DNA of 64,000 nt from Laetmonice hystrix (taxonomy: Eukaryota), in the NCBI GenBank assembly GCA_965235115.1, contig OZ249447.1:5146001-5210000 (forward strand). Reading direction: 5' to 3'. The notes beneath the pieces are model-generated. The model did not search any database. It had not been told where the DNA came from and was given only the letters and a program-made list of their open reading frames with translations. The position numbers and the translations under genes were made by a program. The stretch's first letter is position 1. Every line of letters starts with the position of its first letter. Shown in pieces: positions 1 through 64,000 of the stretch.

Positions 1-224
1 AAGGCAGCGCCACGTCATGCAACCAAGGGCCAGTCGCATGCAGCTGATGTCTAACTTGTCTACGTCCATGTACACAGACCAGAGCAGGAGTCCTGTGTAT
101 TTATGACAGCCGACACAGTCACAAGAGGGGCTTGAGGATATCTTAACTATGTATATATCGCATGTAATTATCAGTACGTCCGATTGAACTTATCAAAGAA
201 CCATAACGACCTCATTCAATATTA

Positions 225-464
225 CACCAACATTGTTGAAGGGGGTAACACAGAATAACACTTGGACACAGATTGTAGTATGTACCCCAACATGTTGAAG
301 GGGGTGAGGACACAGAATAACACTTGGACACAGATTGTAGTATATACCCCAACATGTTGAAGGGGGTGAGGACACAGAATAACACTTGGACACAGATTGT
401 AGTATATACCCCAGCATGTTGAAGGGGGTGATGACACAGAATAACACTTGGGCACAGATTGTAG
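225..464. repeat. Minisatellite, 62-bp unit, ~4 copies
   Basis: cacagaataa recurs at 249, 311, 373, 435. Confidence 0.95.
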
Positions 465-492
465 CAACTGTTGTTTTATAGAAGAACGTAAC

Positions 493-624
493 CATGCATG
501 GCATCGGTAATGGCGTCCGACTTGCTAATCAGCCCCTTGGTGCTGGGGGTGGAAACACCCCAGCAAACCCAACCCGACTGCCAGGAGTCCGGTATCCCCT
601 TCTTGGCAGCCCAATCAATCACTC
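493..624 (-). CDS. Candidate internal exon (phase 1-1), G-VIDWAAKKGIPDSWQSGWVCWGVSTPSTKGLISKSDAITDAMH
   Basis: Minus-strand acceptor ctcctgttgtctag|G; open 132-nt frame; donor G|GTTACG is weak. Confidence 0.3.
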
Positions 625-883
625 CTAGACAACAGGAGTCAGGCGGCAGCGCCAAGCAAGCCCACCACGGTCGTCTCTACTGACCTTACAATAGATTCCG
701 TACTCTATAATCTGATGGCCAACTCTATCAATTCTCAATGTGATATCTACTATAACAATCTTATCAAGTCTTCAAAAACACACTGTTCATCATCATGTTT
801 TGAGATTTCTAACCCAGGGCAAACGTTCCCAATGTGGCAGTATCGTTTTGACACTATATATACTCTGGTCTATGCCGACCAAG

Positions 884-1518
884 AAGACAGCCGACTGACT
901 GACCGCTGAGAATATAACGATCGCTGACCTGATGGGTTTGACTGCTGTGATCGAGAGGACAGCCGACTGACTGACCGCTGGGAATACCTTGGGTTTGACT
1001 GCTGTGACCGAGAGGACAGCCGACTGACTGACCGCTGGGAATACCTTGGGTTTGACTGCTGTGACCGAGAGGACAGCCGACTGACTGACCGCTGAGAATA
1101 CCTTGGGTTTGACTGCTGTGACCGAGAGGACAGCCGACTGACTGACCGCTGGGAATACCTTGGGTTTGACTGCTGTGACCGAGAGGACAGCCGACTGACT
1201 GACCGCTGAGAATACCTTGGGTTTGACTGCTGTGACCGAGAGGACAGACGACTGACCGACCGCTGAGAATATAACGATCGCTGACCTTGGGTTTGACTGC
1301 TGTGACCGAGAGGACAGCCGACTGACCGACCGCTGAGAATATAACGATGGCTGACCTTGGGTTTGACTGCTGTGACCGAGAGGACAGCCGACTGACCGAC
1401 CGCTGAGAATATAACGATCGCTGACCTTGGGTTTGACTGCTGTGACCGAGAGCACAGCCGACTGACCGACCGCTGAGAATATAACGATCGCTGACCTGAT
1501 GGGTTTGACTGCTGTGAT
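884..1518. repeat. Minisatellite with 57-bp and 70-bp unit variants, ~10 copies
   Basis: Unit gaggacagccgactgactgaccgctgggaataccttgggtttgactgctgtgaccga; the long variant recurs at 1261, 1331, 1401, 1471. Confidence 0.95.
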
Positions 1519-2714
1519 ATTGTTTGGTTTAGTCTCCACCGTTTGGTCCCAGAAGGCAGCAGTCTATTGACAGTATAGGTGCTGTGCTAACTGCAGGCCT
1601 CTCTCGGCTGTCTGTACCCACTGCTGACGGCTACCACAGGATTTATCTAACCGACCGTCAACCTGAAGTGTCGCCTTGACATTTGCACTGATTGTGACCA
1701 AGGGACGGGAACGGTGTGGTGGCGGTGGTGGTGGTGGTGGTTCAGGTCGTGCTGAGGACGACCCGCTTTACCTAATCACATTCAGCTCAACGATAACACT
1801 GCTCTATCATCAAATATAGAGGCCTCAAAATGATAGCTATTTGTTTTACATCCACTCAATCCCAAAGGTTCTCTGAAATACATTGTATGGTCTGACGTCA
1901 GTAATATAACCCAGAATGACGGCGTCCATGACATGTGACGATGAAAAATGCGGCCAACATCTAAAGTCAAATACCGGTAGCTGCGACACAAATTAATCCT
2001 CAAAAGAGATTAATCACCTTCTTCACCAGCATCCATCAAAAATAAAAGAAAACGACATGTAATGTTAATTACAATACCTCGTCATTGGTAGAATTACGTA
2101 CTTCAGCTGTCATCCACTCTGTCAGCTGGCAATGACCGTAAAATGGGGCAGAAAAAAACCCCTTACACTGCATTGATTGGTACAAATGCTCCTATTTGTG
2201 AAAGGAATTCTCCCATCGACGCTGTAATAGCAGTGACTGAGGCCGGTCCATGTAAATATCACTCTCACCAGACAATACGGACTGACATTTAACTAAATTT
2301 CCTGTTTCTTTACGCTGCCGGCCGCCCGTCGGTCTGACGCTGACAGGCGCCGATGATAGCCACTAACCGACTCCATACTCTCTAACAACCACAAGCTGAA
2401 GATTTCAATCATTCTTTCCCAACATCAGTAAATCAATCACAAAACCTTTACACCAGCTGCATGTTTCCAGTCTTTATGATGGCAGTGGATTTAAGAGAAT
2501 GGTTATCAATTCTTCACTAATAAAATCTAGATTATACTATTATTATATTTTGGTCAATCTCATCTCTGACTGACTTCTAGCCATTGTAATTTGCACAAAT
2601 GAAACTTTTTTCATTTTTTCTTCCTAAAAACCGCATTTAGTGTCATAAAAAAGAAACACCCAGTTTTATTAGGAGACGCTGTAAGTGAAACTACTTTCAT
2701 TTTCATGATTATTG

Positions 2715-3315
2715 TTTTCAGTTATGTGAGGTTGTACAAAGGCTAGGTTGTGCTGTAAACTAGAAAGTTTTCAGTTATGTGAGGTTGTACAACGGCTAGG
2801 TTGTGCAGTAAACTAGAAAGTGTTTTCAGTTATGTGAGGTTGTACAACGGCTAGGTTGTGCAGTAAACTAGAAAGTGTTTTCAGTTATGTGAGGTTGTAC
2901 AAAGGCTAGGTTGTGCAGTAAGCTAGAAAGTGTTTTCAGTTATGTGAGGTTGTACAACGGCTAGGTTGTGCAGGAAGCTAGAAAGTGTTTTCAGTTATGT
3001 GAGGTTGTACAAAGGCTAGGTTGTGCAGTAAGCTAGTAAGTGTTTTCAGTTACGTGAGGTTGTACAAAGGCTAGGTTGTGCAGTAAACTAGAAAGCGTTT
3101 TCAGTTAAGTGTGGTTGTACTAAGGTTAGGTTGTGCAGTAAGCTAGAAAGTGTTTTCAGTTATGTGATGTTGTACAAAGGCTAGGTTGTGCTGTAAACTA
3201 GAAAGTGTTTTCAGTTATGTGAGGTTGTACAAAGGCTAGGTTGTGCAGTAAGACAGAAAGTGTTTTCAGTTATGTGAGGTTGTACAAAGGCTAGGTTGTG
3301 CAGCAAACTAGAAAG
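2715..3315. repeat. Minisatellite, 55-bp unit, ~11 copies
   Basis: Unit ttttcagttatgtgaggttgtacaaaggctaggttgtgcagtaaactagaaagtg. Confidence 0.95.
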
Positions 3316-4462
3316 CAACCCTGGCGGTTTTCCAATTATGGATGTAAAAAGAAGCTGTGCGTATTTATAGCTATACTTATAAATTATTACCCCGGCATGT
3401 TGTATTCCACATCTAATAATGAAGAATCAATGTGCCTCTGCAATGTTACTATTTTACATTTAATGTGGTGTCAAAGCTTTACAATCAACTCGGATATCTC
3501 CATTTTCATATTCATGCAGGGCTTCAGTATATATAAATTTATGTAGACTCCCAGTGTAGGCAAGACTTACGAGGACATAAGACTGTCGGCAGCTATTTAT
3601 TACTCAATATATCCTGTAACTTTGACACGTAGAAAAACCAACTGACATTTCGGGGAGGAGGGGGTCGGGTTCTTTGTTTTTTTTTCCGGAAATATCCACT
3701 TTCCACCAAGAGTATAATATAACTTCTAAACGGGGCAGTATCTCTCGGTCCTGTAAATGGTGAATGTGGCATTCGATATTTATACATACAACTGCCAGTA
3801 TGGATTCCCAGACCACTTGAGGCAGTCCCTGTAACACCAGCCATATATAGAAGCACAGTTACCAGACCTTCTGACCGTACCAATTCATGTATGGATCCGC
3901 CCCTGCCTGGGCCTGTCGTCTGCTACTCTCAGGTTTGGACAAACAGTTCGTGTACGTATTGTATCTTAAATATACCAGCGGTGAGCGCTACGAACTAGTA
4001 ATTTGTCTAACATTATATTGGCGCTAGTCGTGCCCTATGACAATGTGGAGTTTCTATATCAGACTGTGGCCCTGTACAACACTTCTCACCACAATGCATG
4101 AGAGTCAGGTGCGGTTATTGAGTGGAATAATTACGGCGACAGTATATTTACTTGCTGAAGTCGCGTGTAAAAACTCTGCAAAACACCGTCATTTCCATAC
4201 ACTACTCACTATAAGTACCACATCAGTGCGGGAAGAAAAGTACCTCGCCCTGCATTGGAAAATAAATCGCCAATATTTATGAAATTACCATCAATCCAAT
4301 ATACACACCCACGCTTTGAAGAACACAGAAAATGCCACTCTGACCACTAACACTCAGTGCTCAGGCCTTCTTAATAATAATGATACATAGCAGCCAAGTT
4401 GGTATACGATCTAACCCAAACTGTAACCAAAGTAAACGACCACCTATAGGTACTAATCTTAC

Positions 4463-4489
4463 CTGGTCATATATAGCTGTACCTTCCTG
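4463..4489 (-). CDS. Candidate 27-nt microexon (phase 0-0), QEGTAIYDQ
   Basis: Acceptor cattttgtgtacag|, donor CAG|GTAAGA, frame-preserving length. Confidence 0.45.
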
Positions 4490-4649
4490 CTGTACACAAA
4501 ATGACGTCGTAATCCGCGTCCTCCCAGACTGCACCAACAGTGGCGTCTCTTTGAACAGACGTCATTCTGCCACTATGTATAAACCCCTTGGTTATTATAA
4601 TCCGTGCCGCTATATGCCGTCTGATCACCAACTCAATCCGACTTACGGT

Positions 4650-6808
4650 GCAGGTCATCCGAGACATTACCATCAATTCTAGATATCATGCCACATGCCT
4701 AGTCCTCTTTGTATCAGAGTGCTCTCTGGGCAGGTCATCCGAGAAATTACCATCAATTCTAGATATCATGCCACATGCCTAGTCCTCTTTGTATCAGAGT
4801 GCTCTCTCTGGGCAGGTCATCCGAGAAATTACCATCAATTCTAGATATCATGCCACATGCCTAGTCCTCTTTGTATCAGAGTGCTCTCTCTGGGCAGGTC
4901 ATCCGAGAAATTACCACCAATTCTAGATATCATGCCACATGCCTAGTCCTCTTTGTATCAGAGTGCTCTCTCTGGGCAGGTCATGCGAGAAATTACCATC
5001 AATTCTAGATAACATGCCACATGCCTAGTCCTCTTTGTATCAGAGTGCTCTCTGTGCAGGTCATCCGAGAAATTACCATCAATTCTAGATATCATGCCAC
5101 ATGCCTAGTCCTCTTTGTATCAGAGTGCTCTCTCTGGGCAGGTCATCCGAGAAATTACCACCAATTCTAGATATCATGCCACATGCCTAGTCCTCTTTGT
5201 ATCAGAGTGCTCTCTCTGGGCAGGTCATCCGAGAAATTACCACCAATTCTAGATATCATGCCACATGCCTAGTCCTCTTTGTATCAGAGTGCTCTCTCTG
5301 GGCAGGTCATCCGAGAAATTACCATCAATTCTAGATATCATGCCACATGCCTAGTCCTCTTTGTATCAGACTGCTCTCTGGGCAGGTCATCCGAGACATT
5401 ATCATCAATTCTAGATATCATGCCACATGCCTAGTCCTCTTTGTATCAGAGTGCTCTCTGGGCAGGTCATCCGAGAAATTACCACCAATTCTAGATATCA
5501 TGCCACATGCCTAGTCCTCTTTGTATCAGAGTGCTCTCTGTGCAGGTCATCCGAGAAATTATCATTAATTCTAGATATCATGCCACATGCCTAGTCCTCT
5601 TTGTATCAGAGTGCTCTCTGGGCAGGTCATCCGAGAAATTATCATCAATTCTAGATATCATGCCACATGCCTAGTCCTCTTTGTATCAGACTGCTCTCTG
5701 GGCAGGTCATCCGAGACATTATCATCAATTCTAGATATCATGCCACATGCCTAGTCCTCTTTGTATCAGAGTGCTCTCTGGGCAGGTCATCCGAGAAATT
5801 ACCACCAATTCTAGATATCATGCCACATGCCTAGTCCTCTTTGTATCAGAGTGCTCTCTGTGCAGGTCATCCGAGAAATTATCATTAATTCTAGATATCA
5901 TGCCACATGTCTTGTCTTCTTTGTATCAGAGTGCTCTCTGGGCAGGTCATCCAAGAAATTATCATCAATTCTAGATATCATGCCACATGCCTAGTCCTCT
6001 TTGTATCAGAGTGCTCTCTGGGCAGGTCATCCGAGAAATTACCACCAATTCTAGATATCATGCCACATGCCTAGTCCTCTTTGTATCAGAGTGCTCTCTG
6101 GGCTGGTCATCCGAGAAATTACCATCAATTCTAGATATCATGCCACATGCCTAGTCCTCTTTGTATCAGACTGCTCTCTGGGCAGGTCACCCCAGACATT
6201 ATCATCAATTCTAGATATCATGCCACATGCCTAGTCCTCTTTGTATCAGACTGCTCTCTGTGCAGGTCATCCGAGAAATTACCATCAATTCTAGATATCA
6301 TGCCACATGTCTAGTCCTCTTTGTATCAGACTGCTCTCTGGGCAGGTCACCCCAGACATTATCATCAATTCTAGATATCATGCCACATGCCTAGTCCTCT
6401 TTGTATCAGAGTGCTCTCTCTGGGCAGGTCATCCGAGAAATTACCATCAATTCTAGATATCATGCCACATGCCTAGTCCTCTTTGTATCAGAGTGCTCTC
6501 TGGGCAGGTCATCCGAGAAATTACCATCAATTTTAGATATCATGCCACATGCCTAGTCCTCTTTGTATCAGACTGCTCTCTGTGCAGGTCATCCGAGAAA
6601 TTACCATCAATTCTAGATATCATGCCACATGCCTAGTCCTCTTTGTATCAGAGTGCTCTCTGGGCAGGTCATCCGAGACATTATCATCAATTCTAGATAT
6701 CATGCCACATGCCTAGTCCTCTTTGTATCAGAGTGCTCTCTCTGGGCAGGTCATCCGAGAAATTATCATCAATTCTAGATATCATGCCACATGCCTAGTC
6801 TTCTTTGT
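4650..6808. repeat. Minisatellite, 80/82-bp unit, ~27 copies
   Basis: tgccacatgc recurs every 80 bp (5341, 5421, 5501...); the length variant comes from a ct microsatellite inside the unit. Confidence 0.97.
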
Positions 6809-7472
6809 GACACTGAAAGGTTAGTGGGATGTGCCAGCCCCCCCCCCCCCTCCCAAATCGCATAGCCGAACTGCTGGTGACAGTCTGAGCGACATTCAGA
6901 GAACCGAGGTAGCTCATGAAAAGATACCCAGTGACAGTTATCGGAACACAGATGAAAGGGTTCGTGACCCACAATTTCTCGGTAATATCGACCACAGACG
7001 AGATAAACCGACTTTGGCTATCTTTGACTCTCCCTGCTGCAAACAGACGGCTTCTACCAATGATAGCTACCCTGACGTTACGAGTCCACATTACGGGATT
7101 GGTCCGCGATCCATAATCACCTCCACAATAATTCAGCCCAGGCAGTTGGTGCTCAGACACATTGGCTAAGGATGAAAGCTGAGGTAGGAAACCGTCGCAT
7201 GCCGACTGAATCCCTGGCGCTGAACCCGGCGGGTGGCGGGTAGCTGGGGCCACCAAGCGAGCCCGGCGGGTGGCGGGTAGCTGGGGCCTGGGGCCACCAA
7301 CCTTGGGTATCACACCAAACCACAGCCACCATCTGCAATCACTGTCTTCATAATCAATCATGGCTCCAATCTAAGGCAGTTCACCACCCATGTCCGAGCT
7401 GGGTGGTGGGGTTGTCCGTGTAAATCATCTCTTTATTACTGTACCCACTACCCAGACCCTGCGTTACGTTAA

Positions 7473-7812
7473 AGGTGCTATTCGTGAACAAAAATTCATC
7501 TTTTTTATTTTTAATTTTGTTGACGTTTATGTGATCCCACCTATCATGGAAATAGATTCACAACAAAGGAAATCAAAATTTTTCATGGATAACGGCACAA
7601 ATGGGGCTCTCTCAGAAGGCCTGTGGAGACCCTGACACGCCCCACCATAGGAAATGGCTCTATCTCGGTGCGCACCGAGATAGGTTTCAAATGCTGCACA
7701 CAAACTAATAGAAGGTTTATCAGGCCAATGGTATCGGTAGGAATTTTTTCTAGTACTATGTGCACAATGTATGATAGGAGAAATGCCATTCTGTGCGAGA
7801 CGAATAGCACCT
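7473..7812. mobile_element. Kolobok-like MITE (340 bp)
   Basis: Perfect 13-bp TIRs AGGTGCTATTCGT / ACGAATAGCACCT flanked by TTAA on both sides (7469-72, 7813-16). A TTAA TSD with RR termini is the Kolobok signature. Internal perfect 24-bp palindrome at 7660-7683. Confidence 0.8.
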
Positions 7813-8050
7813 TTAAACAAGTCTCTATTGATTGCCTGGCTACAGGACTCCCAGGCATACTTTCCCCTACCGTTGCTGGACAGACATGTATCTCCCACCC
7901 CCATTCCACTCCTATCCTGTATACAGCGTCTTTGCTCTAGTACATGTATGTGCATTTTGACCTGCTCAGAATTCCCATATAATTTTTGTATATTTACGTA
8001 TACCTCGATCATGTTTCAGTATATCAAATAACACTAAAGTGGATACATTT

Positions 8051-9885
8051 CAGCTCCTATTATCAGGCATCCCGGCCAGGACAGTTCGTGTAGTCAGGTA
8101 TTTCCGATCTGGATAGCTTCTATTATCAGGCATCCCAGCCAGGACAGTTCGTGTAGTCAGGTATTTCCGATCTGGATAGCTTCTATTATCAGGCATCCCA
8201 GCCAGGACAGTTCGTGTAGTCAGGTATTTCCCACCTGGACAGCTCGTACTATCAGGCATCCCGGCCAGGACAGTTCGTGTAGTCAGGTATTTCCGACCTG
8301 GATAGCTTCTAATACCAGGCATCCCGACCAGGACAGTTAGTGTAGTCAGGTATTTCCGACCTGGACAGCTTCTATTATCAGGCATCCCGGCCAGGACAGT
8401 TCGTGTAGTCAGGTATTTCCGACCTGGATAGCTTCTAATACCAGGCATCCCGACCAGGACAGTTCGTGTAGTCAGGTATTTCCGACCTGGACAGCTCGTA
8501 CTATCAGGCATCCCGGCCAGGACAGTTCGTGTAGTCAGGTATTTCCGACCTGGATAGCTCCTATTATCAGGCATCCCGGCCAGGACAGTTCGTGTAGTCA
8601 GGTATTTCCGACCTGGACAGCTTCTATTATCAGGCATCCCGGCCAGGACAGTTCGTGTAGTCAGGTATTTCCGACCTGGACAGATTCTATTATCAGGCAT
8701 CCCGGCCAGGACAGTTAGTGTAGTCAGGTATTTCCGATCTGGATAGCTCCTATTATCAGGCATCCCGGCCAGGACAGTTAGTGTAGTCAGGTATTTCCGA
8801 TCTGGATAGCTCCTATTATCAGGCATCCCGGCCAGGACAGTTCGTGTAGTCAGGTATTTCCGACCTGGATAGCTCCTATTATCAGGCATCCCGGCCAGGA
8901 CAGTTCGTGTAGTCAGGTATTTCCGACCTGGACAGCTTCTATTATCAGGCATCCCGGCCAGGACAGTTCGTGTAGTCAGGTATTTCCGACCTGGACAGAT
9001 TCTATTATCAGGCATCCCGGCCAGGACAGTTAGTGTAGTCAGGTATTTCCGATCTGGATAGCTCCTATTATCAGGCATCCCGGCCAGGACAGTTAGTGTA
9101 GTCAGGTATTTCCGATCTGGATAGCTCCTATTATCAGGCATCCCGGCCAGGACAGTTCGTGTAGTCAGGTATTTCCGACCTGGACAGCTTCTATTATCAG
9201 GCATCCCGGCCAAGACAGTTCGTGTAGTCAGGTATTTCCGACCTGGATAGCTTCTATTATCACGCATCCCGGCCAGGACAGTTCGTGTAGTCAGGTATTT
9301 CCGACCTGGACAGCTTCTATTATCAGGCATCCCGGCCAAGACAGTTCGTGTAGTCAGGTATTTCCGACCTGGATAGCTTCTATTATCACGCATCCCGGCC
9401 AGGACAGTTCGTGTAGTCAGGTATTTCCGACCTGGACAGCTCGTATTATCAGGCATCCCGGCCAAGACAGTTCGTGTAGTCAGGTATTTCCGACCTGGAT
9501 AGCTTCTATTATCAGGCATCCCGGCCAGGACAGTTCGTGTAGTCAGGTATTTCCGACCTGGATATCTCCTAATACCAGGCATCCCGGCCAGGACAGTTCG
9601 TGTAGTCAGGTATTTCCGACCTGGACAGCTTCTATTATCAGGTATCCCGGCCAGGACAGTTCGTGTAGTCAGGTATTTCCGACCTGGATAGCTCGTATTA
9701 TCAGGCATCCCGGCCAAGACAGTTCGTGTAGTCAGGTATTTCCGACCTGGACAGCTCGTATTATCAGGCATCCCGGCCAGGACAGTTCGTGTAGTCAGGT
9801 ATTTCCGACCTGGATAGCTCCTATTATCAGGCATCCCGACGAGGACAGTTCGTGTAGTTAGGTGTCTCCGCCCTGGGCAGCTCGT
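8051..9885. repeat. Minisatellite, 63-bp unit, ~29 copies
   Basis: Unit gacagttcgtgtagtcaggtatttccgacctggatagcttctattatcaggcatcccggccag; it explains the 616-aa repetitive ORF. Confidence 0.97.
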
Positions 9886-10917
9886 ATGATGACAGCTCAA
9901 ATTATCATGGGTCCATCACAGGACGACGACACACGGGTCACAGAACCCTGTAACATGGGTCTGGGGCAGGATCGCGTAACGTGGGGCTGGGATAGTCGAT
10001 CATATTTTATTGATCTCGGTTACGGATCTCATTATCCATTAAAAATATTTTATGAAGGCATCGTTATACATAGCTAGAATGAGTACAATTCACTCATCAA
10101 AAACTGGATTTTAGTTGCTAAGAATGTCTTGATAAATAATAAATGGTCTACAGTGACACATCTCGTATAAATGGACTCAGGTCCCTCAGAGAGAGAAAAA
10201 GCTTCCATTACGGTAATGTCATACAAAAGATCTATCCCTCTTCTACAGTGTAGTGAGGCAGCTGCTGACGAGCCAGCCCGCGCACTGAAAACAAACTGTG
10301 CTGTCGGAATATATCACATCAAAGGATTTCCGACGGCGCACAGGCAGACGACACCGCCTCATCCACACGACATCAGAGCAATTCCAATTATCTCGACTTT
10401 GTCAGGTAGTATCGCCTTGACAGCAGACCCTCTCAGCGTCCTTTCATTGTGTGTCCGTGTTCAATACTAACCTCTTCCCTTCACACACATCTCATACCCG
10501 TTTTATTTCATTATGACGTGACCGAGTTTCAGACGGAGCTAACTGCTTCTGTCCTCTGCTTCTTCAAAGGAGAAAAAGAAAACATCGAAAGAGGGTGTGT
10601 GTTTTATGTAGGAAACGTGTTTATTTTTATATGCACCTAATCGCCCCTCCCCATACGGCTCATTAACCTTCCTAACCAGCGACATGACGTCACTGATTAA
10701 TACCCTGTCAATATGTGGCTTCTTTCCGTCCTGATAAACTACTAAAAAAGCATCAAAAAATAAAACCAGAGAGACAAAGCTGGCCTTGACTTTGGCCCTG
10801 ACCTACAGCTGAGGCTGCGATATCCTTGGCCGTCAGATGCCTGCCTCCCGACCATCATAACGCTCCACTTGACAGCCAATCGGGAGCAGACTGTAGGACA
10901 GGTACCGGTACTACCGC

Positions 10918-11117
10918 ACAAGGGTATCTGGGCCAGTGACAGCCAAACATGGGTATCTGTCTAACAAGGGTATCTGGGCCCGTTATAAGCAAACATGGGT
11001 ATCTGTCATACAAGGGTATCTGGGCCAGTGACAGCAAAACATGGGTATCTGTCACACAAGGTTTATCTGGGCCAGTGACAGCCAAACATGGGTATCTGTC
11101 ACACAAGGGTATCTGGG
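10918..11117. repeat. Minisatellite, 46-bp unit, ~4 copies
   Basis: caagggtatctgggccagtgacagccaaacatgggtatctgtc repeated. Confidence 0.9.
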
Positions 11118-12029
11118 TGGTATCATAGATTCATAGATAATAGATCTATGAATGATCTATAGATCTAATAGTTTCTAGTCGGAGGACATGACATTTTAAG
11201 GAATAGATGTGGCTTCATGTCCCAAAATTTAAGTCACTGTACTTTAAGCAATAGCGGTGACTTAACCGAGCATCTCTAGAGATGTCCTATCTCGATCCGT
11301 TTTGCGAGTTTTTTTTGACATTTTGCGCCGTGTTTCACACTGTAGAGCCATCTCAGCTGCAGGCACTGGGGCCGAAACCATAAATAACTGTTAGTGGATC
11401 ACTTAAAGCCCTTATCTTGACGACCCCAGAGTGAGGTACTTACCGCTAACACAACCCTTTCTACTCTCCAGTGTGTGGGACAATCACCAGATGATGGAGA
11501 TAAAAATGGTAATTTATCAGCGATGACAAAAATAATAACTTGCTACACAGCTACCAAAAAAAACAAACATTTAATCTCTACATTCTCTAATCTTAATTCT
11601 TATCTAAAAAATGTAAGATTACCTTTTCATTATCATGAAACTTATTCTTATCTAAAAATCTAAGATTACCTTTTCATTATCATGAAACTCCGAGATATAA
11701 TATATCTCATTCATAAATTACCTTTGCTTCTGAGCTTGTCATATATTCATGAGATTTATGTTCCTCTTTCTCTTTCTTCCGACAGGCCAAGGAGAAGTTG
11801 AAGGATCATTGACCTGGATACAAAACGTCAACCCACTACGGTCAGCTCCTGGAGAAGGTTGTTATATCATTTTCTTAAATTGGTATTCGTGCTGTACTTG
11901 CTGCCCTAATGGCGAGTAGTTTCAAAACAATGATTTCTGCATGTTGAATACCGTTGTCACGGTCTTATTATGGCCCCACTATTCTAACAAACACATTTAG
12001 GAACACTACAAACCCAATGCTGTACTCAA

Positions 12030-12499
12030 GGACCAGGAGCTGAGAATGTACGTCCCATATCTCGTCCGTACACTGATACACACGTCATTTAAACTGGTGC
12101 AGTCTGACCTCAAGGTAATGACATTACTGGATCAGGAGCTGGGAATGTACGTCCCATATCTCGTCCGTACACTGATACACACATCACATACTAGTGCGGT
12201 CTGACCTCAAGGTAAAGACATTACTGGATCAGGAGCTGGGAATGTACGTCCCATATCTCGTCCGTACACTGATACACATCACATACTAGTGCGGTCTGAC
12301 CTCAAGGTAAAGACATTACTGGATCAGGAGCTGGGAATGTACGTCCCATATCTCGTCCATACACTGATACACACGTCACATACTAGTGCGGTCTGACCTC
12401 AAGGTAAAGACATTACTGGACCAGGAGCTGGGAATGTACGTCCCATATCTCGTCCCTACACTGATACACACCTCATTTAAACTGGTGCAGTCTGACCTG
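12030..12499. repeat. Minisatellite, 95-97-bp unit, ~5 copies
   Basis: gatcaggagctgggaatgtacgtcccatatctcgtcc recurs at ~12130, 12227, 12322, 12419. Confidence 0.93.
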
Positions 12500-12993
12500 G
12501 GACACAGGCCAGGACCAGTGTATGCAGGTCCAAGAGGGTGGCGCCCCCTGGATATCCGGCCCAAGTCGGTTTCATAACCTACTCCGCTCACCTATAAGAA
12601 CCTATTGATATCACACTAAAAATATGATTTAGCTGTTTCAAATAATGCACGTAGTATTATTTACTATGCGGCCTAGCTGTAGCTGCGCCTACAATTCATG
12701 TTTCGGGAATTGATGTGGAGAACTATGTTCTGTGCGGATGTACACAACAGCAGGGGCCAACACGGCGTTCAAAGGAATATACTGGTCCTTTTACTCTCAA
12801 CATCATTTCACTCTGTTTTACATAATACGGTCGATACTATGTAGAATCATTCCTTCATTAATTCCTTTCACCAAAATGTATCGGGGCACTTCCGAAACCA
12901 TTTTATAATCAGCATACAGAACTCTCCTCCTGGCAAGCGTACATAAAATGAGAAGACTCCTCATGGCTGCAGTATGAGTACTTCTATATGGCG

Positions 12994-14322
12994 TGTCATG
13001 TCGAGTATACTGTCTGTGTTTTGTGGGAGGTTTCTAAGACCCGTCATGACCTGTAGTCTATCCTCACTGTCATGTCGAGTATACTGTCTGTGTCTGTGGG
13101 AGGTTTCTGAGACCCGTCATCACCTGTAGTCTATCCTCACTGTCATGTCGAGTATACTGTCTGTGTCTGTGGGAGGTTTCTGAGACCCGTCATCACCTGG
13201 AGTCTATCCTCACTGTCATGTCGAGTATTCTGTCTGTGTCTGTGGGAGGTTTCTGAGACTCGTCATCACCTGTAGTCTATCCTCACTGTCATGTCGAGTA
13301 TACTGTCTGTGTTTTGTGGGAGGTTTCTGAGACCCGTCATCACCTGGAGTCTATCCTCACTGTCATGTCGAGTATACTGTCTGTGTTTTGTGGGAGGTTT
13401 CTGAGACTCGTCATCCCCTGTAGTCTATCCTCACTGTCATGTCGAGTATACTGTCTGTGTTTTGTGGGAGGTTTCTGAGACCCGTCATCACCTGTAGTCT
13501 ATCCTCACTGTCATGTCGAGTATACTGTCTGTGTTTTGTGGGAGGTTTCTGAGACCCGTCATCACCTGTAGTCTATCCTCACTGTCATGTCGAGTATACT
13601 GTCTGTGTTTTGTGGGAGGTTTCTGAGACCCGTCATCACCTGGAGTCTATCCTCACTGTCATGTCGAGTATACTGTCTGTGTTTTGTGGGAGGTTTCTGA
13701 GACCCGTCATCACCTGTAGTCTATCCTCACTGTCATGTCGAGTATACTGTCTGTGTTTTGTGGGAGGTTTCTGAGACCCGTCATCACCTGTAGTCTATCC
13801 TCACTGTCATGTCGAGTATACTGTCTGTGTCTGTGGGAGGTTTCTGAGACTCGTCATCACCTGTAGTCTATCCTCACTGTCATGTCGAGTATACTGTCTG
13901 TGTTTTGTGGGAGGTTTCTGAGACCCGTCATCACCTGTAGTCTATCCTCACTGTCATGTCGAGTATACTGTCTGTGTTTTGTGGGAGGTTTCTGAGACCT
14001 GTCATCACCTGGAGTCTATCCTCACTGTCATGTCGAGTATACTGTCTGTGTCTGTGGGAGGTTTCTGAGACTCGTCATCACCTGTAGTCTATCCTCACTG
14101 TCATGTCGAGTATACTGTCTGTGTCTGTGGGAGGTTTCTGAGACCCGTCATCACCTGTAGTCTATCCTCACTGTCATGTCGAGTATACTGTCTGTGTTTT
14201 GTGGGAGGTTTCTGAGACCCGTCATCACCTGTAGTCTATCCTCACTGTCATGTCGAGTATACTGTCTGTGTTTTGTGGGAGGTTTCTGAGACTCGTCATC
14301 ACCTGTAGTCTATCCTCACTGT
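12994..14322. repeat. Minisatellite, 73-bp unit, ~18 copies
   Basis: Unit tgtcatgtcgagtatactgtctgtg(t/c)t(t)gtgggaggtttctgagacccgtcatcacctgtagtctatcctcac. Confidence 0.97.
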
Positions 14323-14355
14323 GAGTGGCGAGGCGGAGACTGGCAGAATTCATAC

Positions 14356-14391
14356 CTTTCCTTGATTGGAGATCCTCAAACACTTCATCAC
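14356..14391 (-). CDS. 36-nt internal exon (phase 1-1), G-DEVFEDLQSRK-G
   Basis: Acceptor tataattgacag|, strong donor AAG|GTATGA; phase matches the end of the 18684 exon. Confidence 0.6.
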
Positions 14392-17300
14392 CTGTCAATT
14401 ATACTAAGGCAACACGCACCTTGAATGCGCCAGGCCTTGGGTTTTCTTTTAACGTTACAAAAACCAACTACCTCTCTGATACGTAAACTCGAAAGATTTA
14501 ATGAATGCATAAATTAATGTCCTTTGCATTCCATCATAGCTTCAGGACGTCGGTTCTGAGATGTCGGTAACTGACAGCAGTATAACATCGGGTTAACCGT
14601 TAAATTTACTTTCTCAGACTTAAGTTTAGCTATGCCCAGATACTAGAGATAACGGTGTATGTCCTCTTGACCTGTATGCCCTCGGCCGCCAAGGAGACTG
14701 CTTGCTCTATCTCCTTCTAGTAGCCTACATCAGACTCACAAGGCTGTGGCTTTGTGAGTTTATTGTGAGTCACTCAGCTCAATTTAATCTTTAAAAACAT
14801 GTTATGTATCCTATATATAAGCAGCGTTCAGCGAATAATTAAGAGTCGTTTGGATTGAATATATAACTACTTCCCGCATGTATATGAAAGAGTAATATAA
14901 AAAAAAGGCTGCTCCAACGATTGGAATGATGAAGTACCTGGATTAAAAACAGCCTTGCCTAATAAGAACTCCATGTACGACCTGACCGGGTTCCTCCAGC
15001 ATGGAGACTAGATCGGAAACTGCCTTGACATTAAGAGTGTACATCGAGTACGAGCACTACTCCTCCTAACCCGTCACTGGTTTTCATCCCAATGTAATTA
15101 TTAACAAAGGAAATGACTAATGAGTGCGGTAATGCAATGAGTAGGAAACTGATTGAGTAGGTTTGTTGGCGAGTCTCTGGTGGCTTCCAGTGCATCCTGC
15201 TGGTCAAACATGTTTTGGTCGTCCCATGTTGGCAGTTAAAACTGCTGGAGTTGAATCAACTATAGGTTATCCACATAATGACAGACTCCCATATAAAACC
15301 CTTTGATTGAATGTGATAAATTAACATTAACATTGTCAATTGCTATTCAATAATGCCGTGCACTGCAATTCTGTTAGAACATTATTTCCCCTCTTACTTG
15401 GGGGGGGGGGGCTGTTTCTCATTTGCTTTACATAAGAGAGCTTTTAAGATATCCCGGCGCTTTATGCCCTAGACTGTAGTCAGGCTTTCAAAATTAGTGC
15501 ATCCTTTGATGTAGATAGAATATAATCCTGTAAGACTAGGCTCCAGTCTGTGCTAGCCTGGCTGGCACACCTCTTGCAGAGTCTGAAGGTGCCTGTCTGT
15601 AGCTCCTAGATAGCGAGTCCTGCCCACTTTACACGATGGGTCGCCGGATGACATTTGGTACTTCCTGACTTGCCGGATTATCCCGACACTGGCACCATCC
15701 ATCGCCGACACTCCATGCTTGACCTTCACAGTCCACCCAAAGGTCATGAATCACGGCTGGCTCTACTCCCACATCCACAGCCAACTGCTGTGGCAGACCA
15801 GCAATCTCCAGCGTCCTGCACTACTCTGCCCTTTCTTCACCGTCCCCATGTATCTCTGATTCACAGTCCCTACCTTCGACACCGACCTATTCATCAATCT
15901 GGTCAATTAACCCACTCGAGCGCCTCCTCCTCCCAACCAGAAACCCCAGCCGTAAACAAGCTATAGAGGAAGCCAGCAGTCACTCCAACCTCTACACTAC
16001 TACCTCATATCTGATCCCTGACACTGGTCACATATTAAGCAATCACCAATCGATTGCTCTTCCATTGTCTCCGCTGTTCCGATGGGAGCTCTGAACCGTC
16101 AATGTTTAGGAAGATATCTACAAGAGTAACCACTCCCAGACGACTGACACCTAGCCATGAAAAACTGCCCATGTTATAAATCATCGAGTCAAAAACGGCA
16201 AATTATAGCAAATCTGGATCAGCTTTATGAGGACAGAGCGTTGTATGTTGTCCTGAATCTCAATGACACCATGACCTCTGTGAGAGACGTATAGTATGAC
16301 AGTTCTGTCCTGACAGTTCTGTCCTGCCTGCAGAGTCCAATTAGTCTAATGTTAACCAATGAATAATCGGAGCTGACCGACATATATACGGGTATGTATA
16401 TGGTTTCTGTCCACCAATGGCGTGACTCGACACCAATTCACATTTCCTGACAATACGCGAGTATCGGAATTGTGCCTTTTGTGTGTTATATCCGCTGCTT
16501 GCAGTCATTAGTAGGATGTGGCCTGTAACAGTTGGTCCACAGCCACCGGCACATCCGATATACGGACCATCTCAAAGACACGCCAGTGGCTCCTCACTTG
16601 GCACGGTCACACAGAGACAGAAACCTGTCATACTGTGGGGCTTTATTACCATATACTCCGTCCTTGTACCGGTTTCCGAGCCTGTGAGCACAGCTACAGA
16701 TCTGGTTTTTATACATTTCTATACGTGTATACAGAGCTACAGCTTCATTTGTATGCAGTTCACATTTTGGGACACGATACGTTCACTTCGCCTGCTTCCT
16801 TGCTATCTGTACAAAGTCAGGAATGACAGGGACGTTTGACATGAGCGACAAACAAACATATTGGATTTTTTGGGGGGGTGATATTTTAGAAGTGGCCTGT
16901 TCGGTAGGAGAGAAACGGAATATAGAAACATTTCCAACTGTAATTTTCTACTATCAGTCTATCATTTTACCCACAGACCGTACATGTAGCGCCAACACGA
17001 ACAACGATACGATATACGTCTCCATGGAGATATTTTTTGTGAGAGTCACCAAACATGTTGTGTTCTATACAGCCGGACTACTAGGCATAAAACATTTTCT
17101 ACCCGCAAGGATTAATGTGATTCATACGTAGAACGTCAATCATCCTTTTTTATCTATACACCAAACAACGGTTCTGACATTTAGGAACCAATATAAATAG
17201 TCTTATTAGGGCATCCTGACAAGTACAGCGACTATTAGAGAGAAAAAACCCAAATCATTCATATTATATTCAGGTTATTCATACTAAATTATTTAATTAC

Positions 17301-17693
17301 CAATGGAAAGGAGTAAAAGGTATAACTTTTTTCAAATTTAATACATTCCCTAATATTGATTTTAAATGGGAAATATCAACTGTTGGACTGTCGTCATGAA
17401 CTGTATACAAAATGATTCCTATGAATCCATATAATAATTTTGGGTCAACCTTTCACGAGTCGAGTCGGTGTTACGACTAAAATCTAAAACCCTTCCTCAA
17501 CTGATATAATACCCCCATCCCCACATCTATCATATTCTAAGCTTCTAAAATGGGACATCGCCTTGGTTCCCTTATGGTCAATTTGAAGGGGCCTGTACAT
17601 GGCTTAACTGTGGAAGCCCACAGCTATCCACGCCCACACAGTGCACATGGCCTGTCAGTGGTAGGTACGCCTAAATCAATATCTGGCCATCAG

Positions 17694-18128
17694 TGACACA
17701 ACAGTTTCTGATGGACTGCCTGGCGTTACTTTATCATTGACACAACAGTTTCTGATGTAGTGCCTGGTGTTACTTTATCATTGACACAACAGTTTCTGAT
17801 GGACTGCCTGGTGTTACTGTATCATTGACACAACAGTTTCTGATGGACTGCCTGGTGTTACTTTATCATTGACACAACAGTTTCTGATGTAGTGCCTGGC
17901 GTTACTTTATCATTGACACAACAGTTTCTGATGGACTGCCTGGTGTTACTTTATCACTGACACAACAGTTTCTGATGGACTGCCTGGTGTTACTTTATCA
18001 TTGACACAACAGTTTCTGATGTAGTGCCTGGCGTTACTTTATCATTGACACAACAGTTTCTGATGGACTGCCTGGTGTTACTTTATCATTGACACAACAG
18101 TTTCTGATGGACTACCTGGTGTTACTTT
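17694..18128. repeat. Minisatellite, 44-bp unit, ~10 copies
   Basis: Unit tgacacaacagtttctgatggactgcctggtgttactttatcat. Confidence 0.95.
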
Positions 18129-18683
18129 TGTCCGCAGCCATCTAGGAACTCTTACATGTCAATTTTATTTTATTTTTAGTCTTTTTTAAAGCATTACGTA
18201 CTCGTATATCATACAAAGATGCAATAATCACGGGAACTTATACTTTTGGATACCATGTCCCCACACAGGTATTCTTTGTAATACCCACTGCATTTATCAT
18301 TTCTTCTACAGATTTCTTCTCAAACTGCACTACTGAAGTGCTTATTTCTGTTAGCAAAACGTGCATTAAAAAATCACAATGCCGACTGAGCGACATCAAA
18401 TTTATGACACTACCCATAACTGTGCTGTCATTTATCCGCAGCAGAATACAGACATATAGTGTATTCATATGTTGTGCGTACGAGCAGATGTAGGTAGTTA
18501 AAGGCCACACCGAATTACTAGTTGTCACCCATCCTGGCCAACTTACCTGACAAACGTTAAAAACACCTGTCCCCGATCTGTCACCCCTTCGTGTCCAGGC
18601 GTGCCCGTTTCCATAGGAATTCGTGCCAAAGTGCCCCCCCCCCCCCTCCCTCCTCACGGGGCCCTGACGGGGGCCTGACTTAC

Positions 18684-18963
18684 CGGTCTCCGAGTAGGTA
18701 CTACCCTCCTCCGAGTACTGGCTCCCGGAGCGGGCCCGGCGCCCACTGCCGCTTCCCCCGCCTCCGCCCTCCTCGCTGCCGCTGGCCGAATACCCCGAGC
18801 CTGACCTCTTTCGGCGGAGCTGCTGGATCCTCCTCTCCCGCGGTTTCTCGTCCTTGGTGAATGCCTTCTCGCGGTATTCGATCTCCGTCTTCTGGACGGC
18901 GTCATCCATGGTGACATGCTTGACCGACTTGACACCCTTGTCGTCATCAATATACTGGATGTC
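18684..18963 (-). CDS. 280-nt coding exon (phase 0-1): DIQYIDDDKGVKSVKHVTMDDAVQKTEIEYREKAFTKDEKPRERRIQQLRRKRSGSGYSASGSEEGGGGGSGSGRRARSGSQYSEEGSTYSET-G; charged then Ser/Gly-rich, protein unidentified
   Basis: GC-rich, codon-like composition; acceptor cctacag|GAC; consensus donor ACCG|GTAAGT; lies inside ORF 18238..19113. Confidence 0.8.
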
Positions 18964-19527
18964 CTGTAGGCTAGGAGTGGCGTTATTACTCGTGTGTACA
19001 GCCATGACGATTGGTGTGTGTGTGTGTCTGCTGCAAACCTTTGCGGACTGCGCACGACCTTCAGCCGGCCCTGGAGGTCTCAGCTCCGTGTGGCGTCTGC
19101 CTGGCACAGCCAATCGCTCGCACTTGTTTCAGTCGAGCTGCTGGACACGCACCAAGATATCTGTCAACACTTGACGGAGTTGTCACTTCTTTTAGAGATG
19201 TCTGAGGTGGGAGAAGGTGGGATACCGAACTGGTGGGAGCGTTATAGAGGACAGAGCTCTCATTCCCTGCTGTGCTACGTACGTCTCTATGTCCTCAGTG
19301 GTGAACTATCTGTACACCGTCAGATCGGTTCACCACTAGAGGCCTGCAAGTCTTGCGCCTCACCCAGCGGGGGATGCTACTCCCGCCACCGCTACCGCTG
19401 CCGCCCGTTCCTCACGCTAAGGTGCCCCGTGAAGGTTCCGTGGGAGAAAATCAGGTCGGTTAAGGTGAGCTAATACACCTGCTCTACTGACCTCCGGGTG
19501 GACAACATGAACCCCCTACCTGACTGA

Positions 19528-19928
19528 CCGTATCTCTCCCCTCCACACACCTGTCGGCCGCCGTGAACTGGAGGACGACTCAGCCTACACTTACTGCCTG
19601 TCAATCCTTCAGTGTGTGTAACCTCCCTGACACTGTCAACACACACTGATACACACAGTTACCGTATCTCTCCCCTCCCGCGGCCCACGTCACACACCTG
19701 TCGGCCGCCGTGAACTGGAGGACACCTCAGCCTACACTTACTGCCTACTGTGTGTAACCTTCCTGACACTGTCAACACACACTGATACACAGTTACCGTA
19801 TCTCTGCCCTACACACACCTCTCGGCCGCCGTGAACTGGAGGACACCTCAGCCTACACTTACTGGCTGTCAATCCTTTCAGTGTGTGTAACCTCCCTGAC
19901 ACTGTCAACACACACTGATACACACAGT
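19528..19928. repeat. Tandem triplication, ~133-bp unit
   Basis: ccgtatctct...cggccgccgtgaactggagga...gacactgtcaacacacactgatac occurs three times. Confidence 0.9.
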
Positions 19929-21562
19929 TGGCCTGGCGGCAGGATCCCGGACGTTTTTAGCTCATATCGACGTGTGTTTCTCGACCATTGCCGTCGTGCA
20001 GTCTGTCTGTCTGCCAATCTCTCATCACAATTTGATATTGTCTCCTCAGCTTCACCGTCAGAGGCAAACTAATCGCCAGACGTCATCGAAACCTGGCCCG
20101 ATTACCATCAAAGGGTGGTCAGGACATCGACAGTTCGCTTGTAAATGACAGCGCTGACAACGGTGGCAGATACCTGCCAGTGGTTAACGTATTGCCTGAC
20201 ACACAAAATGATTCCCAATATCTCCACCCTTGCCCATTGAGTTGAATAGTTGTCCTTCCCACTGACCTTCAGGTCTAACCTCACAAACACGTGGCCTATA
20301 TCGTACTATAGAAGTACGGCTGACTGCGAGCAGTAGACCTTTAAAGTATCATAGGTTAACTGTAACACTGCTCCAGCCATGACAATTCAAAATTATCACC
20401 CTCTAAGTAGGCCCCTATGCTATAAGAAGGAACTCCGATTTCATAATCGAATATTAAATTTATGTAAAGTTACCTATAACAAGGCGATAACCATGAGAGC
20501 ATGTACCGTACGTGATTACATAAACACTTTGACAAACAGTCAATAAAACCATGATCTATTTACAAGGAATTGTCACAATCTTATAGAATACATCCGTATT
20601 TCAGTAGTTGCCCTGGCTTTGACTGATCCGACTGACTGAGTAGATATTTACCGGTATACAGCTAGTGACTCATTGTTAGAATCTACCTGGGGACACGCAG
20701 ACATCAGTCAGGGCACTGCATGGCCTATTTGGTTGGTAAAAAAGACCTCATATGTGGTCTCCTCAGCCTAGATTTCAATACGACACCCTCAGTCTGCGCA
20801 TTCAACCAAACTTTCAGGGCAACAACAGAAATAGGCAGAACGGCGTTTTTTCATACAGGAACTAATGTAAGTTTAAGAGTACGATGACAAATTTGGCCCA
20901 AGGCCCAGTTCCTAAAAACTTATGGAGGTCGGCCGAACTGTAACCTGGACTCCGTAATATCAAAGTTTCCGATTCCCTTCATAAGTACACAAATTAAGAG
21001 GTTTCAACTTGCCGAGGAACACTGCTGTGTGGTTGCTCTAGTTGATGACAATAGATGGAGTGCCGTTTTATTTAAGGCCTGCACTGCGACGATGTGTAGT
21101 TACATTATTTATGATGTCACCGCAGCGACATGCGGAAACAAAGTCACTTACTAAAAACGTGGGCGGCAGAACCACATACATCCTCCCCACCACCGCCACC
21201 TGTCCTAGGGCTGTCTCAAGACTGCAGTCTAACGACCGCAAAACTGACGTGCGATCAAGAATATGGCTCAAGGTGTTTCCAAGCCGGTATCCACCAAACC
21301 CTCACTAGTTTTAACTCCCCCCCCCCCCAAAAAAAAACAAAACAATCAAATATCAAAACCCCATGTCCTTCCACATAAAGATACTCAATAAACCAACATG
21401 CCATTATAACTGTGTTACAATAATATCACATGGGATAAATGATGAATGGGTAACGTTTGGAACCACAATACTGCTCTATGTAGTCAAATACTAGTGCCTC
21501 AGCGTGGGAAAGGCAGTAAAATCAAGTACAGCTTACCGGGTTCAGGCCGGTACATCCGTTAT

Positions 21563-22466
21563 AGAGTAAATATCATGATACCTGTGAGTAACCTAGATGT
21601 ACTGAATGCTGTCTGTCGAGGTTTACTAGAGTAAATATCATGATACCTGTGAGTAACCTAGATGTACTGAATGCTGTCTGTCGAGGTTTACTAGAGTAAA
21701 TATCATGATACCTGTGAGTAACCTAGATGTACTGAATGCTGTCTGTCGAGGTTTACTAGAGTAAATATCATGATACCTGTGAGTAACCTAGATGTACTGA
21801 ATGCTGTCTGTCGAGGTTTACTAGAGTAAATATCATGATACCTGTGAGTAACCTAGATGTACTGAATGCTGTCTGTCGAGGTTTACTAGAGTAAATATCA
21901 TGATACCTGTGAGTAACCTAGATGTACTGAATGCTGTCTGTCGAGGTTTACTAGAGTAAATATCATGATACCTGTGAGTAACCTAGATGTACTGAATGCT
22001 GTCTGTCGAGGTTTACTAGAGTAAATATCATGATACCTGTGAGTAACCTAGATGTACTGAATGCTGTCTGTCGAGGTTTACTAGAGTAAATATCATGATA
22101 CCTGTGAGTAACCTAGATGTACTGAATGCTGTCTGTCGAGGTTTACTAGAGTAAATATCATGATACCTGTGAGTAACCTAGATGTACTGAATGCTGTCTG
22201 TCGAGGTTTACTAGAGTAAATATCATGATACCTGTGAGTAACCTAGATGTACTGAATGCTGTCTGTCGAGGTTTACTAGAGTAAATATCATGATACCTGT
22301 GAGTAACCTGGATGTACTGAATGCTGTCTGTCGAGGTTTACTAGAGTAAATATCATGATACCTGTGAGTAACCTAGATGTACTGAATGCTGTCTGTCGAG
22401 GTTTACTAGAGTAAATATCATGATACCTGTGAGTAACCTGGATGTACTGAATGCTGTCTGTCGAGG
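21563..22466. repeat. Minisatellite, 65-bp unit, ~14 nearly identical copies
   Basis: gtaaatatca recurs at 21631, 21696 and onward. Confidence 0.97.
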
Positions 22467-24036
22467 CCTTTACCATCAAGGCTAGCCCACAGACAGAGCC
22501 GCTGATTAAAATATTCTGAACGCACCTTCAAAGATACTCAAAAAGGGTCGGCTCTGGCAGTAATTGACAATGTTGGTTGTCCTTAGTTAAAGAATGCACT
22601 TCATTACTTGGAATTAGACTTTAATCAGGCGACTGGGAAATGGCAAACGACAGGCACTCTGGTGCAAGAACGGTCTTCGCCGTTTTTCTTAACGAAAGGC
22701 TCCTTGCTATAATCAAAGCAACATTTAGTCGGGTCCCTTCAAAGTTTTAAACATAATCAATTTATCCATTTTAGCTCCTTCCCACCAGTGTAATCTAACT
22801 ATGTCTTTGTATTATCTAGTTTATTATGTTTCATCATGTCATTCAGAATTGGGTATGGTGCTTACCATGGAAGAAAGTCATCACTACAATATCTAATCTG
22901 GTGTTATCAAGGTATAAACTGGGTCATCACGACCTTGGACAATGTCGAGCCAAGTACATAGAGCAGGCCAAGATAATCATCCTCTGCTGCTCATCCAATT
23001 ACAAACACCAGGGAGGAACCATTTCCCCTCATATTCTGCACCCCCATGCAGGGTAAAACCCTCAACCCCTTCCATCGCCGCCCATTACCTTTGATGTGGC
23101 CCGGGAACCAGAGGCGAGGGAGCGCTGGGGTTAACTAGACTGTATTATAACAGGCCATGCCCCATGTGGGGCCCAACACTGGGCCCCACCTCTACCAGTC
23201 GTCCCTATCTCGGAGGTTTCATCATATCACCCTTTAATGAACCGTTTTAACTTAGTCAAAATACTCCGAGTCGGAGAGCGCCAACATATATACATCCAAG
23301 CAACAGTCGGGTCACACGGAAGGACGCGTGTTATCAGTATCCCATCCCGACAGGGCCGAATATACCAATACGACGCTTTGTCTGTGTCCTTTGACTGTCT
23401 CTCTCCTCATACTCTCCGCCATTGATCTCCGCCACGCCCAACCAGCACCGTATGGCCACTAGGTATGAAATATACATATGTACATCCGACTGCTTCCTAA
23501 TACAGCCAATGGCACAGGGAGCTTAGCTATGGCTCAGCTTCTCATAGTCGGCGCTGGTCACCGCCTAGAGGGGGTTTCCCCTGGATATTCTACCCCCACG
23601 AAATAGGGAACAGAGGTTAGGGGCAAGGGCAGGGCTAAGGGCCGGGGAGAAGGATAGGGATGGGGGGGGGGGGGGGGGTACGGGTTAGGTGTACTAAGGG
23701 TCTTGTTCAGAGTTTGTATTATTGACTGATTATTTTGTTCTCCCTACTGCCCTATGATCCGAACAGTGCGCCACCTCGTGGATAGAATGGAACTACTTTG
23801 GCCCAAACCACCGCACGTGGCGACGAGTTAGTACCACTACCAGTACAGTAACTGATGAACTCGCGAGTCAATACTGAACCGATATATCATGAAATAAATT
23901 AAAACATCTCTTAGATTGCAGGCTCAGAATGGCATGAACACTCTGTGCTCTCTCTTGACGTTTGAGACAGGCGCCTTGGTGACGAAGTGTAAGATTGAAT
24001 GACCTCACTCACTGATACGTACGACACGAGGACACG

Positions 24037-24466
24037 ACTGTGTGCGCCATCCTGAGACATGCCATCAAAAACACAGCTAACAGTGCCACCTAGCGGGCTC
24101 CATGGTACTATCTCTCACCACACTGTGTGCGCCATCCTGAGACATGTCATCAAAAACACAGCTAACAGTGCCACCTAGCGGGCTCCATGGTACTATCTCT
24201 TACCACACTGTGTGCGCCATCCTGAGACATGCCATCAATAATACAGCTAATGGTGCCACCTAGCGGGCTCCATGGTACTATCTCTTACCACACTGTGTGC
24301 GCCATCCTGAGACATGCCATCAATAATACAGCTAATGGTGCCACCTAGCGGGCTCCATGGTACTATCTCTTACCACACTGTGTGCGCCATCCTGAGACAT
24401 GCCATCAATAATACAGCTAATGGTGCCACCTAGCGGGCTCCATGGTACTATCTCTCACCACACTGT
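24037..24466. repeat. Minisatellite, 85-bp unit, 5 copies, each carrying a CTCF-like motif
   Basis: actgtgtgcg at 24037, 24122, 24207, 24292, 24377; each unit contains gtgccacctagcgg. Confidence 0.95.
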
Positions 24467-25329
24467 ATTGTTGAATATTGTGGAAAGCATTTATTTTTCG
24501 GCGAGCATCGCACGCGTCAACATGAGCGTACAAATCCTAAAAAGATTCTCGTCAAAAGAATTTGTTCTAACTAAATAATTACATCAGCAAACAAACATAA
24601 CAAACAAAAACAACAACAAACACGTGAGCCCTGACATGATATTGTCGGTGTGCCTTAGCTTTAACTTCAACACCTTTGTAAAGTCATAATGGCATGTCTG
24701 AGACAGTCGACCAAACCAAAGACAGGGGCTGACACTGCTCGCCACCTAGTGTCAAACGGCGCAGTTGTTCATGAGTTCTGGTACTAGTGTGTCTACTACC
24801 CACCAGGGGTCAGTGCCGAGCTGGTCACGAGAAGTCGGTATGACCAATGTGACTGGTTTATCTTACAGGTAGGAGGATCCTCAAAGGTTTTATATTCAAC
24901 CTTTACCATCCTATACAGATTAAGATGGAATAACAAAATGAAGAGCTGCCTGGCTTTGCTGAATCAGGTGTGTACCGCTGGCTGGCTGCGCATAAAAGAA
25001 TTCAGACACGATTTTTCATCCGACTGGGGGGAAAAACCGGTGAACCGGTAAATCAGGCCCTTCATACTTTTTGATCTATCTGAGCAGTACTGTCTGATAT
25101 ACAGTTCCGACGTCTGTGCTACCATGTGCTCCCACCTTCACGGCCACACCCTCTGGTGGAGGCTTCTCAACCACCATGCAATCACCCAGCACCTCCTTCC
25201 TCGTTCAATGGAAGTCCATAGGGGTCGGGCGGGGTGGGGGCTGGGGGCAAACGAGTCATGTACTCATTCCACAGACGGACACAGAACGGGACTGAACGGT
25301 TGTAACGAAAATAAACGGCCGTGAATGCT

Positions 25330-25420
25330 TGTGTTTGTGAGACCCGCCTTGAAGCGCCACCTGCCGCCATTTCCACGAACTGCGTACGTCACGCCGTCTT
25401 TTCCACTTTGAACATGACAA
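25330..25420 (-). promoter_or_regulatory. Candidate housekeeping-type promoter/5' end (YY1 + CRE-like)
   Basis: The minus strand reads gcgTGACGTAcgcagttcgtggAAATGGCGGC, a CRE/ATF-like site followed by the YY1 core AAATGGCG; CpG-rich. Confidence 0.35.
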
Positions 25421-25513
25421 TAGGTGCCATACTACACACTGTATACACATTGTATTGGACAAACTGTTACAGTTCTCACTGTGCTAGGGGCGCTAAGTGC
25501 ATTCACTCGCACT

Positions 25514-25658
25514 GACCGACCCAGGACTGACATTACCGACCCAGGACTGACATTACCGACCCAGGACTGACATTACCGACCCAGGACTGACATTACCGAC
25601 CCAGGACTGAGATTACTGACCCAGGACTGAGATTACCGACCCAGGACTGAGATTACCA
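25514..25658. repeat. Minisatellite, 20-bp unit, ~7 copies
   Basis: accgacccaggactga(c/g)att repeated. Confidence 0.95.
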
Positions 25659-26885
25659 CCGGAAACTTGAATAAGGTTGATTCCGGAAAACCTGGCTGAC
25701 TCTCTCTTAGATTAGTTGCCGATACCGTCGCTAGGTGGCTACAATATAAGGATCGGTATTGGGCAGAAATCTGCTTGTGGTCGGAAGGCAATCTCCTAGC
25801 ACAAGGCTTTCGCTTCCTGTCTTGTCTTGCCAGCTGCAATGGGATATATGTGTGGCGGGGGCCCGGCGTGTTGATTCCAAGTTCTGCGCCCCCTCCCTTC
25901 ACTTCTGTCCTCAGGTGGCCAGACTGCTGTTCCATTGGTACAATCTGCCACTACAGCCGTTGTCGCCGCCCATCTCACCGTCAGCTGTGAATCCTCATTT
26001 CTGTCACTTAACACGTTCAAACTGGAGGTCGGCGAGACCTGACTACAACCGCCCGCAACATAACCCCTCCGTCACTGGTATCATACGGTATATCACCGTC
26101 CAACGACAGACCGACCAGCCTCACAATATACCTCTCAAGTACTGCACAGTGTATCGAAACCAGGTGTGAAAGCAATGGAGATCTGTCGGACCTAGATTCC
26201 CTGGTTATGCAGGTCCTAGGTAATCAACTTAGTGGTATAAGACAATATAATTAAGAAAATACAAATGGATTTAGGTTAAGATTAGGATTAGGGATAGGAT
26301 TCTGAAGAAATATTTCCGATTTTTTATTTTGAAATTTCCTCAAAAAACGCCAAATCCGCTTATATAGGCGCACGCCTAAAAGTGTGTCAATACGGTACCT
26401 AAATCATACCTGATACAAATTGGTATAGGCACGCACTGGCCCCGTCACTTTCGCCTCTTTGCCAACTCTGTCCTACAGAATCCCCCCCCCCCCCTCCGTC
26501 CTCGGGCCCAGACACAAAGAGATTAGGTACCCCCCCCCCTCCAGTCCACTGTCCAGCAAATAATCCCTGGTTCAACCAACTATGGAAGCTGGTCTTAACA
26601 TACGCCGGTGTTACCATGGTAGCAGCATGCGCTCAACGTGTCTATGATTGAATGAAAACAAACCACCGTCAGAACTCGCTTCATTTTTACCTTGATACCA
26701 AACAAAGTGGTGTGTTCTATGGCAGATAGGAATTTTCACAGAGCTGTGACCATGTCCCTGAACGTAAGCGAAGCATTAAATCGGCAGAACTAGAGATGTG
26801 TGTAAAGTCGACTTCTAGAATTACATTCGGATCCTCTATGGTTTGCCTGACACAAGGATCGGCGTGGTTCAATGTTTGCTTGCCA

Positions 26886-27553
26886 ACCAGACACCTACTC
26901 AGTGTTGGCTTGTCCACCAAACACCACTGCCTGACTGTCTCAGTGTTAACTTGTCCACCAGATACCACTGTCTGACTGGCTCAGTGTTGGCTTGTCCACC
27001 AGACACCACTGTCTGACTGGCTCAGTGTCAGCTTGTCCACCAGACACCACTGCCTGACTGTCTCAGTGTTAACTTGTCCACCAGATACCACTGTCTGACT
27101 GGCTCAGTGTTGGCTTGTCCACCAGACACCACTGTCTGACTGGCTCAGTGTCAGCTTGTCCACCAGACACCACTGTCTGACTGGCTCAGTGTTAGCTTGT
27201 CCACCAGACACACTGTCTGACTGGCTCAGTGTTAGCTTGTCCACCAGATACCACTGTCTGACTGGCTCAGTGTCAGCTTGTTCACCAGAGACCACTGTCT
27301 GACTGGCTCAGTGTTAGCTTGTCCACCAGACATACTGTCTGACTGGCTCAGTGTTAGCTTGTCCACCAGAGACCACTGTCTGACTGGCTCAGTGTTAGCT
27401 TGTCCACCAGACATACTGTCTGACTGGCTCAGTGTTAGCTTGTCCACCAGATACCACTGTCTGACTGGCTCAGTGTTAGCTTGTCCACCAGAGACCACTG
27501 TCTGACTGGCGCAGTGTCAGCTTGTCCACCAGACACCACTGTCTGACTGGCTC
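26886..27553. repeat. Minisatellite, 41-bp unit, ~16 copies
   Basis: ccactgtctgactggctcagtgttagcttgtccaccaga(c/t/g)a repeated. Confidence 0.95.
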
Positions 27554-28233
27554 AAAGATGCTTCTCCTTTGGTTGGAAACGTAATAGTATGTATAGTGTT
27601 CCACTCTATATTCAACATTTCTCGTGCAATGAAGCTTCCTGTGCACACGAAAATTACCATGGAAACGTTTTAAACAGGATATAGGAAAGATTCCTTATTT
27701 CAGCTGCTGCTAGAAGGGGGATCCCACAATTGGTATGACGTATTGTTTTGCAATCCATCCGACCACTTTAGATGGTATAATTTCCGTTGCCATGACGCGT
27801 GCAGCTTCCTGTGTTACCCGAGTGATGGCAGGATAAACTCCGCAACGCAGGCACAATCACCTGCAGCTTCCTCACCAAGTCTAATGGCTGACAAAGTGTA
27901 ATTCTTCCCATTATTACCCGCCTGAGAGTCTAATTTCTGACCTTCAACGTTCAGAAACGATTCTACCATCTGAAGCAGCTGCACGACCAGTCCACGGTTA
28001 CGGACACAGGAGTAATAGAATAAAGGTTACAATATAAGGTTGAGATTATAAATTTAAGGTTGTGTCGGTCTGTATAATGGGTCACCATACACAAAAACAC
28101 ACCATCCTGCTCCATTTAATGGTCATTCTCACATCATCTCACCCACCGGAACGTAATTATGCCAGGGATTCAGGAAACTGCCGAGGTGTGACCAGGCAGC
28201 AATCACCATCGCAGCATGCAGATTCAAATAACT

Positions 28234-29480
28234 CAGAGAATCTGAGAATCATGGAAGCGATCAGAGAATGACGATCGATCGGAGAATCCGAGGATCATGG
28301 AAGCGATCGGAGAATCTGAGGATCATGGAAGCTATCGGAGAATCTGAGGATCATGGAAGCGATCGGAGAATCTGAGGATCATGGAAGCGATCAGAGAATC
28401 TGAGGATCATGGAAGCGATCGGAGAATCTGAGAATCATGGAAGCTATCGGAGAATGACGATCATGGAAGCGATCGGAGAATCTGAGGATCATGGAAGCGA
28501 TCGGAGAATCCGAGGATCATGGAAGCGATCGGAGAATCCGAGGATCATGGAAGCGATCGGAGAATCTGAGGATCATGGAAGCGATCGGAGAAACCGAGGA
28601 TCATGGAAGCGATCAGAGAATCTGAGGATCATGGAAACGATTGGAGAAACCGAGGATAATGGAAGCGATCAGAGAATCCGAGGATCATGGAAGCGATCTG
28701 AGAATCTGAGGATCATCGAAGCGATCGGAGAATCCGAGGATCATGGAAGTGATCGGAGAATCTGAGGATCATGGAAGTGATCGGAGAATCTGAGGATCAT
28801 GGAAGCGATCTGAGAATCTGAGGATCATGGAAGCGATCAGAGAATCTGAGGATCATGGAAGCGATCTGAGAATCCGAGGATCATGGAAGCGATCAGAGAA
28901 TCTGAGGATCATGGAAGCGATCGGAGAATCTGAGGATCATGGAAGCGATCAGAGAATCTGAGGATCTGAGGATCATGGAAGCGATCAGAGAATCTGAGGA
29001 TCATGGAAACAATCAGAGAATGACGATCATGGAAGCGATCGGAGAATCTGAGGATCATGGAAGCGATCGGAGAATCATGAAAGCGATCGGAGAATCTGAG
29101 GATCATGGAAGCGATCAGAGAATCCGAGGATCATGGAAGCGATCGGAGAATCTGAGGATCATGGAAGCGATCGGAGAATCTGAGGATCATGGAAGCGATC
29201 GGAGAATCTGAGGATCATGGAAGCGATCAGAGAATCTGAGGATCATGGAAGCGATCGGAGAATCTGAGGATCATGGAAGCGATCGGAGAATCTGAGGATC
29301 ATGGAAGCGATCGGAGAATCTGAGGATCATGGAAACGATCAGAGAATGACGATCATGGAAGCGATCGGAGAATCCGAGGATCATGGAAGCGATCAGCGAT
29401 CAGAGAATCTGAGGATCATGGAAGCGATCAGAGAATCTGAGGATCATGGAAGTGATCAGAGAATCTGAGGATCATGGAAG
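28234..29480. repeat. Minisatellite, 28-bp unit, ~45 copies
   Basis: gaggatcatggaagcgatcggagaatct repeated with indel variants. Confidence 0.97.
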
Positions 29481-31883
29481 TGATCAGAGAATACCACTGG
29501 CTTCGCCAAGACTATTATGTATTACTCTATTATGTAACAATTGCTTCTATACTTATAACATGCGCATTGTTAGGCTGGAGGCTGCCTCTATCGATTTTGG
29601 ATAAAGATTTATTCCCGTATATTCTGTTGCTATTAAGGAGAAGAGAGCCTTATTTCATGTGTCAATAGAAATCTGGAACCAACCTGAGATTCAATAACCG
29701 GTCGACCGACACTTTCCATGGAACAATAGAGGAGTGGTCAACTTACCTGGAAAGGTAAAAACACAATACTATAAGATATGACGTACATATGCTGGGGTTA
29801 ATAACATAAAGGACTCGAGTGGTGAGTGAAAGATACGAGTGTGCGAGCCAGTCAGTGTCTGACTGGTTAAGTGCAGGGTCATCGGCCTCTCCGACACCTC
29901 CAGGGCGAAAACACATATGGTCGGATGCAAGAACATAGTCTCGAGATTAACCCAATCTGTGGATTTACACATTTTTCAGTTCCCAGAAAGTCAGAAGTTT
30001 CTAACCTTTTCTCATTTTTGGAGACTGACCCTTATTTCGCTGGCCAAGCACCAAAGAATTCCATTAAACATGACTACAAAACGTACCCAACCTTAAATCT
30101 AGGCTAGATAGTAAGTTAAGCCATTCTTAGGATTAACTTCACAATTTATGTTCTTGCATACGGCCAATAATGTATACTGTACTTTCTAACTTATTCAGCC
30201 TGTTGGTGGCACGACCTGCTCTATAGTCTGATCTTCGGGTCCACTAAATGCCATACATTTGGTTTCTCCTATATCTACATGGAGTTGATTAGATCGGCGC
30301 TCACCTGAAAGTTTTAAGCAATAGGTTCTCCTAGTATTGTGTGGAATTAATAACGTCATTACTGACTGTATTTACCAAGACCCCCTGATACACCAAGGAA
30401 AGACAGTGCCAATCAATTAGAATAGGCAGACGATCGGATCTGTCACCGACACTGCCGCCACTGGCAGAATTCCTCTCTGCTAACATCATTCGACGTCCTG
30501 TGAGCTTATTGAACAATCGGGTTTCCATCATCAAGATGTTAATATTGCAAACATCAGGAGGCCAATGTTGGATGCCATTTCCTTGCAAATAAAACCAATT
30601 CCAGGCAAGAGTAGAATAATAACTTTGGAAACAAAGAGGTAGCTTATTTAAAAATCTAAATAAGAATAATAAAGATGTCGGCAGACTTAGATATAGACAT
30701 ATAGACCTCAAAAATTAAGTCTTGAGATCTTTTCTAAATGTCCCAGTCACCACAAATCTGGTGTCAAGAAGAATAACCAACAACACTTTATTTTTTATCC
30801 TAGCAGTAATCTATCCATCACTCTCAGTCTACCGTCCAGGCATCAGACTCCCTTCAGCCGACCTCTAGTCAATGTTTTATAACTATTAGTATCCTCTGAA
30901 CTATTTAATACAGTCTGAAACGCCACGGGCTATCATACTCAATTACAGCACACATAGTAAAAACAGCTCTATCAATCTCGGCTCAATCCATCAGGTTCAC
31001 TGCCATTATTTGCTCTCCATTCTTGACATTGGATATCATCACTTCATACACATACAGTATTAACTTAAGAAAAAAACTGATCCTCTTTTTTCTTTAAACA
31101 AGAAAACTACAATATTTCAACATGAAATTTCCCTTTTCACATTAAGTCTGGGAGATTAAGACGTAAAGCTTTACATTTTAGTCGAGAATTTTGAAGAGAA
31201 ATTTTGCATTCCTAACAACCTGTGGTGATAGGGGGATGACAATTTTATTATCTCTTTTCTGTAAAATATCTCGCAGCTTAATGTAAGCATCTTTCATATC
31301 GCTAAAACCATATATTATCAGTGCCACATAGATTACCGCAGCTGTAAAGCAACAACCCTTGTAGAAATTACACCCGAGTTACTACACTACTCACTCGTCT
31401 CGTCAACCATATCTAAAGCAGAAAAACAGGACAAGTGGCATCCTGAGATCCATACCATGACCTCCTCCAGACACCGCCGGTAGGCACACACCCTCAAAGA
31501 CTATGTATCATCACTCCCATTTCGCTATACTACTGATATGTGCTTCACTGACAAGTGTGGTAGATCGTACCTTGGTTCTATCTGACCTGAAGCACTCTTA
31601 AAAAACAAATGGAGAAAATAACAGCCTCTCTAAACCGCGCCTCTGTACAGAGGCTGCTAGACATAGACAAGGAATGCAAAGGGAGCGCCAAAGGGGGTAA
31701 CCAGCTGCATACTTAAAAACAACATCCTTGAACAAACTGAACATTACGCCTCCTGTAGATATCTATTCTGTATCTTTTAAACATAAACTGTGATCTCCGA
31801 AACATCACAGTTGGCTAGAATGTTGAAATTGATATTGTCGCAGAAGCACCGTTTTTAATTTTGTGCTACATCGGTGCGTTTTT

Positions 31884-32189
31884 TAAGTGCGTATCAACGT
31901 GGCAGGTCCAGCTGTCTGGCTTGGTTCTATAAGTGCGTATCGGCGTGGCAGGTCCAGCTCTCTGGCTTGGTTCTATAAGTGCGTATCGGCGTGGCAGGTC
32001 CAGCTGTCTGGCTTGGTTCTGTAAGTGCGTATCGGCGTGGCAGGTCCAGCTGTCTGGCTTGGTTCTGTAAGTGCGTATCGGCGTGGCAGGTCCAACTGTC
32101 TGGCTTGGTTCTGTAAGTGCGTATCGGCGTGGCAGGTCCAACTGTCTGGCTTGGTTCTGTAAGTGCGTATCGGCGTGGCAGGTCCAGCT
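31884..32189. repeat. Minisatellite, 46-bp unit, ~6.5 copies
   Basis: gtgcgtatcggcgtggcaggtccagctgtctggcttggttctgtaa at 31887, 31933, 31979... Confidence 0.95.
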
Positions 32190-32512
32190 GGCCTGACCTG
32201 AACAGGAATGTGTACTACAAGAGGCGGTCTCTGATTTCATCGGGTTCCCTTCCCACGTCCACGTATTGACCCTCGTGCTTTAACCGCCCGCTCGGCTTCT
32301 AGACTTCCTGATATACACACGGCCAATTATCTGATCATACCAGCAGGTCTGATAGGTCTTTCTGTGTCTTCTCGAGCATTCCGCCATTCTGGGGGGCGGG
32401 GGGGGGGGGGGGGGGGGGAGTTGACGGAGTTTACCGGGGTAGCTTAGGGGTAGGATAAAAAAGAAAGATACCGCCAGAACGCTTGGGGGGGGGGGCTTAC
32501 CTAACTTACCTA

Positions 32513-33100
32513 ACTATACCACCAGCTCTACAAGACTGACAGACCTCCATTGACCTAACCATACCGGCAGGTCTGACAGCAATCTAATATACGGCCGGCT
32601 CTGGCAGACCTCCATTGACCTAACCATACCACCATCTCTGCAAGACTGATAGACCTCCATTGACCTAGCCATACCGGCGGCTCTGACATGAATCTAATAC
32701 GTATTTTACTATACCACCGGCTCTGGCTGACCTCCACTGACCTAACCATACCGGCGGCTCTAGCAGACCTCCACTGACCTTACCATACCGGCGGCTCTGA
32801 CATGAATCTAATACGTATTTTACTATACCACTGGCTCTGGCTGACCTCCATTGACCTCACCATACCGGCGGCTCTGACATGAATCTAATACGTATTTTAC
32901 TATACCACTGGCTCTGGCTGACCTCCATTGACCTCACCATACCGGCGGCTCTGACATGAATCTAATACGTATTTTACTATACCACCGGCTCTGGCTGACC
33001 TCCACTGACCTCACCATACCGGCAGGTCTGACAGGAATCTAATACGTATTTTACTATACCACCGGCTCTGGCAAACCTCCACTGACCTGACCATACCGCA
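32513..33100. repeat. Composite minisatellite, ~77-bp unit with shorter sub-units
   Basis: tataccaccggctctggctgacctccactgacct(a/c)accataccggcggctctgacatgaatctaatacgtattttac repeated. Confidence 0.9.
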
Positions 33101-33320
33101 AGCCCTCACAGTTTGCCATTTACTTACCCATACCCTCATCCTTCAAGGGCAAACAACAGAGTGCCAGCAGCGACTGGTTATTGTGTGATCCAAGCAGGAC
33201 ATAAACACCATTTTGATCATGATGAATGTTCCATAACGTTGGCTGTCACCTGCGGGTTATATGGAGATTTAGAACTGTCAGCATCCCCAATGTTCTCTCC
33301 CTCCCATCCAATTTTCTCTC

Positions 33321-33550
33321 AGGCCAGCCAATCGGATTGTCCGGTATAAGCAGGCCAGCCAATCGGATTGTCCGGTATAAGCAGGCCAGCCAATCGGATT
33401 GGCTGGTATAAGCAGGCCAGCAAATCGGACTGGCTGGTATAAGCAAGCCAGCCAATCGGATTGGCCGGTATAAGCAGGCCAGCCAATCGGATTGGCTGGT
33501 ATAAGCAGGCCAGCCAATCGGATTGGCTGGTATAAACTGGCCAGCCAATC
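33321..33550. repeat. Minisatellite, 31-bp unit, ~7 copies, internally palindromic
   Basis: aggccagccaatcggattggctggtataagc; ccagccaatc-g-gattggctgg is an inverted repeat. Confidence 0.95.
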
Positions 33551-33911
33551 CGAAGCCTTCAGCAATGTTTAACAAGTCCCTGGTAGACGGATGGCCTCAT
33601 GCGTGTCTGACTCGTATTATGGTACTAACTACACTATAGTCTGACTGAGACCTCAGTCAACGACTGTTGCCTGAACAAGACGGCATCTCGTGCTGCCTAC
33701 CAGCACGGCTCAGCCATTAGTAGTGTACAAACACTCTATTACAGGGAGTCATGGAGCCTATGCCAGCTCTAACCTTGCAATGGTAGACCTGATCGCTCGC
33801 TGCCTGGCTGGTCAACCTCCACCTCCTCACAATGGACCGGGCGGTCAAACTCAAAACTGCCATCCGTATTTGTATCGTGAGGTCTTTCCACACCGGTTGT
33901 GGAAGGAAGAT

Positions 33912-34579
33912 CTAAGGTCATGCGATACCACAGCGCTATGTACAGTCAATCTCAGGTCATACTATACCACAGCGCTATGTACAGTCAATCTCAGGTCATA
34001 CTATACCACAGCGCTATGTGCGGTCAATCTCAGGTTATACTATACCACAGCGCTATGTGCCGTCAATCTCAGGTCATGCTATACCACAGCGCTATGTGCG
34101 GTCAATCTCAGGTCATACTATACCACAGCGCTATGTGCGGTCAATCTCAGGTCATACTATACCACAGCGCTATGTGCGGTCAATCTCAGGTCATACTGTA
34201 CCACAGCGCTATGTGCGGTCAATCTCAGGTCATACTATACCACCGCGCTATGTGCGGTCAATCTCAGGTCACACTATACCACAGCACTATGTGCGGTCAA
34301 TCTCAGGTCACACTATACCACAGCGCTATGTGCGGTCAATCTCAGGTCATACTATACCACCGCGCTATGTGCGGTCAATCTTAGGACAGGTCATACTATA
34401 CCACAGCGCTATGTACAGTCAATGTCAGGTCATACTATACCACAGCGCTATGTGTGGTCAATCTCAGGTCATACTATACCACAGCGCTATGTGCGGTATC
34501 TCAGGTCATGCCATACCACAGCGCAATGTGCGGTCAATCTCAGGACATACGATACCACAGCGCTATGTGTGGTCAATCT
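33912..34579. repeat. Minisatellite, 39-bp unit (37-bp variant), left half, ~17 copies
   Basis: tcaggtcatactataccacagcgctatgtgcggtcaatc repeated. Confidence 0.95.
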
Positions 34580-35087
34580 AAGGGTTTAAACATGATTTTC
34601 AGTGTGTGGCCCCAGATCACAGCACGAGGACCGAGACGGAACGTCGAGGTCCGAGTGCTGTGATCTGAGGCCACACACTGAAAATCATGTTTAAACCCTG
34701 TTCTACCATGATAATACCGTATATTAGACACTATTTTATTTCATAAATAATACCTAAAATATCAGAAAAAAGGCTTACCGAGTTTATAAGCTCTACATTA
34801 CGACCGTGTTTACAATTGGCAGTGCATTCCGAGCACGTTATGAAAGGCGCCACCTCAGTGGTTAACATTAGTCTAATTGTGACGCTCTCTATAATTGTTA
34901 GTAATTGTGTCGTCGTCATTGTGATTGTGTCAGCATAATTAAATAGATTCTGAACCAATCACGTTCTATCTTACAACCGCTGACCGTGCTGTTGGTCGCT
35001 TTTGCCGTGCTGTTGGTCTCGAGACCAACAGCACGGTGTTAATCCATCGTTCTCTATAGGGAGTGCACGGCAAGGCATGGTAGAACT
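34580..35087 (-). mobile_element. Non-autonomous Helentron/HINE-like element inserted into the 39-bp array
   Basis: Interrupts a unit at caatc(t)|caggtc with no TSD beyond 1 nt. 11-bp inverted repeats gttctaccatg (34700-10) / catggtagaac (35076-86). A long terminal hairpin (34581-34699) lies outside one of them, and there is an internal 32-bp palindrome (35005-36). The family assignment is inferred from architecture. Confidence 0.6.
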
Positions 35088-35784
35088 CAGGTCATACTAT
35101 ACCACATCGCTATGTGCAGTCAATCTAAGGTCATACTATACCACAGCGCTATGTGTGGTCAATCTCAGGTCATACTATACCACAGCGCTATGTGCGGTAT
35201 CTCAGGTCATACTATACTACAGCGCTATGTGCGGTATCTCAGGTCATACTATACCACAGCGCTATGTGCGGTCAATCTCAGGTCACACTATACCACAGCG
35301 CTATGTGTGGTCAATCTCAGGTCATACTATACCACAGCGCTATGTGCGGTATCTCAGGTCATGCCATACCACAGCGCTATGTGCGGTCAATCTCAGGTAA
35401 TACTATACCACAGCGCTATGTGTGGTCAATCTCAGGTCATGCGATACCACAGCGCTATGTGTGGTCAATCTCAGGTCATACTATACCACAGCCCTATGTG
35501 CGGTCAATCTGAGGTCATGCTATACCACAGCGCTATGTACAGTCAATCTCAGGTCACACTATACCACAGCGCTATGTACAGTCAATCTCAGGTCACACTA
35601 TACCACAGCGCTATGTACAGTCAATCTCAGGTCATGCGATACCACAGCGCTATGTACAGTCAATCTCAGGTTATGCTATACCACAGCCCTATGTGCGGTC
35701 AATCTCGGGTCATACTATACCACAGCGCTACGTGCAGTCAATCTCAGGTCATACTATACCACAGCGCTATGTGTGGTCAATCTC
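35087..35784. repeat. Minisatellite, 39-bp unit, right half, ~18 copies
   Basis: Same unit and orientation as 33912-34579. Confidence 0.95.
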
Positions 35785-37994
35785 AAAACTGCCTTCAGCA
35801 TCATCTAGAAAATTCCCTAACCTATTTATTCCGTGCCACCTGAAGAAAAAAGGAGGGGGGGGGGGTAATTAGTACACGTGTACTGATCCTTGAGATTTCC
35901 TATGGGGAATAGGGCCAATCTTACCCGACGCATTCCTCGGTGTGAATGACCTCAGGTCAACTAGGACGTCACAGACAGCCTGCAGGTCACGCCCTCTTTC
36001 CTTACCTCCTGCTATTAGATTACATGTATGGTATGAACATTTATGACGGCCCTAATGTCATATTCCAGCCTTACGATTCGTCTGCGCTGTCTTTAATACC
36101 AAATCCCTAATTCTGTGCCTGGTTGACGGCCCCACTCTCGGAGGTGACCAGTAAAATCAAGTCATGCTACCATGTTGTAATAATCAGTGTCATGTCATAA
36201 TGACAATGGTGGCCCTTGCGGCATCATGTGAACCTGACATGCACCATGTAATCAATGCTATGGTGTGAAAACCCTATTTCCATTGGCCTACATGGCGCCT
36301 GTGGTAACGCTCCATAAATAGGCTGAGGGAGTACCAGCTGAGAGGCCCTCAAGGAATCTGGTCCGGGATGGAAGACGAGGGCAGGGTTTTCAAGCGGGCA
36401 AGTTTTACCCACAGGAACAATCAGGCTGTTTAATGGGGAAAGGAAAAAAATGGCGCTAATCTACAAATCTTGATGTCTGTCTATTTTTAAACCAAGCAGC
36501 CACTTTTTGGTTTCTGTATCCATAAGTAGAAAGCCGCGCCTGTGAATCCCAACCTGAGACGATTTAACCAAGACAAGATTATCTACTGTCATTATAACTG
36601 AAACAACCCTGCCGAGAACTAAGCTAAGCCAGCCTTTGACATTTATGTTCTCCAATAAATGTTCGCAAACAGCAGGAAGCGGATATAGCGCGGTGAGTCA
36701 CTATTTGCTGGGTGAGTCAGGTTTTCCTGAAGAAAACCCGTACTGATCCACTCTGGGTTGTGGCTGGGTGCGGACGGCTTAAGGTCGGTCGGTAACTCGG
36801 CCGGTTTACCCAAGCTGGTCGCAATGTCGATCAGCCCTGCATTGTGAAAAGCTGCCGCTCTACGATATGTTTGATGCGATGTATCTATATACATCGACTT
36901 GAGGGATGCTGCACAGAGTAGGGGCGGAACTTTAATCGTCATAGACCTCAGTGTGGCGTCTACAATGTTTGTCGGGGTCGTGGAGCCCTATCGCTATCCT
37001 CCCCGGCTCTATGGCACCGTACATTACTGATACTGATAGCACTGATATCCGGCTCTATGGCACCGTACATTGCTGATACTGATAGCACTGATATTGATAC
37101 TTCTGTTACCTTGACCTGGCTCTATCACGCTATCAAGTTTTGAACTTGACACGACGACCTCTACCTTGGAACATACTGACTAGATGTTACCAGATGCATA
37201 CCTTGTCCCGGTCAATACATAAAGATACAAGAGTTACAGCTACATTCTCCGGAGGTCATGCTTTCATCCAAGAAAAGAAGTGTTTTGAACGTGTATAACG
37301 TTTGGCACTCCTTACAGTAGTGACAAGAGTTAATAATAGACCTCACACAGTATCAGAAAATCCGATCAACAGCCTCTCCACATCTATATTAGTATTAAAG
37401 CGGAGGTACAGATTGAACAAGTTCTAAAATAGACTTTCTAAAAATATACCTGTGTGATACTTTTCATACTGAAAACTATTGAAAAACACTATCTACTGCT
37501 GCCATCTTCGCGCTGGGAAGAGTGAGTGAAGAGTTGGTGTTGTACGATCTGATTTTCGTGCACACGTTCGCTAATACCACGAATTCAATCCTATAAACAT
37601 ATCTTATCTGCAACATGTTTGCTAGCAGTCAGCTAGTAGTACTTTCATAGGTAGGGGTATTATTATTCTGGTTTACCTCTGCTTTAAGAGGCGGCACTTT
37701 CTTGAATGCTACAACAACAAAAGAGCCATAAAGATGACTTGGTGCACATCGGGCAGCATCCTTGGACGCATCCTTGGTGGTTACACCGACCGTACACAGT
37801 CTGACCATGACTGGTAGCCGACTGGCAGCCAACTGGCAGTTCTAACTCTACCGTTACGTTGAGACGTTCACCATGGTGGGGCTGGTGGGCACGCCACTGA
37901 GGGGGGTGGGGAGACGTACTACCAGACTGGGCATCATGAAAGCCAGCCTCACAGAGCAAGCCAGGAATGGTAGCCGTCAATATCTCGCTTAGCA

Positions 37995-38937
37995 GGGCCT
38001 GTGGTATTACGGTCTGTTCTACGGGTTGGCCGTGCACCATTACCTGTCCTTGATTCCTCACTCTACTCTGTCATCACGACCCACTCTAATCTACGGGTCC
38101 CAGGAGTTCACCAGAGCCTGTAGTATTACGGTCTGTTCTACGGGTTGGCCGTGCACCATTACCTGTCCTTGATTCCTCACTCTACTCTGTCATCACGGGA
38201 ATCTACGGGCCCCAGGAGTTCACCAGAGCCTGTGGTATTACGGTCTGTTCTACGGGTTGGCCGTGCACCATTACCTGTCCTTGATTCCTCACTCTACTTT
38301 GTCATCACGGCCCACTCTAATCTACCGGTCCAGGAGTTCACCAGAGCCTGTAGTATTACGGTCTGTTCTACGGGTTGGCCGTGCACCATTACCTGTCCTT
38401 GATTCCTCACTCTACTCTGTCATCACGGCCCACTCTAATCTACCGGTCCAGGAGTTCACCAGAGCCTGTAGTATTACGGTCTGTTCTACGGGTTGGCCGT
38501 GCACCATTACCTGTCCTTGATTCCTCACTCTACTCTGTCATCACGGCCCACTCTAATCTACGGGTCCCAGTTCACCAGAGCCTGTGGTATTACGGTCTGT
38601 TCTACGGGTTGGCCGTGCACCATTACCTGTCCTTGATTCCTCACTCTACTCTGTCATCACGACCCACTCTAATCTATGGGTTCCAGGAGTTCACCAGAGC
38701 CTGTAGTATTACGGTTCTACGGGTTGGTCGTGCACCATTACCTGTCCTTGATTCCTCACTCTACTCTGTCATCACGGCAATCTACGGGTCCCAGGACGGC
38801 AGGAGTTCCCCAGAGCCTGTAGTATTACGGTCTGTTCTACGGGTTGGCCGTGCACCATTGTCCTTGATTCCTCACTCTATAGCCTACTCTGTCACACCGA
38901 CGACCCACTCTAACCTACCGGTCCCAGAAGTTCACCA
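37995..38937. repeat. Minisatellite, ~118-bp unit, ~8 copies
   Basis: agagcctgtagtattacggtctgttctacgggttggccgtgcaccattacctgtccttgattcctcactctact... repeated. Confidence 0.95.
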
Positions 38938-39452
38938 TAGGATCTCACCCGCAGCGTTTCAAACAAAGTTCACATTTCACTGTACTGTCCTTAGATTTTA
39001 TCTGGTCATACATCAAATGTTACCCGAGTCCGGCAAGCCGTTGTCGGATTTCCCCACTGCTAACATCCCGACCTTTACCTTCAAATACCATCACCATCCA
39101 CCCTGATCCCCTGATGACAACATTGTCTCACAAATAACCGACCAGCAATCAATTAACCACGTAATAACCAAAGCCATTACTTCCATTACCCCGTTACACG
39201 AACAGAATGCCATAACCACAGATATTAAGTGCAGACACGCACTCATAACGCAATCACATGGCATGGTTATAGAGAGTCATCCTGACTGAGGCTATTAATA
39301 AATCCTAGATCCTCATGCTTCTTTTTTCAACATGTTGGTTAACACACCAGTCATTTATGATCAAGTCAACCCAGTTCCCTTGTAATGAAATTAACGGTTT
39401 TAACTTTATGCAAACGGGTCTCGGCACACGGAGAAAACATTGTTTCCTTGTT

Positions 39453-40917
39453 CTACCCCTGTCCCAGTCATCTTACAGGTTTGTAATGTTGCCAAAGGTT
39501 ACCATCGTTTTCCCTTGTTCTACCCCTGTCCCAGTCACCTTACAGGTTTGTAATGTTGCCAAAGGTTACCATCGTTTTCCCTTGTTCTACCCCTGTCCCG
39601 GTCACCTTACAGGTTTGTAATGTTGCCAAAGGTTACCATCGTTTTCCCTTGTTCTACCCCTGTCCCAGTCACCTTACAGGTTTGTAATGTTGCCAAAGGT
39701 TACCATCGTTTTCCCTTGTTCTACCCCTGTCCCAGTCACCTTACAGGTTTGTAATGTTGCCAAAGGTTACCATCGTTTTCCCTTGTTCTGCCCCTGTCCC
39801 AGTCATCTTACAGGTTTGTAATGTTGCCAAAGGTTACCATCGTTTTCCCTTGTTCTACCGATGTCCTAGTCACCTTACAGGTTTGTAATGTTGCCAAAGG
39901 TTACCATCGTTTTCCCTTGTTCTACCCCTGTCCCAGTCACCTTACAGGTTTGTAATGTTGCCAAAGGTTACCATCGTTTTCCCTTGTTCTACCCCTGTCC
40001 TAGTCACCTTACAGGTTTGTAATGTTGCCAAAGGTTACCATCGTTTTCCCTTGTTCTACCCCTGTCCCGGTCACCTTACAGGTTTGTAATGTTGCCAAAG
40101 GTTACCATCGTTTTCCCTTGTTCTACCCCTGTCCCAGTCACCTTACAGGTTTGTAATGTTGCCAAAGGTTACCATCGTTTTCCCTTGTTCTACCCCTGTC
40201 CCAGTCACCTTACAGGTTTGTAATGTTGCCAAAGGTTACCATCGTTTTCCCTTGTTCTGCCCCTGTCCCAGTCATCTTACAGGTTTGTAATGTTGCCAAA
40301 GGTTACCATCGTTTTCCCTTGTTCTACCGATGTCCTAGTCACCTTACAGGTTTGTAATGTTGCCAAAGGTTACCATCGTTTTCCCTTGTTCTACCCCTGT
40401 CCCAGTCACCTTACAGGTTTGTAATGTTGCCAAAGGTTACCATCGTTTTCCCTTGTTCTACCCCTGTCCCGGTCACCTTACAGGTTTGTAATGTTGCCAA
40501 AGGTTACCATCGTTTTCCCTTGTTCTACCCCTGTCCCAGTCACCTTACAGGTTTGTAATGTTGCCAAAGGTTACCATCGTTTTCCTTTGTTCTACCCCTG
40601 TCCCAGTCATCTTACAGGTTTGTAATGTTGCCAAAGGTTACCATCGTTTTCCCTTGTTCTACCCCTGTCCTAGTCATCTTACAGGTTTGTAATGTTGCCA
40701 AAGGTTACCATCGTTTTCCCTTGTTCTACCCCTGTCCCAGTCACCTTACAGGTTTGTAATGTTGCCAAAGGTTACCATCGTTTTCCCTTGTTCTACCCCT
40801 GTCCTAGTCACCTTACAGGTTTGTAATGTTGCCAAAGGTTACCATCGTTTTCCCTTGTTCTACCCCTGTCCTAGTCACCTTACAGGTTTGTAATGTTGCC
40901 AAAGGTTACCATCGTTT
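39453..40917. repeat. Minisatellite, 67-bp unit, ~22 copies
   Basis: ttacaggtttgtaatgttgccaaaggttaccatcgttttcccttgttctacccctgtcccagtcacc at 39473, 39540... Confidence 0.97.
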
Positions 40918-41224
40918 TGCTGCCACCATCTGGAGAGTAATCTTTCCACGTTATATATTACTGAACAGTCAAGAGGTTCTACTAGAATCTTTTCATCTTA
41001 CGGTCTCCATCACTATGTTTCCTTCCGCTGGGGAGTGACTCTTTCATGTTATATATTACTGAAAGTCAAGAGGTTCTCCTGGTATCACTGCCGTGGTTCC
41101 TGTACAAACTCAATTTATGGTGCAGTTTTTTCTTCTCTAGTTTTCTCCTTGTTGCTCTGGGGGCTTTGTTATGTACTCGTCTTACGATCTCCTTTTTTCA
41201 GGCCAACAGTCTCTAAAACAGTCA

Positions 41225-41310
41225 ACGCCCGAATTGCCGCCTCTGTTGTTGGGATTCGAACCCGAGTTTTCAAAACTAAAGTTCTTGCTTGAGCTTAAAT
41301 TTGCTCAGAC
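41225..41310 (-). mobile_element. Possible decayed tRNA-derived SINE fragment
   Basis: Perfect Pol III B-box GGGTTCGAATCCC on the minus strand (41251-63) with only a degenerate A-box upstream; no cloverleaf seen. Confidence 0.25.
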
Positions 41311-42731
41311 CAGGAAATCAGAAGCGTTAATGTTTTGCAAAAGCTAGGCCATGTTACAGATAAAAGTAAAAACGTCCCTGCCTTGCAACAACATACTGAC
41401 AACACTTGAGATTTCCCAAACCACCGCCCTGAAGTACCCCTTCCCCCTCCCCCTAGTGTTGTTCACATTGATGGCCACATTCCCAGCACGACATTCCTGC
41501 TTTTTCTGTAATATTACCATTAAAGCGACTCCACCTCTGAGGCCAACGTGCTCATCAGGATCCCAATACGCAGCATTTGGGACATCAATTGTAGAGCTTT
41601 CACTACTGAGTGATTGTATCGCCTGATTACACTGCCGCTGCAATGCCTACTTCCTTCTACCTGATGGTCATTAGCAGGCATGACCATATACATGGTAGGT
41701 TGCAGGCATGAGGCACTTCGTCATCATTTGTTCCAAAATCTATCAATCAACTGCGCACAACATTCTCTTGATTCAACTACTACAGAATGGTCACACGGAA
41801 ATACCTACTACAACAGACGGTAGGCACGGAATCTGCGAAATATTCATTCAACTGTACAACCACGCGTATACATGGAATATTTTACCCAAACCTTACCAGC
41901 TACAGCCAGAATGTTCTGGGGCATGCAGATGGACCATCCGCTTACAGCCGTGTTACAGCTTGCATACGGTCGGCGTGCCGGGACACCTGTTACCGCCTCA
42001 TCAGCGGGTGTGATGTCAAAAGCAATCGTGCCAGGGCCATTTGATTTTACGGACACCAATGGTGGTTAGGGCCCTGGCTATAATCCTGCACGTCAAATAG
42101 TACCTAACCCTTGCCATAAGCATAAACGTAGGGACAGCATCCTGCAATATCCAGCTAACCGCGGGTATGAAAAATGTCACAGCGGGAACTTATCATAGAC
42201 TTGACACTGTGTCAACTATCCCGACAGCAAGGCCCCATTAACGCTAAACAATCAAAATGTAGCAAGTACATTAACGTAGTCTTATCCTGTCAAGTAATGC
42301 TCATGTATTTCAAACACCACCCAGACAGGTGCCATGATCAGTCTTTTAGAAGACAGGACGCACTATACCAGTATCACATCCATATTTCATAAGTGCACCT
42401 AAAAACTAAATGTACTTAAAAACAATTCCTAATCAGCATCAGGTAAGGCTGGGAAAGCCCTGCCTGGACAATCAATAACTCCGCAGAGTTTGTTTTGGTA
42501 CGGAGGATAACGTGTACATTAATGTACATTAAACATAACTCCAGACCCCGCCGGCCTAGCTGCAGGCACTCCAGGATATTGGATCAAAAGCTCAGCCTGC
42601 TGAGCCATGAAACCGGTGAACGATGGAGATAGCAAGCTGGTCAATAACATGTTGTTGCTTCCCCCACGCACGCCGTGGGTGTGAGTTAGGTCCCACGCAC
42701 GCCTTGGGTGAGAGTTAGGTTAGGTACTCAC

Positions 42732-42942
42732 CTGACCCTCCCGATGGAGACTGGGAGTCAGAGGGAGACAGCATGGCAGCACTTGACATCATCATCCCTG
42801 CCCCTCCTCCTCCCCCTCCTCCTCCTCCTCCTCCTCCCCCTCCTCCTCCGCCAGCCGCACCCGAGTAACCCGCCGCCGCTGCCGCTACCTTCAACTCGGC
42901 ATCCCTCGGGAAGGGATACTCGGCATCCTCCGTCGTCCTCAT
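42732..42942 (-). CDS. Ala/Gly/Met-rich low-complexity exon: MRTTEDAEYPFPRDAELKVAAAAAGYSGAA(G)17AGMMMSSAAMLSPSDSQSPSGGS-G
   Basis: Open frame across a (GGA)n tract; consensus donor TCAG|GTGAGT. The 5' end is uncertain: ATG at 42942, or an upstream acceptor tatag| near 42999. Confidence 0.6.
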
Positions 42943-44279
42943 CAGTAGTAGTAGTAATGATAACGATGACAATGATAAGGTTAGGTCCAGTGTGGTTGCC
43001 TATATTACCTAAGGGCCGCCCTCCGGTGATGGCCCGCCAGGTGTTAGGGGTGAGTATAGAGTACCGACATCCTGTCCGTGTCTCATTGGACACCAAATAT
43101 AACTGGGCTGCCTTGAACCTATAGCCCGGCGGGCTCCCAGCCCACCCTGCTCTCACTGACTCTTGACAGGCCGGATCCAAAACACCCTGTTCCTGGAACA
43201 GAATCAAACACTCAACTTTTCCAAGACCGCCGCCGGCCAGCCATCCAGGATATAATAGTTCAGGTGGAGTGAAGAGTGTCGTCTCACCTCACAACGGGAA
43301 AGGCCAGACTTGAGTGCAAGTCTGCGTGTAGATTGGTTGGTTGGACTTGGCTGGAACCCCCGGCAAAGATCAGACTCTAGACACAGCGCGGATCAAACCA
43401 CTCAGTGGGCGGCACAGCCAAGGCAAAAACGTGCGGCTCTCTGGATTTTTACAATTAGGTATTGATGTCACGAGCGCCCTTCTCTGGTAAACCTGGCCGT
43501 CTTCAGCCTACCGCTGACTACTGCCATGGGAGCGGCAGCAGGCCACAGTCTGGTCGGGGGCCCAACCCCTCGGCTCACCGCCCTGCAAACAGCTGATGAC
43601 TGCAACCTGGCCCTGTCTCTGTCATTGTATACACACATCAATACAACATCCAGGAAGGCTAGGGAAGTCGAAGAGTACCAAGGGGCACATTCTCTCCTGC
43701 TTGTTCCACCTAGTCTGGGACAGCACCATCTGCAAGGCCGAGATGACAGTTAGCATCTGTAGTCTGTCCCCTAAAGAGATCCCAGACTTGTACACCAGAA
43801 AGTGTGTTATCTACAGCAGGGATGATCTTGGCTCCGATTTACCTCTCCACACCTCGTCCTTTTATCTACCAGTTTCTCTGAGACATCAAGCTCCAGTTCT
43901 CTCTCCCTCCGTCTGGGCTCCACGGTAGACTCACTGTTTTCTCCACGTGAATGTTCACATCACGACGACATGATGAAGATTCAATGATGTGTTGTGTTGC
44001 CGCTGTATACCAGTGATTCGCTCTGACCGGCATAAGAACGTCCTATTTGATTGTGGTGCCAGCTCGCGGTGTGCTCCGCCTCCTCAACCATGTGCTAGAG
44101 GTGGTGGTTTGACTGTGTGTGAGCAAGCTAGCGGTAAACGTCAACTGGGTTTATAGGTCTGAGTGGATTGGGGGTACGTACTGGAGGGGTGATGAGGTGA
44201 GAGGGTGGGGCTGATAGGTGAACCCTCCCTTCAGTACAGGAGGATTTGTAAGCATGCTCAGTTCATCCCTCCTGCTGCT

Positions 44280-44280
<1 letters not shown>

Positions 44281-44340
<60 letters not shown>
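44281..44340. repeat. (CAG)18 microsatellite
   Basis: 18 uninterrupted CAG followed by CAA CAG. Confidence 0.98.
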
Positions 44341-44341
<1 letters not shown>

Positions 44342-44402
44342 AGACAACAACAGCCAGTCAATGATCGGCACCGCTCAGTCCAGCAATCCAGGCATGAATG
44401 AA

Positions 44403-44925
44403 GCCTGACTGGAGGCGGCCGTAGCTTGGTAGAATGTTGTGGGGATCAGAGTGGGTGCGGAGGCGTGAATGGTGCCTGACTGGAGGCGGCCGCAGTGGTA
44501 GAATGTTGTAGGGATCAGAGTGGGTGCGGAGGCGTGAATGGGGCCTGACTGGAGGCGGCCGTAGTGGTAGAATGTTGTAGGGATCAGAGTGGGTGCGGAG
44601 GCGTGAATGGGGCCTGACTGGAGGCGGCCGTAGTGGTAGAATGTTGTGGGGATCAGAGTGGGTGCGGAGGCGTGAATGGGGCCTGACTGGAGGCGGCCGC
44701 AGTGGTAGAATGTTGTGGGGATGAGATTGGGTGCGGAGGCGTGAATGGTGCCTGACTGCAGGCGGCCGCAGTGGTAGAATGTTGTGGGGATCAGAGTGGG
44801 TGCGGAGGCGTGAATGGGGCCTGACTGGAGGCGGCCGTAGTGGTAGAATGTTGTGGGGATCAGAGTGGGTGCGGAGGCGTGAATGGGGACTGACTGGAGG
44901 CGGCCGCAGTGGTAGTTGTTGGGAT
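44403..44925. repeat. Minisatellite, 69-bp unit, ~7.5 copies
   Basis: tggtagaatgttgtggggatcagagtgggtgcggaggcgtgaatggggcctgactggaggcggccg(c/t)ag repeated. Confidence 0.95.
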
Positions 44926-45094
44926 CAGGGTGCAACAGTCCACACACGGCAATGCCGGCTATTGACCCACACAGCCTCGACACAACCCTATGCACTTCAC
45001 CTTCCTCGCTGTTCATACCACCAGAAACAACTGCAGGGGATCATCAAGTTATACCGAGACCGATCAGCTGTCCCGATATCAATTTAATACTTAC

Positions 45095-45199
45095 TAGATG
45101 TGCCCGACCCGCAAGCCACACCACCTGGCGCAAGTAAAATGCCTCCTCTGTCACTGACAAGGTGAATCAGATCTCCCTGCGCACCAATTGTATTATATC
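45095..45199 (-). CDS. 105-nt internal exon (phase 1-1), x-YNTIGAQGDLIHLVSDRGGILLAPGGVACGSGTS
   Basis: Strong acceptor tttatcctccattcttag|, donor CTA|GTAAGT; only one frame is open and the length is divisible by 3. Confidence 0.65.
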
Positions 45200-47249
45200 C
45201 TAAGAATGGAGGATAAATCAAATCTGTGATTATTTGGGGCAAAAGAAATGTATTAGCACACGGACCTCCCTGAGGATGTGATCATTTAAATGAAAATTTG
45301 GTTTGGCGTGTTTTTAAAGTTAATGCCTTTCCCCCGCGTTTCAAAGTGCCCATTATATCTTCATTTACAGTCGACTTCCTCCAATGTCTAACGGTTATTC
45401 CATAAAGTTGGGATTTACACAAACAAGTCATTTCCAGGAATTCTCGGAAGTGTTTGTCTATATATAAGCCCCATCACGGGATGGTCAACACGCATTCACA
45501 GCGAGCCTTATTTCATGGCTCGCTATCATTGCTGAACACAGTGTTGTAATGTTATTGCTACAGATTTCCCCAGACTACCGCAACACAAAACCAATCAATA
45601 TTACCGATCAATTGAGCACTTCGCTTGCCAGGGAGTACATAACGTGGATTCAGGCGCATTTTGTAACCATTTCCGCTATTTCCTCGTACGTCTATGCACT
45701 TATGATTATGTAAATAATTCTTATGAATGACAATCTGATACTGGTGTGAACAGCATTAGGTGCCCATTAAAGGTTTCCATAGATGCCAGTGTAATAGTTT
45801 AAAAATTCAATTGTGAGACTAAAGTTACTATTTGTATCATTTGTACATGCCGCAACACCTCTGATGCCTACATGGTTGGTTCCCCACTGCTGCATGACCA
45901 CCCCAAGCTATTCTTCATACAGTTTTATTGATAAAATCCTAGAGAGTATTATTTATAAAATCACAGATAAACATGGTTTCATTTTTCACAATATACCTCT
46001 ATCACAATTCACTTACTATAGACATAGAGGCGCGCTCCATTTTTGCACCGATTCTTTTTTCTTCTTTTTCTTTTGCGTCAATGCCTCCAAGGCCGAGGTC
46101 TCGCAAAAAACAACGCGTTTTATGCAAAAGTTCTAGCGTCAGCAGCGAATTTTTAACTGACATATCTCCTTCCGAATGCGCAGTGACAGCAGAGGCCACC
46201 ATCCCTGCGGTACTGTTACACGGGGCAATTCGAGTTGACGTGGCACAGATCTAAATGCGTGCCGCATGGCGTTTTTCACGCCGACTTGAGGGTCTGGAGA
46301 ATAGTGAAGTATTTTCAGTATACATCCAGCTCTAATAGTGTATCTTCCACTTCGATCTGATTAGACCTCTAAGCTCTCCATCTCCTGTAGTAGGCAATCA
46401 GTTAATACCTAGCCAGTCAGAGCAATCAACAGGTCATGGCGGTAATAGTTACAGTATTGGTCATACTCAGGGCATTTACTCAGCCATGCCTTTTTTGTTG
46501 TTGTGCTTTAAGCGAATTTACGAATAATTATTTAAAACTTGTAGCTCTGTTACTTTTTGATATCCTTACTTTGAAAAGATAGTCTGCAAACTTTTGGATA
46601 TTATAAGTATGCAGACCAACTGACATTATTCTTTAATTTATCTCTGGATAAAATTTACATTTTCAGTTGGTTTTGTTTTCATGAATAACAACTCCTTTAC
46701 CAGAAATAAATTCTTGGGGCTTTCTAAACACCTTACAGCATAGTAATACAGGCAGCAAACCACCAGATCCTCAAGGGTCACTTGGATACATTGAAAGACG
46801 ATTCCCCTAAAATCGTTCTGGCATGTGAAAGGACCACATTGTCATTCAGTCCACTGCCACTCACGGGTCAAAAGTTGCCCTGGGATTCCGTGAAAGGTTA
46901 CAGATATCCGATAAGCTTACGACCTCCCTTGGTGGTCTCTCGTGAGGCACAAAGTAGACTGGTCTTGTCTGTCCGAGCATCCTCACCGAACAGCAGTTTA
47001 ATTCAATGAATGGCAGACTGAGGAATAGGAGAGGCCACTTATAATGGTTGGTAAGTGTGTTCGCAACGAAATCCGCCACAATCGCCGGCGGTCAGCGAGC
47101 AGATACAGGCCGACTGCCCGCCGATACCTACCGGCCAATCTCTAAGTACAGCACGGTAAAAGCTCCGGCTCATCTAATCTGCATAACCACGTCTGGTGGT
47201 AGCCGGGAAATAAAGACACACAAAAAAGGACATGGACATCTCTCATTCT

Positions 47250-47450
47250 CCAGCTCGTGAAGCTCGTGCAGCTGCAGCGGTTGTCTGGGTTCAGCTCCCT
47301 CTACCCCATGTCTTAGGCTACCGATCGCTACTTTATGGATGTCGTCCTTTTATGGGCATCCATGATCACACCCTGGTCAACCAGAGGCCAGGCCAGGGCG
47401 GGAGCTGGGGACTGGGAGGCCGGCTTCTTGATTCCATTGTCTTTGCTTTG
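47250..47450 (-). mobile_element. Possible highly decayed RTE-type LINE 3' fragment
   Basis: The stop-riddled translation ..LTRV*SWMPIKGRHP*SSDR*PKTW.. resembles the RTE C-terminal W-x-P-xx-GKR-xx-GRP-xx-TW motif; resemblance judged by eye only. Confidence 0.25.
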
Positions 47451-47595
47451 TACTGGCCTATGGCGGCACCTCCAACCACCAAACCAGCCGTCCACTCTTC
47501 AGTCGGTCAAGTTTCATATACCCTCTCATCATACCCTCTCAAATCAGCTGGTTTCATAACACCAACAGCAACCATCACCCAGCGCTAACCTTTTA

Positions 47596-48679
47596 ACAGT
47601 ACCAACACCCACCATCGCCTACCACCTCACAGTACCAACACCCACCATCGCCTACCACCTCACAGTACCAACACCCACCATCGCCTACCACCTCACAGTA
47701 CCAACACTCACCATCGCCTACCACCTCACAGTACCAACACCCACCATCGCCTACCGTCCATCTTTCACAGTACCAACACCCACCATCGCCTACCACCTCA
47801 CAGTACCAACACCCACCATCGCCTACCACCTCACAGTACCAACACCCACCATCGCCTACCACCTCACAGTACCAACACCCACCATCGCCTACCACCTCAC
47901 AGTACCAACACCCACCATCGCCTACCACCTCACAGTACCAACACTCACCATCGCCTACCACCTCACAGTACCAACACCCACCATCGCCTACCGCCTCACA
48001 GTACCAACACCCACCATCGCCTACCACTTACTTTTCACAGTACCAACACCCACCATCGCCTACCGTCCATCTTTCACAGTACCAACACCCACCATCGCCT
48101 ACCGCTTACCTTTCACAGTACCAACACCCACCATCGCCTACCGTCCATCTTTCACAGTACCAACACCCACCATCGCCTACCACCTCACAGTACCAACACC
48201 CACCATCGCCTACCACCTCACAGTACCAACACCCACCATCGCCTACCGCCTCACAGTACCAACACCCACCATCGCCTACCACCTCACAGTACCAACACCC
48301 ACCATCGCCTACCACCTCACAGTACCAACACCCACCATCGCCTACCACCTCACAGTAACAACACCCACCATCGCCTACCACCTCACAGTACCAACACCCA
48401 CCATCGCCTACCGCCTCACAGTACCAACACCCACCATCGCCTACCGCCTCACAGTACCAACACCCACCATCGCCTACCACCTCACAGTACCAACACCCAC
48501 CATCGCCTACCACCTCACAGTACCAACACCCACCATCGCCTACCACCTCACAGTACCAACACCCACCATCGCCTACCACCTCACAGTACCAACACCCACC
48601 ATCGCCTACCACCTCACAGTACCAACACCCACCATCGCCTACCACCTCACAGTACCAACACCCACCATCGCCTACCGCC
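47596..48679. repeat. Minisatellite, 33-bp unit, ~33 copies
   Basis: acagtaccaacacccaccatcgcctaccacctc repeated. Confidence 0.97.
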
Positions 48680-49216
48680 AACCCATCATCCCCGGCTGCA
48701 TCTAAGCCAGCAACCAGACTGACGCACTTTAAAATTGAACGGGTGGATAGGTCTCATCCAATTTTCTAGAAACCAGAATCAGAAAGAGTTTCCTGGAAGA
48801 CGTGACCCTAGGGACCTTGGCATTGTAAATACTCGCCTCCTTCCTTTAACTCCTCAGTGTCTGCATCTTTTCTATCGACCACAGAAACCACTTCTCGTCT
48901 GATCCTTCAAAGACAACTTTCATCTCTTCAAAATTATTCTTTAGAAATGAACTCCTCGGAATGGCATTGACCCAGACGAACAATGCGGTAACAATGGGCA
49001 GTTTTTCCTCTGTGATACGACATCGAGCCTCTCTACGGAGAATTGTGTCCATAAACCACCAGCGACTACAGTTCTAGCGGTGTGGTTGGCCCTCACAATC
49101 AGACCCTAGTGACAATACGTCTAGAAATACAATACAATAAGCCTTGGAACATATTCCCTTCATCATACACTTACCATATGTCAGCACTTTGTCTGGTGGA
49201 CTCGTCTCAAACGGAA

Positions 49217-49445
49217 TCAAACCGGCCATTTCAGATCTCCCGGTCGGAATCTATCCTCCGGCTGCTCGGCAGCATCATTAGACTCTAGTTTAGTCGTATA
49301 CGAGACGTGGGGGCTGTAGGCAGTTTGGCGATCAGACTGGGGCTTCATGATGTCAACGGTATTATCTGTACTGATAGGGACTCCATGGGGGACACGTGGG
49401 GTCTGAGGATATGGTGGCCCTTGGGTATGTGTCCGTGTCAGGTTA
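49217..49445 (-). CDS. Candidate exon, NLTRTHTQGPPYPQTPRVPHGVPISTDNTVDIMKPQSDRQTAYSPHVSYTTKLESNDAAEQPEDRFRPGDLKWPV*
   Basis: Acceptor tcatgtttcattag| followed by a 75-codon open frame of natural composition; the 3' end (stop versus donor) is unresolved. Confidence 0.3.
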
Positions 49446-49517
49446 CTAATGAAACATGAGTGTGAGATTATTATATTCCTAGGTATACAGGAGTGCTTCA
49501 ACACCACAGCGACAGCC

Positions 49518-51868
49518 ATAGATCAGGGATGGACTGCTGGGGGTGTCACTTACAGCCAGACGGTCACACAACCTGTGTCAGGTCGTCAGTCATAGATCAG
49601 GGATGGACTGCTGGGGGTGTCACCTACAGCCAGACGGTCACACAACAACCTGTGTCAGGTCGTCAGCCATAGATCAGGGATGGACTGCTGGGGGTGTCAC
49701 CTACAGCCAGACGGTCACACAACAACCTGTGTCAGGTCGTCAGTCATAGATCAGGGATGGACTGCTGGGGGTGTCACCTACAGCCAGACGGTCACACAAC
49801 AACCTGTGTCAGGTCGTCAGTCATAGATCAGGGATGGACTGCTGGGGGTGTCACCTACAGCCAGACGGTCACACAACCTCCGTCAGGTCGTCAGCCATAG
49901 ATCAGGGATGGACTGCTGGGGGTGTCACCTACAGCCAGACGGTCACACAACAACCTCCGTCAGGTCGTCAGTCATAGATCAGGGATGGACTGCTGGGGGT
50001 GTCACCTACAGCCAGACGGTCACACAACAACCTGTGTCAGGTCGTCAGCCATAGATCAGGGATGGACTGCTGGGGGTGTCACCTACAGCCAGACGGTCAC
50101 ACAACAACCTGTGTCAGGTCGTCAGTCATAGATCAGGGATGGACTGCTGGGGGTGTCACCTACAGCCAGACGGTCACACAACAACCTGTGTCAGGTCGTC
50201 AGTCATAGATCAGGGATGGACTGCTGGGGGTGTCACCTACAGCCAGACGGTCACACAACAACCTGTGTCAGGTCGTCAGTCATAGATCAGGGATGGACTG
50301 CTGGGGGTGTCACCTACAGCCAGACGGTCACACAACAACCTGTGTCAGGTCGTCAGTCATAGATCAGGGATGGACTGCTGGGGGTGTCACCTACAGCCAG
50401 ACGGTCACACAACAACCTGTGTCAGGTCGTCAGTCATAGATCAGGGATGGACTGCTGGGGGTGTCACCTACAGCCAGACGGTCACACAACAACCTGTGTC
50501 AGGTCGTCAGTCAGAGATCAGGGATGGACTGCTGGGGGTGTCACCTACAGCCAGACGGTCACACAACAACCTGTGTCAGGTCGTCAGTCATAGATCAGGG
50601 ATGGACTGCTGGGGATGTCACCTACAGCCAGACGGTCACACAACAACCTGTGTCAGGTCGTCAGTCATAGATCAGGGATGGACTGCTGGGGGTGTCACCT
50701 ACAGCCAGACGGTCACACAACAACCTGTGTCAGGTCGTCAGTCAGAGATCAGGGATGGACTGCTGGGGGTGTCACCCACAGCCAGACGGTCACACATCAA
50801 CCTGTGTCAGGTCGTCAGTCATAGATCAAGGATGGACTGCTGGGGGTGTCACCTACAGCCAGACGGTCACACAACAACCTGTGTCAGGTCGTCAGTCATA
50901 GATCAGGGATGGACTGCTGGGGGTGACACCTGCAGCCAGACGGTCACACAACAACCTGCGTCAGGTCGTCAGTCATAGATCAGGGATGGACTGATGGGGG
51001 TGTCACCTACAGCCAGACGGTCACACAACAACCTGTGTCAGGTCGTCAGTCATAGATCAAGGATGGACTGCTGGGGGTGTCACCTACAGCCAGACGGTCA
51101 CACAACAACTTGTGTCAGGTCGTCAGTCAGAGATCAGGGATGGACTGCTGGGGGTGTCACCTACAGCCAGACGGTCACACAACAACCTGTGTCAGGTCGT
51201 CAGTCATAGATCAGGGATGGACTGCTGGGGGTGTCACCTACAGCCAGACGGTCACACAACAACCTGTGTCAGGTCGTCAGTCATAGATCAGGGATGGACT
51301 GCTGGGGGTGTCACCTACAGCCAGACGGTCACACAACAACCTGTGTCAGGTCGTCAGTCATAGATCAGGGATGGACTGCTGGGGGTGTCACCTATAGCCA
51401 GACGGTCACACAACAACCTCCGTCAGGTCGTCAGTCATAGATCAGGGATGGACTGCTGGGGGTGTCACCTACAGCCAGACGGTCACACAACAACCTCCGT
51501 CAGGTCGTCAGTCATTGATCAGGGATGGACTGCTGGGGGTGTCACCTACAGCCAGACGGTCACACAACAACCTGTGTCAGGTCGTCAGTCATAGATCAGG
51601 GATGGACTGCTGGGGGTGTCACCTACAGCCAGACGGTCACACAACAACCTGTGTCAGGTCGTCAGTCATAGATCAGGGATGGACTGCTGGGGGTGTCACC
51701 TACAGCCAGACGGTCACACAACAACCTTCTTCAGGTCGTCAGTCATAGATCAGGGATGGACTGCTGGGGGTGTCACCTACAGCCAGACGGTTACACAACA
51801 ACCTGTGTCAGGTCGTCAGTCATAGATCAGGGATGAACTGCTGGGGGTGTCACCTACAGCCAGACGGT
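49518..51868. repeat. Minisatellite, 77-bp unit (74-bp variant), ~31 copies; the largest array
   Basis: catagatcagggatggactgctgggggtgtcacctacagccagacggtcacacaacaacctgtgtcaggtcgtcagt repeated. Confidence 0.98.
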
Positions 51869-52649
51869 GGGATCACACCATAACCTGGGTCAGGTCGTCA
51901 AAGATTAGAAACGGACTGCTGGGCGTCTCCCTGACACTGGAGAACTGACTATCACTCACACGAACGCACCATCTCCATGCTCCAGTCACATTCCTCACGA
52001 GATTCGTGTCGACGATATTCCACTGGAGCTGCCAGCCTGTACACCCCCACTTAATTTGTACGCGCCAAGCATGCAAATTGCATCAGTTTTGTAATTCTGA
52101 TGTTAATGGTTTGTTACCAATAGACCCGGCCGTCTCGCTGGTACGAGCCTTAAAACTCACCTTGTCCGGGACCGACAGGCACGGCGCGCCGGGCAGTCAC
52201 CGATACAGCCCGGCCACGAGGGACGGCCCCTCTGGAATAACGGCCTGGACGACCGACCACTCTTAAATATCCGGTCACTTGGCAAGACCCCAATATCTCA
52301 TCGATATGTGGTCCCAGCCTGCTACACGGCACACTTTATAGGGGATTTTCCGGTAGATATTAAAACGAACGAGGAAGAAAAAAACATTATTGATGAGAAA
52401 ATAAATTGATTTAGACTCATCTCATCAAAAATACTTAGACGATAAACATACACAATATATGGCCTATAATACGCTAACAAAGATTTGAAAAATATTGCAC
52501 CTACTGAGTAATGCCCATTGACGATTGACTCAAAATGACAGCTTACAATTTTCAATATAGACATCTTGAATTTACTATATATAGTCTCGGTCGATTTTCA
52601 ACTGATAACGGCCATTAATATACTTCACTATTGCTCCCAATGAAGTCAG

Positions 52650-53345
52650 TCAGAAATCAGGATTCAGATTGGCAGGCCTACTGTCATAATCTTTGGTTCT
52701 ATCATCATTAAGTTGGTCAGAAATCAGGATTGGCAGCAGGCCTACTGTCATAATCTTTGGTTCTATCATCATTAAGTTGGTCAGAAATCAGGATTGGCAG
52801 CAGGCCTACTGTCATAATCTTTGGTTCTATCACCATTAAGTTGGTCAGAAATCAGGATGGGCAGCAGGCCTACTGTCATAATTTTTGGTTCTATCATCAT
52901 TAAGTTGGTCAGAAATCAGGATTGGCAGCAGGCCTACTGTCATAATCTTTGGTTCTATCATCATTACGTTGGTCAGAAATCAGGATTGGCTGCAGGCCTA
53001 CTGTCATAATCTTTGGTTCTATCATCATTAAGTTGGTCAGAAATCAGGATTAGCAGCAGGCCTACTGTCATAATCTTTGGTTCTATCATCATTAAGTTGG
53101 TCAGAAATCAGGATTAGCAGCAGGCCTACTGTCATAATCTTTGGTTCTATCATCATTAAGTTGGTCAGAAATCAGGATTAGCAGCAGGCCTACTGTCATA
53201 ATCTTTGGTTCTATCATCATTAAGTTGGTCAGAAATCAGGATTGGCTGCAGGCCTACTGTCATAATCTTTGGTTCTATCATCATTAAGTTGGTCAGAAAT
53301 CAGGATTGGCAGGAGGCCTACTGTCATAATCTTTGGTTCTATCAT
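52650..53345. repeat. Minisatellite, 64-bp unit, ~11 copies
   Basis: tggtcagaaatcaggattggcagcaggcctactgtcataatctttggttctatcatcattaagt at 52714, 52778... Confidence 0.95.
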
Positions 53346-54532
53346 TATTAAATGACATATACTTCAAATTGTGACTATTCTGGCATTCTGGGAATCTACC
53401 CGAGGCCGTTTCGAACATAAAGAGACAATGCAACAGGTCATCTGCAATATTTCGGTGGGGGGGGGGGGGGCATCAGATTCCATGGAATAATATTATTTCT
53501 CTAGCCTTTGGGAGCCATTGATTCTGTTGAGACACTTGTGAATCGGATCAGGCTCTGAAACACCTTACTATGATGAACTGGGGGAGACCTCTCAGAGAGC
53601 TCTTTTGTCTCCAAGCAATAAACTGACTCTGCTGAAAGTGACGGACGGGCCTTCCTTTCATCGGCCCCTCAACAGAACAGCCTGGCATGGCTACGAATTT
53701 TTGCTGGTCTCCCCAACATAGCAGCAGCCAGCTATCTCTCTACATGGTACCAAGGCGTATATTTTCTTGTTCAATCATAAAGCTTCCAGACTAGAAAAAT
53801 TATTTATGATATATGATCTAAAATAGGCCTTACATTTCATGTCGCGCAACTTTATTTAGTTGTCAAAACTGTAGCAGAAGAAGAAATGGGGTGTCATCCG
53901 TACATCTACCGACTGCGTAGACAATCTGCCTTTGAAAAGAGCGACTAAAATGTCTATTTGTATAAAACACTTGTATGAACCTGCCCTACGCCTTGAGCAA
54001 GAGGCCGACATGCGAGTCCAGGTAGGACAAATTACTGTACAGAGAAAATTACTGACAACTATTAATAATGACATTAGGTCACCTCCCATCCATTCTGTAG
54101 GCAGTCACTGCCTGCTGTCGGTTCGCCTGTACAGAATAACGTAGTCGGTCTGTATGAGCTTCTCGCTGGTATATCACATATATCTGAGAGTTCTATGTTA
54201 GACTGGCACGTTCAGGCAGTAATACATCCATGGGGATGGGCTTTACAGTTTTACTGACCCATTTCCACTTCACAAATAGGACTTTTCATGTTATTAGCAA
54301 GTCACATCACTTTTTTTGATACACATATTAATGTTACTTGCCAAAAAACAGCTGTGTCTAAACCGACTGGACTTGCTATTTGTGGTGGCCAGATGGGTTG
54401 AACCTGGTGGAGGGGGAGAGCGATGTTGAATTACTAACAAGTCCCCGAGCCAGAACAGGCTGAATGATGTCAAAGGTTTGTTAAATGCTAAACTCAGAGC
54501 CATACATTCTCCTATCTTACGTGGTAGGCGCT

Positions 54533-54822
54533 CCTGAATATGGCAACCTTGGCGTGGGCCGTGCTGGGGGTCAGTCAGAAGGATCCTGAATATGGCAACC
54601 TTGGAGACTAGGCGTGGGCCGTGCTGGGGGTCAGTCAGGAGGATCCTGAATATGGCAACCTTGGAGACTAGGCGTGGGCCGTGCTGGGGGTCAGTCAGGA
54701 GGATCCTGAATATGGCAACCTTGGAGACTAGGCGTGGGCCGTGCTGGGGGTCAGTCAGGAGGATCCTGAATATGGCAACCTTGGAGACTAGGCGTGGGCC
54801 GTGCTGGGGGTCAGTCAGGAGG
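54533..54822. repeat. Minisatellite, 60-bp unit, ~4.7 copies
   Basis: atcctgaatatggcaaccttggagactaggcgtgggccgtgctgggggtcagtcaggagg repeated; the left terminal copy lacks 8 nt. Confidence 0.95.
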
Positions 54823-55348
54823 ACGCCGCCACCTTCACAAGGAGGACAAACAGACACCCCACCCCTCGCCTCCTACCACTATCGCCTGGTCACACACCGA
54901 CAAGAAAATATGTTCTCCCTCAATGAATCCAATCTCTTATTCTGCTCGGTAATCTGCCATCCTCATCGGTTATTTACAGTGGTCAACAAATTTACATTAG
55001 GGTCAAATTAACCGCAATCCCTCAGGATTCGGTACAAACCTGACTTAACTGCAATGAAGTAAAAGTTGTCTTCAGATACACATTCTATTCTGGTGTTCCA
55101 ATCTACCACATACATGTATTTTTACAAACACCTTAAAATATACGCATTTCTGTACCTATAATAATCGTCTCCAACATTTCCGTTTGTTAGCTGAATCTGG
55201 AAGTGACAGCTGTCACAGAAAGCCAACATAAAACTTAAAACCTTGGTTTCAGCTGCAGTTGTCAGTCACAGTAAACCCCGGTTACAATCCCGACAAGCGA
55301 TCCTAGTAACAGGAAGACGTGACGTATTATGACGTCGGCCTTTCTTAA

Positions 55349-55867
55349 AGGGACTCATTTGCATCAACTTTTCCAGAGATAATCTGCCTTATCTGCGCAG
55401 AAATATATAATATTATAACGATCTACCACATTATGTGTCGATTTACTTCTAACAATAGCGAGCATGAACAAACGTGCCATTCTGCACTTGGATGGTGAAA
55501 AATGAGATTGAGTTTTACTCCGGCTTGCTGACATTCCTGCCCGTGAGCACTGGTCCGACTGAACACCAAAAGCGACCGAAACTGACTGAAACCAACCGAA
55601 ACTGACCGACTCCAATGCCATCTGGAGGTATATGCCAAGGTCATTTTCAGTCAGTCTCGGTAAATTCGCTTGGTTTCGTTGTCACTACTGCCAAAACAGT
55701 CGCATCCCGCGAGCACTACTGCCAAAACAGAATCCATGCATGGCCTACAGGCTCCAAGGCGATATTCTACCAAACACGATTGGCATTTGGTTTGAGATGA
55801 ATTTGCAAACATGCAGGTAGCTATATCGGAAATAGTTGGAATTTTCCTAACATAAGTCACGATACCT
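55349..55867. mobile_element. Possible degenerate TTAA-flanked MITE
   Basis: TTAA-AGG ... CCT-TTAA ends but a poor TIR match; internal inverted repeat gaccgaaactgactgaaa (~55574) / tttcagtcagtctcggta (~55645). Confidence 0.3.
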
Positions 55868-56084
55868 TTAAGAAACCAATATCAATTAAGCGTACCCACA
55901 GCCTGGCTCCGTAATTAAGCCCACCGGATCCAGCAACTCTATCACAATCTGGCTGGGACAACCTTGGCGGGAGGTCGGCTCACAAACCACTGCTGGACAT
56001 ACTACACCTTCCATTAAATGTGGTGATATCTTATGGTTTCTACAATATCCACACGACGTTTAATATCTACAAAACATACACGAC

Positions 56085-56101
56085 GCAGCGCCCCCTACCG
56101 G
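56085..56101 (-). promoter_or_regulatory. Isolated CTCF-like motif
   Basis: CCGGTAGGGGGCGCTGC on the minus strand; motif match only. Confidence 0.35.
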
Positions 56102-56978
56102 GATCACAGATGATCAGCTAACGTTCTATCCTGTCTGATATCGAAAACATTCAAAGAAGGCAGCCACTGAGACTTGTAATCTCATACGAATACCTTCAGC
56201 GAATAACTCATTCTACAACACAGTTCCATGTTGAAACGTTTCATACACTATCTAGTTGATGAATAAAACTCTCTTATTCTCTAAATGAGTATTATGTCAC
56301 AGACATTTTGAAAAAAAAACATGATTACAGTGTAGATCGCAAAATAAATCACCCGGTTTCCTGGCTAAAGAAATGAGCGCCAACCACAACGGGCTAACAG
56401 TATAACCTGTAAAACAGTTAATTACAAATACATTTCTGCAAACAAAAATCACAATCATCACTCACCAGCTTATTTGTCTAGTTCATTTCAGTAGAACTCC
56501 TGGTAATTAGCGAGTAAAAAATTGGTTTTGATTCAATTGATTTACATCCCTTGATTGTAACATCCACACACCATGAATGGCATTCATTATCATTAAAATT
56601 TGATTTAAATTCTTTTCTATTTTAGATACGCTGGGACAAAGTATGAAGAACAGGAACCCCGTTTACACCCCCAATCACTTGCCTTCAGGATCGTATGAAA
56701 ATACCCGGCGGTAGATGTGGCGTACAACATCAATGGGGTAGGATAATTGATCCATTATAATGTTGTACAGGTGCAACGCTTGATGAACGCTTGATGAACG
56801 CTTGATAAATGTCCTGCCAGGGACGCATTTCTTATGAATTTAGTGATCCGGCACCTCAAGACTTCAAAGAAAACCGTAGAAATATCACAGATATATGAAC
56901 CACTTAGACCGTAAACGTCAAACCTTTTTGAGATACGCTCGTATCTTAGCAAATTAAACAGTAAACCAACTGACGCCA

Positions 56979-57359
56979 GTCTAACCCAACTGTGAGATAT
57001 CTCCTCATGGCTGCAGTCAGTCAACCAGAAATCACAGGGTTTACGTCTAACCCAACTGTGAGATATCTCCTCATGGCTGCAGTCAGTCAACCAGAAATCA
57101 CAGGGTTTACGTTTAACCCAACTGTGTGATATCCCCTCATGCCTGCAGTCCGTCAACCAGAAATCACAGGGTTTACGTCTAACCCAACTGTGTGATATCT
57201 CCTCATGCCTGCAGTCAGTCAACCAGAAATCAAACAGGGTTTACGTCTAACCCAACTGTGAGATATCTCCTCATGGCTGCAGTCAGTCAACCAGAAATCA
57301 CAGGGTTTACGTCTAACCCAACTGTGTGATATCCCCTCATGGCTGCAGTCAGTCAACCA
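56979..57359. repeat. Minisatellite, 66-bp unit, ~6 copies
   Basis: gtctaacccaactgtgagatatctcctcatggctgcagtcagtcaaccagaaatcacagggtttac at 56979, 57045... Confidence 0.95.
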
Positions 57360-57630
57360 GAGCAGACAGCCACTCAGCTTCAGAATAATATTCCACCGGT
57401 TGCTACATGATGCGATGACGACTTCTGTGTGCAACCTGATGAGATAGTATTTGGGTAAAGAAATTCTGCTCTGGTTCACCACTCGGTTCCAGAATCACAA
57501 TTTCACAATGAACTAATACGTCAAAATTATCGTGATCAAAATAGTTTAGTCAGAATAGGAGGCTCACAGGGAAACATTAAAATTCGCACTCCATCTTATT
57601 TTTCAACGGCTTTGTTTGAATAAAACTTAC

Positions 57631-57718
57631 TTGAACTGTAGCTGTCGGTGGACGAGGCAGAGATGGAGCGGCTGTGGATACGGGGACGCTGCGGCATCAA
57701 GTTCTTGTACTTGATTTC
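57631..57718 (-). CDS. 88-nt coding exon (phase 0-1), EIKYKNLMPQRPRIHSRSISASSTDSYSS
   Basis: Strong acceptor tgtatttgttccttgcag|, consensus donor CAA|GTAAGT, GC-rich island within AT-rich flanks. Confidence 0.8.
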
Positions 57719-58285
57719 CTGCAAGGAACAAATACAACACCATGATCCTCTGTCTACGCCTGGCAGCACCTTCTCCACACCAGACGACACTGGCCGTTAA
57801 AATACCACAATATAATCCATATTGGCAGAATTTAATTATTCAGATTTCTTTTAATTAAATATTTAAAATAACAAGATTCGATTGGGGAGAGAAATCAAAA
57901 TTTTTTCATGGAATGCAATCAAGATTAGGGAACTAGACAGTGACGAACTCATGAATGCATCACTAGTTCACAACTTGTAAGAAAATGTTCACAGAGTACA
58001 AAACTTCTCACATCTCCATGAATGGTGAAATGTAGCATGCTCATACATATATTATTAATACAGCTATTCTCTATCTGTATCAATGAGCAACTGGTGCAGG
58101 ATTCAGTGTACACGTCTAAACTATTTCAGAAACATCCCACTTCACAACAGGAAGTTCTTTCCTAGTCCCTCAACAATACCGTACTATCATAGTAGATAGC
58201 AAAGATTTAAATGGAAAGAGATATACATGTATATCTTGCCCATGTAAAATGTAAAAGCTACTTTGTATGTTATATATTACATTAA

Positions 58286-58813
58286 AGGGGCATATTATGA
58301 GGAAACGTTAAAAATCGGTATTTCATAGAACTTTTGCTGTTTTCATAAAGAGATCCTTCATTAAAATTGCTTAGTAAACAAAGACAGACTTATCAGTTTC
58401 ATTTTGCGTGAGAAATCGAAGTTTATTAAGCTCCCTTGCCCGCTTCTCTGCCGATTTCGTAAAATATTTTTTGGGTGGCATTCTGATGCCGGACGATCGA
58501 GTGCCACTGCTGAATTGTTTACAACTAAGCAAAGCACGTGACTAAGCACATGCAGAGCGTGCACACACAGGATGTGACACAGTATGCAATTACACGGGTT
58601 GATGGGGGGTTGTCCGCCAAATTATGGCGGGAGATGTGCTATCGGGAGAAATCTATAGGTTTGGTCGTATAGAACCGACTTGTGCTGCATACGCAGCGAA
58701 AACACGTCCGAGGACAAAATGCTGTGGTAGGATTATTTACTTGGATCCCTAGTACACGGTCATGTTGGATAATTGCCGGAAATCCTCAAAAACGTGTTTC
58801 ATAGCATGCCCCT
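58286..58813. mobile_element. Kolobok-like MITE (528 bp)
   Basis: TIRs AGGGGCATATTATGA / reverse complement AGGGGCATGCTATGA (13/15) flanked by TTAA at 58282-85 and 58814-17. Confidence 0.75.
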
Positions 58814-59359
58814 TTAATTAGTATCACGGTTCAGTGAGTCAATTTTCTAAATATTGTATGTATGTTCTATTCAGAAGGCAGGTAAATTTACAAGTAATTC
58901 TGATAGTAAAGATATTTCAGCAGATTGCATATATCGTATACATTTTGTATTAAAAATTAACATTGAAGATCTTGTACATTTTCGTTGTGTTGCTGTATAC
59001 TTGGTCAAGTGCGGATCAGAGTGGAGCCCTCAGTGCATCAGCTGTCACTTGACTGTGTCATGAGTTAAGTAGGTTGTGACATGCTATTGACGGTACTCAA
59101 GACATATATTATATATCATCTATCATATATTATATATCATATATTCTACAGTACCTGGTACAGTCACTACAATATTGAGGTGCACTATCACACAAATATA
59201 AAACCTCATCACAGCACATAACACGACACTAGGACTCAAATGTGTATGAACATTTGTATAGAATAAAATAGAACCCGTACTTGGTTGGATCCCCTTCTTT
59301 TGTATGTAATATCCTTCAGTGGCAGGGGAAAAAAATCGAATGAGTTAAAATTTATCCAC

Positions 59360-59423
59360 CGTTCACAGGAGGGGTCGACGGTTGCTCAGGTTTAACGGGG
59401 ACGGTCATAGTTGGTGCCGCCAC
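59360..59423 (-). CDS. Candidate exon, VAAPTMTVPVKPEQPSTPPVN-G
   Basis: Acceptor aatcctccag|, weak donor G|GTGGAT. Its phase does not join the 57718 exon directly, and the acceptor overlaps a CTCF-like motif. Confidence 0.25.
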
Positions 59424-59754
59424 CTGGAGGATTACTTCTGAATCACACCCGCATGTTCTGTTGAAGGACCATAACGTTTTCCTCTCTACGATGTTAAATT
59501 TATCGGGCCCGTTGCTCTTCATTGATACTTTTTTTCGCACAAAAAAAATGTTCCTCTGTCAGTGGGGCGGGGGTCATCCGACCCCAGCCCTCTCTTGGCT
59601 ATGTGCCCGTATATATAGATCTGTTTGTTCTATATTAGCTAAAACCATATGAGTTTAACAGAACAGGTGACCCGTCCTTGTTTAAACATCTGTGGGCAGA
59701 GATTGACTCTTGCTGAAAAAAACATGTATTATACACTCGTAGTTAACTGTTAAT

Positions 59755-60775
59755 ACGGGCGGTGCGCACCATGGCAGGACCGGTAAAGGGTGGTGCGCAC
59801 CATGGCAGGACCGGTAAAGGGTGGTGCGCACCATGGCAGGACCGGTAACGGGTGGTGCGCACCATGGCAGGACCGGTAACGGGCGGTGCGCACCATGGCA
59901 GGACCAGTAACGGGCGGTGCGCACCATGGCAGGACCGGTAATGGGTGGTGCGCACCATGGCAGGACCGGTAACGGGCCGTGCGCACCATGGCAGGACCGG
60001 TAACGGTTGGTGCACACCATGGCAGGACTGGTAACGGGTGGTGCGCACCATGGCAGGACCGGTAACGGGTGGTGCGCACCATGGCAGGACCGGTAACGGG
60101 CGGTGCGCACCATGGCAGGACCGGTAATGGGTGGTGCGCACCATGGCAGGACTGGTAACGGTTGGTGCGCACCATGGCAGGACCGGTAACGGGCCGTACG
60201 CACCATGGCAGGACCGGTAACGGGCCGTGCGCACCATGGCAGGACCGGTAATGGGTGGTGCGCACCATGGCAGGACCGGTAACGGTTGGTGCGCACCATG
60301 GCAGGACCGGTAACGGGCGGTGCGCACCATGGCAGGACTGGTAACGGGCCGTGCGCACCATGGCAGGACTGGTAACGGGTGGTGCGCAGCATGGCAGGAC
60401 CGGTAACGGGCGGTACGCACCATGGCAGGACCGGTAACGGGTGGTGCACACCATGGCAGGACCGGTAACGGGTGGTGCACACCATGGCAGGACCGGTAAC
60501 GGGTGGTGCGCACCATGGCAGGACCGGTAACGGTTGGTGCGCACCATGGCAGGACCGGTAACGGGTGGTGCGCACCATGGCAGGACCGGTAACGGGTGGT
60601 GCGCACCATGGCAGGACCGGTAACGGTTGGTGCGCACCATGGCAGGACTGGTAACGGGCGGTGCGCACCATGGCAGGACCGGTAACGGTTGGTGCGCACC
60701 ATGGCAGGACCGGTAACGGGCCGTGCGCACCATGGGAGGACTGGTAACGGGTGGTGCGCACCATGGCAGGACTGG
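59755..60775. repeat. Minisatellite, 31-bp unit, ~33 copies
   Basis: gtgcgcaccatggcaggaccggtaacgggtg repeated. Confidence 0.97.
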
Positions 60776-61242
60776 TCTCCACATCACCACCCACGAGTAG
60801 GATATTGTGGTTGTTTCCACATCAGAAGAAGTAAAATGAAGCATAAAATAAGTTGCGTGGGTTAGTAGACGTATCGGTATTAATGAAGAACTCATCAGTG
60901 CTAATTAGGCAGCTGATCCGTATTTAGACTGGGGAGGATATCTTACTGAAGTCTGAATACATCTATGTACATCATGTCTGGTGAAACATCTCATTTTCCC
61001 GGTCCGAGGCCCTCCATAAGAGAGGAGAGAGAGGTTTTTGTTTTGGTCTTTTCTAAATTGGTGGTGGACGGGGGGGGGGGGACACCTCCCCTCTAGTCAC
61101 AGGGCCTTTAGGTACACAAAGCCAGGGGGTACAGTTTGACCTGTTCACTGAAACATAAATATTCACTGAGGTTTTTTATGTAAAAAGGTTTTCGTGGAAA
61201 ATATTATTGTTGGCTGACCCGCTGTAATACCAGAACCATGCC

Positions 61243-62740
61243 TTGGTGTCCGGGCAGTGGTGGGGGCAGGGCGGGTGGCTGTTGGTGTCCGTGCAGGGGT
61301 GGCTGTTGGTGTCCGGCAGTGGTGGGGTCAGGGCGGGTGGCTGTTGGTGTCCGTGCAGGGGTGGGGTCAGGGCGGGTGGCTGTTGGTGTCCGTGCAGGGG
61401 TGGGGTCAGGGCGGGTGGCTGTTGGTGTCCAGGCAGGGGTGGGAGCTGGGCGGGTGGCTGTTGGTGTCCGTGCAGTGGTGGGGGCAGGGCGGGTGGCTGT
61501 TGGTGTCCGAGCAGTGGTGGGGGCAGGGCGGGTGGCTGTTGGTGTCCGGGCAGTGGCGGGGGCAGGGCGGGTGGCTGTTGGTGTCCGGGCAGTGGTGGGG
61601 GCAGGGCGGGTGGCTGTTGGTCTCCGGGCAGTGGTGGGGGCAGAGCGGGTGGCTGTTGGTGTCCGGGCAGTGGTGGGGGCAGGGCGGGTGGCTGTTGGTC
61701 TCCGGGCAGTGGTGGGGGCAGAGCGGGTGGCTGTTGGTGTCCGGGCAGTGGTGGGGGCAGGGCGGGTGGCTGTTGGTCTCCGGGCAGTGGTGGGGGCAGG
61801 GCGGGTGGCTGTTGGTGTCCGGGGGGCGGTGGGGGCAGGGCGGGTGGCTGTTGGTGTCCGGCAGTGGTGGGGGCAGGGCGGGTGGCTGTTGGTGTCCAGG
61901 CAGTGGTGGGGGCAGGGCGGGTGGCTGTTGGTGTCCGGGCAGTGGTGGGGGCAGGGCGGGTGGCTGTTGGTGTCCGGGCAGTGGTGGGGGCAGGGCGGGT
62001 GGCTGTTGGTGTCCGGGGGCGGTGGGGGCAGGGCGGGTGGCTGTTGGTGTCCGGGCAGTGGTGGGGGCAGGGCGGGTGGCTGTTGGTGTCCGGGCAGTGG
62101 TGGGGGCTGGGCGGGTGGCTGTTGGTGTCCGGGCAGTGGTGGGGGCAGGGCGGGTGGCTTTTGGTGTCCGGGCAGTGGTGGGGGCAGGGCGGGTGGCTGT
62201 TGGTGTCCGGGCAGTGGTGGGGGCAGGGCGGGTGGCTGTTGGTGTCCGGGAGGCGGTGGGGGCAGGGCGGGTGGCTGTTGGTGTCCGGGCTGTGGTGGGG
62301 GCAGGGCGGGTGGCTGTTGGTGTCCGGGCTGTGGTGGGGGCAGGGCGGGTGGCTGTTGGTGTCCGGCAGTGGTGGGGTCAGGGCGGGTGGCTGTTGGTGT
62401 CCGGGAGGCGGTGGGGGCAGGGCGGGTGGCTGTTGGTGTCCGGGCTGTGGTGGGGGCAGGGCGGGTGGCTGTTGGTGTCCGGGCTGTGGTGGGGGCAGGG
62501 CGGGTGGCTGTTGGTGTCCGGGCAGTGGTGGGGGCAGGGCGGGTGGCTGTTGGTGTCCGGGAGGCGGTGGGGGCTGGGCGGGTGGCTGTTGGTGTCCGGC
62601 AGTGGTGGGGGCAGGGCGGGTGGCTGTTGGTGTCCGGGGGGCGGTGTGGGCAGGGCGGGTGGCTGTTGGTGTCCGGGCAGTGGTGGGGGTAGGGCGGGTG
62701 GCTGTTGGTCTCCGGGCAGTGTGGGGGCTGGGCGGGTGGC
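61243..62740. repeat. G-rich minisatellite, 39/37-bp unit, ~38 copies
   Basis: ggtgtccgggcagtggtgggggcagggcgggtggctgtt repeated. Confidence 0.97.
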
Positions 62741-62890
62741 CCTGTAGTATCACATTAATATTTTTGGTTCATTCAAATCGTACGTATTCTGGTGCTCTCT
62801 CTCGCTCTCTCTGTGAAAGAGAAAAAATAGCGAGCTACCCTATACTTCTATTTTGTGTTTGCGAATCAGACCATTTAGCCATTTCAGTAC

Positions 62891-62977
62891 CAATGCAATG
62901 ACGGAATCCTTGTAAATTGAACAGTATAATATCAATGAACTCTTCCTCTTTTTGATTGTAATGATCTTCTGGCCAAT
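62891..62977 (-). CDS. Candidate exon (phase 1-1), D-WPEDHYNQKEEEFIDIILFNLQGFRHCI-G
   Basis: Strong acceptor atccttgtttttacag|; phase matches the 63122 exon; the donor choice is uncertain. Confidence 0.45.
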
Positions 62978-63121
62978 CTGTAAAAACAAGGATTATGTTA
63001 ACGGAATGATGACATGATGACGCTTCAGGAGTTTCAGTGTGGGGCCGGGGGCGGGGGGGGGGGTCCTTGTCTAGACAGACACTTGTACCGGGGCGAGCAC
63101 CGTTCAGGTGTGTTCACTCAC

Positions 63122-63156
63122 CGGTATGATTCAACCTTTGCCAGCCCCAGCCGTCA
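63122..63156 (-). CDS. Candidate 35-nt exon, DGWGWQRLNHT
   Basis: Acceptor ttttgtttttgtgagtcag|, consensus donor CCG|GTGAGT; joins in frame to 62977. Confidence 0.45.
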
Positions 63157-64000
63157 CTGACTCACAAAAACAAAATACATAGGATAGGGAGGCTGCTAAC
63201 CCTAATGCTTTCTGGCACTGTGGGGAACTGCGTTATTTGACCACCCCATAAACTGGGGTTGAGGACTTGAAACGATTATGACTCGAATCAAGTACTTTGA
63301 AAGCAATATTATAAAAAGGGTTCTTCTCTTTCACATGCACCATGAAGCTGGTGATAATATGACGTTACGATTTTAAATCCTTCAATTTGGAGCTTTCATA
63401 TCACGATTACTCGTGCAACATATAATTACGGAAAAACGTTAAGCCTTGAAAAATAATCAAGTGAGATTTAATACTAAAACTTGAACTACTTGCCAAATAT
63501 ACAGACATGACCTTTGTCAATTCTCGTGAACATAATATAATAACTAAACAAATAGAAGTCTCTCTAGTCACCTAACACTTTCTGACCAACAATCCGAGAG
63601 TAAAATACCTTCACAATCCACGCACGGCTTCAGCGAATCTTTGCACAGTGCATGACATTTCCAATGACGACTGTCCTAACCATCTCTGTATCACAGCCAA
63701 CTGTATCGCACGCACACCCAGTCCCAGTGTGTCAATGTACAAATACTCGATGTACCTTATCCCTCCACATTATATTCCTTTGAACAAGGATCAGGCCTCC
63801 ACCTTGGGGACTACATGAAACGTATCTGTCGCCGGTATAACGGTAGCAGGGTGGATCAATATTGCTGCTCTGGTGTGTCAGTCACAAACCTGTCCGTCTG
63901 TCTGCCGTCAGTCTGTCTGTCCCCTGAGGGAACCCCAGCCAGACTTGGAAACTGACCACTCGCAATAGGTGTGTCATATGGTGGTGCAATCAGAATTACA

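What the first reader, a model, noticed from the sequence alone, without database searches (positions are those of the whole stretch)
23768..25741. Co-oriented CTCF-motif cluster, five sites amplified by an 85-bp tandem repeat
Seen: eight CTCF-like motifs on the same strand within 1.6 kb (23768, five array copies from 24084, ~24740, ~25354) plus one opposite-strand motif (~25728). Similar matches are sparse elsewhere (56085, ~59415). Established: CTCF (core CCASYAGRKGGCRS) exists in most bilaterians, and clustered oriented sites mark strong insulators or boundaries. Inference: a pre-existing boundary whose site number is being tuned by a VNTR, a copy-number-variable insulator inside or between genes.
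Basis: partly seen in the sequence, partly recalled or inferred. Interest (0 to 1): 0.7.

Follow-up and report, generated by a model that had tools for sequence, protein, structure and literature searches.

The report
CTCF-motif cluster with one site tandemly amplified
A 2.2-kb stretch of gene-poor DNA holds an unusually dense group of binding motifs for the chromatin-organising protein CTCF, five of them copied by an ordinary 85-base tandem repeat; the group is real and probably bound, but it is one of many in this genome and nothing shows that the repeat "tunes" it.

Summary
An 85-bp x 5.1 minisatellite (24037-24466, 97% alike) carries one CTCF-type core per unit. At least four more independent sites lie within 23766-25921.

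A CTCF matrix gives 5 independent hits there, against 0.04 for shuffled matrices. The genome encodes a CTCF orthologue.

The motif is 50-58 times over-represented genome-wide. The CCG form used by the array is as common as the vertebrate CCA form, so the array units are perfect matches to this species' motif.

- Co-orientation vanishes once tandem copies are collapsed (5 minus, 2 plus).
- Minisatellites cover 22-39% of local DNA and capture cores at the chance rate (1 of 136 arrays, 0.54 expected).
- Thousands of same-strand tandem motif pairs exist elsewhere, so the amplification looks like a neutral by-product.
- Copy-number variation, binding and insulation could not be tested: only the assembly's own short-read contigs were available.
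- No recognisable exon lies in the window. A Wnt exon and a Bap31 exon lie about 130-140 kb to the right.

The scan had already noted CTCF-type clusters and CTCF-like minisatellites elsewhere in this genome.

Verdict: a new member of a known kind, of moderate interest.

The parts
23766..23784 (-). CTCF-type site, unique sequence (CCACGAGGTGGCGC, 1 mismatch to the consensus)
   Evidence: Matrix score 16.8, p about 1e-6; IUPAC match with 1 mismatch
24037..24466 (.). 85-bp minisatellite, 5.1 copies, 97% alike, with two unit subtypes (copies 1-2 and copies 3-5)
   Evidence: Tandem Repeats Finder; only this locus matches in the genome
24081..24099 (-). Array copy 1 of the CTCF-type site (CCGCTAGGTGGCAC)
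   Evidence: Score 15.6; perfect match to CCRSYAGRKGGCRS
24166..24184 (-). Array copy 2 of the site
24251..24269 (-). Array copy 3 of the site
24336..24354 (-). Array copy 4 of the site
24421..24439 (-). Array copy 5 of the site
24737..24755 (-). CTCF-type site, unique sequence, perfect 11-nt core CACTAGGTGGC
   Evidence: Score 14.3; core match
24797..24815 (+).
   Evidence: Score 16.9; 1 mismatch
25144..25162 (-). Weak CTCF-like match
   Evidence: Score 11.8, p about 2e-5
25352..25370 (-). CTCF-type site with perfect 11-nt core CGGCAGGTGGC and a weak 5' flank
   Evidence: Core match; 1 mismatch to CCRSYAGRKGGCRS; matrix score only 10.4
25729..25739 (+). Perfect 11-nt core CGCTAGGTGGC on the plus strand, with flanks that do not fit
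   Evidence: Core match; below p<1e-4 with the vertebrate matrix
25903..25921 (-).
   Evidence: Score 13.5, p about 8e-6
25515..25657 (.). Unrelated 20-bp x 7.2 minisatellite lying between the sites; it holds no motif
   Evidence: Tandem Repeats Finder; no hits inside it

Best explanation
This is a genuine cluster of CTCF-type binding motifs: seven independent places, eleven instances counting the tandem copies, in about 2.2 kb of single-copy, exon-free DNA. It is one of many such clusters in this genome.

The genome's CTCF orthologue, whose fingers 3-7 are close to the human ones, most likely occupies several of these sites. The stretch would then be an architectural element, a strong CTCF platform that could hinder cohesin or bridge to other CTCF clusters.

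The 85-bp array is best read as a by-product of this genome's pervasive minisatellite formation. Replication slippage or unequal exchange duplicated a unit that happened to contain one site, recently (97% identity, two unit subtypes). This raised the local site number from about 7 to 11.

Shown: the motif cluster, its non-randomness, the independence of the sites, the CTCF gene, the genome-wide selection of the motif including the CCG form, and the neutral capture rate.

Inferred: occupancy by CTCF, any insulating effect, and any variation in copy number.
For: - Cluster. 5 independent matrix hits in 23.7-25.95 kb, against 0.04 for 300 column-shuffled matrices. 8 of the window's 9 exact cores lie in 1.65 kb. 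The IUPAC scan gives 9 matches against 0.97 expected.
- Independent origin of the sites. Flanks are unlike and there are no decayed units beside the array. The region is single-copy in the 627-Mb genome.
- CTCF is present. Exons on G000:C7:17.407-17.410 Mb are colinear with human CTCF residues 310-371 and 372-416. The best single stretches score 149 and 74 bits; for the second exon the best stretch of any other zinc-finger protein scores 39 bits.
- The motif is a selected word. The perfect 14-mer occurs 8,872 times against 154 for the reversed control. The CCG form occurs 8,861 times against 158. Up to 1 mismatch gives 51,810 against 5,833. The 11-nt core gives 54,241 against 4,911. The local flanks hold 14 independent hits per 200 kb against 2.8.
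- The array is a by-product. Arrays cover 39% of the window and 22% of the flanks. 1 of 136 arrays holds a core, with 0.54 expected. Same-strand pairs 57-87 bp apart number 3,781 against 72 for the control, the same roughly 50-fold ratio as for single sites.
- Literature. Fingers 3-7 read the 15-bp core and are the conserved part of CTCF across bilaterians (PMC7021899).
Against: - There are no binding, accessibility or contact data for this species. The only public runs that hold the locus are three DNA runs of one sample.
- No site outside the array is a perfect 14-mer, while perfect sites with scores of 20-24 exist in the flanks. These may be weaker sites.
- In echinoderms and flies CTCF motifs explain boundaries poorly (PMC13317027).
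- No exon was found within 64 kb, so it is unclear what would be insulated from what.
- The neutrality argument rests on one array among 136 and on copy-weighted genome counts.
Confidence: 0.55

Rival explanations
1. This is a pre-existing domain boundary whose strength is adaptively tuned by copy-number variation of the 85-bp array, that is, a selected, copy-number-variable insulator with co-oriented sites acting as in vertebrates.
For: The cluster is real. The array units are perfect species-type motifs. High unit identity implies recent change in copy number. CTCF-bound tandem arrays that act as boundaries are known in mammals (DXZ4, PMC5899087; the tRNA VNTR at 1q23.3, PMC4041453).
Against: The orientation bias disappears when tandem copies are collapsed (5 against 2). 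Arrays capture cores at the chance rate, and arrays are everywhere. No length polymorphism was seen; the one 270-bp joint in a short-read contig can be explained by unit variants plus a small deletion beside the array. There is no orientation rule in the non-vertebrates studied (PMC13317027), and an earlier follow-up on this genome reached the same view (s1-334686).
Confidence: 0.1
2. The motifs are real words of this genome but are not used here. They would be unbound look-alikes or relics, for example remains of an old site cluster, or sites read by another of the genome's many C2H2 zinc-finger proteins, with no architectural role.
For: All unique sites deviate from the full 14-mer. There is no CpG island or other mark of an active element. 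The locus lies in a minisatellite-dense, exon-free stretch. The genome holds large zinc-finger gene expansions on C8 and C19. Heterozygous differences avoid the cores, but only about 1.2 hits were expected, so there is no evidence of constraint.
Against: One-mismatch and core-only matches are about 8 times over-represented genome-wide, so most are not chance. Four or more independent sites in 1.65 kb has a Poisson probability of about 1e-5 at the genome's own density of one core per 11.6 kb. Clustering of sites is a general property of this genome.
Confidence: 0.28
3. Chance. The region's composition simply produces CTCF-like strings, and the tandem repeat multiplies one of them.
For: Five of the nine to eleven instances are copies of one event. 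The finding was picked after the fact.
Against: 0 of 300 column-shuffled matrices give even 3 independent hits here. 0 of 100 dinucleotide shuffles reach the observed counts. The reversed core gives 0 hits in the window.
Confidence: 0.03

Closest known systems
Clustered-CTCF domain boundaries of vertebrates (for example the boundaries dissected in PMC9279147 and PMC11344162)
   Same: Several CTCF motifs lie within a few kb of non-coding DNA. There is a divergent pair (24737 minus, 24797 plus) inside a mostly one-directional group. The cluster sits in a gene-poor interval about 140 kb from a developmental gene (a Wnt exon).
   Different: No binding, cohesin or contact data exist here. The orientation bias is not significant. 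The organism is a non-vertebrate, earlier notes say lophotrochozoan, where loop extrusion stopped by oriented CTCF has not been shown (PMC10658181, PMC13317027). The species' motif accepts G as often as A at position 3.
CTCF-binding tandem repeats of mammals: DXZ4, FIRRE, ICCE and the 1q23.3 tRNA VNTR (PMC6985041, PMC5899087, PMC4041453)
   Same: Head-to-tail repeat units each carry one CTCF motif in one orientation, so copy number sets the number of sites.
   Different: Those are kb-scale units in tens to hundreds of copies, with shown CTCF binding and shown polymorphism. This is an 85-bp unit in five copies, with neither shown. It sits in a genome where a fifth to two fifths of the local DNA is minisatellite.
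Other CTCF-type motif clusters and CTCF-motif minisatellites in this same genome (earlier notes s1-334686, s1-334697, s1-337698, s1-330612, s1-347195)
   Same: The motif, the clustering and the tandem amplification are the same. Examples are the 73-bp array at C1:46455098 with CCGCTAGGTGGCG in each unit and the 64-66-bp array at C2:16097152.
   Different: This locus combines a short array with several unique sites. Many of the others are long pure arrays.
Transposon-borne CTCF sites (rodent SINE B2 type; recalled from general knowledge)
   Same: A copying process multiplies a CTCF motif.
   Different: Here the copying is local and tandem. The unit and its flanks occur once in the genome.

Membership tests
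CTCF binding site (motif level) | Sequence fits the CTCF core consensus or matrix well above background | tested here: met
   The array units are perfect for CCRSYAGRKGGCRS. The unique sites have 1-2 mismatches or a perfect 11-nt core.
CTCF binding site (motif level) | The organism encodes CTCF with the DNA-reading fingers 3-7 | tested here: met
   Exons at G000:C7:17.407-17.410 Mb are colinear with human CTCF 310-416.
CTCF binding site (motif level) | The motif is over-represented in the genome, showing that it is a used word | tested here: met
   8,872 against 154; 8,861 against 158; 54,241 against 4,911.
CTCF binding site (motif level) | Occupancy by CTCF in vivo or in vitro | not testable with these tools
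   Only three DNA runs of one sample hold the locus.
Clustered-CTCF boundary or insulator | Several sites within a few kb | tested here: met
   Seven independent places in 2.2 kb.
Clustered-CTCF boundary or insulator | Orientation pattern: co-oriented or divergent sites beyond chance | tested here: inconclusive
   5 minus against 2 plus once the array is counted once. One divergent pair lies at 24737/24797.
Clustered-CTCF boundary or insulator | Drop in contacts across the site, cohesin retention, enhancer blocking | not testable with these tools
   No Hi-C, ChIP or reporter data could be reached.
Clustered-CTCF boundary or insulator | Lies between differently regulated genes | tested here: inconclusive
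   No Pfam-recognisable frame of 75 aa or more in the window. CN_hydrolase exons lie about 217 kb to the left, Bap31 about 128 kb and a Wnt exon about 142 kb to the right. Only half of the flanks was sampled.
VNTR (copy-number-variable minisatellite) | Head-to-tail copies of a 10-100-bp unit | tested here: met
   Period 85, 5.1 copies, 97%.
VNTR (copy-number-variable minisatellite) | Different copy numbers among individuals or haplotypes | tested here: inconclusive
   The short-read contigs of one sample cannot span 430 bp. One 270-bp joint is not a multiple of 85 and fits unit variants plus a deletion at 24467-24481.
CTCF-bound macrosatellite (DXZ4/FIRRE type) | kb-scale unit, tens to hundreds of copies, each with a bound CTCF site | tested here: not met
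   85-bp unit, five copies; binding is unknown.
Transposon-borne CTCF sites | The unit is a dispersed multi-copy element | tested here: not met
   Only the locus itself matches in 627 Mb.

The most novel reading that the evidence does not exclude
In this genome, minisatellite formation would be a systematic generator of multi-site CTCF platforms. On the order of a hundred arrays carry one perfect CTCF-type motif per unit, so site number at many architectural elements would vary between individuals. Half of all sites use a CpG-containing form (CCG at positions 1-3), read perhaps through a fly-like finger 7. This could make them switchable by DNA methylation. The present locus would be a young example, where an array is growing inside an older cluster of unique sites.
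Probability: 0.15. Interest if true: 0.65.

Novelty: new member of a known kind. Interest (0 to 1): 0.35.

Why it matters
How CTCF works outside vertebrates and flies is an open question, and spiralians have almost no data. This locus adds little by itself.

The checks made for it give a usable picture for one spiralian-type genome:
- a conserved CTCF;
- a motif over-represented 50-58 times;
- a species-specific tolerance of G at position 3;
- frequent site clusters, and many minisatellites that are arrays of sites.

Dense clusters such as this one, with eleven instances in 2.2 kb, are natural first targets for ChIP, ATAC and contact-map tests of whether CTCF insulates in this lineage. The short array gives a natural allelic series, if it proves to be polymorphic.

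Tried and rejected
- Transposon or dispersed repeat as the source of the sites: rejected. The unit and both flanks are single-copy.
- Decayed extra units beside the array: rejected. No local alignment rises above shuffles except a marginal 15-mer at about 23497.
- RNA gene in the unit: rejected. No Rfam family, no tRNA, and the unit folds no better than shuffles (z 0.6).
- CpG island or promoter: none, with CpG observed/expected at 0.5-0.8 as in the surroundings.
- Coding exons: ten long ORFs and then 104 frames of 75 aa or more in the window gave no Pfam family.
- Expression and polymorphism from public reads: only three DNA runs of one sample, kept as short contigs. There was no RNA and no second individual.
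Background therefore rests on 264 kb plus whole-genome pattern counts.
- The organism's phylum was not tested here. The Atlas look-up of the Wnt exon only confirmed the family.
- Heger et al. 2012 could not be read.
Full report
**What is there**

The window is C13:5,146,001-5,210,000 of a 627-Mb assembly in 35 contigs. Tandem Repeats Finder reports an 85-bp unit repeated 5.1 times at 24037-24466, with 97% matches. Reading the sequence shows two unit subtypes, copies 1-2 and copies 3-5, so there were at least two rounds of duplication.

Each unit contains GTGCCACCTAGCGG on the plus strand, that is CCGCTAGGTGGCAC on the minus strand.

**Is the motif cluster more than chance?**

Three scans agree.

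At p<1e-5 it gives 23766(-), the five array copies(-), 24737(-), 24797(+) and 25903(-) inside the finding. Only 15188, 56086 and 59415 score elsewhere in the window.
- *Matrix control.* Counting identical tandem copies once leaves 5 independent hits in 2.2 kb. 300 column-shuffled versions of the matrix give a mean of 0.04, and none gives even 3.
- *Exact core.* With the 11-nt core CRSYAGRKGGC, 8 of the window's 9 matches lie in 24085-25739: five array copies, 24741(-), 25356(-) and 25729(+). The reversed core gives none.

It missed 24797(+) and 25903(-). Its sites at ~25354 and ~25728 have perfect cores but poor flanks.

**Are the sites independent?**

The sequences around the sites are unlike each other. 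No decayed copy of the unit lies beside the array. The unit and both flanks match only themselves in the genome. The cluster is thus neither a transposon nor a decayed longer array.

The unit holds no Rfam family, no tRNA and no unusual RNA fold. There is no CpG island.

**Does the species have CTCF, and is this its motif?**

This was well above some 160 other zinc-finger hits.

The exons in that locus are colinear with human CTCF:

| Exon in L024 | Human CTCF residues | Best single stretch |
|---|---|---|
| first | 310-371 | 149 bits |
| next | 372-416 | 74 bits |

For the second exon, the best single stretch of any other PDB zinc-finger protein scores 39 bits. A third exon matches fingers 7-9. 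The genome therefore encodes a CTCF orthologue with conserved fingers 3-7. These are the fingers that read the 15-bp core (PMC7021899).

Whole-genome pattern counts, each with the pattern read backwards as control, show that the motif is a strongly selected word:

| Pattern | Matches | Reversed control |
|---|---|---|
| Perfect CCASYAGRKGGCRS | 8,872 | 154 |
| Same, up to one mismatch | 51,810 | 5,833 |
| 11-nt core CRSYAGRKGGC | 54,241 | 4,911 |
| CCGSYAGRKGGCRS (G at position 3) | 8,861 | 158 |

The last row was unexpected: the form with G at position 3 is as common as the vertebrate form. The array's CCGCTAGGTGGCAC, a one-mismatch site by the vertebrate consensus, is therefore a perfect match to this genome's own motif.

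By my reading, the recognition helix of finger 7 resembles the fly's more than the human's. This may relate to the position-3 difference. That comparison rests on my memory of the fly sequence and was not tested.

**How special is the locus?**

In 200 kb of sampled flanks the matrix finds 14 independent hits, against 2.8 for shuffled matrices. Some are very strong (scores 20-24) and several come in pairs a few hundred bases apart. Clustering is therefore a general habit of this genome, as an earlier follow-up also concluded (s1-334686).

At the genome's density of one core per 11.6 kb, four independent cores in 1.65 kb has a Poisson probability of about 1e-5. The cluster is dense, but it need not be unique.

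**Is the array 'tuning' the site number?**

- Minisatellites with period 10 or more cover 39% of the window (37 arrays) and 22% of the flanks (99 arrays in 200 kb).
- Of these 136 arrays, one holds a core: this one. If array units sampled ordinary DNA, 0.54 would be expected.
- Genome-wide, same-strand motif pairs 57-87 bp apart number 3,781, against 72 for the control. That is the same roughly 50-fold ratio as for single sites.
- The listing shows about a dozen such loci on C1 alone. At least eight of them are true minisatellites with one perfect motif per unit, for example C1:46455098 (73 bp) and C1:69002354 (83 bp).

Arrays thus seem to amplify whatever they contain, and sites are neither favoured nor avoided.

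The five cores are identical. With only about eight variable positions in the unit, this is expected by chance.

Co-orientation of tandem copies is automatic. Among independent sites the count is 5 minus to 2 plus.

**Copy-number variation**

Only three DNA runs from one sample and one study hold the locus, and they are kept as short contigs. Laid on the region, they show about 30 heterozygous differences in 1.9 kb. None falls in a motif core, but about 1.2 were expected, so this says nothing about constraint.

Small indels lie beside the array. One contig skips 270 bases, which is not a multiple of 85. Unit variants plus a deletion at 24467-24481 can explain it. Whether the array is a VNTR remains open.

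**Surroundings**

- No frame of 75 aa or more in the window matches a Pfam family.
- In the sampled flanks there are carbon-nitrogen hydrolase exons about 217 kb to the left (L004).
- A Bap31 exon lies about 128 kb to the right (L018:7771-8118).
- A Wnt C-terminal exon lies about 142 kb to the right (L019:2480-2983, minus strand).

The cluster therefore lies in a long, exon-poor, minisatellite-rich interval next to a developmental gene. That is a plausible but unproven place for an architectural element.

**Mechanism and comparison**

The most likely reading (0.55) is a CTCF-occupied platform made of several independent sites, one of which was recently multiplied by neutral slippage.

Whether it insulates is unknown. 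Sea urchins and sea stars show only weak motif enrichment at boundaries and no orientation rule (PMC13317027). A squid shows enrichment at domain borders, and direct evidence in spiralians is lacking (PMC10658181).

The nearest known things are vertebrate clustered-CTCF boundaries (PMC9279147) and CTCF-bound tandem repeats such as DXZ4 (PMC5899087, PMC6985041) or the 1q23.3 tRNA VNTR (PMC4041453). This locus differs from them in unit size, in copy number, and in having no evidence of binding or polymorphism.

**Verdict**

This is a new member of a known kind, of moderate interest. The phylum of the organism was not tested here; earlier notes call it lophotrochozoan or annelid-like.

Noticed in passing
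whole genome (G000): The over-represented CTCF-type motif of this genome takes G as often as A at position 3: CCGSYAGRKGGCRS 8,861 times and CCASYAGRKGGCRS 8,872 times, with controls of 158 and 154. The G form creates a CpG inside the core.
   Followed up: partly
G000:C1 and C2, e.g. C1:16473950-16475179, C1:46455098-46455620, C1:69002354-69002780, C2:3950958-3952125, C2:16097152-16099409: Many minisatellites (units of 25-83 bp) carry one perfect CTCF-type motif per unit. There are 3,781 same-strand pairs 57-87 bp apart, against 72 for the reversed control.
   Followed up: partly
window 26026-26400: Contig depth in the assembly's own sample rises from about 45 to as much as 81,000. This marks a very high-copy repeat just right of the cluster. 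It includes degenerate TTAGG-like repeats at about 26265-26300.
   Followed up: no
window 23658-23681 and 26482-26501 / 26527-26547: A poly-G run and two poly-C runs lie in inverted orientation, sharing GGGGGGTAC / GTACCCCCC, and bracket the cluster at a distance of about 2.8 kb. They may be chance low-complexity sequence or the ends of an old element.
   Followed up: no
window 1-64000 and L004-L023: Minisatellite load is extreme: 37 arrays cover 39% of the window and 99 arrays cover 22% of the 200 kb of sampled flanks. That is about one array every 2 kb.
   Followed up: yes
L013:5616-5764 and 8737 (C13:5.1316-5.1347 Mb); L011:6744 and 7100: A group of plus-strand CTCF-type sites lies about 38 kb left of the minus-strand cluster, a convergent arrangement under the vertebrate model. 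A pair of very strong minus-strand sites (scores 21.9 and 23.7, 356 bp apart) lies about 78 kb to the left.
   Followed up: no
L024 = G000:C7:17406599-17409724: CTCF orthologue. Exons for fingers 1-9 are visible in open frames at L024 717-980, 1435-1626, 1771-1925 and 2464-2709.
   Followed up: partly
G000:C8:24.4-28.8 Mb and C19:12.09-12.13 Mb: There are very large tandem expansions of C2H2 zinc-finger genes. Most of the 163 hits to a two-finger query fall there.
   Followed up: no
L019:2480-2983 (-), L018:7771-8118 (+), L004:6958-7791 (+): A Wnt C-terminal exon (Wnt7-like by my recollection, not tested), a Bap31 coiled-coil exon and carbon-nitrogen hydrolase exons are the nearest recognisable genes to the window.
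   Followed up: partly
window 18241-19128 (-): This is the longest open frame outside repeats (296 aa as a stop-to-stop frame; 291 aa from the first start codon). It lies in a GC-rich patch and has a Ser/Gly/Arg-rich tail. It matches no Pfam family and could be an unrecognised exon.
   Followed up: partly
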